Shown here piece by piece: positions 1 to 40,605 of a DNA stretch of 40,605 nt. The stretch comes from Candidatus Binatia bacterium (GTDB taxonomy: Bacteria; Patescibacteriota; Saccharimonadia; Saccharimonadales; UBA10212): the NCBI GenBank assembly GCA_035542755.1, contig DATKKU010000041.1:1-40605 (forward strand). The letters are read 5' to 3'. Numbering within the stretch: the stretch's first letter is position 1; each line of letters opens with the position of its first letter. Made by a program: the position numbers and the translations under genes. The notes beneath the pieces were generated by a model. The model was not told where the DNA came from. It saw nothing but the letters and a program-made list of their open reading frames with translations, and did no database searches.

Positions 1-212
1 GCCATCTCTCGACTCGGCACTAGAAGCTGCTGTTCGCCAGCATGCCGAGGAGCTTAGGAAGCACTCCATAAGAGCCTCGGGCGCATCTCTTGCAATGGGC
101 CCCATCACGGGGACTATCGAGACCATAAGGACCGACGATAAGGCGACCACAACTTCGTTTAGTAGCTCAAGCGTCGAGCTTTCGACTAATACAACCACGG
201 TACCTCTGCCGA
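1..212 (+). rRNA. probable 3'-terminal part of 23S rRNA (partial, continues upstream of the window)
   Basis: By-eye alignment finds three colinear blocks resembling the conserved 23S 3' end. GACCGACGATAAGGC matches E. coli GACGACGTTGATAGGC, GTCGAGCT matches GTTGAGCT, and CGACTAATACAACCACGG matches GGTACTAATGAACCGTG. ORF 95-277 inside it has no RBS and a low-complexity product. No covariance model was run. Confidence 0.4.
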
Positions 213-376
213 CTCCCTCGGGGACCCTGCCTCCTACGAATGAAGGTCAGAAGCGGGCCGGCCCCGCTGACGCTTGATCGGCGGTTCCGAGGGCTCGGTC
301 TGTTCACCGCGCAATAGTTTTAGTAAGATTTGTAGAGGTCTAGGTGGGTTGTAAAGATGCCGAGTTAAGACCACCA

Positions 377-463
377 CGTCGGAGCAAGCTGTCAGCTTGC
401 GACGACGAAATATACTTAAATGACCTATTTCGTGTCTTCAGCTTTTCGCTGCTCCTCCTTTCC
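377..463 (-). repeat. stable-RNA-associated structured module, copy A (subfamily 1)
   Basis: The reverse complement GGAAAGGAGGAGCAGCGAAAAGCTGAAGACACGAA...TTCGTCGTCGCAAGCTGACAGCTTGCTCCGACG is colinear with copies at 2736-2821 and 6494-6577. It contains the hairpin CGTCGGAGCAAGCT/AGCTTGCGACGACG. Confidence 0.7.
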
Positions 464-490
464 CCATTGTTTATCCTCAAACAATGGGGA
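461..490. repeat. perfect inverted repeat with 12-bp arms (TCCCCATTGTTT-ATCCTC-AAACAATGGGGA)
   Basis: Read directly. It lies between module copy A and the FAD-oxidase start (ATG 521). It occupies the position that the AT-rich palindromic boxes hold in the other module copies. Confidence 0.6.
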
Positions 491-520
491 CCCCATAGAT
501 GATATTATTACTAGGAAAAT

Positions 521-2152
521 ATGAGTAAAGTCGCGCAGTATCTGCAGGAGCATTTGGTAGGGGAGGTCTCGGCCAGCCCAGAAGTTCGTAGGCACTTTGC
601 CCATGATGCTAGCATCTTGCGCTTGGCGCCGGCCATTGTGGTTTATCCAAGAAACGAGAGTGACATTAGAAAAACCGCCAGCTTTTGTTGGCAGCTGGCC
701 GAGCGCGGCCGGCCAATGCCACTAACTGCCCGTGGTGGCGGCAGCGATACCTCTGGTGCGGCACTGGGCGCCGGCATACTACTGGTTTTTCCGGCCCACA
801 TGAATAAAATCCTAGAGCTCAACCCCAAAAAAGAGACAATTATTGTGGAGCCCGGCGCTACCTATGACAAGGTTGAACAGACACTTTATACTCACGGGCT
901 ATTCTTGCCGCCGTACCCGGCATCGTTGCAATACGCCACCCTGGGCGGCAGTATTGCCAATAACGCCATCGGCGAAAAGTCCTTAAAGTATGGCTCAACT
1001 GCTGATTACGTTGAAAAACTAAGAGTAGTACTAGCTAACGGCGAAATTATAGAAACCGGACCTCTTTCTAAGCGTGAGCTCAATAAAAAACTCGGCCTGT
1101 CCACTTTTGAGGGCGATGTCTACCGAGCTGTAGATAAAATAGTTGAAGAAAACGCCGAACTAATACACCAGCAAAGCCTAATCGCCCAAACTCCTAGGAG
1201 TTCAATAGGCTACAATCTTTCGCGCATAAAAACCAAAAAAGGCTTTGACCTGACGCCGCTATTCACTGGCTCGCAAGGCACGCTGGGCGTCATATCGGAA
1301 GCTACTATGCGCGTGGTCCCGCACAATCCGCTAACCAGAAATATTCTAATTAGTTTTGAAAAACTGGACGATATGCAAGAGGCCTTACCGCGGATCCTGG
1401 CCCTAAAGCCCAGCGTCTGCGACATGATAAATAAGGGCGCCATTGAGCGAGTGCTGAGTATCAACCCCCGACAGCTAGACAATGTGCTGCCGATGCCCAG
1501 CGCCGACATACATTTATTTGTTGAGTTTGACGACCAAAAAGAAGCCGACCAAAAGAAAGCCCTCAAAAAGCTAACCAAGATTATAGATAGAGACGGAATT
1601 GACTATTTAGTCGCCGAAGACCTGGAGGGACAGGACAGAATCCGCAAGGTCCGCGAATCTGTGTCCACCATTCTCAACGAGCCCAGCGGCCAAACCAAAG
1701 CTATCCCGGTGGCCGAAGACATTGCCGTTCCGGTAGAGAATTTATCGGAGTTTCTTAAAAAGGCGGCACAGATATATCAGGCAGCCGGAACGGCGCCAGC
1801 GGCTTGGGGCCAAGCTGGCGAAGGCGTGGTTAGGATGCACCCAATGTTTGATTTGGCACAAACTGGCGACCGTCAAAAACTATTTAAATTATCCGACGAA
1901 CTATACGCGGCGGCGCTGAAACTGGGCGGCACCTTGTCCGCAGCTCACGGTGAAGGCCGAATCCGGGCACCTTATACGGTTTATATGTACGGCGAAGACT
2001 TATTAAAACTGATACGTCAGGTTAAGGCTGCTTTTGACCCTTACAATATTCTAAATCCGGGTGTTAAAACAGCAACGCGCGACGAAGTCAAAGCCATGGT
2101 GCGCGGCGATTATAACCAGGCTCACCGCCACGAATTCCTACCCAGAAGCTAA
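521..2152 (+). CDS. FAD-binding oxidoreductase (GlcD / D-lactate dehydrogenase-like FAD-linked oxidase)
   Basis: 543-aa ORF. The N-terminal FAD-binding PCMH-type region (ARGGGSDTSGAALG) and the C-terminal FAD-linked oxidase end (AAHGEGRIR...FDPYNILNPG) are typical of the GlcD family. Confidence 0.85.
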   Translation: MSKVAQYLQEHLVGEVSASPEVRRHFAHDASILRLAPAIVVYPRNESDIRKTASFCWQLAERGRPMPLTARGGGSDTSGAALGAGILLVFPAHMNKILELNPKKETIIVEPGATYDKVEQTLYTHGLFLPPYPASLQYATLGGSIANNAIGEKSLKYGSTADYVEKLRVVLANGEIIETGPLSKRELNKKLGLSTFEGDVYRAVDKIVEENAELIHQQSLIAQTPRSSIGYNLSRIKTKKGFDLTPLFTGSQGTLGVISEATMRVVPHNPLTRNILISFEKLDDMQEALPRILALKPSVCDMINKGAIERVLSINPRQLDNVLPMPSADIHLFVEFDDQKEADQKKALKKLTKIIDRDGIDYLVAEDLEGQDRIRKVRESVSTILNEPSGQTKAIPVAEDIAVPVENLSEFLKKAAQIYQAAGTAPAAWGQAGEGVVRMHPMFDLAQTGDRQKLFKLSDELYAAALKLGGTLSAAHGEGRIRAPYTVYMYGEDLLKLIRQVKAAFDPYNILNPGVKTATRDEVKAMVRGDYNQAHRHEFLPRS

Positions 2153-2160
2153 CCGCGTGT

Positions 2161-2189
2161 TTGTAGTTATACAATAAGTATTGTATAAT
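2161..2189 (+). promoter_or_regulatory. sigma70-like promoter whose spacer is a perfect 22-nt palindrome (operator-like)
   Basis: -35 TTGTAG (2161-2166), 17-nt spacer, -10 TATAAT (2184-2189). The palindrome TTATACAATA-AG-TATTGTATAA (2167-2188) has 10-bp perfect arms. Confidence 0.5.
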
Positions 2190-2230
2190 ATTTTCTATCG
2201 TCTTTGCCGTCCCTAGAAGGAGGTGAGACT

Positions 2231-2437
2231 GTGGGGCGCAGAAGAAAGAGGGCTCGTAAGAGACCGTCTTCCTGCGAAGGAAAAAACTGCTACACCAAGG
2301 CAGAGGCCATTGCGACCGCCAAGAGGCGAAACATGCAGTGGGGTGGCTTCAATTCGGCTTACAGATGTAGGCCATGTTCCAAATCGGCCGGATACCAAGT
2401 CTGGCACGTTGGTAGGCGCAACCCCATAAAACCCTAG
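2231..2437 (+). CDS. small basic Cys-rich (CX4C...CX2C, zinc-ribbon-like) protein of unknown function
   Basis: GGAGGTG (2218-2224) lies 6 nt before GTG 2231, in frame with ORF 2204-2437. There is a promoter upstream and a hairpin terminator downstream. The product is VGRRRKRARKRPSSCEGKNC...YRCRPCSKSAGYQVWHVG. Confidence 0.55.
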   Translation: MGRRRKRARKRPSSCEGKNCYTKAEAIATAKRRNMQWGGFNSAYRCRPCSKSAGYQVWHVGRRNPIKP

Positions 2438-2500
2438 TGGTTCCGCCCAAGAACAGTTTCTTGGGGGGAACGACAACATATCAAATTTGCTAATCATATA

Positions 2501-2527
2501 AAAAGTCCGGTATGAACCCGGACTTTT
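2501..2527. terminator. bidirectional rho-independent terminator
   Basis: AAAAGTCCGG-TATGAAC-CCGGACTTTT, a 10-bp stem flanked by an A-run and a T-run. It sits between the small CDS (+) and the 3' end of tRNA-Leu (-). Confidence 0.75.
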
Positions 2528-2531
2528 TAAT

Positions 2532-2616
2532 TGGTGGGCGAGGAGGGACTCGAACCCTCAAGCCGTGAGGCAACGGATTTTAAGTCCGCAGCGTATACCA
2601 GTTCCGCCACTCGCCC
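2532..2616 (-). tRNA. tRNA-Leu(TAA), class II with long variable arm, CCA encoded
   Basis: The reverse complement GGGCGAGTGGCGGAACTGGTATACGCTGCGGACTTAAAATCCGTTGCCTCACGGCTTGAGGGTTCGAGTCCCTCCTCGCCCACCA folds as a cloverleaf. The anticodon loop is CTTAAAA and the T-loop is TTCGAGT. Confidence 0.9.
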
Positions 2617-2693
2617 TTCGTCAAAGCTTACGCTTCTACATTTCGCTTCCAAGTAAACTTGAAAGACTCAATCTTAAGCTAAGCTTTTCCTCT
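2617..2693 (-). promoter_or_regulatory. leader between palindromic box and tRNA-Leu(TAA), loosely related to the structured modules
   Basis: The reverse complement reads AAATTTTAGAGGAAAAGCTTAGC...GCTTTGACGAAG and is followed directly by the tRNA 5' end. The layout is the same as the module copies (box, purine-rich AGAGGA, hairpins, ..GACGAG/G). Confidence 0.4.
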
Positions 2694-2735
2694 AAAATTT
2701 GCAAAAAATTGCTAAAGCGGATTTTTGCAAATTTT
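2694..2735. promoter_or_regulatory. AT-rich palindromic box (14-bp perfect arms AAAATTTGCAAAAA / TTTTTGCAAATTTT), putative bidirectional promoter or operator
   Basis: Read directly, with a 14-nt spacer. It is flanked on the left by the tRNA-Leu leader (minus strand) and on the right by module copy B. Confidence 0.5.
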
Positions 2736-2821
2736 GAAGGAGGAGCAGCCGATAGCTGGAGACACGAAGCAAGCTTGTCAAAATATGATTCGTCGTCGCA
2801 AGCTTTAGGCTTGCTCCGACG
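2736..2821 (+). repeat. stable-RNA-associated structured module, copy B (subfamily 1)
   Basis: GAAGGAGGAGCAGCCGATAGCTGGAGACACGAAG...TTCGTCGTCGCAAGCTTTAGGCTTGCTCCGACG is colinear with copies A and C. It abuts the CCA end of the opposite-strand tRNA-Cys. Confidence 0.7.
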
Positions 2822-2895
2822 TGGAGGCGCGTACGAGATTCGCACTCGTGTAAAAGGTTTTGCAGACCTGTGCCTAACTCCTCGGCCAACGCGCC
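2822..2895 (-). tRNA. tRNA-Cys(GCA), CCA encoded
   Basis: Reverse complement GGCGCGTTGGCCGAGGAGTTAGGCACAGGTCTGCAAAACCTTTTACACGAGTGCGAATCTCGTACGCGCCTCCA. Acceptor stem is GGCGCGT/ACGCGCC and the anticodon loop is CTGCAAA. The T-loop is TGCGAAT (non-canonical second base) and the anticodon stem has one C-T mismatch. Confidence 0.8.
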
Positions 2896-3022
2896 ACAAA
2901 AATATTGCCTATCAGCCTCCAATTATACAAGATAAGGGGTGACTTATGGTTGCCAATTAGCGGCTCAAGCGGTACGATTTAAGCGTAATTGACAAAATAA
3001 AAGCGGTGGGCAAGGAGGGGTA

Positions 3023-3163
3023 ATGAACGTTTGGGACTGGAACTCACCCATCGCACTAAGCATTTTTTTTGTGGGCCTGGCGCTTAGCTTTGCACTGTTT
3101 AGCTGGGCCGTAAAAAACTTCGCCAGCATTGGCGGCTCAACAAACCAAAAACGCGGCCGCTAA
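3023..3163 (+). CDS. 46-aa single-pass membrane peptide (below the ORF-track cutoff)
   Basis: AAGGAGG (3012-3018) lies 4 nt before ATG 3023. The product is MNVWDWNSPIALSIFFVGLALSFALFSWAVKNFASIGGSTNQKRGR, with stop TAA at 3161-3163. A hairpin terminator follows 18 nt later. Confidence 0.5.
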   Translation: MNVWDWNSPIALSIFFVGLALSFALFSWAVKNFASIGGSTNQKRGR

Positions 3164-3180
3164 CTAGGAAAATAGACAGT

Positions 3181-3210
3181 AAAATCCCCGTTAGCGACTC
3201 ACGGGATTTT
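3181..3210 (+). terminator. rho-independent terminator
   Basis: AAAATCCC(CG)...(C)GGGATTTT stem, followed by a T-run. Confidence 0.6.
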
Positions 3211-3269
3211 CTTTAGATGCACGTTCCAAGATTTATAAATTGATGTCAGTGCTATAATCATCTTTAAGG

Positions 3270-3743
3270 ATGAGCGCAACCACCACAACTACCACCAACC
3301 CTAAGGCTGTGATTGCTTTTATCGCGGTATTTGCGGCATTTATCGCATTGTTTATTGGGCTATACATTAGGCGGCGAGAGGTTGTTTTTACCGGCACCGT
3401 GATTGATAAAAACATACTAGAAAGCGTGGCTCAGAATAGTACTATGCCTATGAATCAGGGTGGAATCACCTTTGGCGGCGGCAGGCTGGGGGTCGGCAAC
3501 AACAGTGGCGTGATACATAATTATCAGATAAGAGTCAAAACCGATGCCGGCAAGGAATTCAATTACCCTATATCATCGGGTAAGTACGAAATTATAAAAA
3601 TTGGCGATAGAGTTAGTAAGCCCAAAGGAACTACTGAGGTTGACATCATTTCTGCGGCTACACCCGCCAATCAAGCTGGTCCGTCGGCCCCGCCGCCCAG
3701 CACTGCGCCTCCAACAACGCCGCCACAAGGACCATTTGTATGA
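3270..3743 (+). CDS. hypothetical membrane-anchored protein with Pro-rich C-terminus
   Basis: 157-aa ORF with an N-terminal TM helix (AVIAFIAVFAAFIALFIGLYI) and a C-terminal PSAPPPSTAPPTTPPQGP. I recognise no family. Confidence 0.55.
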   Translation: MSATTTTTTNPKAVIAFIAVFAAFIALFIGLYIRRREVVFTGTVIDKNILESVAQNSTMPMNQGGITFGGGRLGVGNNSGVIHNYQIRVKTDAGKEFNYPISSGKYEIIKIGDRVSKPKGTTEVDIISAATPANQAGPSAPPPSTAPPTTPPQGPFV

Positions 3744-3768
3744 GCCCGAGGTTTTGCCCAGTTAGCGG

Positions 3769-4923
3769 CTAAAGACCAAAAATTCCGCGGCGTTTTTTTC
3801 CTGGAACGAACACGCTGTTCATAAGCTCTGGGTCATAAGCTGCGGGCACCTGCTTGTACTGGGCGTAATAGAACAAAGCTGTATTTAACACGCTGGAAGC
3901 TGCCGAGAAAAAGATTGTTACTACCAGGAACGCAACTACAACCAGGCTAACTCCGACTGCCGCGCCTATGACACCCCCCAGGGCAGCAGTCGCGATAACC
4001 ACCGGGATTGCTATAACAAATAAGAGTAGATAAATAAGAAAAGTCGCTATACCAAAGCCCAAGCGACCGATTATGTTTTCGCCCCATGTGGCCTTGAGCA
4101 GCAGAGTGGAGGTCTTAATGGAACTGACGGCACTCTCGTCGGTAGTGACTATTACCGGTATTACAAATAATCTGGCAATTGACCACGCTGCGCCGACAAT
4201 CCATACAATAATTCTGCCCAGCAGCCTGGAACGCTCGGCGATGGCTCGCAGTATCATCCCGATGGTGGCTTCAATCACAGAAAACATAAACAAGGTCCCG
4301 GCCTTAGAGCGGGCAAGCTTCATATATTCCTTGTAGGGCTTTGACTGACCATGAAAAATATCAATAGTATTGGCTACCAAGCCGGCGGCGTAAAGATTAA
4401 CTATAAAGTAAGCCAAAACATAATAAATGAAGACAACGACGTAGCCGGCGGGCGAGGCGCTGTAGTTTGTAGTACCAGCACTATCAACAGTTTTTACCAG
4501 CAAAGTGTTACTGCCGACAAGGAAAATTATCCCAAAAATTATAGCCAGCCCTATACCCATTACAGCGCTCATAATTACGTATCTAACAAGCGACTCGTTG
4601 GTCCTTATTATTTTCATGCTTTGCTTAAACAGCAGCCAGCCGGTCTTGGTGCGCCCGCGCTTAACAGTTTGGGCGTTTAGCGGAGTTGCCCCGGCAGCTG
4701 ATGGCACAACTTGACTCTGTACACTGGCAAAAGCCTGCGTGACATATGGTTCGGGCCAGCCGGACGCGCGAAGCTGAGCAGCGATTTCGTCAGGGTGCAG
4801 TCCGGCATTCAGTTGCTGATAAACATAGGCAGCCAGTTTGGCTACTTCTTGCATTGGATCCGGGTTTGGTAAAGTGTCCATTTTTGCTTGCTTAAGATAA
4901 GCATAACAGGTTTCCGACCCCAT
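3769..4923 (-). CDS. polytopic integral membrane protein, unknown function
   Basis: 384-aa ORF with a soluble N-terminal segment followed by about 6 hydrophobic helices. The true start may be an internal Met (M15 at 4881). Family unknown. Confidence 0.6.
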   Translation of the reverse strand: MGSETCYAYLKQAKMDTLPNPDPMQEVAKLAAYVYQQLNAGLHPDEIAAQLRASGWPEPYVTQAFASVQSQVVPSAAGATPLNAQTVKRGRTKTGWLLFKQSMKIIRTNESLVRYVIMSAVMGIGLAIIFGIIFLVGSNTLLVKTVDSAGTTNYSASPAGYVVVFIYYVLAYFIVNLYAAGLVANTIDIFHGQSKPYKEYMKLARSKAGTLFMFSVIEATIGMILRAIAERSRLLGRIIVWIVGAAWSIARLFVIPVIVTTDESAVSSIKTSTLLLKATWGENIIGRLGFGIATFLIYLLLFVIAIPVVIATAALGGVIGAAVGVSLVVVAFLVVTIFFSAASSVLNTALFYYAQYKQVPAAYDPELMNSVFVPGKKRRGIFGL

Positions 4924-4941
4924 GCAAGCAGCAAACTAATC

Positions 4942-4979
4942 AAGAAAAAAGTCCAACACAAAAGTTAGACTTTTTTCTT
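4942..4979 (-). terminator. hairpin terminator directly after tRNA-Val
   Basis: Perfect 12-bp arms AAGAAAAAAGTC / GACTTTTTTCTT with a 14-nt loop. It could act in both directions because of the A-run and T-run. Confidence 0.65.
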
Positions 4980-5055
4980 GGTGGGCGCTGAGGGACTTGA
5001 ACCCCCGACCCTCTCGGTGTAAACGAGATGCTCTAGCCAACTGAGCTAAGCGCCC
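4979..5055 (-). tRNA. tRNA-Val(TAC), CCA encoded
   Basis: Reverse complement GGGCGCTTAGCTCAGTTGGCTAGAGCATCTCGTTTACACCGAGAGGGTCGGGGGTTCAAGTCCCTCAGCGCCCACCA. The anticodon loop is TTTACAC. Confidence 0.92.
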
Positions 5056-5130
5056 ACGTCGGAATCGACGTGCCAGCCTCCGTAAGCTCAAAACTTCGCT
5101 TACTTTCGGCTTAAGGTCGCTTCCTCCTCT
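5056..5130 (-). repeat. structured tRNA leader module, copy E (subfamily 2)
   Basis: The reverse complement GAGAGGAGGAAGCGACCTTAAGCCGAAAGTAAGCGAAG...GGCACGTCGATTCCGACGT is near-identical in its first ~30 nt and last ~20 nt to copy D (14169-14246). It runs straight into the tRNA-Val 5' end. Confidence 0.75.
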
Positions 5131-5171
5131 CAATTTTACAAAATATTGCACTGCAGAATTTTGTAAAATTG
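5131..5171. promoter_or_regulatory. AT-rich palindromic box (14-bp perfect arms CAATTTTACAAAAT / ATTTTGTAAAATTG)
   Basis: Read directly, with a 13-nt spacer. It is almost identical, in inverted orientation, to the box at 14129-14168. Confidence 0.55.
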
Positions 5172-5326
5172 GACCTCGCAAAATTGCAAGGGGAAAGGTA
5201 GTAGCCACGGTCTGCCTCTGGCAGATTCGGATTCATTCCGAAAGTGGCGTTGAAGGAAAAGTCGGGGTCCCCCGCAAAATGTAGTTTTGTGGGGTGGCAA
5301 AACCGCTAGGTTGTCCTTCAATATCG

Positions 5327-5411
5327 TGGTGGGTGAGAGAGGACTTGAACCTCCACGCCTTGCGGCACAGCCACCTCAAGGCTGCGTGTATACCAATTTC
5401 ACCACTCACCC
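5327..5411 (-). tRNA. tRNA-Leu(GAG), class II, CCA encoded
   Basis: Reverse complement GGGTGAGTGGTGAAATTGGTATACACGCAGCCTTGAGGTGGCTGTGCCGCAAGGCGTGGAGGTTCAAGTCCTCTCTCACCCACCA. The anticodon loop is TTGAGGT and there is a long variable arm. Confidence 0.9.
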
Positions 5412-5510
5412 GGACGTGACTTGATTATTGTAAATTAACAGGGGTAAAAAAGCAATCAATTGCAAGCTGATGATTAGCAGAATACAATTACTAGAGTAAT
5501 AGGAGGGACT

Positions 5511-6272
5511 ATGGTTGCTTTGTGGATTGTGATACTTGTGCTGATTGTTATAATTCTGGCCGGTTTACACATTGTTAAGCAGTACGAACGTGGTGTTGTT
5601 CTGCGGCTGGGCAAAGTCAGGACTAAAGTCAAAGACCCGGGCCTCAGATTAATTATTCCCTTTATTGACCGGATGAAAAAAATTAGTATTAGAATTGTGA
5701 CTTTGCCGGTGGACAGCCAGCAGGTTATAACCAAAGACAATGTTTCTATAGACGTTGCGGCTGTAGCCTACTACCAAGTCATTGACCCCATTAAGTCAGT
5801 TGTAGAAATAGAAAACGTCATAAGCGCTACTTATCAAATTGCCCAGACAACCGTCAGGAACGTTGTTGGTCAAAGCGCGCTTGATGAAGTGCTTAGTGGG
5901 ACGGCCGAAATTAACGAGAAGATAAAAAAGATTTTAGACGTAGCTACAGCGGAGTGGGGAATTTATGTCAGCACGGTAGAGCTCAAAGACATCAAACTGC
6001 CTGATACCATGCAGCGGGCCATGGCCAAGCAGGCCGAAGCCGAGCGTGAGAAAAGAGCTAAAATTATTGCCGCTGAAGGCGAACAGCTTAGTGCTACCAA
6101 GCTTGGCGAGGCGGCCGACATAATTGCTGCTCACCCGATTGCCCTGCAGCTTAGAAACTTGCAGACCCTGACCGAAATATCCAGCGAAAAAAACAGCACC
6201 GTCATTTTCCCGGCGCAGTTTATGAGTACCATTGAGGACGTTAAGAACTTCTTAGCTAGAGAAACAGGATAA
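5511..6272 (+). CDS. SPFH/band-7 (stomatin-like) membrane protein
   Basis: N-terminal TM helix followed by the [11 protein letters not shown]...IPFIDR...[12 protein letters not shown] core and an [17 protein letters not shown] coiled coil. Confidence 0.9.
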
Positions 6273-6276
6273 ATTC

Positions 6277-6352
6277 TGGTGGCTCCTCCCAGACTCGAAC
6301 TGGGGACACAAGGCTCTTCAGGCCTCTGCTCTACCAACTGAGCTAAAGAGCC
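6277..6352 (-). tRNA. tRNA-Phe(GAA), CCA encoded
   Basis: Reverse complement GGCTCTTTAGCTCAGTTGGTAGAGCAGAGGCCTGAAGAGCCTTGTGTCCCCAGTTCGAGTCTGGGAGGAGCCACCA. The anticodon loop is CTGAAGA. Confidence 0.92.
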
Positions 6353-6451
6353 ACGGCGGGCATGAATAGTTTAATACATTAACACCTTGTACGCAACGAT
6401 TGAGAGAAGTTGCCGCTTTTGCTACAATGTCTCTGTTCTTAATTTCTTTTC

Positions 6452-6493
6452 CAAATTTTCAAAGCGGGATTTTTGTAGCCGTTTGAAAATTTG
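6452..6493. promoter_or_regulatory. AT-rich palindromic box (12-bp perfect arms CAAATTTTCAAA / TTTGAAAATTTG) between divergent tRNA-Phe and tRNA-Gly
   Basis: Read directly. The 18-nt spacer GCGGGATTTTTGTAGCCG shares AAAGCGG(G)ATTTTTG with the box at 2694-2735. Confidence 0.55.
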
Positions 6494-6577
6494 AGAGGAG
6501 GAGCAGCGAAAAGCTGGAGGAGCGAGCAATGGTTTTGCTATTGGTCGTCTCCGCAAGCTGATAGCTTGCTCCGACGA
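6494..6577 (+). repeat. structured tRNA leader module, copy C (subfamily 1)
   Basis: AGAGGAGGAGCAGCGAAAAGCTGGAGGAGCGAGC...GTCGTCTCCGCAAGCTGATAGCTTGCTCCGACGA runs directly into the tRNA-Gly 5' end. Confidence 0.75.
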
Positions 6578-6654
6578 GCGGGTGTAGCTCAGTTGTTTAG
6601 AGCGCTTCCTTGCCAAGGAAGAGGCCAGGAGTTAGAGTCTCCTTACCCGCACCA
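6578..6654 (+). tRNA. tRNA-Gly(GCC), CCA encoded
   Basis: GCGGGTGTAGCTCAGTTGTTTAGAGCGCTTCCTTGCCAAGGAAGAGGCCAGGAGTTAGAGTCTCCTTACCCGCACCA. The anticodon loop is TTGCCAA and the T-loop is TTAGAGT. Confidence 0.88.
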
Positions 6655-6714
6655 TACATGTCATACCAAGTAGTCAATTTACACCGGCAACGGTGTTTTT
6701 GTTATTATTGACCT

Positions 6715-15240: not shown

Positions 15241-15837
15241 ATGAAATCAAAAAAATACAAAAACCTTGAAGAACTGATAGCTAAACTTCCAAATCATAGC
15301 TTCTCTATCAATGGAAAGCAGATGGAACCAGTCTGTCTTGTCATAGAGGGTAACAAGCGTCAGATTAGAAGGTCGTTTCGGGCCGCCGGCTGGTACTTAG
15401 CTGATAGCATTGGCTTTATTAGCACACTAAAGTCTGCAGTAAGCTCGCTACTCAATCTTAGCTACCGAGATGGTCCGATGTGGCCGTCGTATATCAATGG
15501 TAAAAAGCATCAACTCGGATTTGAGAGGCCCACCAAAACCGACACCTACCGTCGCCGTCACCACTTACGTCTTTGGACAACTGGCTTTAAGGTTGGTAAG
15601 AAAAGAGTTTGGGTTGGAACCATAAGTTACGACCGGGGCATAGGCCGCTTTAAGGGAAGTCTATTGCCGACTCATCATATAGGTCCAACTCTAGTTTTGG
15701 AGGAGGGTTATTTAGCTAGGACGTTTGATATTCAGGCCCCAAAGTACCTTAGGCTTGGTCAATCAGAGACGGGCGTTATAAACACTGGTGACGATTATGT
15801 TTGGGACGGTCGGGCCCTAATAATTAACTTAAAATAA
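15241..15837 (+). CDS. LssY C-terminal-domain-like protein (tentative)
   Basis: The first Met outside the tRNA is ATG 15241; the ORF-track start at 15190 lies inside tRNA-Ala. The RRHHLRLW...WVGTISYDRGIG pattern recalls the LssY_C family, from memory only. Confidence 0.55.
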   Translation: MKSKKYKNLEELIAKLPNHSFSINGKQMEPVCLVIEGNKRQIRRSFRAAGWYLADSIGFISTLKSAVSSLLNLSYRDGPMWPSYINGKKHQLGFERPTKTDTYRRRHHLRLWTTGFKVGKKRVWVGTISYDRGIGRFKGSLLPTHHIGPTLVLEEGYLARTFDIQAPKYLRLGQSETGVINTGDDYVWDGRALIINLK

Positions 15838-15840
15838 ACC

Positions 15841-16521
15841 ATGAGATTAAATGCTTATTTGGCCCGGGCTGGGGTGGCGTCGCGGCGGGGAGCCGACAAG
15901 CTGATTAAGGCCGGAAAAGTAGAAGTAAACGGTAAAATCGGACAGTTGAATGACAATGTCACAGATAATGATGTCGTTATATTGAATGGTCATCAGGTTA
16001 GATTGCAAAAAAGTCGCAATATACTGCTAAATAAGCCAGCTGGTTACGTGACGACCCTGCAGGACCCTGAAAATAGGCCAAAAGTTATTGACTTGATAAA
16101 CATTCCCGAGAGAGTGGTACCAGTGGGGCGGCTAGACTTTAATACTACGGGAGTTTTACTTTTGACTAACGATGGGGAGCTGGCAAACAGGCTAATGCAC
16201 CCCAGTTTCAAGGTTGATAAAGTCTACGAGGCCCAGGTACGCGGAAACATTACGGACGAGATACTTAACAAGTTAAGCATTGGCGTAGAACTGGATGACG
16301 GCATGACCGCACCAGCTAGCGCCAGGAAACTTGCGGATAACTGGCTAGAACTGACGATCCACGAGGGTCGCAAGCACCAGGTCAAGCGCATGCTGGACAC
16401 CGTTGGACTGCCCGTTAAGAAACTTCACCGCAGCCGCTACGGGAGTCTTAGTGTTGACGGTCTAAAGCCGGGACAATGGCGCGAGCTGTCGCCTGAGCAA
16501 CTGCGGAAAATGGTACAATAG
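15841..16521 (+). CDS. rRNA pseudouridine synthase, RsuA/RluB family
   Basis: N-terminal S4 domain (MRLNAYLARAGVASRRGADKLIKAGKVEVNG) and catalytic motif GRLDFNTTGVLLLTNDG. Confidence 0.92.
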   Translation: MRLNAYLARAGVASRRGADKLIKAGKVEVNGKIGQLNDNVTDNDVVILNGHQVRLQKSRNILLNKPAGYVTTLQDPENRPKVIDLINIPERVVPVGRLDFNTTGVLLLTNDGELANRLMHPSFKVDKVYEAQVRGNITDEILNKLSIGVELDDGMTAPASARKLADNWLELTIHEGRKHQVKRMLDTVGLPVKKLHRSRYGSLSVDGLKPGQWRELSPEQLRKMVQ

Positions 16522-16527
16522 CGAGCA

Positions 16528-17499
16528 ATGGCCAAACAATCAAAACTGTCTCCGTCCGGCAGGCGTCCGGCACGGGCTGGCAGAAATTCCAGTGTTAGCG
16601 AAAAAGCGGCGCTAGCCATGCGCCAGAGGCTTATGACCAAGAGGGTATTCCTTATTGGTGGGGCTTTTTTTGTTAGTCTGGCCGTCATTTTAACTTCTAT
16701 TTTTCTGTTTTATAAAGTCTACGCCAGCCCCGAGCGTGTGTTTTGGAGTATGGTCAATAATAATCTCGCTACGGACGGCATAACCAAGGAGTCGGTTACC
16801 GTCGGCAGCGGTACCACAAGCGATGATATCTTACAGATGGGATTTTCGCCGGAAGTCAAAGTCAGAGACGTAAAAATAATAACCAGCACCACAAAGCATT
16901 CGCAAATACAGTTGGAGACAATCGGAACCGTAAGCACCGATTACGAACGGTATCTCAACATAAAGAACCCTGGTTCTAAGGCAACCGCGGCACAATATCA
17001 GACTCTTTATAGCATGTGGCTAAAAAGTTCGGACAATCAGTCCAGCCAACCGCAGGCTGTTAATAACGCACTCTTTGGTGCGCTGTTATTTGGAAATTTT
17101 GATAGCGCACAGCGCTCAAAACTTCTGACTTCGTTAAAAAGTTCTTACATTGTTGATTTTGCGGATGTGGCCAGGCAAAATGTTAACTCCCGCCGCCTTT
17201 ATACCTATGATGTGCTGGTGCCGCTAAACAAATACGCCATGGTCGCTCACGACTATGCGCTCGCCAAAGGACTGCCCGTAGCCAGTCAAATAGACCCAGC
17301 TGCTTATAGCGACTCAACCCGGCTGCACGTTAAAATTACGGTTGATGTGCTGAGCCGCCAAGTGGTGAAGATTGAGTACGTCGACCAGGGAATTAACGAG
17401 AGTTATAGCGGCTATGGTATCCAGCCGGCATTTAATGCTCCGTTGCACACCGTAAGCCAGGCGGAATTTGAAAAAGCCGTCAATGCTGTCACCCAGTAG
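16528..17499 (+). CDS. hypothetical membrane-anchored extracytoplasmic protein
   Basis: 323-aa ORF with a basic N-terminus and one TM helix (VFLIGGAFFVSLAVILTSIFLF), then a soluble domain of unrecognised family. Confidence 0.55.
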   Translation: MAKQSKLSPSGRRPARAGRNSSVSEKAALAMRQRLMTKRVFLIGGAFFVSLAVILTSIFLFYKVYASPERVFWSMVNNNLATDGITKESVTVGSGTTSDDILQMGFSPEVKVRDVKIITSTTKHSQIQLETIGTVSTDYERYLNIKNPGSKATAAQYQTLYSMWLKSSDNQSSQPQAVNNALFGALLFGNFDSAQRSKLLTSLKSSYIVDFADVARQNVNSRRLYTYDVLVPLNKYAMVAHDYALAKGLPVASQIDPAAYSDSTRLHVKITVDVLSRQVVKIEYVDQGINESYSGYGIQPAFNAPLHTVSQAEFEKAVNAVTQ

Positions 17500-17554
17500 C
17501 CACCTCGCGTGCAAAGGCTGCATATTTTGGCCGCAGAGGTTAAACTAAAAACAT

Positions 17555-18829
17555 ATGCCAAAGAAATCGCTGAGAAATCTAGTAGCGGCAATTTTAGGCC
17601 GGCAGGTTAAACGTTTACGGCAGCGTCATAAAATGCAAGTCGTGGCTGTAACCGGCAGTATTGGCAAAACCAGCACTAAACTGGCGATTGCTAGTGTTTT
17701 AAGCCAAGGCTTTAATGTGCGCTATCAAAAGGGTAATTACAACCACCCGGTGACCGTACCGCTAATCTTCTTTGGCCAGCAGGAGCCAAGTTTGTTTAAT
17801 CCGTTTGCGTGGTTAGTCATATTTATCAAAAACGAGATTAAAATCCGCAAGCGTTTTCCATACGAGGTCGTGGTGGTGGAGCTAGGTACCGATGGGCCAG
17901 GGCAGATAGCCGAGTTTAAAAACTTTTTAAGAGTTGATATTGGTTTGGTGACGGCAATCACCCCAGAGCATATGGAGTTCTTTGCCGATTTAGACGCAGT
18001 TGCTGCTGAAGAACTTTACCTGGGCAAGCTTTCCAGACAACTTCTTATAAATAGCGATTTAGCGGATGCTAAATACCTAAAGGGCTTAGACGCAGAAACC
18101 TACGGCATTAAACAGCCAGCTAATTTTAGACTGACTTCAGTAAAATTTGACGGCGACGAGGCTAGTTTTGACCTGCACGCCCAAGGTCATGACAGTTTAC
18201 ATTCTGGTCATCAAAAAATTACCGAGCCGCAACTATATTCTATTTGTGCCGCCGCCGCGGTTGGTTACTTGCTCAAAATGTCACCAAAGCAGATTGACGA
18301 AGGTATTCGCAATATCCCCCCGGTTAGCGGGCGCATGCAACACCTTGAAGGTGCGGCTGGCTCGGGGATAATCGATGACACTTACAATGCAAGTCCAGTC
18401 GCGATGCTTGCTGCACTAGACACGTTATATCGGCTTAGCGCAAAAAAGAAGATTGCGATATTGGGCAACATGAATGAGCTGGGGCATTTTTCGGCAGAGG
18501 AGCACAAAGCAATTGGTGAATACTGCGACCCGCGGCAGCTTAAACTAGTGGTCACAATTGGCCCCGACGCCAATGCCTATCTGGCAACCGCCGCCAAAGC
18601 CAAAGGCTGCCAGGTACAAACTTTTAACGACCCATACTCAGCCGGCCAATACCTTAGACCGCTTTTGGACGAGGATACTATAGTCCTAGCCAAAGGCTCT
18701 CAAAATAAAGTCTTTGCCGAGGAAGCCGTAAAGCTGCTGCTAGCCAACCCGGACGACGCCGTAAAATTGGTGCGCCAAAGCCCCAAGTGGCTAAAGACCA
18801 AGCGACGCAACTTCTCTGTTAAAATGTAA
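17555..18829 (+). CDS. murF: Mur ligase, UDP-MurNAc-tripeptide--D-Ala-D-Ala ligase (MurF-like)
   Basis: P-loop VAVTGSIGKTSTK, motifs GRMQ and IDDTYNASP, and a C-terminal Mur ligase domain. Confidence 0.8.
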   Translation: MPKKSLRNLVAAILGRQVKRLRQRHKMQVVAVTGSIGKTSTKLAIASVLSQGFNVRYQKGNYNHPVTVPLIFFGQQEPSLFNPFAWLVIFIKNEIKIRKRFPYEVVVVELGTDGPGQIAEFKNFLRVDIGLVTAITPEHMEFFADLDAVAAEELYLGKLSRQLLINSDLADAKYLKGLDAETYGIKQPANFRLTSVKFDGDEASFDLHAQGHDSLHSGHQKITEPQLYSICAAAAVGYLLKMSPKQIDEGIRNIPPVSGRMQHLEGAAGSGIIDDTYNASPVAMLAALDTLYRLSAKKKIAILGNMNELGHFSAEEHKAIGEYCDPRQLKLVVTIGPDANAYLATAAKAKGCQVQTFNDPYSAGQYLRPLLDEDTIVLAKGSQNKVFAEEAVKLLLANPDDAVKLVRQSPKWLKTKRRNFSVKM

Positions 18830-18832
18830 TAG

Positions 18833-21298
18833 ATGAAACGCTACAATCCGCAGGAGCTGGAGCCCAAATGGCAAAAGATTTGGGAAGAATCTAAGATTTA
18901 CAGTGCTAATTTGGGTAGCCAAAAGCCCAAATATATTGGTTTTGGTATGTTTAACTACCCCAGCGGCGCCGGTATCCACGTAGGCCATGTCCGAAATTAC
19001 ACCATTCCTGATGTAATAACTCGCTTTAAGCGCCAGCAGGGTTTTGAAGCTTATCAGCCGGTCGGCTGGGATTCTTTTGGTCTGCCGGCCGAGAACTTTG
19101 CCATCAAAACCGGCGTCTCGCCCCAGGAATCCACTAGCAAAGCCATTGAAAAGTATCAGCGGCAATACCGTGCCATGGGCTGGGCTGTAGACTGGGATAA
19201 AGAAATTAATACTACTGACCCCGGCTACTACAAGTGGACGCAGTGGGCGTTTTTGAAATTATTTGAAAACGACCTAGCTTATCAAAAAGAAAGTCCGCAG
19301 TGGTGGTGTCCGCACGACAAAACTGTTCTGGCTGATGAACAGGTTGAGAATGGGCGATGCTGGCGCTGCGGGCACGTGGTGGAGCGCAGGAATCTAAAGC
19401 AGTGGTTCTTTAAAATTACACGCTACGCCGATGAAATTTTGGAAGCCACCGATGAGCTGGACTGGACGCCGGCCGTCAAAGCTAGCCAAAAGGCCTGGAT
19501 TGGCCGCAGCGAGGGAATTATCTATACCAATAAAGTCCGCGATACGGACCTTAAAATTGAATCCTTTTCGGCCCACTTTGAAGCCTTTACGGCCAACACC
19601 TTTGTTGCAATTGCTCCGGACCACCCTTTCTTGCCCACACTGCTGGAAGGAATTGCTAAAAAAGACGAGATTCTAGACTTAGCCAAAAAGATGGCGCTCA
19701 AACGCGATTTGGAAGGCCCGGAAGGCCTGGAGAAGCTGGAAGGTATTTTTACGGAGCGTTACGCGATTGATATTTTTGGTGACGAGGATTTGCCAATTTG
19801 GATTACCAACTATGCCCTAGCCGATTACGGGACTGGCATTGTGCTTTGCTCGGCTCACGATGAACGCGACTTTGCCTTTGCCAAGAAATACGGTATTCGC
19901 CTAAAGCCGACTATGCTGCCAATAGACCCCGCCGAAGCCGAAAAAGTGAAAAATCTGGAGTACTGTTTTACTGATATGAAAAACGGCGTTTTAACGGAGC
20001 CAGAGCAATTTAAGGGCAAAGTTGCGGCCAGCAACAGACAGGAAATAGTGCGCTTTTTGCAGCACGAGGGCTATGCCAGAGCCGAAGTTAAGTACAAAAT
20101 TCGCGACTGGCTGATTAGCCGCCAGCGGTACTGGGGCGCGCCGATTCCGATTATTCACTGCCCTAAGTGCGGCGCCGTACCGGTGCCCGAAAAAGACTTG
20201 CCGGTACTGCTACCGGAAATTAAAAAGTATCAGCCAACTGGCGGCAACGTTTCGGTACTGGCTGGGGTTGAAGATTGGGTAAATGTAGACTGCCCGAAGT
20301 GTGGCGGTAAAGCCAAGCGCGAGACCGATACTATGGACGGCTATGTCTGCAGCAGCTGGTATTTTCTGCGCTATCTAAGCCCTCACGACGATAAGCAAGC
20401 CTGGAGTATGGAATTAGCCCAAAAGTGGCTGCCAGTAGACTTTTATAACGGTGCCGACCACGCCACGGCCCACCTGCTATATGCCCGATTTTTCACACGC
20501 TTTTTCCATGGCCTGGGCCTGGTCGGTACGCCAGAGCCATTTGCCAAAATGGTCTATAACGGTAAAGTTAAAGCCGCCGATGGCTCGGCCTTTAGCAAGA
20601 GCAAAGGCAACGGCGTTGACCCGCTAGAAATTATAGAAAGTGGCTATGGTGCCGATGCCCTGCGAATTTACGAGATGTTTGCCGCACCGGTGGAGCTGGA
20701 CGTGCTTTGGGACCCGCAAGGGGTGCCGGGAAGCTACAGATTTTTGAGCAGGGTTTGGACACTGGTTCACGAATTTCTGGAAGCCAAAAGTGGAGAAAAC
20801 AGCATCAGCTCAACGCAGCTGCTGCGGGTGTCTCAAAAAACGGCCAAAAAAGTTACCGAGCATATTGAAGCCGGCAAGTTTAATACGGCCATCTCGTTTT
20901 TGATGGAACTGACCAATGAGTTGTATAAAATCAAGGCCTTTGAAGATATTTTTGAGTCCGAGGGCTGGCGTGAGGCACTTCAAACTCTTATCCAGTTGCT
21001 GGCTCCCTTTGCTCCGCATATAACTGAAGAACTTTGGCAGGAACTGGGCAACAACACCTCGGTGCATATCAGCGGTTGGCCTGCCTGGGACGAAGATTTA
21101 ATTAAAGACGAGATGATAACCCTGGCCGTGCAGATTAATGGCAAAGTGCGCTCCGAAATTATTGTGGAGGCAGACATTAGCGAGGCAGAGGCCATTGAAG
21201 CCGCAAAAGATGACGCCAAGGTGGCCGAATATCTGAAGGGCAAAACTGTTAAAAAACAAATCTACATTCCGGGTCGCTTGGTCAGCCTGGTTATTTAA
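18833..21298 (+). CDS. leuS: leucine--tRNA ligase
   Basis: 821 aa. HIGH-type motif (GIHVGHVRNY), CP1 editing insertion, KMSKS-type motif (FSKSKGN), and Zn-binding CxxC pairs. Confidence 0.96.
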   Translation: MKRYNPQELEPKWQKIWEESKIYSANLGSQKPKYIGFGMFNYPSGAGIHVGHVRNYTIPDVITRFKRQQGFEAYQPVGWDSFGLPAENFAIKTGVSPQESTSKAIEKYQRQYRAMGWAVDWDKEINTTDPGYYKWTQWAFLKLFENDLAYQKESPQWWCPHDKTVLADEQVENGRCWRCGHVVERRNLKQWFFKITRYADEILEATDELDWTPAVKASQKAWIGRSEGIIYTNKVRDTDLKIESFSAHFEAFTANTFVAIAPDHPFLPTLLEGIAKKDEILDLAKKMALKRDLEGPEGLEKLEGIFTERYAIDIFGDEDLPIWITNYALADYGTGIVLCSAHDERDFAFAKKYGIRLKPTMLPIDPAEAEKVKNLEYCFTDMKNGVLTEPEQFKGKVAASNRQEIVRFLQHEGYARAEVKYKIRDWLISRQRYWGAPIPIIHCPKCGAVPVPEKDLPVLLPEIKKYQPTGGNVSVLAGVEDWVNVDCPKCGGKAKRETDTMDGYVCSSWYFLRYLSPHDDKQAWSMELAQKWLPVDFYNGADHATAHLLYARFFTRFFHGLGLVGTPEPFAKMVYNGKVKAADGSAFSKSKGNGVDPLEIIESGYGADALRIYEMFAAPVELDVLWDPQGVPGSYRFLSRVWTLVHEFLEAKSGENSISSTQLLRVSQKTAKKVTEHIEAGKFNTAISFLMELTNELYKIKAFEDIFESEGWREALQTLIQLLAPFAPHITEELWQELGNNTSVHISGWPAWDEDLIKDEMITLAVQINGKVRSEIIVEADISEAEAIEAAKDDAKVAEYLKGKTVKKQIYIPGRLVSLVI

Positions 21299-21392
21299 GA
21301 GGTTTCTCTATCTTGCTCCTCAAGGTGTTTTTTGCTAGAATTAGGCCAAGCTACAAGGTATTAATGTTCTTTTAAGGAGTGATGTTTGCTTT

Positions 21393-21545
21393 ATGGGTAA
21401 ACCCAAAAAACGGACTAGTTCGCGTCGGACCGGCATGCGCCGCAGCCATTTATTTGGTAAGCTAGCTCGCCGCGTCAATGCCACCAGCCCAGTGAAGGTG
21501 ACTACCAAAAAAGCCAAGGTTTCTCCCCCTAAGAACGACACCTAA
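21393..21545 (+). CDS. rpmF: 50S ribosomal protein L32 (below the ORF-track cutoff)
   Basis: AAGGAG (21374-21379) lies upstream of ATG 21393. The product MGKPKKRTSSRRTGMRRSHLFGK... matches the L32 N-terminal signature (PKKRTS.SRR..RR.H). The opposite-strand ORF 21341-21541 is its shadow. Confidence 0.85.
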   Translation: MGKPKKRTSSRRTGMRRSHLFGKLARRVNATSPVKVTTKKAKVSPPKNDT

Positions 21546-21632
21546 ACGAAAGCTCCGGGACTATATTCTAGCAACGCTGGAGTATACTAATAGGTATAGC
21601 CAGCAAAAAGCCAAAAGGAATAATTTAACAAT

Positions 21633-22112
21633 ATGGCAAGCAACCGACACCTTGGACGTATCGTAGCGCTGCAAACCCTGTACGAACAGGATTTTCGGCG
21701 TGAAGTAGAAGACCCAAACTTTGATTTAGACGAGGTGCTGAAGCGCAACATCGGACGCTATCAGGACACCATTGACGATAAAGATTTTATTGTCAAACTG
21801 GTCCACGGCGTTGATGAACACTCCCAGCAGTTGGACGATATGATTGCGCCGGTGGCGCCGGAATGGCCGATAGAACAAATCGCCCGCATGGACCGCATAA
21901 TTCTGCGAATCGGCGTGTTTGAGCTAACTTTTGATAAATCGGTGCCGCCAAAAGTTGTTATTAATGAGTCCGTGGAACTGGCTAAAGCCTTTGGCGGCGA
22001 TAATTCATCAAAGTTCATTAATGGGGTGCTGGGTACAATTTTGCGGGCCAAGGAAGCCAAGCCCAAAAAAGCTGCCGCCAGCAAGACGGTTAAAAAAGTC
22101 AAAAAAAGTTAG
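21633..22112 (+). CDS. nusB: transcription antitermination factor NusB
   Basis: RIVALQTLYEQDF...ILRIGVFEL...INESVELAKAFG...FINGVLG, the typical NusB pattern, plus a Lys-rich tail. Confidence 0.9.
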   Translation: MASNRHLGRIVALQTLYEQDFRREVEDPNFDLDEVLKRNIGRYQDTIDDKDFIVKLVHGVDEHSQQLDDMIAPVAPEWPIEQIARMDRIILRIGVFELTFDKSVPPKVVINESVELAKAFGGDNSSKFINGVLGTILRAKEAKPKKAAASKTVKKVKKS

Positions 22113-22125
22113 GTAGATCTAAAGC

Positions 22126-22626
22126 ATGAAGCGACCCAAGCCCTTACACGGCTTTAAAAAATTTGTCAGTGACCATCGCCCGGCGATTCGCGAAGTGGTT
22201 CGCGAGCCGACGGCTGGTGGTATAATTTTTCGCCGCTCGCCCAAGAGCTCGGGAGTTGAGATTTTGCTAATCGCCGACTCTAAGGGTCGCTGGACCATCC
22301 CGAAAGGTCATATAGAAGAGGGCGAAACCCCCCGCCAAACCGCCGAGCGCGAAATTCAAGAGGAAACCGGGCTGGTAAAAATGAGGATGATGGACTGGTT
22401 GGGAAAGATTAATTTTCGTTACCGCCGGGCCAACACTCTTGTTTTAATGACCACCGAGATTTTTCTGGTGCAGGCTCAAGGCGATACAGATAAGATAGTG
22501 CCACAGGATTGGATGACCGACATTAAGTGGTTGCCGGCCGCCGAAGCCCTGGATAAAATTGAGTACGAAGACATCGGCAAGCTGATACTGCTGGGGCTAA
22601 ACAATATAAGAAAGACCACCGCTTAA
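22126..22626 (+). CDS. NUDIX hydrolase
   Basis: Intact Nudix box [23 protein letters not shown]. Confidence 0.88.
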
Positions 22627-22646
22627 AGGAGCAAAACAACATATTT

Positions 22647-23387
22647 ATGGACATTTCTAAGTACCAGGCCTATGCCGACCAACATTTAGGAGGATTTACC
22701 GACATCAACCTACTGGTCACCGCCTTTACCCACCGTAGCTACATCAACGAGCACAAAAAAACCGCCGCCGAGCATAACGAGCGGCTGGAGTTTTTGGGCG
22801 ATGCTGTGCTGGAGCTGGTGGTTACTCAGCACCTTTATAACAATTACAAAGAGCCGGAAGGTATTTTGACCAACTGGCGGAGCGCACTAGTTAGGACTGA
22901 AAGTATCAGCGCAGCTTCTGAGCGAGAAGGTTTTGAACCCCTGCTTCGGCTATCTCGCGGCGAAAAACGGGCCAATTCTGCCCGAGCCCGCGAGCAGATT
23001 TTGGCCAATGTTTACGAAGCTGTTACCGGCGCCATTTATCTAGAAAAAGGTTACGAGGCCGCCAAAGAATTTATTGAGCGCACGCTGCTGCCAATGCTGC
23101 CCCAAATCTTAGAGACCGGCGCTTGGCTGGACCCCAAATCTCGTTTGCAGGAGGCTGTTCAAAGCCAGGAAGGCTTTACGCCTGTCTATAAAGTCCTAAG
23201 CGAGGAGGGACCCGACCACGACAAAACCTTTGTAGTGGGCGTATTTGTTAATAACGAACTCAAGGGCCAGGGAACCGGCCCGAGCAAGCAGGTGGCCCAG
23301 GTTGCATCGGCTGGCGCAGCTCTTAAAACTTACGGAGTTAAGGCTCCGGCAGCAAAACCGCAGGAAGCCGAGCAGATAACACCTTGA
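22647..23387 (+). CDS. rnc: ribonuclease III
   Basis: Signature ERLEFLGDAVLELVV and a C-terminal dsRBD (DPKSRLQE...GPDHDKTF...G.G.SKQVAQ..AA). Confidence 0.95.
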   Translation: MDISKYQAYADQHLGGFTDINLLVTAFTHRSYINEHKKTAAEHNERLEFLGDAVLELVVTQHLYNNYKEPEGILTNWRSALVRTESISAASEREGFEPLLRLSRGEKRANSARAREQILANVYEAVTGAIYLEKGYEAAKEFIERTLLPMLPQILETGAWLDPKSRLQEAVQSQEGFTPVYKVLSEEGPDHDKTFVVGVFVNNELKGQGTGPSKQVAQVASAGAALKTYGVKAPAAKPQEAEQITP

Positions 23388-23421
23388 CGAGAAGCCCTCT
23401 AATCTGTAAAATTACCTGGAC

Positions 23422-23985
23422 ATGTTAGCAATCCGAATGCAGAGGACCGGCCGCAAGGGACACACCCAGTTTAGGGTGATTGTTCAAGACAGTCGCTTCA
23501 GCCCGACCAGTGGTCGGGTAGTGGCCTATTTGGGCAGTTATGACCCACACGCCAAGACTACTACGCTTGATAAAGACAAAGCCAAGACCTATCTTAGCAA
23601 CGGCGCTCAGCCGTCTGAGCGAGTAGTTCGGTTGCTAAAAAGCGAGGGTGTAAAGCTGCCTTCTTGGGCGAGCAAACCATCAACCCAGAAGCGGGTTATT
23701 AAAAACTCCGACAAACTACGCCGCAATCGTCCAGCGGGCGCGCCTGCTCCGGCAGCCGAGGTTGCCGAACAACCAGCTGCTGAAGCCGAGTCTACCGAGG
23801 CGGTAGAACCAACTGCTGAGGAAACTGCCGCAGCACCAGACGCCGCGCCAGAGACTGAAGCTGTATCAGCAGAACCCGAAGCAGAAGCCGCGGCTCCCGA
23901 GGCTAAAGAACCTACGGCCGAGTCAAAAGTAGAACCAGCCGAGGTCCCCGACGCGGCAGCCGAAGCTCCTGAGGCCAAGGAATAA
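23422..23985 (+). CDS. rpsP: 30S ribosomal protein S16 with ~100-aa Ala/Glu/Pro-rich C-terminal extension
   Basis: MLAIRMQRTGRKGHTQFRVIVQDSR...GSYDP S16 core, then a low-complexity AEAESTEAVEPTAEE... tail. Confidence 0.9.
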   Translation: MLAIRMQRTGRKGHTQFRVIVQDSRFSPTSGRVVAYLGSYDPHAKTTTLDKDKAKTYLSNGAQPSERVVRLLKSEGVKLPSWASKPSTQKRVIKNSDKLRRNRPAGAPAPAAEVAEQPAAEAESTEAVEPTAEETAAAPDAAPETEAVSAEPEAEAAAPEAKEPTAESKVEPAEVPDAAAEAPEAKE

Positions 23986-24016
23986 TTTTAAAAAGTAGTC
24001 ACTTGCTCGTGGCTGC

Positions 24017-24106
24017 TATAACCTCGTAGTGAGCTTTCCAGATTAGCTGCTAGGCAGCTGTATCCGATCTCGGGCCGATAGACTGGAAAGTCTACTACGA
24101 GGTATA
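24017..24106 (+). other. long imperfect hairpin / three-way-junction-like structure in the rpsP-KH spacer
   Basis: The outer arms TATAACCTCGTAGTGAGCTTTCCAG (24017-24041) and CTGGAAAGTCTACTACGAGGTATA (24083-24106) pair over ~20 bp. An inner hairpin AGCTGC-TAG-GCAGCT lies at 24044-24058. The 3' arm overlaps a TATAAT at 24103-24108. Confidence 0.5.
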
Positions 24107-24145
24107 ATAAAAATAGCAACTTGATTTATAAAGAGGAGACTGACT

Positions 24146-24640
24146 ATGGCCGTAAGTATAGACCAGCAATTTATTGAATATATTGTAAAATCCCTAGTCG
24201 GCAAGCCAGATGCCGTTAAAATAGAGCGCCGGATTGATGAAAAGGGCGTTCTGCTAGAGCTGACCGTGGACCAAGAAGATCTTGGCCGAGTTATCGGCAA
24301 GCGCGGTGCTACAGCCCAAAGTTTGCGCACACTTTTGCGCGCGCTTGGTACCAAGAATGATGCCCGCTATAACCTAAAAATTATAGATGTTGGCGACCCA
24401 CGCCCACCACGTGAACCATCCGCGTCTGACGACAAGCCCAAGAAAAAGTCTGATGATAAGCCAGCCAGCGACGACGCGCCGGCCAAAGACGACAAAGTTG
24501 CCGCTGCGCCCGCCAAGGACGAGCCGGATGACGTTGCTACCGCCACCGAAGATGACGGTATTTCTCCGTCCACAGAAAAAGAGACTTTGGCCGACAGGAC
24601 TCGCAAAGAACTGGCCGAGCTCGACGACCTAGACGTTTAA
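24146..24640 (+). CDS. KH-domain RNA-binding protein (KhpA/YlqC-like) with acidic disordered tail
   Basis: AGGAG RBS. IVKSLVGKPDAVKIE...LGRVIGKRGATAQSLRTLL KH core, then a D/K/P/A-rich tail. Confidence 0.85.
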   Translation: MAVSIDQQFIEYIVKSLVGKPDAVKIERRIDEKGVLLELTVDQEDLGRVIGKRGATAQSLRTLLRALGTKNDARYNLKIIDVGDPRPPREPSASDDKPKKKSDDKPASDDAPAKDDKVAAAPAKDEPDDVATATEDDGISPSTEKETLADRTRKELAELDDLDV

Positions 24641-24742
24641 AACGTCCAATAAATACTGCTTTTTGCGAAGAGGTAGGCTATTTGCAACCTTTGATATATT
24701 AATCTCCCGTGCTAACCTGAAGTTGAATCTAAAAAATAAAAA

Positions 24743-26110
24743 ATGCCTGAAGAAACAATTGAAACACCCGATGAGCTGAGTCATGTAAGCGATGACGATG
24801 CCAAGCAGGTAGGCTCAGTTTCTGTTGATGCTGCTGCCAGCGACCCGGCAGGCCCTATTCACAGGGAATTCCCAAGTGTCAGCCCAAGGCCGGCTGAGTT
24901 TGAGTTTCACCAGGAGCGTTTTGATAGAATGGCAGAGCGGTTCAGGGACCGCGGAGTTCTAAAGAAACTTATTGACTGGAGAAAAGGGATTGCCTGGAAC
25001 GCAGAAATGGAACCGGAAGACTTTGCCCACCAGGAAGCCCTAAGGGACGATGCTTATTTTGAGCGAAAAAAAGATGAGGAATTCCAAGCATGGCAAAAGA
25101 ACCTCCAAGTTGTAATTGAGCATTTGAAGGAAAAACAGGACCCGGCAAACCCGGAGGGACAAAAGCGAAAAATACTGCTGCTGGTAATGGGCGGCGGCAT
25201 GAAGGGTCCTTATAGTGCCGGGCAAGTTCTGGGCTTAAATGCAATTGGCATGGGAGAGGACTTTGATACGATTGTTGGTATTTCTGCCGGAGCCGGTACC
25301 GCCGCATATTTTACAGCTGGGCCGGAACAGACACGTCTTGGAGCTTCATTATTTTACGAAGAATGTACCACAAAAGACTTTATAGATATGCGCCGGGTGC
25401 GCCAAATAATGGACGTGGATTTTGTGATTGATAGATTAAGGGAAGGCGAGAAAAAGCTTGATCAGCAAGCCATTATGGATTCGGACAAAGAGCTGTACGT
25501 TGTTGCTACCGATGCCGAAACACTAGAGTCTAGTTTGATTAATGCCAAAACCGCTAAGCCCGATATGCTCAGTGCGCTGCATGCCTCCATGTCGGCTCCA
25601 ATCGTTTACCGCGAAGCCGTAGAGGTAAACGGTGGTAAGTATATTGATGGCGCGTTTGATCCCATGCCAATTAAGAAAATTATTGACGAACTACAACCCA
25701 CCGACATACTAATTCTTCCAAATACTCCGTTTGATCGAATGGATTCTTTTGAAACCACACCAGGGGAATACTTTTTCTCGGAGCTACTTCAGGCTGCTTC
25801 TAAAATTGCTCCGCTGGCTTCACTCGGGCGTGATCTTGCACCCTTAGGCTCGCTTGGGACTGTTGAGAAGTTCTTGAGTGCTAAGCAACAGATTAGAAAA
25901 TCGCTTGAATTTATACAAAAACAAACTGGTGTGAGCATTGGCATACTTTGGCCACCCGATTCTGGCCTAACCAATGTAGGTACTAATCCAGATGCGGTTC
26001 AGGCGGCAGAGCTGGAGTCAGCCCGGGGCACAATTGAGGCCTTTGGCGAGCCCCAGCCACACGAGATAAAGCTCTATCATCATAAAGAACCAATGTCGGC
26101 TGGTATATAG
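24743..26110 (+). CDS. patatin-like phospholipase with ~150-aa N-terminal extension
   Basis: Oxyanion motif VMGGGMKG, nucleophile elbow GISAGAG (GxSxG), and catalytic Asp motif IDGAFD. Confidence 0.82.
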   Translation: MPEETIETPDELSHVSDDDAKQVGSVSVDAAASDPAGPIHREFPSVSPRPAEFEFHQERFDRMAERFRDRGVLKKLIDWRKGIAWNAEMEPEDFAHQEALRDDAYFERKKDEEFQAWQKNLQVVIEHLKEKQDPANPEGQKRKILLLVMGGGMKGPYSAGQVLGLNAIGMGEDFDTIVGISAGAGTAAYFTAGPEQTRLGASLFYEECTTKDFIDMRRVRQIMDVDFVIDRLREGEKKLDQQAIMDSDKELYVVATDAETLESSLINAKTAKPDMLSALHASMSAPIVYREAVEVNGGKYIDGAFDPMPIKKIIDELQPTDILILPNTPFDRMDSFETTPGEYFFSELLQAASKIAPLASLGRDLAPLGSLGTVEKFLSAKQQIRKSLEFIQKQTGVSIGILWPPDSGLTNVGTNPDAVQAAELESARGTIEAFGEPQPHEIKLYHHKEPMSAGI

Positions 26111-26161
26111 CCAAACAAGAACCGCTTTGCCACCGGCTTCACAAAGTGAGAGAATCTTCAT

Positions 26162-26803
26162 ATGAAGTTGCAGATAATCACTCTGTTTCCGGAGATGTTT
26201 GACGGTGTGCTGAACTCTAGCATGCTATGGAAAGCCCAAAAGCAAAACCTGGTTGAGTACGAGCTTATAAATCTGCGAGACTTTGGCATTGGTCCACGAA
26301 AGCAGGTTGACGACACTCCATACGGCGGTGGCGATGGTATGGTGCTAAAGCCCGAGCCGTTATTTGCGGCCGTGGAGCAAGCCAAAAAGACCGACCCTGA
26401 CGCTACGGTCCTGCTAATGACGCCGCGCGGAGAACTATTTAGCCAAGAAATGGCCAGGGAATTTGCGGCCACCGAAGCCGGCTTGATATTAATTTGCGGC
26501 CACTATGAGGGTTATGACGAGCGAATTACGACACTGGTAGACAAGGAACTTTCGGTCGGCAAATACATACTAACAGGCGGTGAGCTGCCGGCCATGGTTG
26601 TTGCCGACGCCGTTACACGGCTTATACCTGGGGTCCTGGGTGGCAAAACCAGCGCCGAGAAAGAAAGCTTTAGCCTGAGCAGCGAGCTTGAGCACCCGCA
26701 CTACACCCGCCCCGAGGAATTTAGAGGCCTGAAGGTTCCGGATGTACTTCTAAGCGGGAATCACGCCGAAATTGAGAGCTGGCGCAAGGATAACCAAAGA
26801 TAA
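26162..26803 (+). CDS. trmD: tRNA (guanine37-N1)-methyltransferase TrmD
   Basis: ITLFPEMF..., DDTPYGGGDGMVL, ICGHYEGYDERI and LTGGELPAMV motifs. Confidence 0.95.
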   Translation: MKLQIITLFPEMFDGVLNSSMLWKAQKQNLVEYELINLRDFGIGPRKQVDDTPYGGGDGMVLKPEPLFAAVEQAKKTDPDATVLLMTPRGELFSQEMAREFAATEAGLILICGHYEGYDERITTLVDKELSVGKYILTGGELPAMVVADAVTRLIPGVLGGKTSAEKESFSLSSELEHPHYTRPEEFRGLKVPDVLLSGNHAEIESWRKDNQR

Positions 26804-26854
26804 TTTTTCTCCAAGCTCGTGTATTATAAAAGAAGTAACAGGAGACGTTAAGAA

Positions 26855-27331
26855 ATGGCAAAAAAACAAGTTCATTGGCAACCGGTGGCAGTTGACCCTC
26901 CACCACTATCAAACAGGCAGTGGTATGTATTCAGCATTGCCGGATTTGTGCTGCTGATTGCTGGCATCTTACAGCTAATAAACTTTGCCGATTTTAGTGA
27001 TAACTTTGCAAGTTTAGGGATTACCCCACCTAGACTTTGGGCGGCGATAATAATTTTGGGTGAACTTTGGGGCGCGGCCAGCTTCTTTAAACTGCGCCTA
27101 AGCTATGCCTTTAGAATGGTAAGTAATTTTTGGGCGCTGTTTGTCAGTTTGTTTTGGTTCTACCAAAATATCCGGATAGTTAGCATGGGCAGCCAAACGG
27201 ATTTTTCCGGCTCCAACTTCTTTGGTCATTTTTTGAGCCAAACCCCGGGCTGGTGGACAGTCTTAGAATCCACCCTACTGCTAACCTTTGTTCTCTACGC
27301 GCTGAGTGTTTCATTATCTGCACGCAAGTAA
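26855..27331 (+). CDS. four-TM membrane protein (weak DoxX/MauE-like look)
   Basis: 158-aa hydrophobic ORF. The family assignment is only an impression. Confidence 0.55.
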   Translation: MAKKQVHWQPVAVDPPPLSNRQWYVFSIAGFVLLIAGILQLINFADFSDNFASLGITPPRLWAAIIILGELWGAASFFKLRLSYAFRMVSNFWALFVSLFWFYQNIRIVSMGSQTDFSGSNFFGHFLSQTPGWWTVLESTLLLTFVLYALSVSLSARK

Positions 27332-27352
27332 CTAAGCAAGAGGAGGTGAGAG

Positions 27353-27946
27353 GTGTTTAAACTACCAGATTTAGGCTACGGCTTTGACGCACTGGAACCA
27401 TATATTGACGCGCGGACGATGGAAATTCACCACGACAAGCACCACGCCACATACGTGGAAAAATTGAATGCCGCGCTGGCTAAGGCTCCGGATTTGCAAA
27501 CCAAATCTATTGAGGAAATCCTAGTGGACCTTAAGTCAGTGCCCGAAGATATCCGAACGGCTGTACAAAATAACGGCGGTGGCCACGCCAACCACAGCAT
27601 GTTTTGGCAGACCATGAAGCCGGGTGGCGCCAAGCAGCCGACCGGTAAAATTGCTGATGTTATTAAAAGTAACTTTGGCAGTTTTGATGAGTTTAAGGCT
27701 CATTTTACTGAAGCCGCCACTGGCCGCTTTGGTTCAGGTTGGGCGTGGCTGGTTAAAAGCGGCGATAAGTTTGGCATATACTCTACTGCCAATCAGGACA
27801 GCCCTTTGAGCGAGGGTAAAACGCCAATTTTAGGCCTGGATGTTTGGGAGCACGCCTACTATCTGAAGTATCAAAACAAGCGCCCCGACTATATTGAAGC
27901 TTGGTGGAATGTAGTTAACTGGGACGAAGTGGCTGGTAGGCTTTAG
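27353..27946 (+). CDS. sodA: Fe/Mn superoxide dismutase
   Basis: GTG start after [36 protein letters not shown] and [18 protein letters not shown] motifs. Confidence 0.95.
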
Positions 27947-27948
27947 CA

Positions 27949-28215
27949 ATGAGAAACAGACTCAACGAACGGCTGGACGATCTAATTGCCTACTCGGGCT
28001 TACCGGGATTTGTAGCCGGTGCCACTACCTTCGTGGTCGGAAACACCATAACCGAATTTACAGGCAATAGCTCACCGGATGCTTCCAGCGTCCATAATAC
28101 ACTTGGTTTGGGAGCGTCCGGAGTCAGTGCCCTGGTAGCTATGGGCATAGTCGCCGAGATAAGAAAAAGGCGTTATTTGGCCGAGCAAGACAACCTTCAA
28201 AGCGAAATTTCTTAA
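27949..28215 (+). CDS. small hypothetical membrane protein
   Basis: 88-aa ORF starting 2 nt after the sodA stop, with two hydrophobic segments and a terminator downstream. Confidence 0.45.
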   Translation: MRNRLNERLDDLIAYSGLPGFVAGATTFVVGNTITEFTGNSSPDASSVHNTLGLGASGVSALVAMGIVAEIRKRRYLAEQDNLQSEIS

Positions 28216-28218
28216 ATG

Positions 28219-28255
28219 AAAAAGCCCACTCCGTGAAGAGCCGAGGGGGCTTTTT
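28219..28255. terminator. bidirectional rho-independent terminator between convergent genes
   Basis: AAAAAGCCCACTC...GAGGGGGCTTTTT, a 13-bp stem with one mismatch, flanked by an A-run and a T-run. Confidence 0.75.
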
Positions 28256-28266
28256 CATAGAGCGGG

Positions 28267-28929
28267 CTACTTGCCCGGTGGCTGGAGCGTTCCGAGGTAT
28301 GCCTGGTACTGCTGTGGAGTCAGCGTCAGGACCACTCGGATCAGATGGTTGCTGAGGAAAGTCGGTAAACCCTCCGCGGCGACTCTGGGCCAGGCGCGCG
28401 TCTTGTTGATGGGTGCCTGTTTCTCCAGGTGGCCGCGTTGGAACTTGAAGAAGTGGTGTCCCACGTCCTGTCTTGAGCGGTAGTCAATTTCGTCGCTATC
28501 CACGACGAATTTGACATGACTCTTTGCACCGGCAATCGGCTCGAACTTCACCTTGGAGTATGGAATCTCAAGAATGTAGCTGGCGCTTGCGCTTCGGAAG
28601 CCCAGGCGAACAGTTGAGCTGGGTGTGAACTGACCGGACGTCGTTGAGCTGCCTCCGAACAGGAAGAAGCTGGTGTGGGTTGAGAATGAACCCACGGTTC
28701 CGCCGCCAATCGCAGCTCCGAGCTGCAGCTTGTATGTCTTGGCGGTATCCAGCTGGAACTCGTGCTTCAGGTAATCCTTGGTGAAGTAGTCGATGTGCAC
28801 GGATGACGGTCTGTTGACCTGCACCATGCATCCTGCGAACAGGAAAAGGGCGCCCAGCACGATGAGCACAGCGATGATGCCACCGACTACGTCGCCCGCC
28901 GAAACACCTTTTCTGCTCCGCGAACTCAT
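28267..28929 (-). CDS. hypothetical single-pass membrane protein (orphan)
   Basis: GGAG lies 7 nt before ATG 28929; the ORF-track start at 28971 has no RBS. TM helix IIAVLIVLGALFLFAGCMV, then a Gly/Ser/Thr-rich beta-type domain. No family recognised. Confidence 0.55.
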   Translation of the reverse strand: MSSRSRKGVSAGDVVGGIIAVLIVLGALFLFAGCMVQVNRPSSVHIDYFTKDYLKHEFQLDTAKTYKLQLGAAIGGGTVGSFSTHTSFFLFGGSSTTSGQFTPSSTVRLGFRSASASYILEIPYSKVKFEPIAGAKSHVKFVVDSDEIDYRSRQDVGHHFFKFQRGHLEKQAPINKTRAWPRVAAEGLPTFLSNHLIRVVLTLTPQQYQAYLGTLQPPGK

Positions 28930-29003
28930 ATCTGCTCCAGTTGTCGAAGGGCCAGGGGCTAGAAATCCCAATCAGCAGATTTTACAATAAATTCGCTAAA
29001 AAA

Positions 29004-29645
29004 TCAACCAAGGACGTTTACGGCGCGAGCCGTGACTAGGATAACTACCAGCAGAGAAATTAGGGCCTGGACACTCATCAGACCCTTTACAAAGTGAGTT
29101 AGCGGCAGCGTATCGGTTGGAGAAAATGCCGAGGCATTGGTAACGGATAAGTACAGGTAGTCAAAATAGCTGGGCTCCCAATCCTCGCAATCTTTTATTT
29201 TTGATTCCATCTGGGGAAAATCAAATCTGGGCTTGGCGTCGTGCTTTTTAACGCCGGTCAATCCGGGGCTGTCGGTTTCCCAGTACCAAAGGCTAAAGAC
29301 TATGATATTGGTTATAAAGATTGCCAGAGCGGCCTTTATAAGCTCTTTTCCGCCGACTTCGCTGCCGTTGAGCAGTCCGTCAATAACCAGTACCAGCGAG
29401 CTTAAGTTAGCAAAAGACACTACACCGATAAGCAAGATGGCGATAGTCCGGTTAAAGCCTTTAAAGCTAATATGGCGCTTGGGCGCGGTTATGCCAATGC
29501 TGCCGACCAAAATAAGCTCTATGATAGCGACTGTGTACTTATCGCCCCAGCGCAGCTCGGTAGGGATACCAAACTGTAAGATTATAGCCAACAAAAAAAC
29601 CAACTGTGCGTGCCAAAGTTCTCGGCGTCCTATCGGGTGCATCAT
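29004..29645 (-). CDS. DUF1345-family membrane protein
   Basis: FSLWYWETD...DFPQ...W.PSYFDYLYLSVTNASAFSPTDT...ARAVNVL matches my memory of the DUF1345 signature. Confidence 0.7.
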   Translation of the reverse strand: MMHPIGRRELWHAQLVFLLAIILQFGIPTELRWGDKYTVAIIELILVGSIGITAPKRHISFKGFNRTIAILLIGVVSFANLSSLVLVIDGLLNGSEVGGKELIKAALAIFITNIIVFSLWYWETDSPGLTGVKKHDAKPRFDFPQMESKIKDCEDWEPSYFDYLYLSVTNASAFSPTDTLPLTHFVKGLMSVQALISLLVVILVTARAVNVLG

Positions 29646-29669
29646 AATTACCCATTAGTATAGCGTTAT

Positions 29670-29698
29670 TTGGAAATTACCCCAATAAACACTATAAT
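29670..29698 (+). promoter_or_regulatory. sigma70-like promoter of tRNA-Gln
   Basis: TTGGAA (29670-29675), 17-nt spacer, TATAAT (29693-29698), 16 nt before the tRNA 5' end. There is no structured module here. Confidence 0.55.
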
Positions 29699-29714
29699 TA
29701 ACACCTGTTAACAA

Positions 29715-29788
29715 TGGGACGTGGCCAAGCGGTAAGGCACTGGGTTCTGGTCCCAGGATCGTAGGTTCGAATCCTACCGTCCCAGCCA
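29715..29788 (+). tRNA. tRNA-Gln(CTG), CCA encoded
   Basis: TGGGACGTGGCCAAGCGGTAAGGCACTGGGTTCTGGTCCCAGGATCGTAGGTTCGAATCCTACCGTCCCAGCCA. U1-A72 pair, anticodon loop TTCTGGT. Confidence 0.92.
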
Positions 29789-29799
29789 AGCATAAACAC

Positions 29800-30372
29800 T
29801 TAGAACACGAGTGGGATTAGCATTTTTGTTTTTGCCTTGTAAGAGGGGTAGACTTTCGGAAACTGCTGCATCATCAATTTTTCTTCAGCAAAAGCACTGT
29901 AAATAAAGTAGACACTGGCAATAATAAAAACTATTAACCAATACATATTGACGATAAGAAACGACCCGAGCACCATGAGTAAGATGCCGGTGTATATAGG
30001 GTGTCGGATATAGCTGTACGGTCCTGAAGTGACTAATTCCGGAGCTTGTTTTTTCGTCATTGGCATGCCCCAGTTTTTGCCTAAATGCCTCCGAGCCCAA
30101 ATAGCGATAATAAAACCGAGCAAAAATATAAGGAAACCCGTAGCCATGACTGCGTGATTATGTATCTCGTTTTGGTAGTGATTTTTGAGTGAATCAGGTA
30201 AGTGATTGAATACCAGCGCCAACAATATAGCCAAAGGCCAAATAGCTAGGCGTACAGCAAAAAACTGACCTATATTCGTGGGGGTTCCTATTTTAGATTG
30301 ACGGGCTGAAACTATCCAATAGATCCAAAAAATAATCCAGCCTATGGCAATGATGAAAGTTAAGTGACGCAT
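29800..30372 (-). CDS. ICMT/PEMT-family membrane methyltransferase
   Basis: Polytopic protein with LVTSGPYSYIRHPIYTGILL, the typical isoprenylcysteine carboxyl / phospholipid methyltransferase C-terminal motif. Confidence 0.82.
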   Translation of the reverse strand: MRHLTFIIAIGWIIFWIYWIVSARQSKIGTPTNIGQFFAVRLAIWPLAILLALVFNHLPDSLKNHYQNEIHNHAVMATGFLIFLLGFIIAIWARRHLGKNWGMPMTKKQAPELVTSGPYSYIRHPIYTGILLMVLGSFLIVNMYWLIVFIIASVYFIYSAFAEEKLMMQQFPKVYPSYKAKTKMLIPLVF

Positions 30373-30426
30373 AGAATTAGTGTAGCAAAGTCATAACCTG
30401 GTAACAGATGCTCCGCTAAGAATGTA

Positions 30427-32031
30427 CTAAGTGGTTTTTTCGGCGATTAGCAGCATGTTGGTAACCGGAAAGTCCAAAGGCTTAAGACCGTCATCGCCAC
30501 GAACAAATAGCTGCGCGCCGTCTTTATATCTATTTTCTATAACCCAGTCGTTGGTGTAGGCGTTGGAACCATCCATAACGCTAAAGCCGACCTGCTTTAC
30601 GGCCTGGCACCACTGCTCATAGTTCCAATAACAAAAAGTCTCGTGCATTTCGCTGTACCAACTATCCGTGTAATCTTTTTTGCTCAAAAACTCACAGGCA
30701 TCAGCCAGCCGCAGCTCAATGTACTCGGAACCGTTGTCCTGAACTTGCTTGAACTCAAACTTTTGCTGCTCCTCGGCTCTAAAGTCTCTGGAAAAGCGGC
30801 GAAAGCGGCCCAAAGTAGAAAGCTCTTTAATATGCTCGGTATCAACTTTGGGAGAGACATCTATTTCTTCCCAGTTTTCGGTGCGGCCGTTAGAGTTATT
30901 TAGTTTGAGTAGCACTAGCTGGTCTTTATTGTCTGGAGCGACGACGTCGGAGTTTATAAAAACTCCGCCGCTGGCGGTTTGGGCGTATATTTTTTTAATA
31001 AATTGAAGTAAGGCGTCGCGGCCCAAGTATGACTCTATTTCGTGGGTTAGAGAGAAGGTGGTCGTGGTATCTATAGAATTATCGGGAAATATCATGCCGG
31101 TCATGATGTTGCGCTGATAAAAAAAGACGTTGTCGTTAGAAAACTCACCGTTTTTTCGGCGCTGTTCGCAAATATCATAGAGCTTACGTGAGGCCTCAAT
31201 GCCGTATAGGTCTGACTCTGCTAGCTTTGGGTCGCGGCTCATCAGCTGGATAACGCCGCCGGTGGCGCAACCTATGTCAACCACTCGGCCGCTTTTAATA
31301 AATGGTTTGATGAGCTCAAACTTGCGCTCGGCGCCAACTTCAAAATCCCGGCGATAAGTTTCGTAGTCGCGGGTTTCGGTGATGTCGCCCTCGTCGCCCA
31401 GCAGTGGGTCGTTAAAAACCTCTAAAATCAAGTCGCCCAGACGATATTTTTCCAGCATTTGACGCGATGAGTAATGAACATCACTTTGATAAAGCGGGTC
31501 GTTTCGCCAACTGGCGCCGGCGGCAACTATAGCCAGCACCAAATCCCAGGGACGTTTGTGCGAAGCCTCGGCGGTCTGTCGGTTAGTAAGCTCTGCCGGG
31601 GCGATGACGTAGCCCAACTTTTCGTACATATCAATCACCGAAGGCGTAGAGCATAGCACCAACGTATTACTAGGCGAAATATTAAATTGGCCTCGGCTTT
31701 GGACGGTTATTTCTTTGATGACAAAGTCGGCAAAGCGCTGAGTGTAGCCCAAGTCATTAATCGGATAAGAAAAACTAGTGGCCGGCAGTTCCTCACAAAA
31801 AGTTTCAATGGCCTGCTCGCGGCGGTTGCTGGGTATGGGGTTGCGGCGGGTGTTTTCGTGGTTAGCAGACGTTACTGCCCATATGATGTTGGGACTCGGG
31901 CGGAGCTTTATTGGTTGGCCGTTAATATCAAGCGACTGGCCGTCGCTGAGCAAGTTCTTTAAATATTCATATTGAAAGTTAGTCAGCAAATGGTGGCGTC
32001 CGGGTATTAAGATGTTTTCAAATGTTGACAT
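30427..32031 (-). CDS. fusion protein: nucleotidyltransferase-like N-domain (degenerate HxGH) plus class I SAM-dependent methyltransferase
   Basis: The N-terminus IPGRHHLLTNFQ...AVTSANHENTRRNPIPSNRRE resembles the NadM/NMNAT-type GRFQPFHxGH...SA....NPF..ER layout, but the HxGH positions read TNFQ. The middle has VVDIGCATGGV (SAM motif I). The 534 aa are otherwise unassigned. Confidence 0.6.
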   Translation of the reverse strand: MSTFENILIPGRHHLLTNFQYEYLKNLLSDGQSLDINGQPIKLRPSPNIIWAVTSANHENTRRNPIPSNRREQAIETFCEELPATSFSYPINDLGYTQRFADFVIKEITVQSRGQFNISPSNTLVLCSTPSVIDMYEKLGYVIAPAELTNRQTAEASHKRPWDLVLAIVAAGASWRNDPLYQSDVHYSSRQMLEKYRLGDLILEVFNDPLLGDEGDITETRDYETYRRDFEVGAERKFELIKPFIKSGRVVDIGCATGGVIQLMSRDPKLAESDLYGIEASRKLYDICEQRRKNGEFSNDNVFFYQRNIMTGMIFPDNSIDTTTTFSLTHEIESYLGRDALLQFIKKIYAQTASGGVFINSDVVAPDNKDQLVLLKLNNSNGRTENWEEIDVSPKVDTEHIKELSTLGRFRRFSRDFRAEEQQKFEFKQVQDNGSEYIELRLADACEFLSKKDYTDSWYSEMHETFCYWNYEQWCQAVKQVGFSVMDGSNAYTNDWVIENRYKDGAQLFVRGDDGLKPLDFPVTNMLLIAEKTT

Positions 32032-32123
32032 AATTAAAGGTTAGCACAAATTTAGGGGTTCAACTTTCGTCCTAAAAAAGCGGGACTCGTCAGCACGAGG
32101 AAAACTCGTGGAGTTGAGGGGGT

Positions 32124-32153
32124 GGCGGAGGTTCGCGTACGCGAACCTCCGCC
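32124..32153 (-). terminator. 30-nt perfect GC-rich palindrome, probable terminator of the island operon
   Basis: GGCGGAGGTTCGCG-TA-CGCGAACCTCCGCC lies 47 nt downstream of the vWA stop. A second hairpin CACGAG-GAAAA-CTCGTG and an A/T-run lie further downstream on the minus strand. Confidence 0.6.
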
Positions 32154-32199
32154 TGTCGGGAGCGATGGCTCAACCGACTAATGAGTGGGCGCGTGCGGG

Positions 32200-32982
32200 T
32201 TAGCCGCCAAAACCGCCAAGGGCGGTCTGGCTGAAGCTGCCAGCACTCTGGCTGGCGCGCACCGCGCTTTGACTGACGACCGCGAAGGCCTTGCGAATCT
32301 CGCTGGGCGAATTGCCCGGCGTGAGAATCCAGGTGTCCGGAATTCCCATGTCCGCGAAGATCTGGCGGAAGTCGGTGTGGCCGTCGTCGATACCGATGGC
32401 GGCCACGATGTGCTGTTCCGTCTTGAGCAGGCCCTGCACGATGGCCCTGACGTTGTCGGGCGTGTCGTAGGTGGAGTCCTCGCCATCGGTGACGATGACG
32501 GTGATGGCTCGCACTGCGACGCCGCCTGCCTCGAACTGGGCCACCTTTGCGGCCACACTGGTGAGTGTGACTGCTGCCTCCCGGTAAAGAGGCGTGCCGC
32601 CTGACGGGTTGTAGTTGCTGTTGTCCAGCTTGACGGCACCGGCCAGGGGCCGGTAGGCGTAGAAGACACCGCGGTTGAGCAGGTCGCAGCCGATCAGAAC
32701 ATCGGCCGACTGCTTGGACCCTGCCAGTGCCTCCACCACCTCGTTGCCGCCAATCCGCACTGCCTCAGGGTTGCCCGGAACGTAGGCGATGGAGCTGCTG
32801 TCGTCCAGCAGCATCCGCACCAGGACCGCCTCGCTGGAGCTGACGTCGTCCAGGCTGACGTCCCCCAGGCCCGCCATGATGGCGGGCCCCAGGGTATCGG
32901 CCGTCAACTCCATGGCCGCCGTGGCGCTGGCGTCCAGGCCGGCATCTCCCAGCAGGCTGCTGAGGTTTGCACTGTCACTCAT
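32200..32982 (-). CDS. vWA-domain protein, TerY-like (MIDAS intact)
   Basis: AAGGA RBS upstream. MIDAS motif LLDDSSS (DxSxS), followed by GGTPLY and VTDGEDS. Size and layout fit TerY-type vWA proteins. Confidence 0.85.
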   Translation of the reverse strand: MSDSANLSSLLGDAGLDASATAAMELTADTLGPAIMAGLGDVSLDDVSSSEAVLVRMLLDDSSSIAYVPGNPEAVRIGGNEVVEALAGSKQSADVLIGCDLLNRGVFYAYRPLAGAVKLDNSNYNPSGGTPLYREAAVTLTSVAAKVAQFEAGGVAVRAITVIVTDGEDSTYDTPDNVRAIVQGLLKTEQHIVAAIGIDDGHTDFRQIFADMGIPDTWILTPGNSPSEIRKAFAVVSQSAVRASQSAGSFSQTALGGFGG

Positions 32983-33021
32983 TTTTATTTTCCTTTCTTC
33001 CAGGTTTAGCCAGCGCTCTGG

Positions 33022-34071
33022 CTAGAGCCGGACGTCGGGCCAGCTGGGAAGCGGGTCGGTGGACTTGACGACGTGCATGCCAGCGTTGCGGAACCGGTCA
33101 AAGGCCGCGTCGGCCTCATCGGTGTAGTCCAGCACGCCGGGGATGACGACCGGAGAGGTGCAGTCCTCCAGGAGGTACACCTTGCCAGCCAGGTTCGGAT
33201 CCTTCGCCGTGATGTCGCTGAGCAGGTCGTCGATGGTCCAGGCAACGCAGTGGCTCTTGGCCTGACCGGCGATGGCCAGGACATCGAACTTCAGCAGCAT
33301 CTCGATGAAGACGGTGTTGCGCTGGGCGCTCGGCAGCTGCCGATTTCCCGCCGTGGTCAGGACCTCGGGGCCCAGAACCGAGTAGTTTTCGGTGAAGGCG
33401 TTGGTGCCCTTCACCTCAAAGCCGGTCTGTGCTCCGCGGGCGATGGCGTGGAAGAAGCAAGCCTCCTCCAGGCCGCTGACCAGAGCGTGACCCTTGCCGC
33501 CCAGCATGGCGTGGAAGGGCCAGATGGTCAGTGCATAGCGTCCGGCGGCGGCCAGCTGCTGCGTGTAGTGCTCAAGATGCTGCTGAGCAGCACTCAAGCT
33601 GACGTGCAGTGCGGAGGCCATGAACGGGCTAGCCGTCCACTTGCCGTCCAGGATGTCCTGGTGGCTGACGAGTGTGTACGGTGCCGGGTTGGCGCCGAAC
33701 TCGTCGACCAGGAAGGGCGGGTGAAACACCGCGTAGGCGCGGTGCGTATCCAGCGTGCAGTGGATGTCGCTGAGCAGACCCAGGTTGCGGTAGATGAACT
33801 CCGCAGTCCGGGCGCTGTCCTCTACAGCTCCGTTTCCGGAGCGGCCGCCCACGAACAGCTCGCCCTTGGGGTTGGCGAAGGTGTTCTGGGCGTCAATCAC
33901 CAGCAGGCCGACCTTGGTGCGGTCGGTTGCGCTGGCGCTCAGGCCGTGAGTCTGGCGCCAGTCGGTGGCAGCGGTTGCCAGACCGCCATAGTCCAGCCAG
34001 CGCTCGTCGTCTACCACCTTTGCCGGGTCGTAGTGCGCCGGCAACGGCAGCTGCGTAACAGTAGCAGTCAT
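33022..34071 (-). CDS. nicotinamidase / isochorismatase-family cysteine hydrolase (long PncA-like form)
   Basis: AAGGAG lies 7 nt before ATG 34071; the ORF-track start at 34188 lies inside the kinase gene. Motifs are LLVIDAQNTF (catalytic Asp), LDTHRAYAVFH (metal ligands), IWPFHAMLGGKG, VKGTNAFTENYS (catalytic Lys) and GQAKSHCVAWT (nucleophile Cys). Confidence 0.85.
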   Translation of the reverse strand: MTATVTQLPLPAHYDPAKVVDDERWLDYGGLATAATDWRQTHGLSASATDRTKVGLLVIDAQNTFANPKGELFVGGRSGNGAVEDSARTAEFIYRNLGLLSDIHCTLDTHRAYAVFHPPFLVDEFGANPAPYTLVSHQDILDGKWTASPFMASALHVSLSAAQQHLEHYTQQLAAAGRYALTIWPFHAMLGGKGHALVSGLEEACFFHAIARGAQTGFEVKGTNAFTENYSVLGPEVLTTAGNRQLPSAQRNTVFIEMLLKFDVLAIAGQAKSHCVAWTIDDLLSDITAKDPNLAGKVYLLEDCTSPVVIPGVLDYTDEADAAFDRFRNAGMHVVKSTDPLPSWPDVRL

Positions 34072-34099
34072 TGCTGCTCTCCTTTTTGTTTGAGTGGTT

Positions 34100-35968
34100 T
34101 TAGCTGAGTTTGAGCAGAGTAATTTCGCGGGCCGAAACCGCGTAGATGCCGTCACTGCCGGCCAAAAGCTGGCTGGCGGCGTCAACAAACGGTTCGGTAT
34201 CGGGGAACTCTTGCTCTACTTGCAGGGTTCCGTTAGCCGCCGTGATTCGGACGATTCCTTCGTCGGTGGCGGCATATAGAGACCTTCCGCTGGCAAAACG
34301 CCCGCGGATACCGCTTGCCAACCAGGAGTCATCGGTTTCTTCGGCCGAGGCCGAGGCAACCAATTCACCTTTTTGATTGACGACGTAGCAGTGGTTGACC
34401 AGCCGGCCTGCCTCTTGGATGCTGAGCATCAGCCACGCCAACTGGTTGGAAAATACACAGGTGGCGTCAATCAGCTGGCCCGGTAGGTTTGGAATTGGTA
34501 CGCGGTCGTTTAGCCCCGCGCCGCCAGTGTCAAAGACGAAGCTTCTCGTCATCTGACCGGCTTGGTAAAACCCCAGTCCGAAGCGGTCGCCCGCCCAGAA
34601 TAGAGTTTTGTCAGGTAGAACATCGCCGATGTAGCTGCTGCCCAACTTGCCGCTACGAACCAGCTGCCCGTTGGTAGTCCAGAAATAGGCCTCTGAGTTG
34701 GCGTCAAAGATTGGCAGCCGGCCGACGTTATCGGTTGTCAGGCTCTGCTTTGTCTGACCTGAGAAAACCAGCAGACGGTTTCGCTTGCCAAGCAGAGTGG
34801 TGTCGCCACTGATTCGGAAACGGAGCTCCGGATCAAGCTTGCCGCGAACCACTTCTTGGCCGTTCTCCCGGACAAAGCGTCCGTTCTCGTAGTGCAGATA
34901 GCGGAGTTTGCCGTTTTGAACGCAGGCGTGCAGAATTTGGCCCCGGGTGACGAACGTTCGAGTGGCCGTGACCTTACCTCGCCGTACGATGGTCTGAATC
35001 ACGGCTCCGGGTGCTGCACAGACCGGACATTTAGCCCTGGCATGGACGCTGCCGCAAACGCTGCAGACTGTCCAGCGCAGGTTATCGAGTAGTTGCAATG
35101 GAAAGACTTCGCGCAGGTCATTTTGGTAAACCCGCGTAAAGTAGTCCAGCAACTCGTCCGGCAACACGGTGAGTGGTAGAGCTGGTTTGGGGTAGAGGAC
35201 TTCAGGCGAGAAGACCGTGATTCTTGAAAGCACACGGTCGTCGTGCTGCAGCCGTTTGCCCGAGGTAGGTCTGTGGACTCCACCGTAGGGGCCAACAAAC
35301 AGCAGCGATTGGAACAACATGGTGCTAAAGGCGTACCAGTCAGAGTAACGGCTATGCGGTGTGCTGAGGACCAGGTGGTCCGGCGCGCAGGCCAGCGGGT
35401 CAACGAAGCGAGCCGTGAAGGTTCGGCAGAGGAACTTGCCAAACTGCATGCTGTCGGCGTCAACCAAGTACGAACGGTTGGTGCCGTCAAATAGCACGTT
35501 CAAATCGTTGAAGTCGCCGATGACTACTCCAGCCTGGTGCACCGCCTCCACCATTTCGCGTAGGTCGCGGAAGACTGCCAGAGTCTGGTTGCCGTCAATG
35601 CCGCCTTGTTCGCGCCACAGCCGGTCGCCCAGTCTGAGCAGTACTTCCTCGGTGTCCAGGTAGTTCATGGTGTAACCGGCAATGTCGGTGCCCGTTGAAC
35701 GGCGGTAAGCCAGTTCAAGCGGAGACACAACCCGTTCGGGCAAGACAGCGCCCGGGAAGGCCGGCAGCTTGGTTTGGATTTCGGCCAAGCGTTCTTTGGC
35801 CCCGGCCTGAGCCGAGGGGTTACCGGCGTAGTCCGGGTCGTTTGGTTGCTTGTACAGTTTCAACACCCGGCCGCCGTCAAGGCGGAATATGTCGGCCTCG
35901 CCGCCCTTGCCGATGATTGCCGTCGGCGGAAGCTGGCGACGCTGGCCATTTAGGTAAACGGTCGCCAC
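34100..35968 (-). CDS. atypical Ser/Thr protein-kinase-like protein with CxxC-x8-CxxC zinc ribbon and ~300-aa beta-rich C-terminal domain
   Basis: AGGAGG lies 4 nt before in-frame GTG 35968, right after the PP2C stop. The alternative ATG at 36013 overlaps PP2C by 35 nt. Motifs are Gly-loop IGKGGEADIF, VLKLYK (Lys), GVVIGDFNDLNVL (catalytic-loop-like), VDADSMQF (DFG-like) and CSVCGSVHARAKCPVC. Confidence 0.8.
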   Translation of the reverse strand: MATVYLNGQRRQLPPTAIIGKGGEADIFRLDGGRVLKLYKQPNDPDYAGNPSAQAGAKERLAEIQTKLPAFPGAVLPERVVSPLELAYRRSTGTDIAGYTMNYLDTEEVLLRLGDRLWREQGGIDGNQTLAVFRDLREMVEAVHQAGVVIGDFNDLNVLFDGTNRSYLVDADSMQFGKFLCRTFTARFVDPLACAPDHLVLSTPHSRYSDWYAFSTMLFQSLLFVGPYGGVHRPTSGKRLQHDDRVLSRITVFSPEVLYPKPALPLTVLPDELLDYFTRVYQNDLREVFPLQLLDNLRWTVCSVCGSVHARAKCPVCAAPGAVIQTIVRRGKVTATRTFVTRGQILHACVQNGKLRYLHYENGRFVRENGQEVVRGKLDPELRFRISGDTTLLGKRNRLLVFSGQTKQSLTTDNVGRLPIFDANSEAYFWTTNGQLVRSGKLGSSYIGDVLPDKTLFWAGDRFGLGFYQAGQMTRSFVFDTGGAGLNDRVPIPNLPGQLIDATCVFSNQLAWLMLSIQEAGRLVNHCYVVNQKGELVASASAEETDDSWLASGIRGRFASGRSLYAATDEGIVRITAANGTLQVEQEFPDTEPFVDAASQLLAGSDGIYAVSAREITLLKLS

Positions 35969-35978
35969 TTTTCCTCCT

Positions 35979-36803
35979 CTAGTTTTCTTCGGGTTTTGCC
36001 AGCCGTCCGACAATCAGTGTCGTGTCGTCGGGCAGCAGGCCGGGCTCGGGGTCTTTGCGTGGCCAGTCGCGGCTGATTAGCCGCAAGCGGCGGTTCAGCA
36101 GGTCTGGCTTGTTGGGGTCAAAGTAGTTCGGGTCGTCCCAAAACTGGCTGATGTTGCCGACCTGCTCACTCATGCCCGGCAGACTCATGTGCTCGGCAGC
36201 GATAAGGTCCATGACCCCATCACAGCCGATTGCAAAACTCTGCAAAGCTTCAAGCTCGCACGACGCCACAACTTCCAGGTTGGGAGCCTTCATATCCGGC
36301 TCCAAGCGGCCCGCCAGCAAGCCGTAAGCCGCATAAGGCGGCTGGTTGCCGGGGAATGGACCAAGCTGATAGATGTTGTTGTTGACGGCAAAGACTCCGT
36401 CACCCAAGGCAAAGAAGTCGGCCGTCTCGTCGGTCAGCGCAACACCAACGATTGTGAACAGAAAGTAGTCCTCAATCGTTTGGCGGTAGTTGCCGCCCAT
36501 CAGCCTGGCGGTAGAGTCAATGGTCTGAAGTACGTCTTCCAGTACTTCGTCCCAAAGGACTTCGCCGAAATCGCTGATGTGGTCGCTGACCGTGTTTGCT
36601 ACGAGGCGGGCACCAAGCTTCGCACCTACCTCGCTATCCTTGCTGCTGCCGCAACCATCGGTTACCACCGCAACTGTTGCCTGCTCGGTGCGAATGACGG
36701 CAAGGCCGTCCTGACCGTTTTTATGCAGGTTTATGTTGCGATGATTGCGCCCGGTTACGGAGCCGCTGGCAATCGCGAAGTCGTGGTGCGTCAAAGTGCT
36801 CAC
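35979..36803 (-). CDS. PP2C-family Ser/Thr phosphatase
   Basis: GRNHRNINLHKNGQDG...VAVVTDGCGS...FALGDG...AIGCDGVMD shows acidic metal-binding motifs in PP2C order. The start is GTG 36803 or, better spaced from GGAGGTG, TTG 36794. Confidence 0.78.
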   Translation of the reverse strand: MSTLTHHDFAIASGSVTGRNHRNINLHKNGQDGLAVIRTEQATVAVVTDGCGSSKDSEVGAKLGARLVANTVSDHISDFGEVLWDEVLEDVLQTIDSTARLMGGNYRQTIEDYFLFTIVGVALTDETADFFALGDGVFAVNNNIYQLGPFPGNQPPYAAYGLLAGRLEPDMKAPNLEVVASCELEALQSFAIGCDGVMDLIAAEHMSLPGMSEQVGNISQFWDDPNYFDPNKPDLLNRRLRLISRDWPRKDPEPGLLPDDTTLIVGRLAKPEEN

Positions 36804-36917
36804 CTCCGTTCATTTTTGGTTCCTGGTTGTCAAAGTTCAGCGGTGCGGTGTTTGCTCGCATCACCGGCTGGCGCTCAAAATATGCTTTAAGCGTTAGCCG
36901 CCAAAGCGGGCGATAAT

Positions 36918-38174
36918 TTAGACGCCAAAGACCTCCTTATATTTATTAATCTGAGACGGCGAGCCAGTATATTTGCCGGGGTCGTCGCTCAACTTTACGG
37001 TGCCGACTCCGTTGACGCGGGTGGCCTTCATGACAATGTTCAGGGCTTTTATACCGAGGTCATTGGTCAGACTGGTGCCCCAGCCAAACAGCACGTTTAT
37101 GCGGCTTTGAAAGTTTTCTTGCAGCGAAACAATGTCACCGATATCTAGTCCGTCGCTAAAGACAACTGTCTTTGTACGTGGGTCAATGGAATTTTGTGCG
37201 TAAAATTCAATTACCTTTTCGCCAAAATCGTAGGCGTCGCCAGAATCGTGGCGCACACCTTTCCATAACTCGGCCTGCTCTGGGCTAAAGTCGCTAAAGA
37301 AAAAATCACTGCCAAAAGTGTCGGTTAGAGCGATTGAATAGTCGTGGCCATAAAGACGGTACCAGTCGTCCAGAAATTTATTATGTGAGCCGGCAATATT
37401 TTGTCCGCGGGACTCGGCCAGCCCAGCGTAGACCATCGGCATTTCGTGGGCAAAGGTACCGATAGGCTTTAAGCCAAACTTGCGAGCCAAGCCAACATTT
37501 GAGGTGCCGACCAAATTGTCCGGGCACTCGGCCGCCAATCGTTCAATGACGTGGCTTTGCCAGCGGCTGCTAAAGTGACGGCGAGTACCAAAGTCGGCAA
37601 ACTTAATCTGCGGGTGGCTCTTTAGGATGTCAATCTTTTCGCTCAGTCGCCTATCGCCCTCCTCGTAGACTTCAAAGGGGTCTAGGTTGTGAGCCATCAA
37701 ATAGTTTTCAAAGTATATTTCATTTACCTCGGCTAGAACTGCCGTTTCCCAAAAAGTTACAGCCGGCCATTCGCCAGTTGTTTCAACGGCTAAATCGCCC
37801 TTTTGATTCAAGCCGACTTCTGCCTCCGGTAATTCCATATCTTCCAGATATTGCAAAAACTGCTCATTAAAAACCGCTTGGCCGTCGCTAAGACTAAGAC
37901 TACCAAGATATCTAAGTTCGGTTTCATTCCAGCCAAAGCGTCTGAGTGCCTCAAGCCTAGCGGCTAGCTCGGGCGGGGCAACAAACTCGCTAAGCTGCTC
38001 CGGGCCGCGGTTATGTAATGAAAAAGTAACTACGGCGCCTGGCTCTTTCGCATAAGCCAGTTGAGCCATAGTGGGCTTATAATAGTCCAATAACTCAGTT
38101 AGGTCGGGCAGGGCACCTTTGGCCGTCTGAGCCTCTATTGGTAGCTTTAACTCAGGTGATGTTATAGTGCTCAT
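36918..38174 (-). CDS. pncB: nicotinate phosphoribosyltransferase
   Basis: AGGAGG RBS (38181-38186). 418 aa with LLDYYKPTMAQ, FADFGTRRHFS and HEMPMV motifs typical of PncB. Confidence 0.9.
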   Translation of the reverse strand: MSTITSPELKLPIEAQTAKGALPDLTELLDYYKPTMAQLAYAKEPGAVVTFSLHNRGPEQLSEFVAPPELAARLEALRRFGWNETELRYLGSLSLSDGQAVFNEQFLQYLEDMELPEAEVGLNQKGDLAVETTGEWPAVTFWETAVLAEVNEIYFENYLMAHNLDPFEVYEEGDRRLSEKIDILKSHPQIKFADFGTRRHFSSRWQSHVIERLAAECPDNLVGTSNVGLARKFGLKPIGTFAHEMPMVYAGLAESRGQNIAGSHNKFLDDWYRLYGHDYSIALTDTFGSDFFFSDFSPEQAELWKGVRHDSGDAYDFGEKVIEFYAQNSIDPRTKTVVFSDGLDIGDIVSLQENFQSRINVLFGWGTSLTNDLGIKALNIVMKATRVNGVGTVKLSDDPGKYTGSPSQINKYKEVFGV

Positions 38175-38188
38175 GACCTACCTCCTAG

Positions 38189-38209
38189 TAATTGTATTTA
38201 ATACACTAA
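38189..38209. promoter_or_regulatory. candidate NrtR operator 1 (21-bp imperfect palindrome with GT-N7-AC core)
   Basis: TAATTGTAT-TTA-ATACACTAA, with core GT(38194-95)-ATTTAAT-AC(38203-04). It lies between the predicted pncB promoter and the RBS. Confidence 0.5.
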
Positions 38210-38222
38210 CTATCATGTCTAA

Positions 38223-38251
38223 AGAATATACAAGACTTAGTGTATTGTCAA
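38223..38251 (-). promoter_or_regulatory. pncB promoter
   Basis: The minus strand reads TTGACA (38251-38246), followed 15-17 nt later by TATATT/TATTCT. The -35 lies inside operator 2. Confidence 0.5.
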
Positions 38252-38256
38252 CACTA
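38238..38256. promoter_or_regulatory. candidate NrtR operator 2 (perfect 6-bp arms, GT-N7-AC core)
   Basis: TAGTGT-ATTGTCA-ACACTA. Its half-site TTAGTGTAT is the exact inverse of ATACACTAA in operator 1. Confidence 0.55.
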
Positions 38257-38276
38257 TTTATTTTTTTATCTACAAA

Positions 38277-38948
38277 CTAATCAAAGTTTCGGGGCAGGCT
38301 TTGGAGTGATTGGTGTTTGAAGCAGTAGAGTTTAGCCGGTCTGTGAGCGCCTTCACGCAGAAATTCTCCAGTGGGGACTATTAAGTCTAGCTCGGTAAAG
38401 CGCTTGCGGAAGTTACGTTTATCAAGCTCGTGTCCTAAGACTGCTTCGTAGGCCGATTGCAGCTGAGGAAACGTAAACTGACTAGGCAGCAGAGCGAACA
38501 CGGCGTTAGTATAGGCCAATTTGGAACGCAGACGCTCATGAGCGTATTTAATAATATCTGGATGGTCATAAGCCAGTTTTGGCAGGTTGCTAACAGGGAA
38601 GAACTGGGGGTTTTCGGTAGTTTTGCCACCAAGCGGGCTAAGGCCATAGCAAAGGCCCATATAGCTCACCGATACGGCGTGACCGCGGGGGTCGCGGCCA
38701 ACTGAATCAAAGGTATAAAGCTGTTCAATTAGACCTAGGCGTTTGGTATCTATACCAGTCTTTACACGCAGCACTCTGGTCAGAGCCTGCATGGTTGTCT
38801 CGCCTTCTGGGTTATAGCCGCCGGGCAGGGCCCACTGGCCCTTGAAGGGGATGTTTTGGCGTTGTAGCAGCAGGACGCAGAGCTGGCCGTCTATTAGCTG
38901 AAAAATGATGCCGTCAATTGTTAGAATAGGAGGTCTATATTCGCTCAT
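38277..38948 (-). CDS. nrtR: NrtR-type regulator (degenerate Nudix domain plus C-terminal winged helix)
   Basis: The Nudix fold has a degenerate box (GGYNPEGETTMQALTRVLRVKTG lacks the REx2EE glutamates). The C-terminus FTFPQLQSAYEAVLGHELDKRNFRKRF is typical of NrtR wHTH. It lies adjacent to pncB. Confidence 0.82.
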   Translation of the reverse strand: MSEYRPPILTIDGIIFQLIDGQLCVLLLQRQNIPFKGQWALPGGYNPEGETTMQALTRVLRVKTGIDTKRLGLIEQLYTFDSVGRDPRGHAVSVSYMGLCYGLSPLGGKTTENPQFFPVSNLPKLAYDHPDIIKYAHERLRSKLAYTNAVFALLPSQFTFPQLQSAYEAVLGHELDKRNFRKRFTELDLIVPTGEFLREGAHRPAKLYCFKHQSLQSLPRNFD

Positions 38949-38965
38949 ATGCGCAATTTACCATA

Positions 38966-38986
38966 AAAGTGTTAAATATACAATAA
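38966..38986. promoter_or_regulatory. candidate NrtR operator 3 upstream of nrtR (autoregulation?)
   Basis: AAAGTGT-TAAATAT-ACAATAA, with a GT-N7-AC core at 38971-38981, 18 nt upstream of the nrtR start codon. Confidence 0.4.
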
Positions 38987-39412
38987 CTGATTTACGGACT
39001 TAGCTTAGTCAAAGAATTGTTGCTGTCATCGGCCGCCGAAGGGGAGAGAGCCGCCACCCTCACTAAAAAACAGTGAACTAACCGAGCACTGAGCCTATCA
39101 TTGCACTAAACAGCTTCTACATGAGCCAGCTTTAACTAGTTGCTCCCAAAAGAATTAAAAAACTGTTTCCAATCATTCTCGCTTAGTTTTCCGCTGGTCT
39201 GGCGGATGACTATAAAATAGCGCTGGAAAAAATATAAGCACTGGATTCTTTTAGCAGCTGACCGGTCGGTCTTATCTTAAGGAGCTGGACTATAACTCGT
39301 GCATCCAGACCTAAAAGCTGTTAGGCCGACGCGCCAAGCCATTTTTGCTTAAGGCGTTCCAATCTTAACAAGAGTTTGCCTGCTTGCACTTTCATAGGCT
39401 AGACTTATTCTG

Positions 39413-40015
39413 ATGGGGAGCCTGATAAGTGACGTTAAGCATCCTGAGCCGAAGAGGCCTGTATCTAAAGACTCCTATACAACCAGCACTTTGTTTAAAG
39501 TCATGGTAAGAATTTTTAAAGAAATTCTTCTACGGGCTAAAAAATGGTTCTTGTCCCATAAACTAGCAATCGTAATCGTGGCAATTTTAATAATTTCTGG
39601 TGCTATTGGTCTAGACAAGGTACGTGTTCACAGCCCTCCGCCCGGTCCTTTGCCTGCAAACGTTGTCAGCTCCGTAAATTTTCGACTATATTACCCAGCG
39701 ACTTTGCCGAGTGGCTATGTGCTTGTGCCGGGCTCGGCTAAGACTGAGCATGGGATAGTTTTTTACACACTACAAAATGGCAACAATAAAATAACTATCA
39801 GCGAACAGCCTTTGCCCCAACATCCGCCTGACTTAAAATCGATAAGTGGCTTTAATGTCTTAACCGGCGATTCGGGGTCAATTGCTTTCGGTACGACCGA
39901 TGGATCGCCGGCAGCTATCTTGCTTACCGGCAATGCCCTAGTTGCACTAAACAGCACAACTAGCACTCCAACTACCGATGTTGTTAAGGTAGCTCAAAAG
40001 ATGAGGCCACTATAA
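39413..40015 (+). CDS. hypothetical membrane-anchored protein (possibly DUF4367-like)
   Basis: 200-aa ORF with a TM helix (LAIVIVAILIISGAIGL), then FRLYYPATLPSGYVLVPGS...ITISEQP. The start codon is uncertain. Confidence 0.5.
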   Translation: MGSLISDVKHPEPKRPVSKDSYTTSTLFKVMVRIFKEILLRAKKWFLSHKLAIVIVAILIISGAIGLDKVRVHSPPPGPLPANVVSSVNFRLYYPATLPSGYVLVPGSAKTEHGIVFYTLQNGNNKITISEQPLPQHPPDLKSISGFNVLTGDSGSIAFGTTDGSPAAILLTGNALVALNSTTSTPTTDVVKVAQKMRPL

Positions 40016-40034
40016 AATCCTGGGCTAAACTAAG

Positions 40035-40605
40035 CTATTGCACCTGATATTCTATGTAACTGCCTGCACAAGTCTCGGATATCCTGCCGGCAGCGGCCGC
40101 ATTGTTGGCGAACTGGTAGTTCATGGTGCCGCTGGAGTTAGGCTGGAAGCTGAAGGTACCTTGGAAAACTCGCTGGTCGGCTACCGTGGCAGCCGTGCCC
40201 AGACTTAGTCCGCCGCTGGGGAAGGTAGTAGTCGCCCCTAAAACCCCGGCCGAAGATTGGATAGCATCAGCTGTTGTAGTACTAACGTAGGTTCCGCTAA
40301 CATTCTTGGCGGCAATCGCCGCCGGGAACAGGAATTCGCCCTTATAGTCACCCGTAGCGTTACTGCCTGAGTAAACTATGTAAAAACGCACGGTATAGGT
40401 GACCCCGCCAGTTACAGGGAACTGTAGAACGCTATCATTGGCATAAGTAGCACTGTTGGTAACGTCCTGAGCGGTAGTTTTAGTAATGCCAATCCAGGGA
40501 CTTATACAATTTACCCACGCGCCGTTTTGATAACAACGAAAGGTGTTAGTAGAAGTGTTATAGTACATCGCGCCACTGACTCCTGTCGGATCGGCCGATT
40601 GATTA
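40035..40605 (-). CDS. C-terminal part of a larger secreted/surface protein (partial, open at the window edge)
   Basis: The reading frame stays open upstream of Met 40568 to the window end (..NQSADPTGVSGAMYYNTSTNTFRCYQNGAWVNC). The rest is a Thr/Ser/Gly/Ala-rich beta-type sequence. Confidence 0.5.
   Translation of the reverse strand, partial: NQSADPTGVSGAMYYNTSTNTFRCYQNGAWVNCISPWIGITKTTAQDVTNSATYANDSVLQFPVTGGVTYTVRFYIVYSGSNATGDYKGEFLFPAAIAAKNVSGTYVSTTTADAIQSSAGVLGATTTFPSGGLSLGTAATVADQRVFQGTFSFQPNSSGTMNYQFANNAAAAGRISETCAGSYIEYQVQ

Follow-up and report, generated by a model that had tools for sequence, protein, structure and literature searches.

The window, i.e., the whole stretch of 40,605 nucleotides that was analysed, is cellular DNA and not phage DNA. 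On its minus strand, four tightly spaced genes occupy positions 32200–36803 in the order PP2C–kinase–nicotinamidase–vWA. This cassette and the features around it are as follows.

30427–32031, minus strand: 534-aa protein with an N-terminal domain and a SAM methyltransferase domain (Pfam methyltransferase domains)
32124–32153, minus strand: perfect 13-bp GC-rich hairpin, 47 nt past the vWA stop codon
32200–32982, minus strand: vWA-fold protein with a complete MIDAS and an N-terminal helical extension (AF2 and Foldseek)
33022–34071, minus strand: predicted long-form nicotinamidase (PncA type), 349 aa (AF2 fold, Foldseek and motifs)
34100–35968, minus strand: Ser/Thr-kinase-like protein, 622 aa (kinase domain ~1–290, Zn ribbon 302–317, C-terminal domain ~326–622)
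35979–36803, minus strand: PP2C-type phosphatase (Pfam PP2C_2, 5.4e-14, 52.7 bits against a cut-off of 24)
36918–38174, minus strand: pncB, nicotinate phosphoribosyltransferase (Pfam NAPRTase, 3.9e-55; NCBIfam NF003704, 388.8 bits, cut-off 379)
38193–38253, no strand assigned: two NrtR-type operator candidates (38241–38253 and 38193–38205), upstream of pncB
38277–38948, minus strand: nrtR, Nudix-like sensor domain plus winged-helix NrtR repressor (Pfam, NCBIfam)
38970–38982, no strand assigned: NrtR-type operator candidate TGTTAAATATACA (pattern search), 22 nt upstream of the nrtR start codon

The initial annotation had proposed a four-gene minus-strand operon with PncB encoded next door; the four ORFs and their junctions are as it described, and pncB lies where it was expected, with nrtR beyond. 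The PP2C stop codon (TAG) is followed by AGGAGG, 4 nt and a GTG at 35968, and the kinase stop codon (TAA) by AAGGAG and an ATG at 34071; a 39-nt spacer precedes the vWA ATG at 32982. For the PP2C gene the proposed coordinates hold except at the start: in place of GTG 36803, the public gene call begins at TTG 36794 (271 aa), which is the likelier start because its spacing from GGAGG is better. The hairpin downstream of the vWA gene is probably the end of the operon; the RNA fold of 32100–32200 has a stability of -44 kcal/mol (z = -6.2; 0 of 200 shuffles equally stable), and no U tract follows the hairpin. The gene for the 534-aa methyltransferase protein is possibly associated with the cassette, as its homologues adjoin the cassette in six loci and methyltransferase genes are recurrent cassette neighbours in CPR genomes.

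The catalytic motifs, described from the outset as intact in all four proteins, are both intact and invariant in 79–95 orthologues. In PP2C, the metal-binding acidic motifs D32, DG49–50, GDG134–136, DG195–196 and DD259–260 are invariant (88 orthologues). In the kinase, GxGGEA (20–25), K37, D152/N157, D170xD172 and SDWY (209–212) are invariant, and the CxxC-x8-CxxC Zn ribbon (C302/C305/C314/C317) is conserved in orthologues. Pfam Pkinase matches 19 of 24 members of the kinase family (best 6.8e-8), and the family profile aligns with S6K up to the alphaF helix; the domain is also weakly similar to small-molecule and peptide kinases (APH, Kdo kinase, LanL/LanKC). By its motifs, including the substrate-lobe SDWY, the protein is predicted to be a Hanks-type protein kinase. 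Its relatives form 822 protein clusters (50% identity) at E<=1e-30 with constant length. The C-terminal region of ~300 aa is conserved across orthologues; a Pfam search and an internal-repeat search of this domain were both empty.

The third protein had been called a nicotinamidase with an Asp-Lys-Cys triad and a metal site, and both the fold and the invariant residues agree. The AF2 model (pLDDT 91.6) recovers nicotinamidases as 22 of the 25 top Foldseek matches in the PDB, including 2wta (1.3e-10), Pnc1 and S. pneumoniae PncA; target-normalised TM values are 0.67–0.80, except for the 327-residue Drosophila enzyme (0.51). The triad D60/K221/C275 and the metal site D108/H110/H187, in which H187 belongs to a WPxH motif, are invariant in 85 orthologues. 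The match to Pfam Isochorismatase (PF00857) is below the gathering score (E 0.032, 14.8 bits, cut-off 27), an NCBIfam search gave no match, and a sequence-only search of PDB chains gave nothing significant. As the Pfam score is sub-threshold, the identity of the enzyme stands on fold and motifs; it would hydrolyse nicotinamide to nicotinate. The characterised nicotinamidases (A. baumannii PncA 2wta, yeast Pnc1 3v8e, S. pneumoniae 3o91 and M. tuberculosis PncA 3pl1) have the isochorismatase-like fold, the Asp-Lys-Cys triad, the Asp/His/His metal site and WPxH in common with the cassette enzyme, but are only 14–18% identical to it and lack its N-terminal extension of ~50 aa and helical insertion of ~65 aa (118–183).

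The vWA protein has no match to Pfam vWA or PADLOC models even at E<=10. Its AF2 model (pLDDT 86.5) gives vWA and integrin I domains as top Foldseek matches, and the MIDAS residues D60xS62xS64, T130 and D166 are invariant in orthologues. The ligands of vWA MIDAS domains are proteins or peptides. The C-terminal tail (SQSAVRASQ...FSQTALGGFG) is Ser-rich and invariant, and is modelled with low confidence.

A relative of the kinase was detected in 438 species-level genomes, and synteny was counted on the best 80 of these, with one genome per species. Among these 80, the PP2C gene is upstream of the kinase at 74 of 74 evaluable loci, and the nicotinamidase and then the vWA gene are downstream at 61 of 66. 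An isochorismatase-family gene therefore recurs between the kinase and vWA genes, and the initial annotation's own counter-case, that homologous triads never co-occur with a cysteine hydrolase, is decisively contradicted. The loci span Saccharibacteria, other CPR, Cyanobacteria, Myxococcota and further phyla in a patchy distribution, with culturable carriers including Myxococcus, Pyxidicoccus, Minicystis, Nodosilinea PCC 7104 and Calothrix. Together the four genes make up a single conserved functional unit, and their arrangement is far beyond chance. Spirulina-type loci keep PP2C–kinase and the upstream boxes and have no nicotinamidase or vWA gene nearby; in one of them, an Hsp70-like gene takes the nicotinamidase/vWA position. 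Dependence within the unit is one-way: the trio of PP2C, kinase and vWA genes almost never occurs without the nicotinamidase, whereas most long nicotinamidases occur without the trio. Of 65 close loci with a long nicotinamidase, just 10 have the kinase as well, and beside the stand-alone enzymes there is a NAPRTase-like gene at 12 loci or NrtR at 7.

The cassette is linked to NrtR genes and to putative NrtR operators across phyla. The window nrtR matches Pfam NrtR_WHD (1.5e-25) and NUDIX (1.2e-11) and the NCBIfam ADPR-responsive repressor (7.8e-42), and its Nudix box is degenerate, with RVLRVK in place of REUxEE. The three window boxes upstream of nrtR and pncB are AT-rich TGT-N7-ACA sequences, consistent with the palindromic NrtR operator core GT-N7-AC (PMC2330246); the candidate at 38241–38253 overlaps the -35 TTGACA of a promoter-like site (38251–38223). 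The 114-bp spacer between pncB and PP2C contains no NrtR-type box, so NrtR control in the window would be read-through from pncB, and neither a promoter nor a terminator was found between pncB and the cassette. Here the cassette probably shares the NrtR-boxed promoter of pncB. Elsewhere, boxes lie directly upstream of PP2C at 64 of 74 loci: the 74 PP2C-upstream regions contain 117 TGT-N7-ACA boxes against 6.5 +/- 2.6 expected, i.e., 4.3 per kb versus 0.19 per kb in GC-matched intergenic DNA from elsewhere (~20-fold).

An NrtR gene is within 1.5 kb of 39 of the 65 complete cassettes and is the sole recurrent cassette neighbour outside CPR; pncB is adjacent at 20 of the 65. In CPR genomes, neighbours within 3.5 kb include PncB, NadD-like, NadE, NAD kinase and ADP-ribosylglycohydrolase genes. 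Published NrtR regulons comprise pncA, pncB, nadD, nadE, nadV, prs, niaP and the uncharacterised pair nrtX-nrtY (Rodionov et al., 2008; PMC2330246); genes for a kinase, a PP2C or a vWA protein are not among them. The cassette differs in this respect, and its nicotinamidase is a long form (~350 aa, sub-threshold in Pfam) unlike regulon pncA. As in the NrtR regulon and Preiss–Handler salvage I, the window has a degenerate Nudix box and GT-N7-AC promoter palindromes; as in the regulon, pncB and the nicotinamidase gene are probably in one transcription unit.

Related cassettes occur on viral contigs of 42–545 kb, beside NadE and PncB; across 12 such loci there are 4 NadE ORFs, and PncB and a cytidylyltransferase are neighbours as well. 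The viral cassettes have neither an NrtR gene nor TGT-N7-ACA boxes. In divergent phage versions the nicotinamidase, vWA and kinase genes stay together despite shuffled order, and nicotinamidase–vWA is the most persistent pair. Like known phage NAD pathways and jumbo-phage NAD gene clusters, the viral cassette and its neighbours would form a route from nicotinamide to NAD. The known pathways are NARP1 (Adps and Namat), NARP2 (NadV and NMNAT) and NARP3 (PnuC and NadR) (bioRxiv 2024.02.11.579819; PMC13464706; PMC11662467). None of their defining gene pairs is present in the window or the viral loci; NARP1–3 have no nicotinamidase and no kinase/PP2C/vWA trio, whereas the viral loci carry nicotinamidase, PncB, NadE and cytidylyltransferase.

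The initial annotation took the trio to be of the TerY-P type. According to the summary in PMC11090510, the TerY-P triad defined by Anantharaman, Iyer and Aravind (2012) consists of vWA, PP2C and a kinase fused to a Zn ribbon, and in the modules that Gao et al. (2020) described as TerY-P-like and anti-phage, an OB fold is the alternative to the Zn ribbon. The cassette resembles TerY-P in its co-operonic MIDAS vWA, PP2C (PP2C_2) and Ser/Thr kinase followed by a Zn ribbon, and presumably in a reversible phospho-switch. It differs in the near-obligatory nicotinamidase gene between kinase and vWA, in the order PP2C–kinase–[nicotinamidase]–vWA, which leaves the triad genes non-contiguous in 61 of 66 loci, in the additional ~300-aa C-terminal domain of the kinase, and in its position under NrtR amid NAD genes; around the cassette loci surveyed, the neighbours were NrtR, NAD or housekeeping genes, and restriction or tellurite-resistance modules were not observed. 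The kinase and Zn-ribbon region is 26% identical to the kinase of a Pseudomonas megaplasmid vWA-like/PP2C/kinase triad, and hhalign of the vWA protein with the first gene of that plasmid triad gives E 3.6e-4 but a probability of only 37%. The PADLOC TerY-P models match neither the cassette nor the Pseudomonas triad, which limits what their silence says about the cassette. The MIDAS vWA, PP2C and kinase–Zn ribbon components fit TerY-P; contiguity, gene order and the additional kinase domain do not, and membership of TerY-P is not supported. A nicotinamidase between the kinase and vWA genes was said not to be known from the TerY-P architecture, and no description of the four-gene arrangement was found in the searchable literature.

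The best reading, to which we give a probability of roughly 0.55, is an ADP-ribose/NrtR-controlled NAD-salvage operon in which a nicotinamidase is packaged with a dedicated phosphorylation switch. When NAD is cleaved and ADP-ribose builds up, NrtR would leave the promoter (in the window, that of pncB, with read-through into the cassette). The entry enzyme, the long-form nicotinamidase, would convert nicotinamide to nicotinate and thereby supply the adjacent PncB. The switch would comprise the Hanks-type kinase with its Zn ribbon and sensor-like C-terminal domain, PP2C and the MIDAS vWA protein. Kinase and PP2C would set the phosphorylation of the vWA protein, of which the invariant Ser-rich tail is an obvious candidate, or of the nicotinamidase. 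Binding of a phospho- or acidic ligand by the MIDAS might then hold or release the nicotinamidase, gating the flow of nicotinamide into the ATP-costly Preiss–Handler route; such gating by a phospho-switch is suggested by analogy. In huge phages, the module with PncB and NadE and without NrtR would presumably rebuild NAD during infection. A signalling triad that regulates NAD salvage had been the initial annotation's alternative to an anti-phage effector, and is the better fit; the cross-phylum NrtR/operator linkage and the mostly triad-free occurrence of the long nicotinamidase strengthen it. Against it, the patchy distribution, the elevated cassette GC (5–10 points above flanks in CPR genomes) and the presence in phages are typical of conflict systems too, Spirulina-type PP2C–kinase loci do without the nicotinamidase and vWA genes, and in most genomes the nicotinamidase evidently works without the trio, which gives gating no obvious benefit.

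The opposite weighting, TerY-P-like anti-phage defence with the nicotinamidase as effector, is unlikely. ADP-ribose from NADase immunity would induce the operon and the phospho-switch would activate the nicotinamidase, destroying nicotinamide and so starving phage NAD-reconstitution pathways, which depend on it, or relieving nicotinamide inhibition of host NADases. The combination of vWA, PP2C and kinase–Zn ribbon fits TerY-P as described in PMC11090510, and the identity to the megaplasmid kinase, a regulator that senses ADP-ribose like those of predicted conflict systems, the patchy distribution and the anomalous GC in CPR genomes all speak for defence. However, PADLOC, which had been suggested as a check, gives no defence model match, and flanks are housekeeping or NAD-biosynthesis genes and not defence islands. 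The adjacency of PncB in the window and at other complete cassettes implies that nicotinate is recycled, not discarded; huge-phage contigs carry the cassette too; and the sequence is highly conserved with constant architecture, whereas defence genes evolve fast. Somewhat less likely again is that the trio is a signalling device with a target elsewhere, e.g., a metal or stress switch, for which the nicotinamidase is a mere co-regulated output or metabolic helper. The proposal that TerY-P triads are phospho-switches which sense metals and are joined to varied partners (PMC11090510) speaks for this, as do the Spirulina-type loci, the single Hsp70-like replacement and a kinase C-terminal domain without a Pfam match. 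Such a device is hard to reconcile with a nicotinamidase between kinase and vWA at nearly all evaluable loci, with its retention beside both in reshuffled, highly divergent phage versions, and with the lack outside CPR of any recurrent trio partner gene besides NrtR.

It is improbable that the proteins constitute a new small-molecule pathway, with a pyridine- or ADP-ribose-derived metabolite as the substrate of the putative kinase and PP2C and with, for example, NMN, nicotinamide riboside or NAD in place of free nicotinamide as that of the amidase. The weak resemblance of the kinase domain to APH, Kdo kinase and LanL/LanKC would allow this, as would the large insertions of the nicotinamidase, which are missing from characterised PncA enzymes, and the precedent of unexpected phosphorylated intermediates in phage NAD pathways (NARP1 makes ADPR-PP). 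Yet the protein-substrate lobe of Hanks kinases is kept (SDWY, and the S6K alignment through alphaF), neither the nicotinamidase-specific metal site nor the triad varies, stand-alone homologues are found in ordinary PncA–PncB and NrtR contexts, and the vWA MIDAS would be expected to bind a protein or peptide. Chance adjacency or an assembly artefact, i.e., a housekeeping pncA inside an unrelated triad or a chimeric contig, might be read from the GC jump at the cassette borders (~49% to 61%), but is refuted by one gene order recurring across many phyla and by identical junctions in three independent assemblies; its probability is negligible.

A role of the cassette in phage–host NAD conflict is possible. 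A more speculative version, which we hold only tentatively, is a previously undescribed NAD-conflict device common to both sides, namely a nicotinamidase machine that is induced by ADP-ribose and gated by phosphorylation. In bacteria, after NADase immunity or toxins fire, nicotinamide would be rebuilt into NAD or withheld from phage NARP; in huge phages, the device with PncB, NadD and NadE would constitute a fourth, Preiss–Handler-type NAD reconstitution pathway. The kinase C-terminal domain would act as the sensor, and the MIDAS and Ser-rich tail as a latch on the enzyme.

NAD cleavage and resynthesis have come to be regarded as central to the conflict of bacteria with phages, and nicotinamidase, which commits nicotinamide to the Preiss–Handler route, is usually regarded as an unregulated housekeeping enzyme. 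At least 438 species-level genomes, 822 protein clusters (50% identity) and huge phages contain the module, a spread which suggests that Ser/Thr phospho-control and ADP-ribose-responsive transcription govern the nicotinamidase step in many organisms. TerY-P-like triads, the targets of which are otherwise obscure, would gain a concrete, assayable enzymatic partner, and because culturable organisms carry the cassette, the hypothesis is directly testable. For genome-reduced, salvage-dependent CPR bacteria, the cassette may be a key place at which the supply of cofactor is controlled.

The initial annotation placed four packed minus-strand genes at 32200-36803, and reading of the ORFs and their junctions confirmed this arrangement. 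These genes encode a PP2C phosphatase, a kinase, a nicotinamidase and a vWA protein (the cassette; the trio is the cassette minus the nicotinamidase).

Features of the cassette and its surroundings (window positions)
38277-38948, minus strand: nrtR, upstream of the cassette on the same strand
36918-38174, minus strand: pncB, upstream of the cassette on the same strand
36803, minus strand: start of the PP2C gene as first read by ORF; the public gene call starts at TTG 36794
35968, minus strand: GTG start of the kinase gene, preceded by the PP2C TAG stop, AGGAGG and 4 nt
34071, minus strand: ATG start of the nicotinamidase gene, preceded by the kinase TAA stop and AAGGAG
32200-32982, minus strand: vWA gene, ATG start at 32982 after a 39-nt spacer
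32124-32153, 3' of the vWA gene: perfect 13-bp hairpin (z = -6.2)

For PP2C, TTG 36794 is better spaced from GGAGG than GTG 36803. The GC content of the cassette is 60.8%, compared with 48.9% in the flanks; nrtR and pncB are among the lower-GC neighbors, and GC3 is 0.85 in the nicotinamidase gene versus 0.53 in pncB. An assembly chimera is ruled out as the source of this jump by three concordant, independent assemblies of the contig, in which the junctions are identical. Nine tRNA genes (Leu x2, Cys, Val, Phe, Gly, Ala x2, Gln) were detected by ARAGORN over 2532-29788, and the tRNA-Gln gene (29715-29788) lies ~2.4 kb downstream of the cassette. The contig is labeled 'Candidatus Binatia bacterium' at NCBI (locus tag VMT23_03410); it is probably mis-binned, because the close homologs of its genes all belong to Saccharibacteria or Patescibacteria.

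The PP2C protein matches Pfam PP2C_2 (5.4e-14), and its metal-binding acidic motifs are all invariant among 88 orthologs. The window kinase matches Pfam Pkinase weakly; 19 of 24 family members match (best, 6.8e-8). The profile of the family aligns with S6K and PAK over a stretch that runs from the catalytic loop to the end of alphaF and contains SDWY. No variation is seen in the Gly loop, K37, D152/N157, D170xD172 or the four zinc-ribbon cysteines (302-317). At 50% identity (E<=1e-30), the family falls into 822 clusters, with an unvarying architecture of ~620 aa. The last ~300 residues are conserved, yet have no Pfam match; a beta-propeller was considered for this domain, but hhalign detects no internal repeats.

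The nicotinamidase and vWA proteins were not identified by Pfam, NCBIfam, PADLOC, PDB phmmer or PDB profile searches, and their identities were obtained by structure prediction and Foldseek. Nicotinamidases account for 22 of the 25 top PDB matches of the nicotinamidase model (pLDDT 91.6), including A. baumannii 2wta (1.3e-10), yeast Pnc1 and S. pneumoniae PncA. The catalytic residues D60/K221/C275 and the metal ligands D108/H110/H187 (WPxH) are invariant, in agreement with the original assignment, and the surplus length is accounted for by an extended N-terminus and ~65 inserted helical residues. The BFVD relatives are giant-virus nicotinamidases only. The vWA model (pLDDT 86.5) matches vWA and integrin I domains, whereas no sequence model does; the MIDAS (DxSxS, T130, D166) is invariant, so that the proposal of a vWA protein with an intact MIDAS also stands. 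Its C-terminal tail (residues 236-260) is Ser-rich, nearly invariant (SQSAVRASQ..FSQTALGGFG) and modeled with low confidence, and it resembles a docking or phospho-acceptor peptide.

Some CPR-like and viral loci encode a nicotinamidase with a fused N-terminal domain of ~230-250 aa that has no informative Pfam match (L013:11908-13650 and L081:9882-11660); the 750-bp spacing at these two loci recurs at L022, L035, L043 and L055. Two further loci (L048:14149-15105 and L075:14048-14995) have a second, remoter nicotinamidase paralog (35-36% identity) immediately 3' of the vWA gene, and three CPR loci have canonical Pfam Isochorismatase proteins near the cassette.

A kinase-profile scan of one genome per species revealed relatives in at least 438 genomes, and synteny was analyzed at the best 80 loci by tblastn. 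These are from Saccharibacteria, many other CPR lineages, Cyanobacteria, Myxococcota, Acidobacteriota, Planctomycetota and others. Among them, PP2C is directly upstream of the kinase in 74/74 evaluable loci. It had been allowed that the nicotinamidase might be a chance neighbor, homologous triads elsewhere never occurring with a cysteine hydrolase; the nicotinamidase and then the vWA gene follow the kinase in 61/66 evaluable loci. The cassette is conserved and the adjacency of its genes is not accidental. In the remaining five loci, from cyanobacteria such as Spirulina (L034, L054, L056, L061 and L080), PP2C-kinase is kept and the nicotinamidase and vWA genes are absent downstream; at L056, the gene after the kinase (11972-13573) resembles an Hsp70/actin-fold ATPase. 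In most CPR loci, the GC content of the cassette is 5-10 points above that of the flanks, but not in cyanobacteria or myxobacteria (L001-L076). The simplest idea for this offset would be repeated lateral transfer into CPR.

Several lines of evidence connect the cassette with NAD metabolism. An NrtR homolog is encoded within 1.5 kb in 39 of 65 complete cassettes. Outside CPR, NrtR is the sole recurrent neighbor, the others being variable housekeeping genes. The CPR neighborhood is an NAD island: genes for PncB, cytidylyltransferase, NAD synthase, NAD kinase, ADP-ribosylglycohydrolase, histidine phosphatase and methyltransferase occur within 3.5 kb. The NrtR operator has a GT-N7-AC core in a 21-bp palindrome, and NrtR is released from DNA by ADP-ribose (PMC2330246). 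TGT-N7-ACA occurs 117 times upstream of PP2C (74 regions), compared with 6.5 +/- 2.6 expected from Markov simulation of the same regions, and at 4.3 per kb versus 0.19 per kb in GC-matched intergenic DNA elsewhere; sites are present at 64 of the 74 loci, commonly two per locus. Such boxes also precede PP2C-kinase in the Spirulina-type loci, except that L061 has no upstream DNA to judge.

In the window, three AT-rich boxes are present upstream of nrtR and pncB, one of which overlaps the -35 of a promoter-like site. The 114-bp pncB-PP2C spacer was found to contain no box, promoter or terminator, and therefore the cassette is probably read through from the candidate NrtR-controlled pncB promoter. 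Downstream, a 534-aa protein (30427-32031, minus strand) has a SAM methyltransferase domain, an N-terminal half with a faint NMNAT-like NCBIfam match (E 0.04) and no PDB match. This protein may be part of the same NAD island, as its homologs are cassette neighbors at several CPR loci (L005, L010, L017, L029, L040 and L130).

The dependence between the nicotinamidase and the trio is one-way. A nicotinamidase-centered scan of metagenome contigs yielded at least 596 relatives, of which the 80 nearest, full-length and 53-67% identical, were used. Among these 80, the kinase is present at only 10/65 evaluable loci and the vWA gene at 9/63. The long nicotinamidase is, by gene context, an ordinary, autonomous salvage enzyme of predicted activity, because copies without the trio adjoin a NAPRTase-like gene (12 loci) or NrtR (7 loci). 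As the trio almost never occurs without the nicotinamidase, comparative-genomic logic suggests that the trio forms an accessory layer whose action is on this enzyme or goes through it.

Fifteen IMG/VR contigs (42-545 kb) also carry all four genes, and GenBank phages and PLSDB plasmids have distant relatives only. No NrtR was found within 8 kb on the IMG/VR contigs, and upstream boxes occur at the background rate (1/13). The flanks of the 12 viral loci scanned encode NAD synthase (4 ORFs), PncB and cytidylyltransferase, as well as HNH endonucleases, DNA polymerase, Dda-like helicase, RNA ligase, tRNA nucleotidyltransferase and many ORFans; such surroundings are those of a huge phage. The small inserted ORFs of the phage loci have no informative Pfam match. 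Divergent phage nicotinamidases (30-36% identity) are still beside divergent vWA and kinase genes, sometimes with PP2C, in shuffled order, the nicotinamidase-vWA pair being the most persistent; a divergent version is present in the published 485-kb phage assembly LR745208.1. The module tolerates permutation, because two viral contigs (L083 and L094) have the order vWA-PP2C-kinase-nicotinamidase, a TerY-P-like order with the amidase appended. Recent viral-cellular transfer is ruled out by the near-equal distance of viral kinases from all cellular groups (42-55% identity).

A second-hand summary defines TerY-P as vWA, PP2C and kinase-Zn ribbon (PMC11090510). The initial assignment to this type holds for the make-up of the trio, but does not establish membership: in the cassette, the trio genes are not contiguous, their order is another and the kinase carries an additional domain. 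A PADLOC search at E<=10 returned no TerY-P match for the cassette and likewise none for a Pseudomonas plasmid vWA-like/PP2C/kinase triad, leaving the search without a positive control. The kinase of that triad, which lies on a megaplasmid, is 26% identical to the cassette kinase over the kinase and Zn-ribbon region. The plain, mostly hypothetically annotated triad on P. syringae pv. maculicola plasmid pPma4326F (L128, 71513-74875) encodes a 220-aa vWA-like protein, PP2C and a Zn-ribbon kinase of 647 aa, and has no TerY-P match in PADLOC-DB 2.0. The published NrtR regulon differs in having no kinase, PP2C or vWA genes (PMC2330246), and the cassette is not described in the papers on NARP1-3, the paper on jumbo-phage NAD genes or the survey of viral NAD-ADPr systems. 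No description was found in open-access PMC and bioRxiv literature.

The earlier interpretation is thus partly supported. A TerY-P-like defense system, with the nicotinamide-removing nicotinamidase as effector, would draw on the make-up of the trio, but fits the context less well; so do a trio that switches a different target, and a pathway for small molecules. For regulated salvage, the data support candidate ADP-ribose/NrtR transcriptional control, predicted formation of nicotinate from nicotinamide by the modeled amidase and predicted hand-over of nicotinate to PncB. By analogy, the kinase and PP2C would phosphorylate and dephosphorylate the vWA tail or the amidase, and the MIDAS site might engage a phosphorylated ligand, so gating the nicotinamidase. 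The cassette is best read as a TerY-P-like switch joined to an NrtR-regulated salvage enzyme, a combination of known kinds.

Follow-up and report, generated by a model that had tools for sequence, protein, structure and literature searches.

Anantharaman, Iyer and Aravind reportedly described in 2012 a TerY-P triad consisting of a vWA protein, a PP2C phosphatase and a Ser/Thr kinase. The locus analysed here resembles this triad in that the three protein types are encoded in one predicted operon and that the vWA protein carries a complete MIDAS. It differs in that the triad encloses a nicotinamidase-like gene, predicted NrtR operators stand at its head and tellurite-resistance genes are absent.

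Described NrtR regulons (Rodionov et al. 2008, PMC2330246; Shewanella oneidensis NrtR 3GZ5/3GZ6/3GZ8) rely on a repressor with a Nudix-like domain and a winged helix, an architecture also found here. The operators lie over the promoters of pncB, pncA, nadD, nadE and pnuC-nadR, are 21 bp long with a GT-N7-AC core, and resemble those described below; the regulator also controls its own gene, which is predicted for this locus as well. ADP-ribose was shown to be the effector of the two NrtRs tested, those of Synechocystis and Shewanella (PMC2330246). Saccharibacteria and Patescibacteria lie outside that work. Further differences are that the regulon described here is a single locus, that the predicted operon puts a kinase, a PP2C phosphatase and a vWA protein together with two salvage enzymes, and that the nicotinamidase is long (349 aa), divergent and barely detectable with Pfam.

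A link between NrtR and such a cassette has its nearest precedent in ADP-ribosylglycohydrolase conflict systems, for which regulation by NrtR-like Nudix-HTH factors has been predicted (PMC9503650). There, too, ADP-ribose is predicted to turn on a set of several genes through an NrtR-like sensor, and vWA proteins are frequent partners, but those systems are built on ADP-ribosylglycohydrolase and phosphoesterases and not on kinase/PP2C and nicotinamidase; the words nicotinamidase and PncA are absent from the text of that paper. Among solved structures, BtAraR of Bacteroides thetaiotaomicron (5BS6) is the best match to the regulator (5e-36 over the full length) and shares its two-domain fold. BtAraR binds arabinose and regulates arabinose utilisation, whereas the predicted targets here are all NAD-related. 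In the literature searched, no paper contained both 'Saccharibacteria' and 'NrtR', and no link of TerY-P, PP2C or vWA to NrtR or nicotinamidase was found.

The window, by which we mean the whole stretch of DNA analysed, is the entire contig C41 (40,605 bp) of a genome assembly of 761,307 bp in 50 contigs, which is 91% complete and whose relatives carry the label Candidatus Saccharibacteria / Saccharimonadales. On the minus strand, box 3 is followed by nrtR, box 2, box 1, pncB, a spacer of 114 nt and the genes for the PP2C phosphatase, the kinase, the 349-aa protein and the 260-aa protein:

38966..38986, minus strand: box 3, AAAGTGTTAAATATACAATAA, predicted NrtR operator upstream of nrtR
38955..38963, minus strand: putative extended -10 of nrtR, TGgTAAATT, 6 nt ahead of the ATG
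38277..38948, minus strand: nrtR, encoding a Nudix-like domain with a degenerate box and an NrtR winged helix
38238-38256 (as a 21-mer 38237..38257), minus strand: box 2, TAGTGTATTGTCAACACTA, spanning the -35 hexamer of the pncB promoter
38223..38251, minus strand: predicted pncB promoter, TTGACA-17-TATTCT, the best sigma-70-like match in the region (10/12)
38189..38209, minus strand: box 1, TAATTGTATTTAATACACTAA, between the predicted start site and the pncB Shine-Dalgarno sequence
36918..38174, minus strand: pncB, nicotinate phosphoribosyltransferase (Pfam NAPRTase, 3.9e-55)
36804..36917, minus strand: pncB-PP2C spacer of 114 nt, holding the conserved leader element CTTTGACAACCAGGAACCA
35979..36803, minus strand: PP2C phosphatase (Pfam PP2C_2, 5.4e-14)
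34100..36013, minus strand: atypical protein kinase with a long C-terminal extension (weak matches)
33022..34071, minus strand: long nicotinamidase-like enzyme of 349 aa with a predicted isochorismatase fold
32200..32982, minus strand: vWA protein of 260 aa with a complete MIDAS (AF2 pLDDT 86.8)
32124..32153, minus strand: G+C-rich hairpin after the vWA gene with a stem of 13-14 bp, candidate end of the transcription unit

All three palindromes claimed by the sequence-only reading are present at these positions with matching sequences, and the -35 hexamer TTGACA (38251-38246, minus strand) lies inside box 2, in agreement with the overlap proposed there. The boxes share the consensus TTAGTGT-N7-ACACTAA, a 21-bp palindrome. 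On the coding strand, box 3 reads TTATTGTATATTTAACACTTT and ends 4 nt ahead of the TG of the extended -10. The centre-to-centre distance between boxes 1 and 2 is 48 bp, and a spacing of 48-49 bp recurs in four relatives (G033, G048, G053 and G060).

The bare core GTGT-N7-ACAC, allowing at most one mismatch, was not enriched in the window (5 found vs 9.3 expected), and this search was superseded by 21-bp leave-one-out matrices, each built from two boxes and applied in both orientations. The omitted box ranked 3rd, 4th and 3rd among 760,307 positions of the 761,307-bp genome, and every box was first or second among the untrained positions genome-wide; box 3, when omitted, ranked behind only the two training boxes. 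A genome scan with the matrix of all three boxes scored these at 24-28 bits and the next-best sites at 17.6 bits or less. The runner-up sites were located at the end of serS, upstream of uvrA and inside parB. As these sites are weak and none of them lies at an NAD gene, the regulon in this assembly would be a single locus.

An nrtR gene was present in seven of 60 relatives, and all seven carried two or three strong motif matches beside nrtR or other NAD genes. G033 is the closest relative with the gene order of the window (nrtR-boxes-pncB), and its NrtR is 64% identical. Between the window and G033, identity is 100% over a block of 27 nt around box 2 and almost complete at box 1, while the sequence between the two boxes has diverged; the position of box 3 upstream of nrtR is conserved as well. 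In the other relatives, boxes were found between pncA-pncB and an ADP-ribosylglycohydrolase gene (G048, with nadE-nrtR too), between nadD and nadE-nrtR (G053), between nrtR and pncA (G060), as a set of three between nrtR and pnuC-nadR (G018 and G010), and next to nrtR with two tiny ORFs only thereafter (G044). This placement of the predicted operators is the classical NrtR pattern. From 52 sites, collected in Patescibacteria loci and in two MAGs labelled Gammaproteobacteria, the symmetrised consensus TTAGTGTATAATATACACTAA was derived, in which T5 G6 T7 and A15 C16 A17 carry the most information; this consensus is partly circular, since the sites were collected with the window's own matrix.

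The genome contains one nrtR match. The encoded protein combines an N-terminal Nudix fold (Pfam NUDIX PF00293, residues 18-131, 1.2e-11) with a C-terminal winged helix of the NrtR type (NrtR_WHD PF21906, residues 150-210, 1.5e-25). Its Nudix box, read from the sequence, is G44-x5-E50-x7-R58-V-L-R-V-K-T-G-I, and the glutamates of the REUXEE motif are replaced by V, V and K. The loss of all three catalytic glutamates fits the earlier suggestion that the box is degenerate and probably non-catalytic. In the PDB search, BtAraR (5bs6) was followed by Shewanella NrtR (3gz5, 1e-33), both aligning over the full length. Against NCBIfam NF050029, the ADPR-responsive repressor, the protein reached 143.4 bits and thus stayed under the 400-bit equivalog cut-off; it is therefore related to, but no equivalog of, that clade. 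Domain architecture, 21-bp palindromes with a GT-N7-AC core near the regulator gene, and predicted operators at NAD genes that are conserved across related genomes place the protein in the NrtR family. In the NrtR tree, the Saccharibacteria proteins form one clade (support 98/91) in which the window's NrtR is sister to that of G033. Island-linked and NAD-gene-linked proteins are intermixed within the clade, which suggests that one NrtR lineage serves both kinds of target.

The leave-one-out specificity, the conservation in G033, the NAD genes in the seven relatives and the agreement of the boxes with the published NrtR operator, a 21-bp palindrome with the core GT-N7-AC (PMC2330246), all speak for the operator identity that the sequence-only reading had put forward, and we consider it very probable that the three boxes are NrtR operators. 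The palindromes might instead be chance A+T-rich inverted repeats or sites of another DNA-binding protein, which would be in line with the lack of enrichment of the bare 8-nt core in the window. However, neither the leave-one-out ranks nor the conservation in G033 nor the match to the published family motif would be expected then, and the boxes co-occur with nrtR from Saccharibacteria to myxobacteria with 70% G+C. This explanation is thus highly improbable and close to refuted. A different question is which ligand the NrtR senses. Family membership does not reveal the effector, because the best PDB match, BtAraR, responds to arabinose. This arabinose sensor being the nearest solved homologue by sequence, and a score of 143 bits against the 400-bit cut-off of the ADPR repressors, would be compatible with NAD, NaAD, phospho-ADP-ribose or another nucleotide-sugar as the ligand, in which case the logic would not be 'ADP-ribose-type'. 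On the other hand, all predicted targets are related to NAD salvage or ADP-ribose, including the ADP-ribosylglycohydrolase gene of G048, and ADP-ribose is the effector of both NrtRs tested in PMC2330246. By analogy with these, ADP-ribose is a plausible effector here, and we regard a different ligand as unlikely.

The predicted pncB promoter has a counterpart in G033 (TTGACA-17-TACACT), and pncB is preceded by the Shine-Dalgarno sequence GGAGG; its assignment agrees with a match to NCBIfam NF003704 (388.8 bits, over the 379-bit cut-off). The extended -10 of nrtR is conserved in G033 as TGaTACAAT at equal distance. As this element lies only 6 nt from the ATG and no Shine-Dalgarno sequence was found upstream of nrtR, the nrtR mRNA is probably leaderless, and it is probably autorepressed.

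Downstream of pncB, the alignment with G033 indicates that the true start of the PP2C gene is likely a TTG at 36794, 7 nt past its own GGAGG. The kinase showed weak matches throughout (Pkinase 0.002, LanL kinase region 1.7e-8, PD-T4-6 1.8e-5), but nearly all of the 80 loci that were fetched with the nicotinamidase-like protein have it in the same place. PDB sequence searches with the nicotinamidase-like and the vWA protein returned no meaningful match, and predicted folds were used for both after these null results. For the nicotinamidase-like protein (AF2 model with a pLDDT of 90.4), the top 17 Foldseek matches were all nicotinamidases (best 2wta, 4e-10), while the Pfam match to PF00857 (E = 0.03, 14.8 bits) stayed under the cut-off of 27. 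Across 33 sequences, residues D60, D108, H110, K221 and C275 do not vary; the predicted fold, the triad D60/K221/C275 and the metal motif D108/H110 suggest a PncA-type enzyme. The model of the vWA protein matched integrin I and vWA domains (Foldseek, ~1e-7), and its MIDAS residues D60, S62, S64, T130 and D166 are invariant. The labels nicotinamidase and vWA, originally given from sequence, are hence borne out by the predicted folds. A vWA protein with MIDAS, a PP2C phosphatase and a Ser/Thr kinase, the latter weakly supported, thus occur together as in a TerY-P triad, and their genes stand together in most of the 80 loci. PADLOC detected no known defence system, and the four-gene cassette is not among its systems.

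The spacer between pncB and the PP2C gene (36804-36917) is, with 114 nt, long for an operon junction, which counts against the view of a single transcript. In scans of this spacer, NrtR boxes, sigma-70-like promoters and T-run terminators were all absent, and its folding is unremarkable (z = -0.84). The weak bulged hairpin that had been noted after pncB is present, likewise without a T-run; it belongs to a 13-bp stretch (36893-36905) in which the 3' end of the vWA gene is repeated exactly. As a terminator it was rejected, given the missing T-run, the z-score of the spacer and its origin in the repeat. The missing terminator says little in itself, since terminator-like sites are no commoner in the window than in shuffles (26 found vs 25.1 expected). 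An internal promoter at the TTGACA of the spacer was also considered and rejected, as ten aligned leaders lack a -10 at the right distance. The region around the hairpin after the vWA gene (32020-32215) folds with z = -5.09, and none of 200 shuffles was as good. An Rfam scan of 36000-40605 yielded no match.

The spacer aligns with box-free PP2C 5' leaders of other Saccharibacteria, with which it shares the element TTAACAA-N3-GGAAyCA. In those genomes the element lies downstream of a boxed promoter. Because the spacer matches leaders lying past boxed promoters, the window appears to have kept the PP2C leader and not the promoter-operator part, with pncB and its boxes in that place. RNAalifold detected no consensus structure in the PP2C leaders.

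Few genomes of the order (five of 301) encode the nicotinamidase-like protein. In three Saccharibacteria genomes, the four genes have neither nrtR nor pncB next to them, and boxes of the NrtR type are situated on canonical promoters directly upstream of PP2C. The wider scan with the nicotinamidase-like protein yielded the 80 loci mentioned above, which span Saccharibacteria, Paceibacteria, Myxococcota, Elusimicrobiota, Acidobacteriota, Oligoflexia and others and most of which keep the order PP2C-kinase-nicotinamidase-like-vWA; 59 of them could be evaluated upstream of PP2C. An nrtR homologue was present in the flanks of 46 of the 80 loci, and in 26 of the 59 evaluable ones it lies immediately upstream of PP2C in the same orientation; several box-bearing loci had no nrtR within 10 kb, which counts against control by NrtR. 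In 42 of 59 loci, the 300 bp ahead of PP2C contained a perfect GTGT-N7-ACAC core, compared to a mean of 0.135 and a maximum of one locus in dinucleotide-preserving shuffles of the same regions. As controls, the regions upstream of the kinase (0/63) and of the vWA gene (0/75) contained no perfect core; the corresponding control for the nicotinamidase-like gene (0/79) is uninformative, as an over-long ORF start was used and real boxes were missed. The density of the core was 3.5 per kb upstream of PP2C vs 0.12 per kb over all locus DNA. In nine further loci, PP2C immediately follows a co-directional nrtR and the core lies ahead of that nrtR, one Acidobacteriota locus showed the order box-pncB-nrtR-PP2C, and in G033 a perfect core lies upstream of pncB, ahead of PP2C. 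A perfect core therefore heads the PP2C-containing gene run in 53 of 59 loci, a count that overstates the independent support because many loci belong to related myxobacteria, although the pattern recurs in several phyla. Three loci (L030, L034 and L035) contained no box.

Loci in which the cassette is split are informative in this regard. In 11 loci, all myxobacterial, the kinase and the nicotinamidase-like gene lie 0.8-5.7 kb apart, and in all 11 the nicotinamidase-like gene has a new box, single or paired, less than 100 bp ahead of it. In three Saccharibacteria loci (L032, L033 and L036), pncB and the cassette form separate units, each with boxes of its own. Only in the window and in G033 does pncB stand directly ahead of PP2C, and there the boxes precede pncB and none precedes PP2C. 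As a rule, there seems to be one operator set per transcription unit. That every cassette split elsewhere brings new boxes suggests that NrtR control is under selection.

Comparison with about 80 genomes thus indicates that NrtR would govern the phosphatase-kinase-nicotinamidase-vWA block behind pncB, and the read-through from pncB into the island that the sequence-only reading had proposed gains strong, though indirect, support from the cassette boxes across phyla, from the split loci and from a spacer that lacks box, promoter and terminator. It could be argued that the boxes control nrtR and pncB only and that the cassette has an NrtR-independent start in the spacer, control having been lost behind pncB. 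This would be consistent with the length of the spacer, with the conservation of its TTGACA (36829-36834) as TTAACA in G033, with the loci without any box, and with the 13-bp repeat, which suggests a rearrangement at exactly the pncB-PP2C junction. However, none of the ten aligned leaders has a -10-like hexamer 16-18 nt from this TTGACA, and the promoter scan reported nothing in the spacer. In other genomes, the TTGACA/TTAACA element sits past the boxed promoters and is thus part of a leader and not a promoter, and new boxes at each split would be difficult to reconcile with a cassette that is free of NrtR. We therefore consider an independent start in the spacer improbable and favour continuous transcription from the NrtR-controlled promoter.

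Taken together, we infer a mechanism in which a single NrtR, presumably as a dimer, binds the three 21-bp palindromes. Box 3 overlaps the predicted nrtR promoter, and binding there would lead to autorepression. As box 2 covers the -35 and box 1 lies just past the predicted start site, the pncB promoter would be clamped from both sides. Transcription from this promoter most likely continues through the genes for the PP2C phosphatase, the kinase, the nicotinamidase-like enzyme and the vWA protein, and probably stops at the hairpin at 32124-32153. One NrtR-controlled mRNA would thereby encode both steps of nicotinamide salvage, the nicotinamidase-like enzyme followed by PncB, along with the kinase/phosphatase/vWA trio. 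A product of NAD breakdown, most likely ADP-ribose by analogy with characterised NrtRs, would release the repressor. We consider this mechanism as a whole, co-transcription of pncB and the cassette included, to be likely.

We further searched the window's genome for other NAD genes. The relatives' nadE, pncA, pnuC, nadR and ADP-ribosylglycohydrolase gave no hit in tblastn, and the Pfam search returned no Isochorismatase and no CTP_transf_like match; the sole NAD_synthase match of the genome is a weak one on contig C12. As a canonical pncA and a nadD-type Pfam match were not found in the 91%-complete assembly, the locus may hold most of the NAD-salvage capacity of the cell, with one repressor over all of it.

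NrtR regulons are textbook comparative genomics, and a box set before pncB alone would add only a new lineage. The operator evidence described here ties a widespread kinase/phosphatase/vWA/nicotinamidase operon to a sensor of NAD status and names a concrete input signal, open to testing, for a triad of the TerY-P kind. It may be speculated that in at least six phyla NrtR and its GTGT-N7-ACAC operators are the built-in switch of a nicotinamidase/kinase/PP2C/MIDAS-vWA operon, and that NAD breakdown, sensed as ADP-ribose, turns on nicotinamide recycling together with a phosphorylation switch that may gate this recycling. The gene pncB would have been recruited to the operon head in Saccharibacteria and, independently, in an Acidobacteriota genome, and a role of the module in restoring NAD after NADase attack, as a circuit that responds to stress or to phage, is conceivable. 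Taken jointly, these proposals are tentative and, in our judgement, slightly more doubtful than probable. Carriers of the cassette include the cultivable genera Archangium, Cystobacter, Hyalangium and Sorangium, in which testing is practical.

The four-gene block that lies 3' of pncB in the window, comprising the PP2C, kinase, nicotinamidase-like and vWA genes, has a G+C content of 57-66%, whereas its surroundings range from 43 to 51%. It is bracketed by an exact 13-bp direct repeat, GTTAGCCGCCAAA, with copies at 32199-32211 and 36893-36905. One copy forms the last codons of the vWA gene (F-G-G-stop), while the other lies 13 nt past the pncB stop and takes in the bulged hairpin that the sequence-only reading had described as weak in the pncB-PP2C spacer (36804-36917). 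The repeat may be a scar of the cassette's arrival behind pncB. Three further features were located at the borders of the block:

36815-36837, minus strand: conserved element (C)TTAACAA-N3-GGAAyCA, approximately 30-45 nt 5' of the PP2C start
32124-32153, minus strand: G+C-rich hairpin, almost perfectly paired over a stem of 13-14 bp, from the fold of 32020-32215
30427-32031, minus strand: gene for a 534-aa protein with a class I methyltransferase domain

The leader element occurs at this distance from the PP2C start in nine of ten Saccharibacteria loci (among them the window, L025, L028, L030, L033, L036, L020 and L021) and is situated downstream of the predicted NrtR operators (boxes) wherever these exist. 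No -10 was found at promoter distance from the element in the Saccharibacteria PP2C leaders, and RNAalifold returned no consensus fold for it. At the other end of the block, the minus-strand spacer between the vWA and methyltransferase genes (32020-32215) folds far better than shuffled sequences (z = -5.09). Its hairpin is followed some way 3' by a U-run, and the region could mark the end of the operon or act as an RNA-stability element. The 534-aa protein combines its methyltransferase domain with an N-terminal part of about 240 aa to which no domain is assigned. It recurs in several Saccharibacteria loci, where it either adjoins the cassette or lies downstream of a boxed pncB (counterparts in L021, 11652-13262; L032, 11972-13564; L033, 5493-7039), and its gene could be a further member of the NrtR-linked set. 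In the ~430 nt that separate box 3 from the following gene (38987-39412), we detected neither a credible ORF nor an Rfam match at E up to 1.

A six-frame Pfam search of the window's own genome (G000, a 91%-complete assembly) gave no match to Isochorismatase (canonical PncA) or CTP_transf_like (NadD/NadR-type), and the sole NAD_synthase match was weak (contig C12, 413-985). NAD salvage in this organism may depend on the divergent enzymes of the pncB-cassette locus alone.

In the relative G048 (L010), an ADP-ribosylglycohydrolase-like gene (4265-5224) is divergent from pncA-pncB and shares with it intergenic DNA containing two NrtR boxes (4141-4210 region); a 262-aa gene follows pncB. In G044 (L011), a full predicted NrtR promoter-operator pair (1031-1092) lies 3' of nrtR, followed only by ORFs of 13 and 58 codons (1104-1340 region) before convergent metG. 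Either the pair serves a small target of NrtR, or it is left over from a target that has been lost. In eight Myxococcota loci (L039, L042, L045, L048, L054, L055, L062 and L071), the kinase and nicotinamidase-like genes are separated by 3-5.7 kb of other genes, and in each locus two new GTGT-N7-ACAC boxes, arranged in tandem at a spacing of 22 bp, precede the downstream half.
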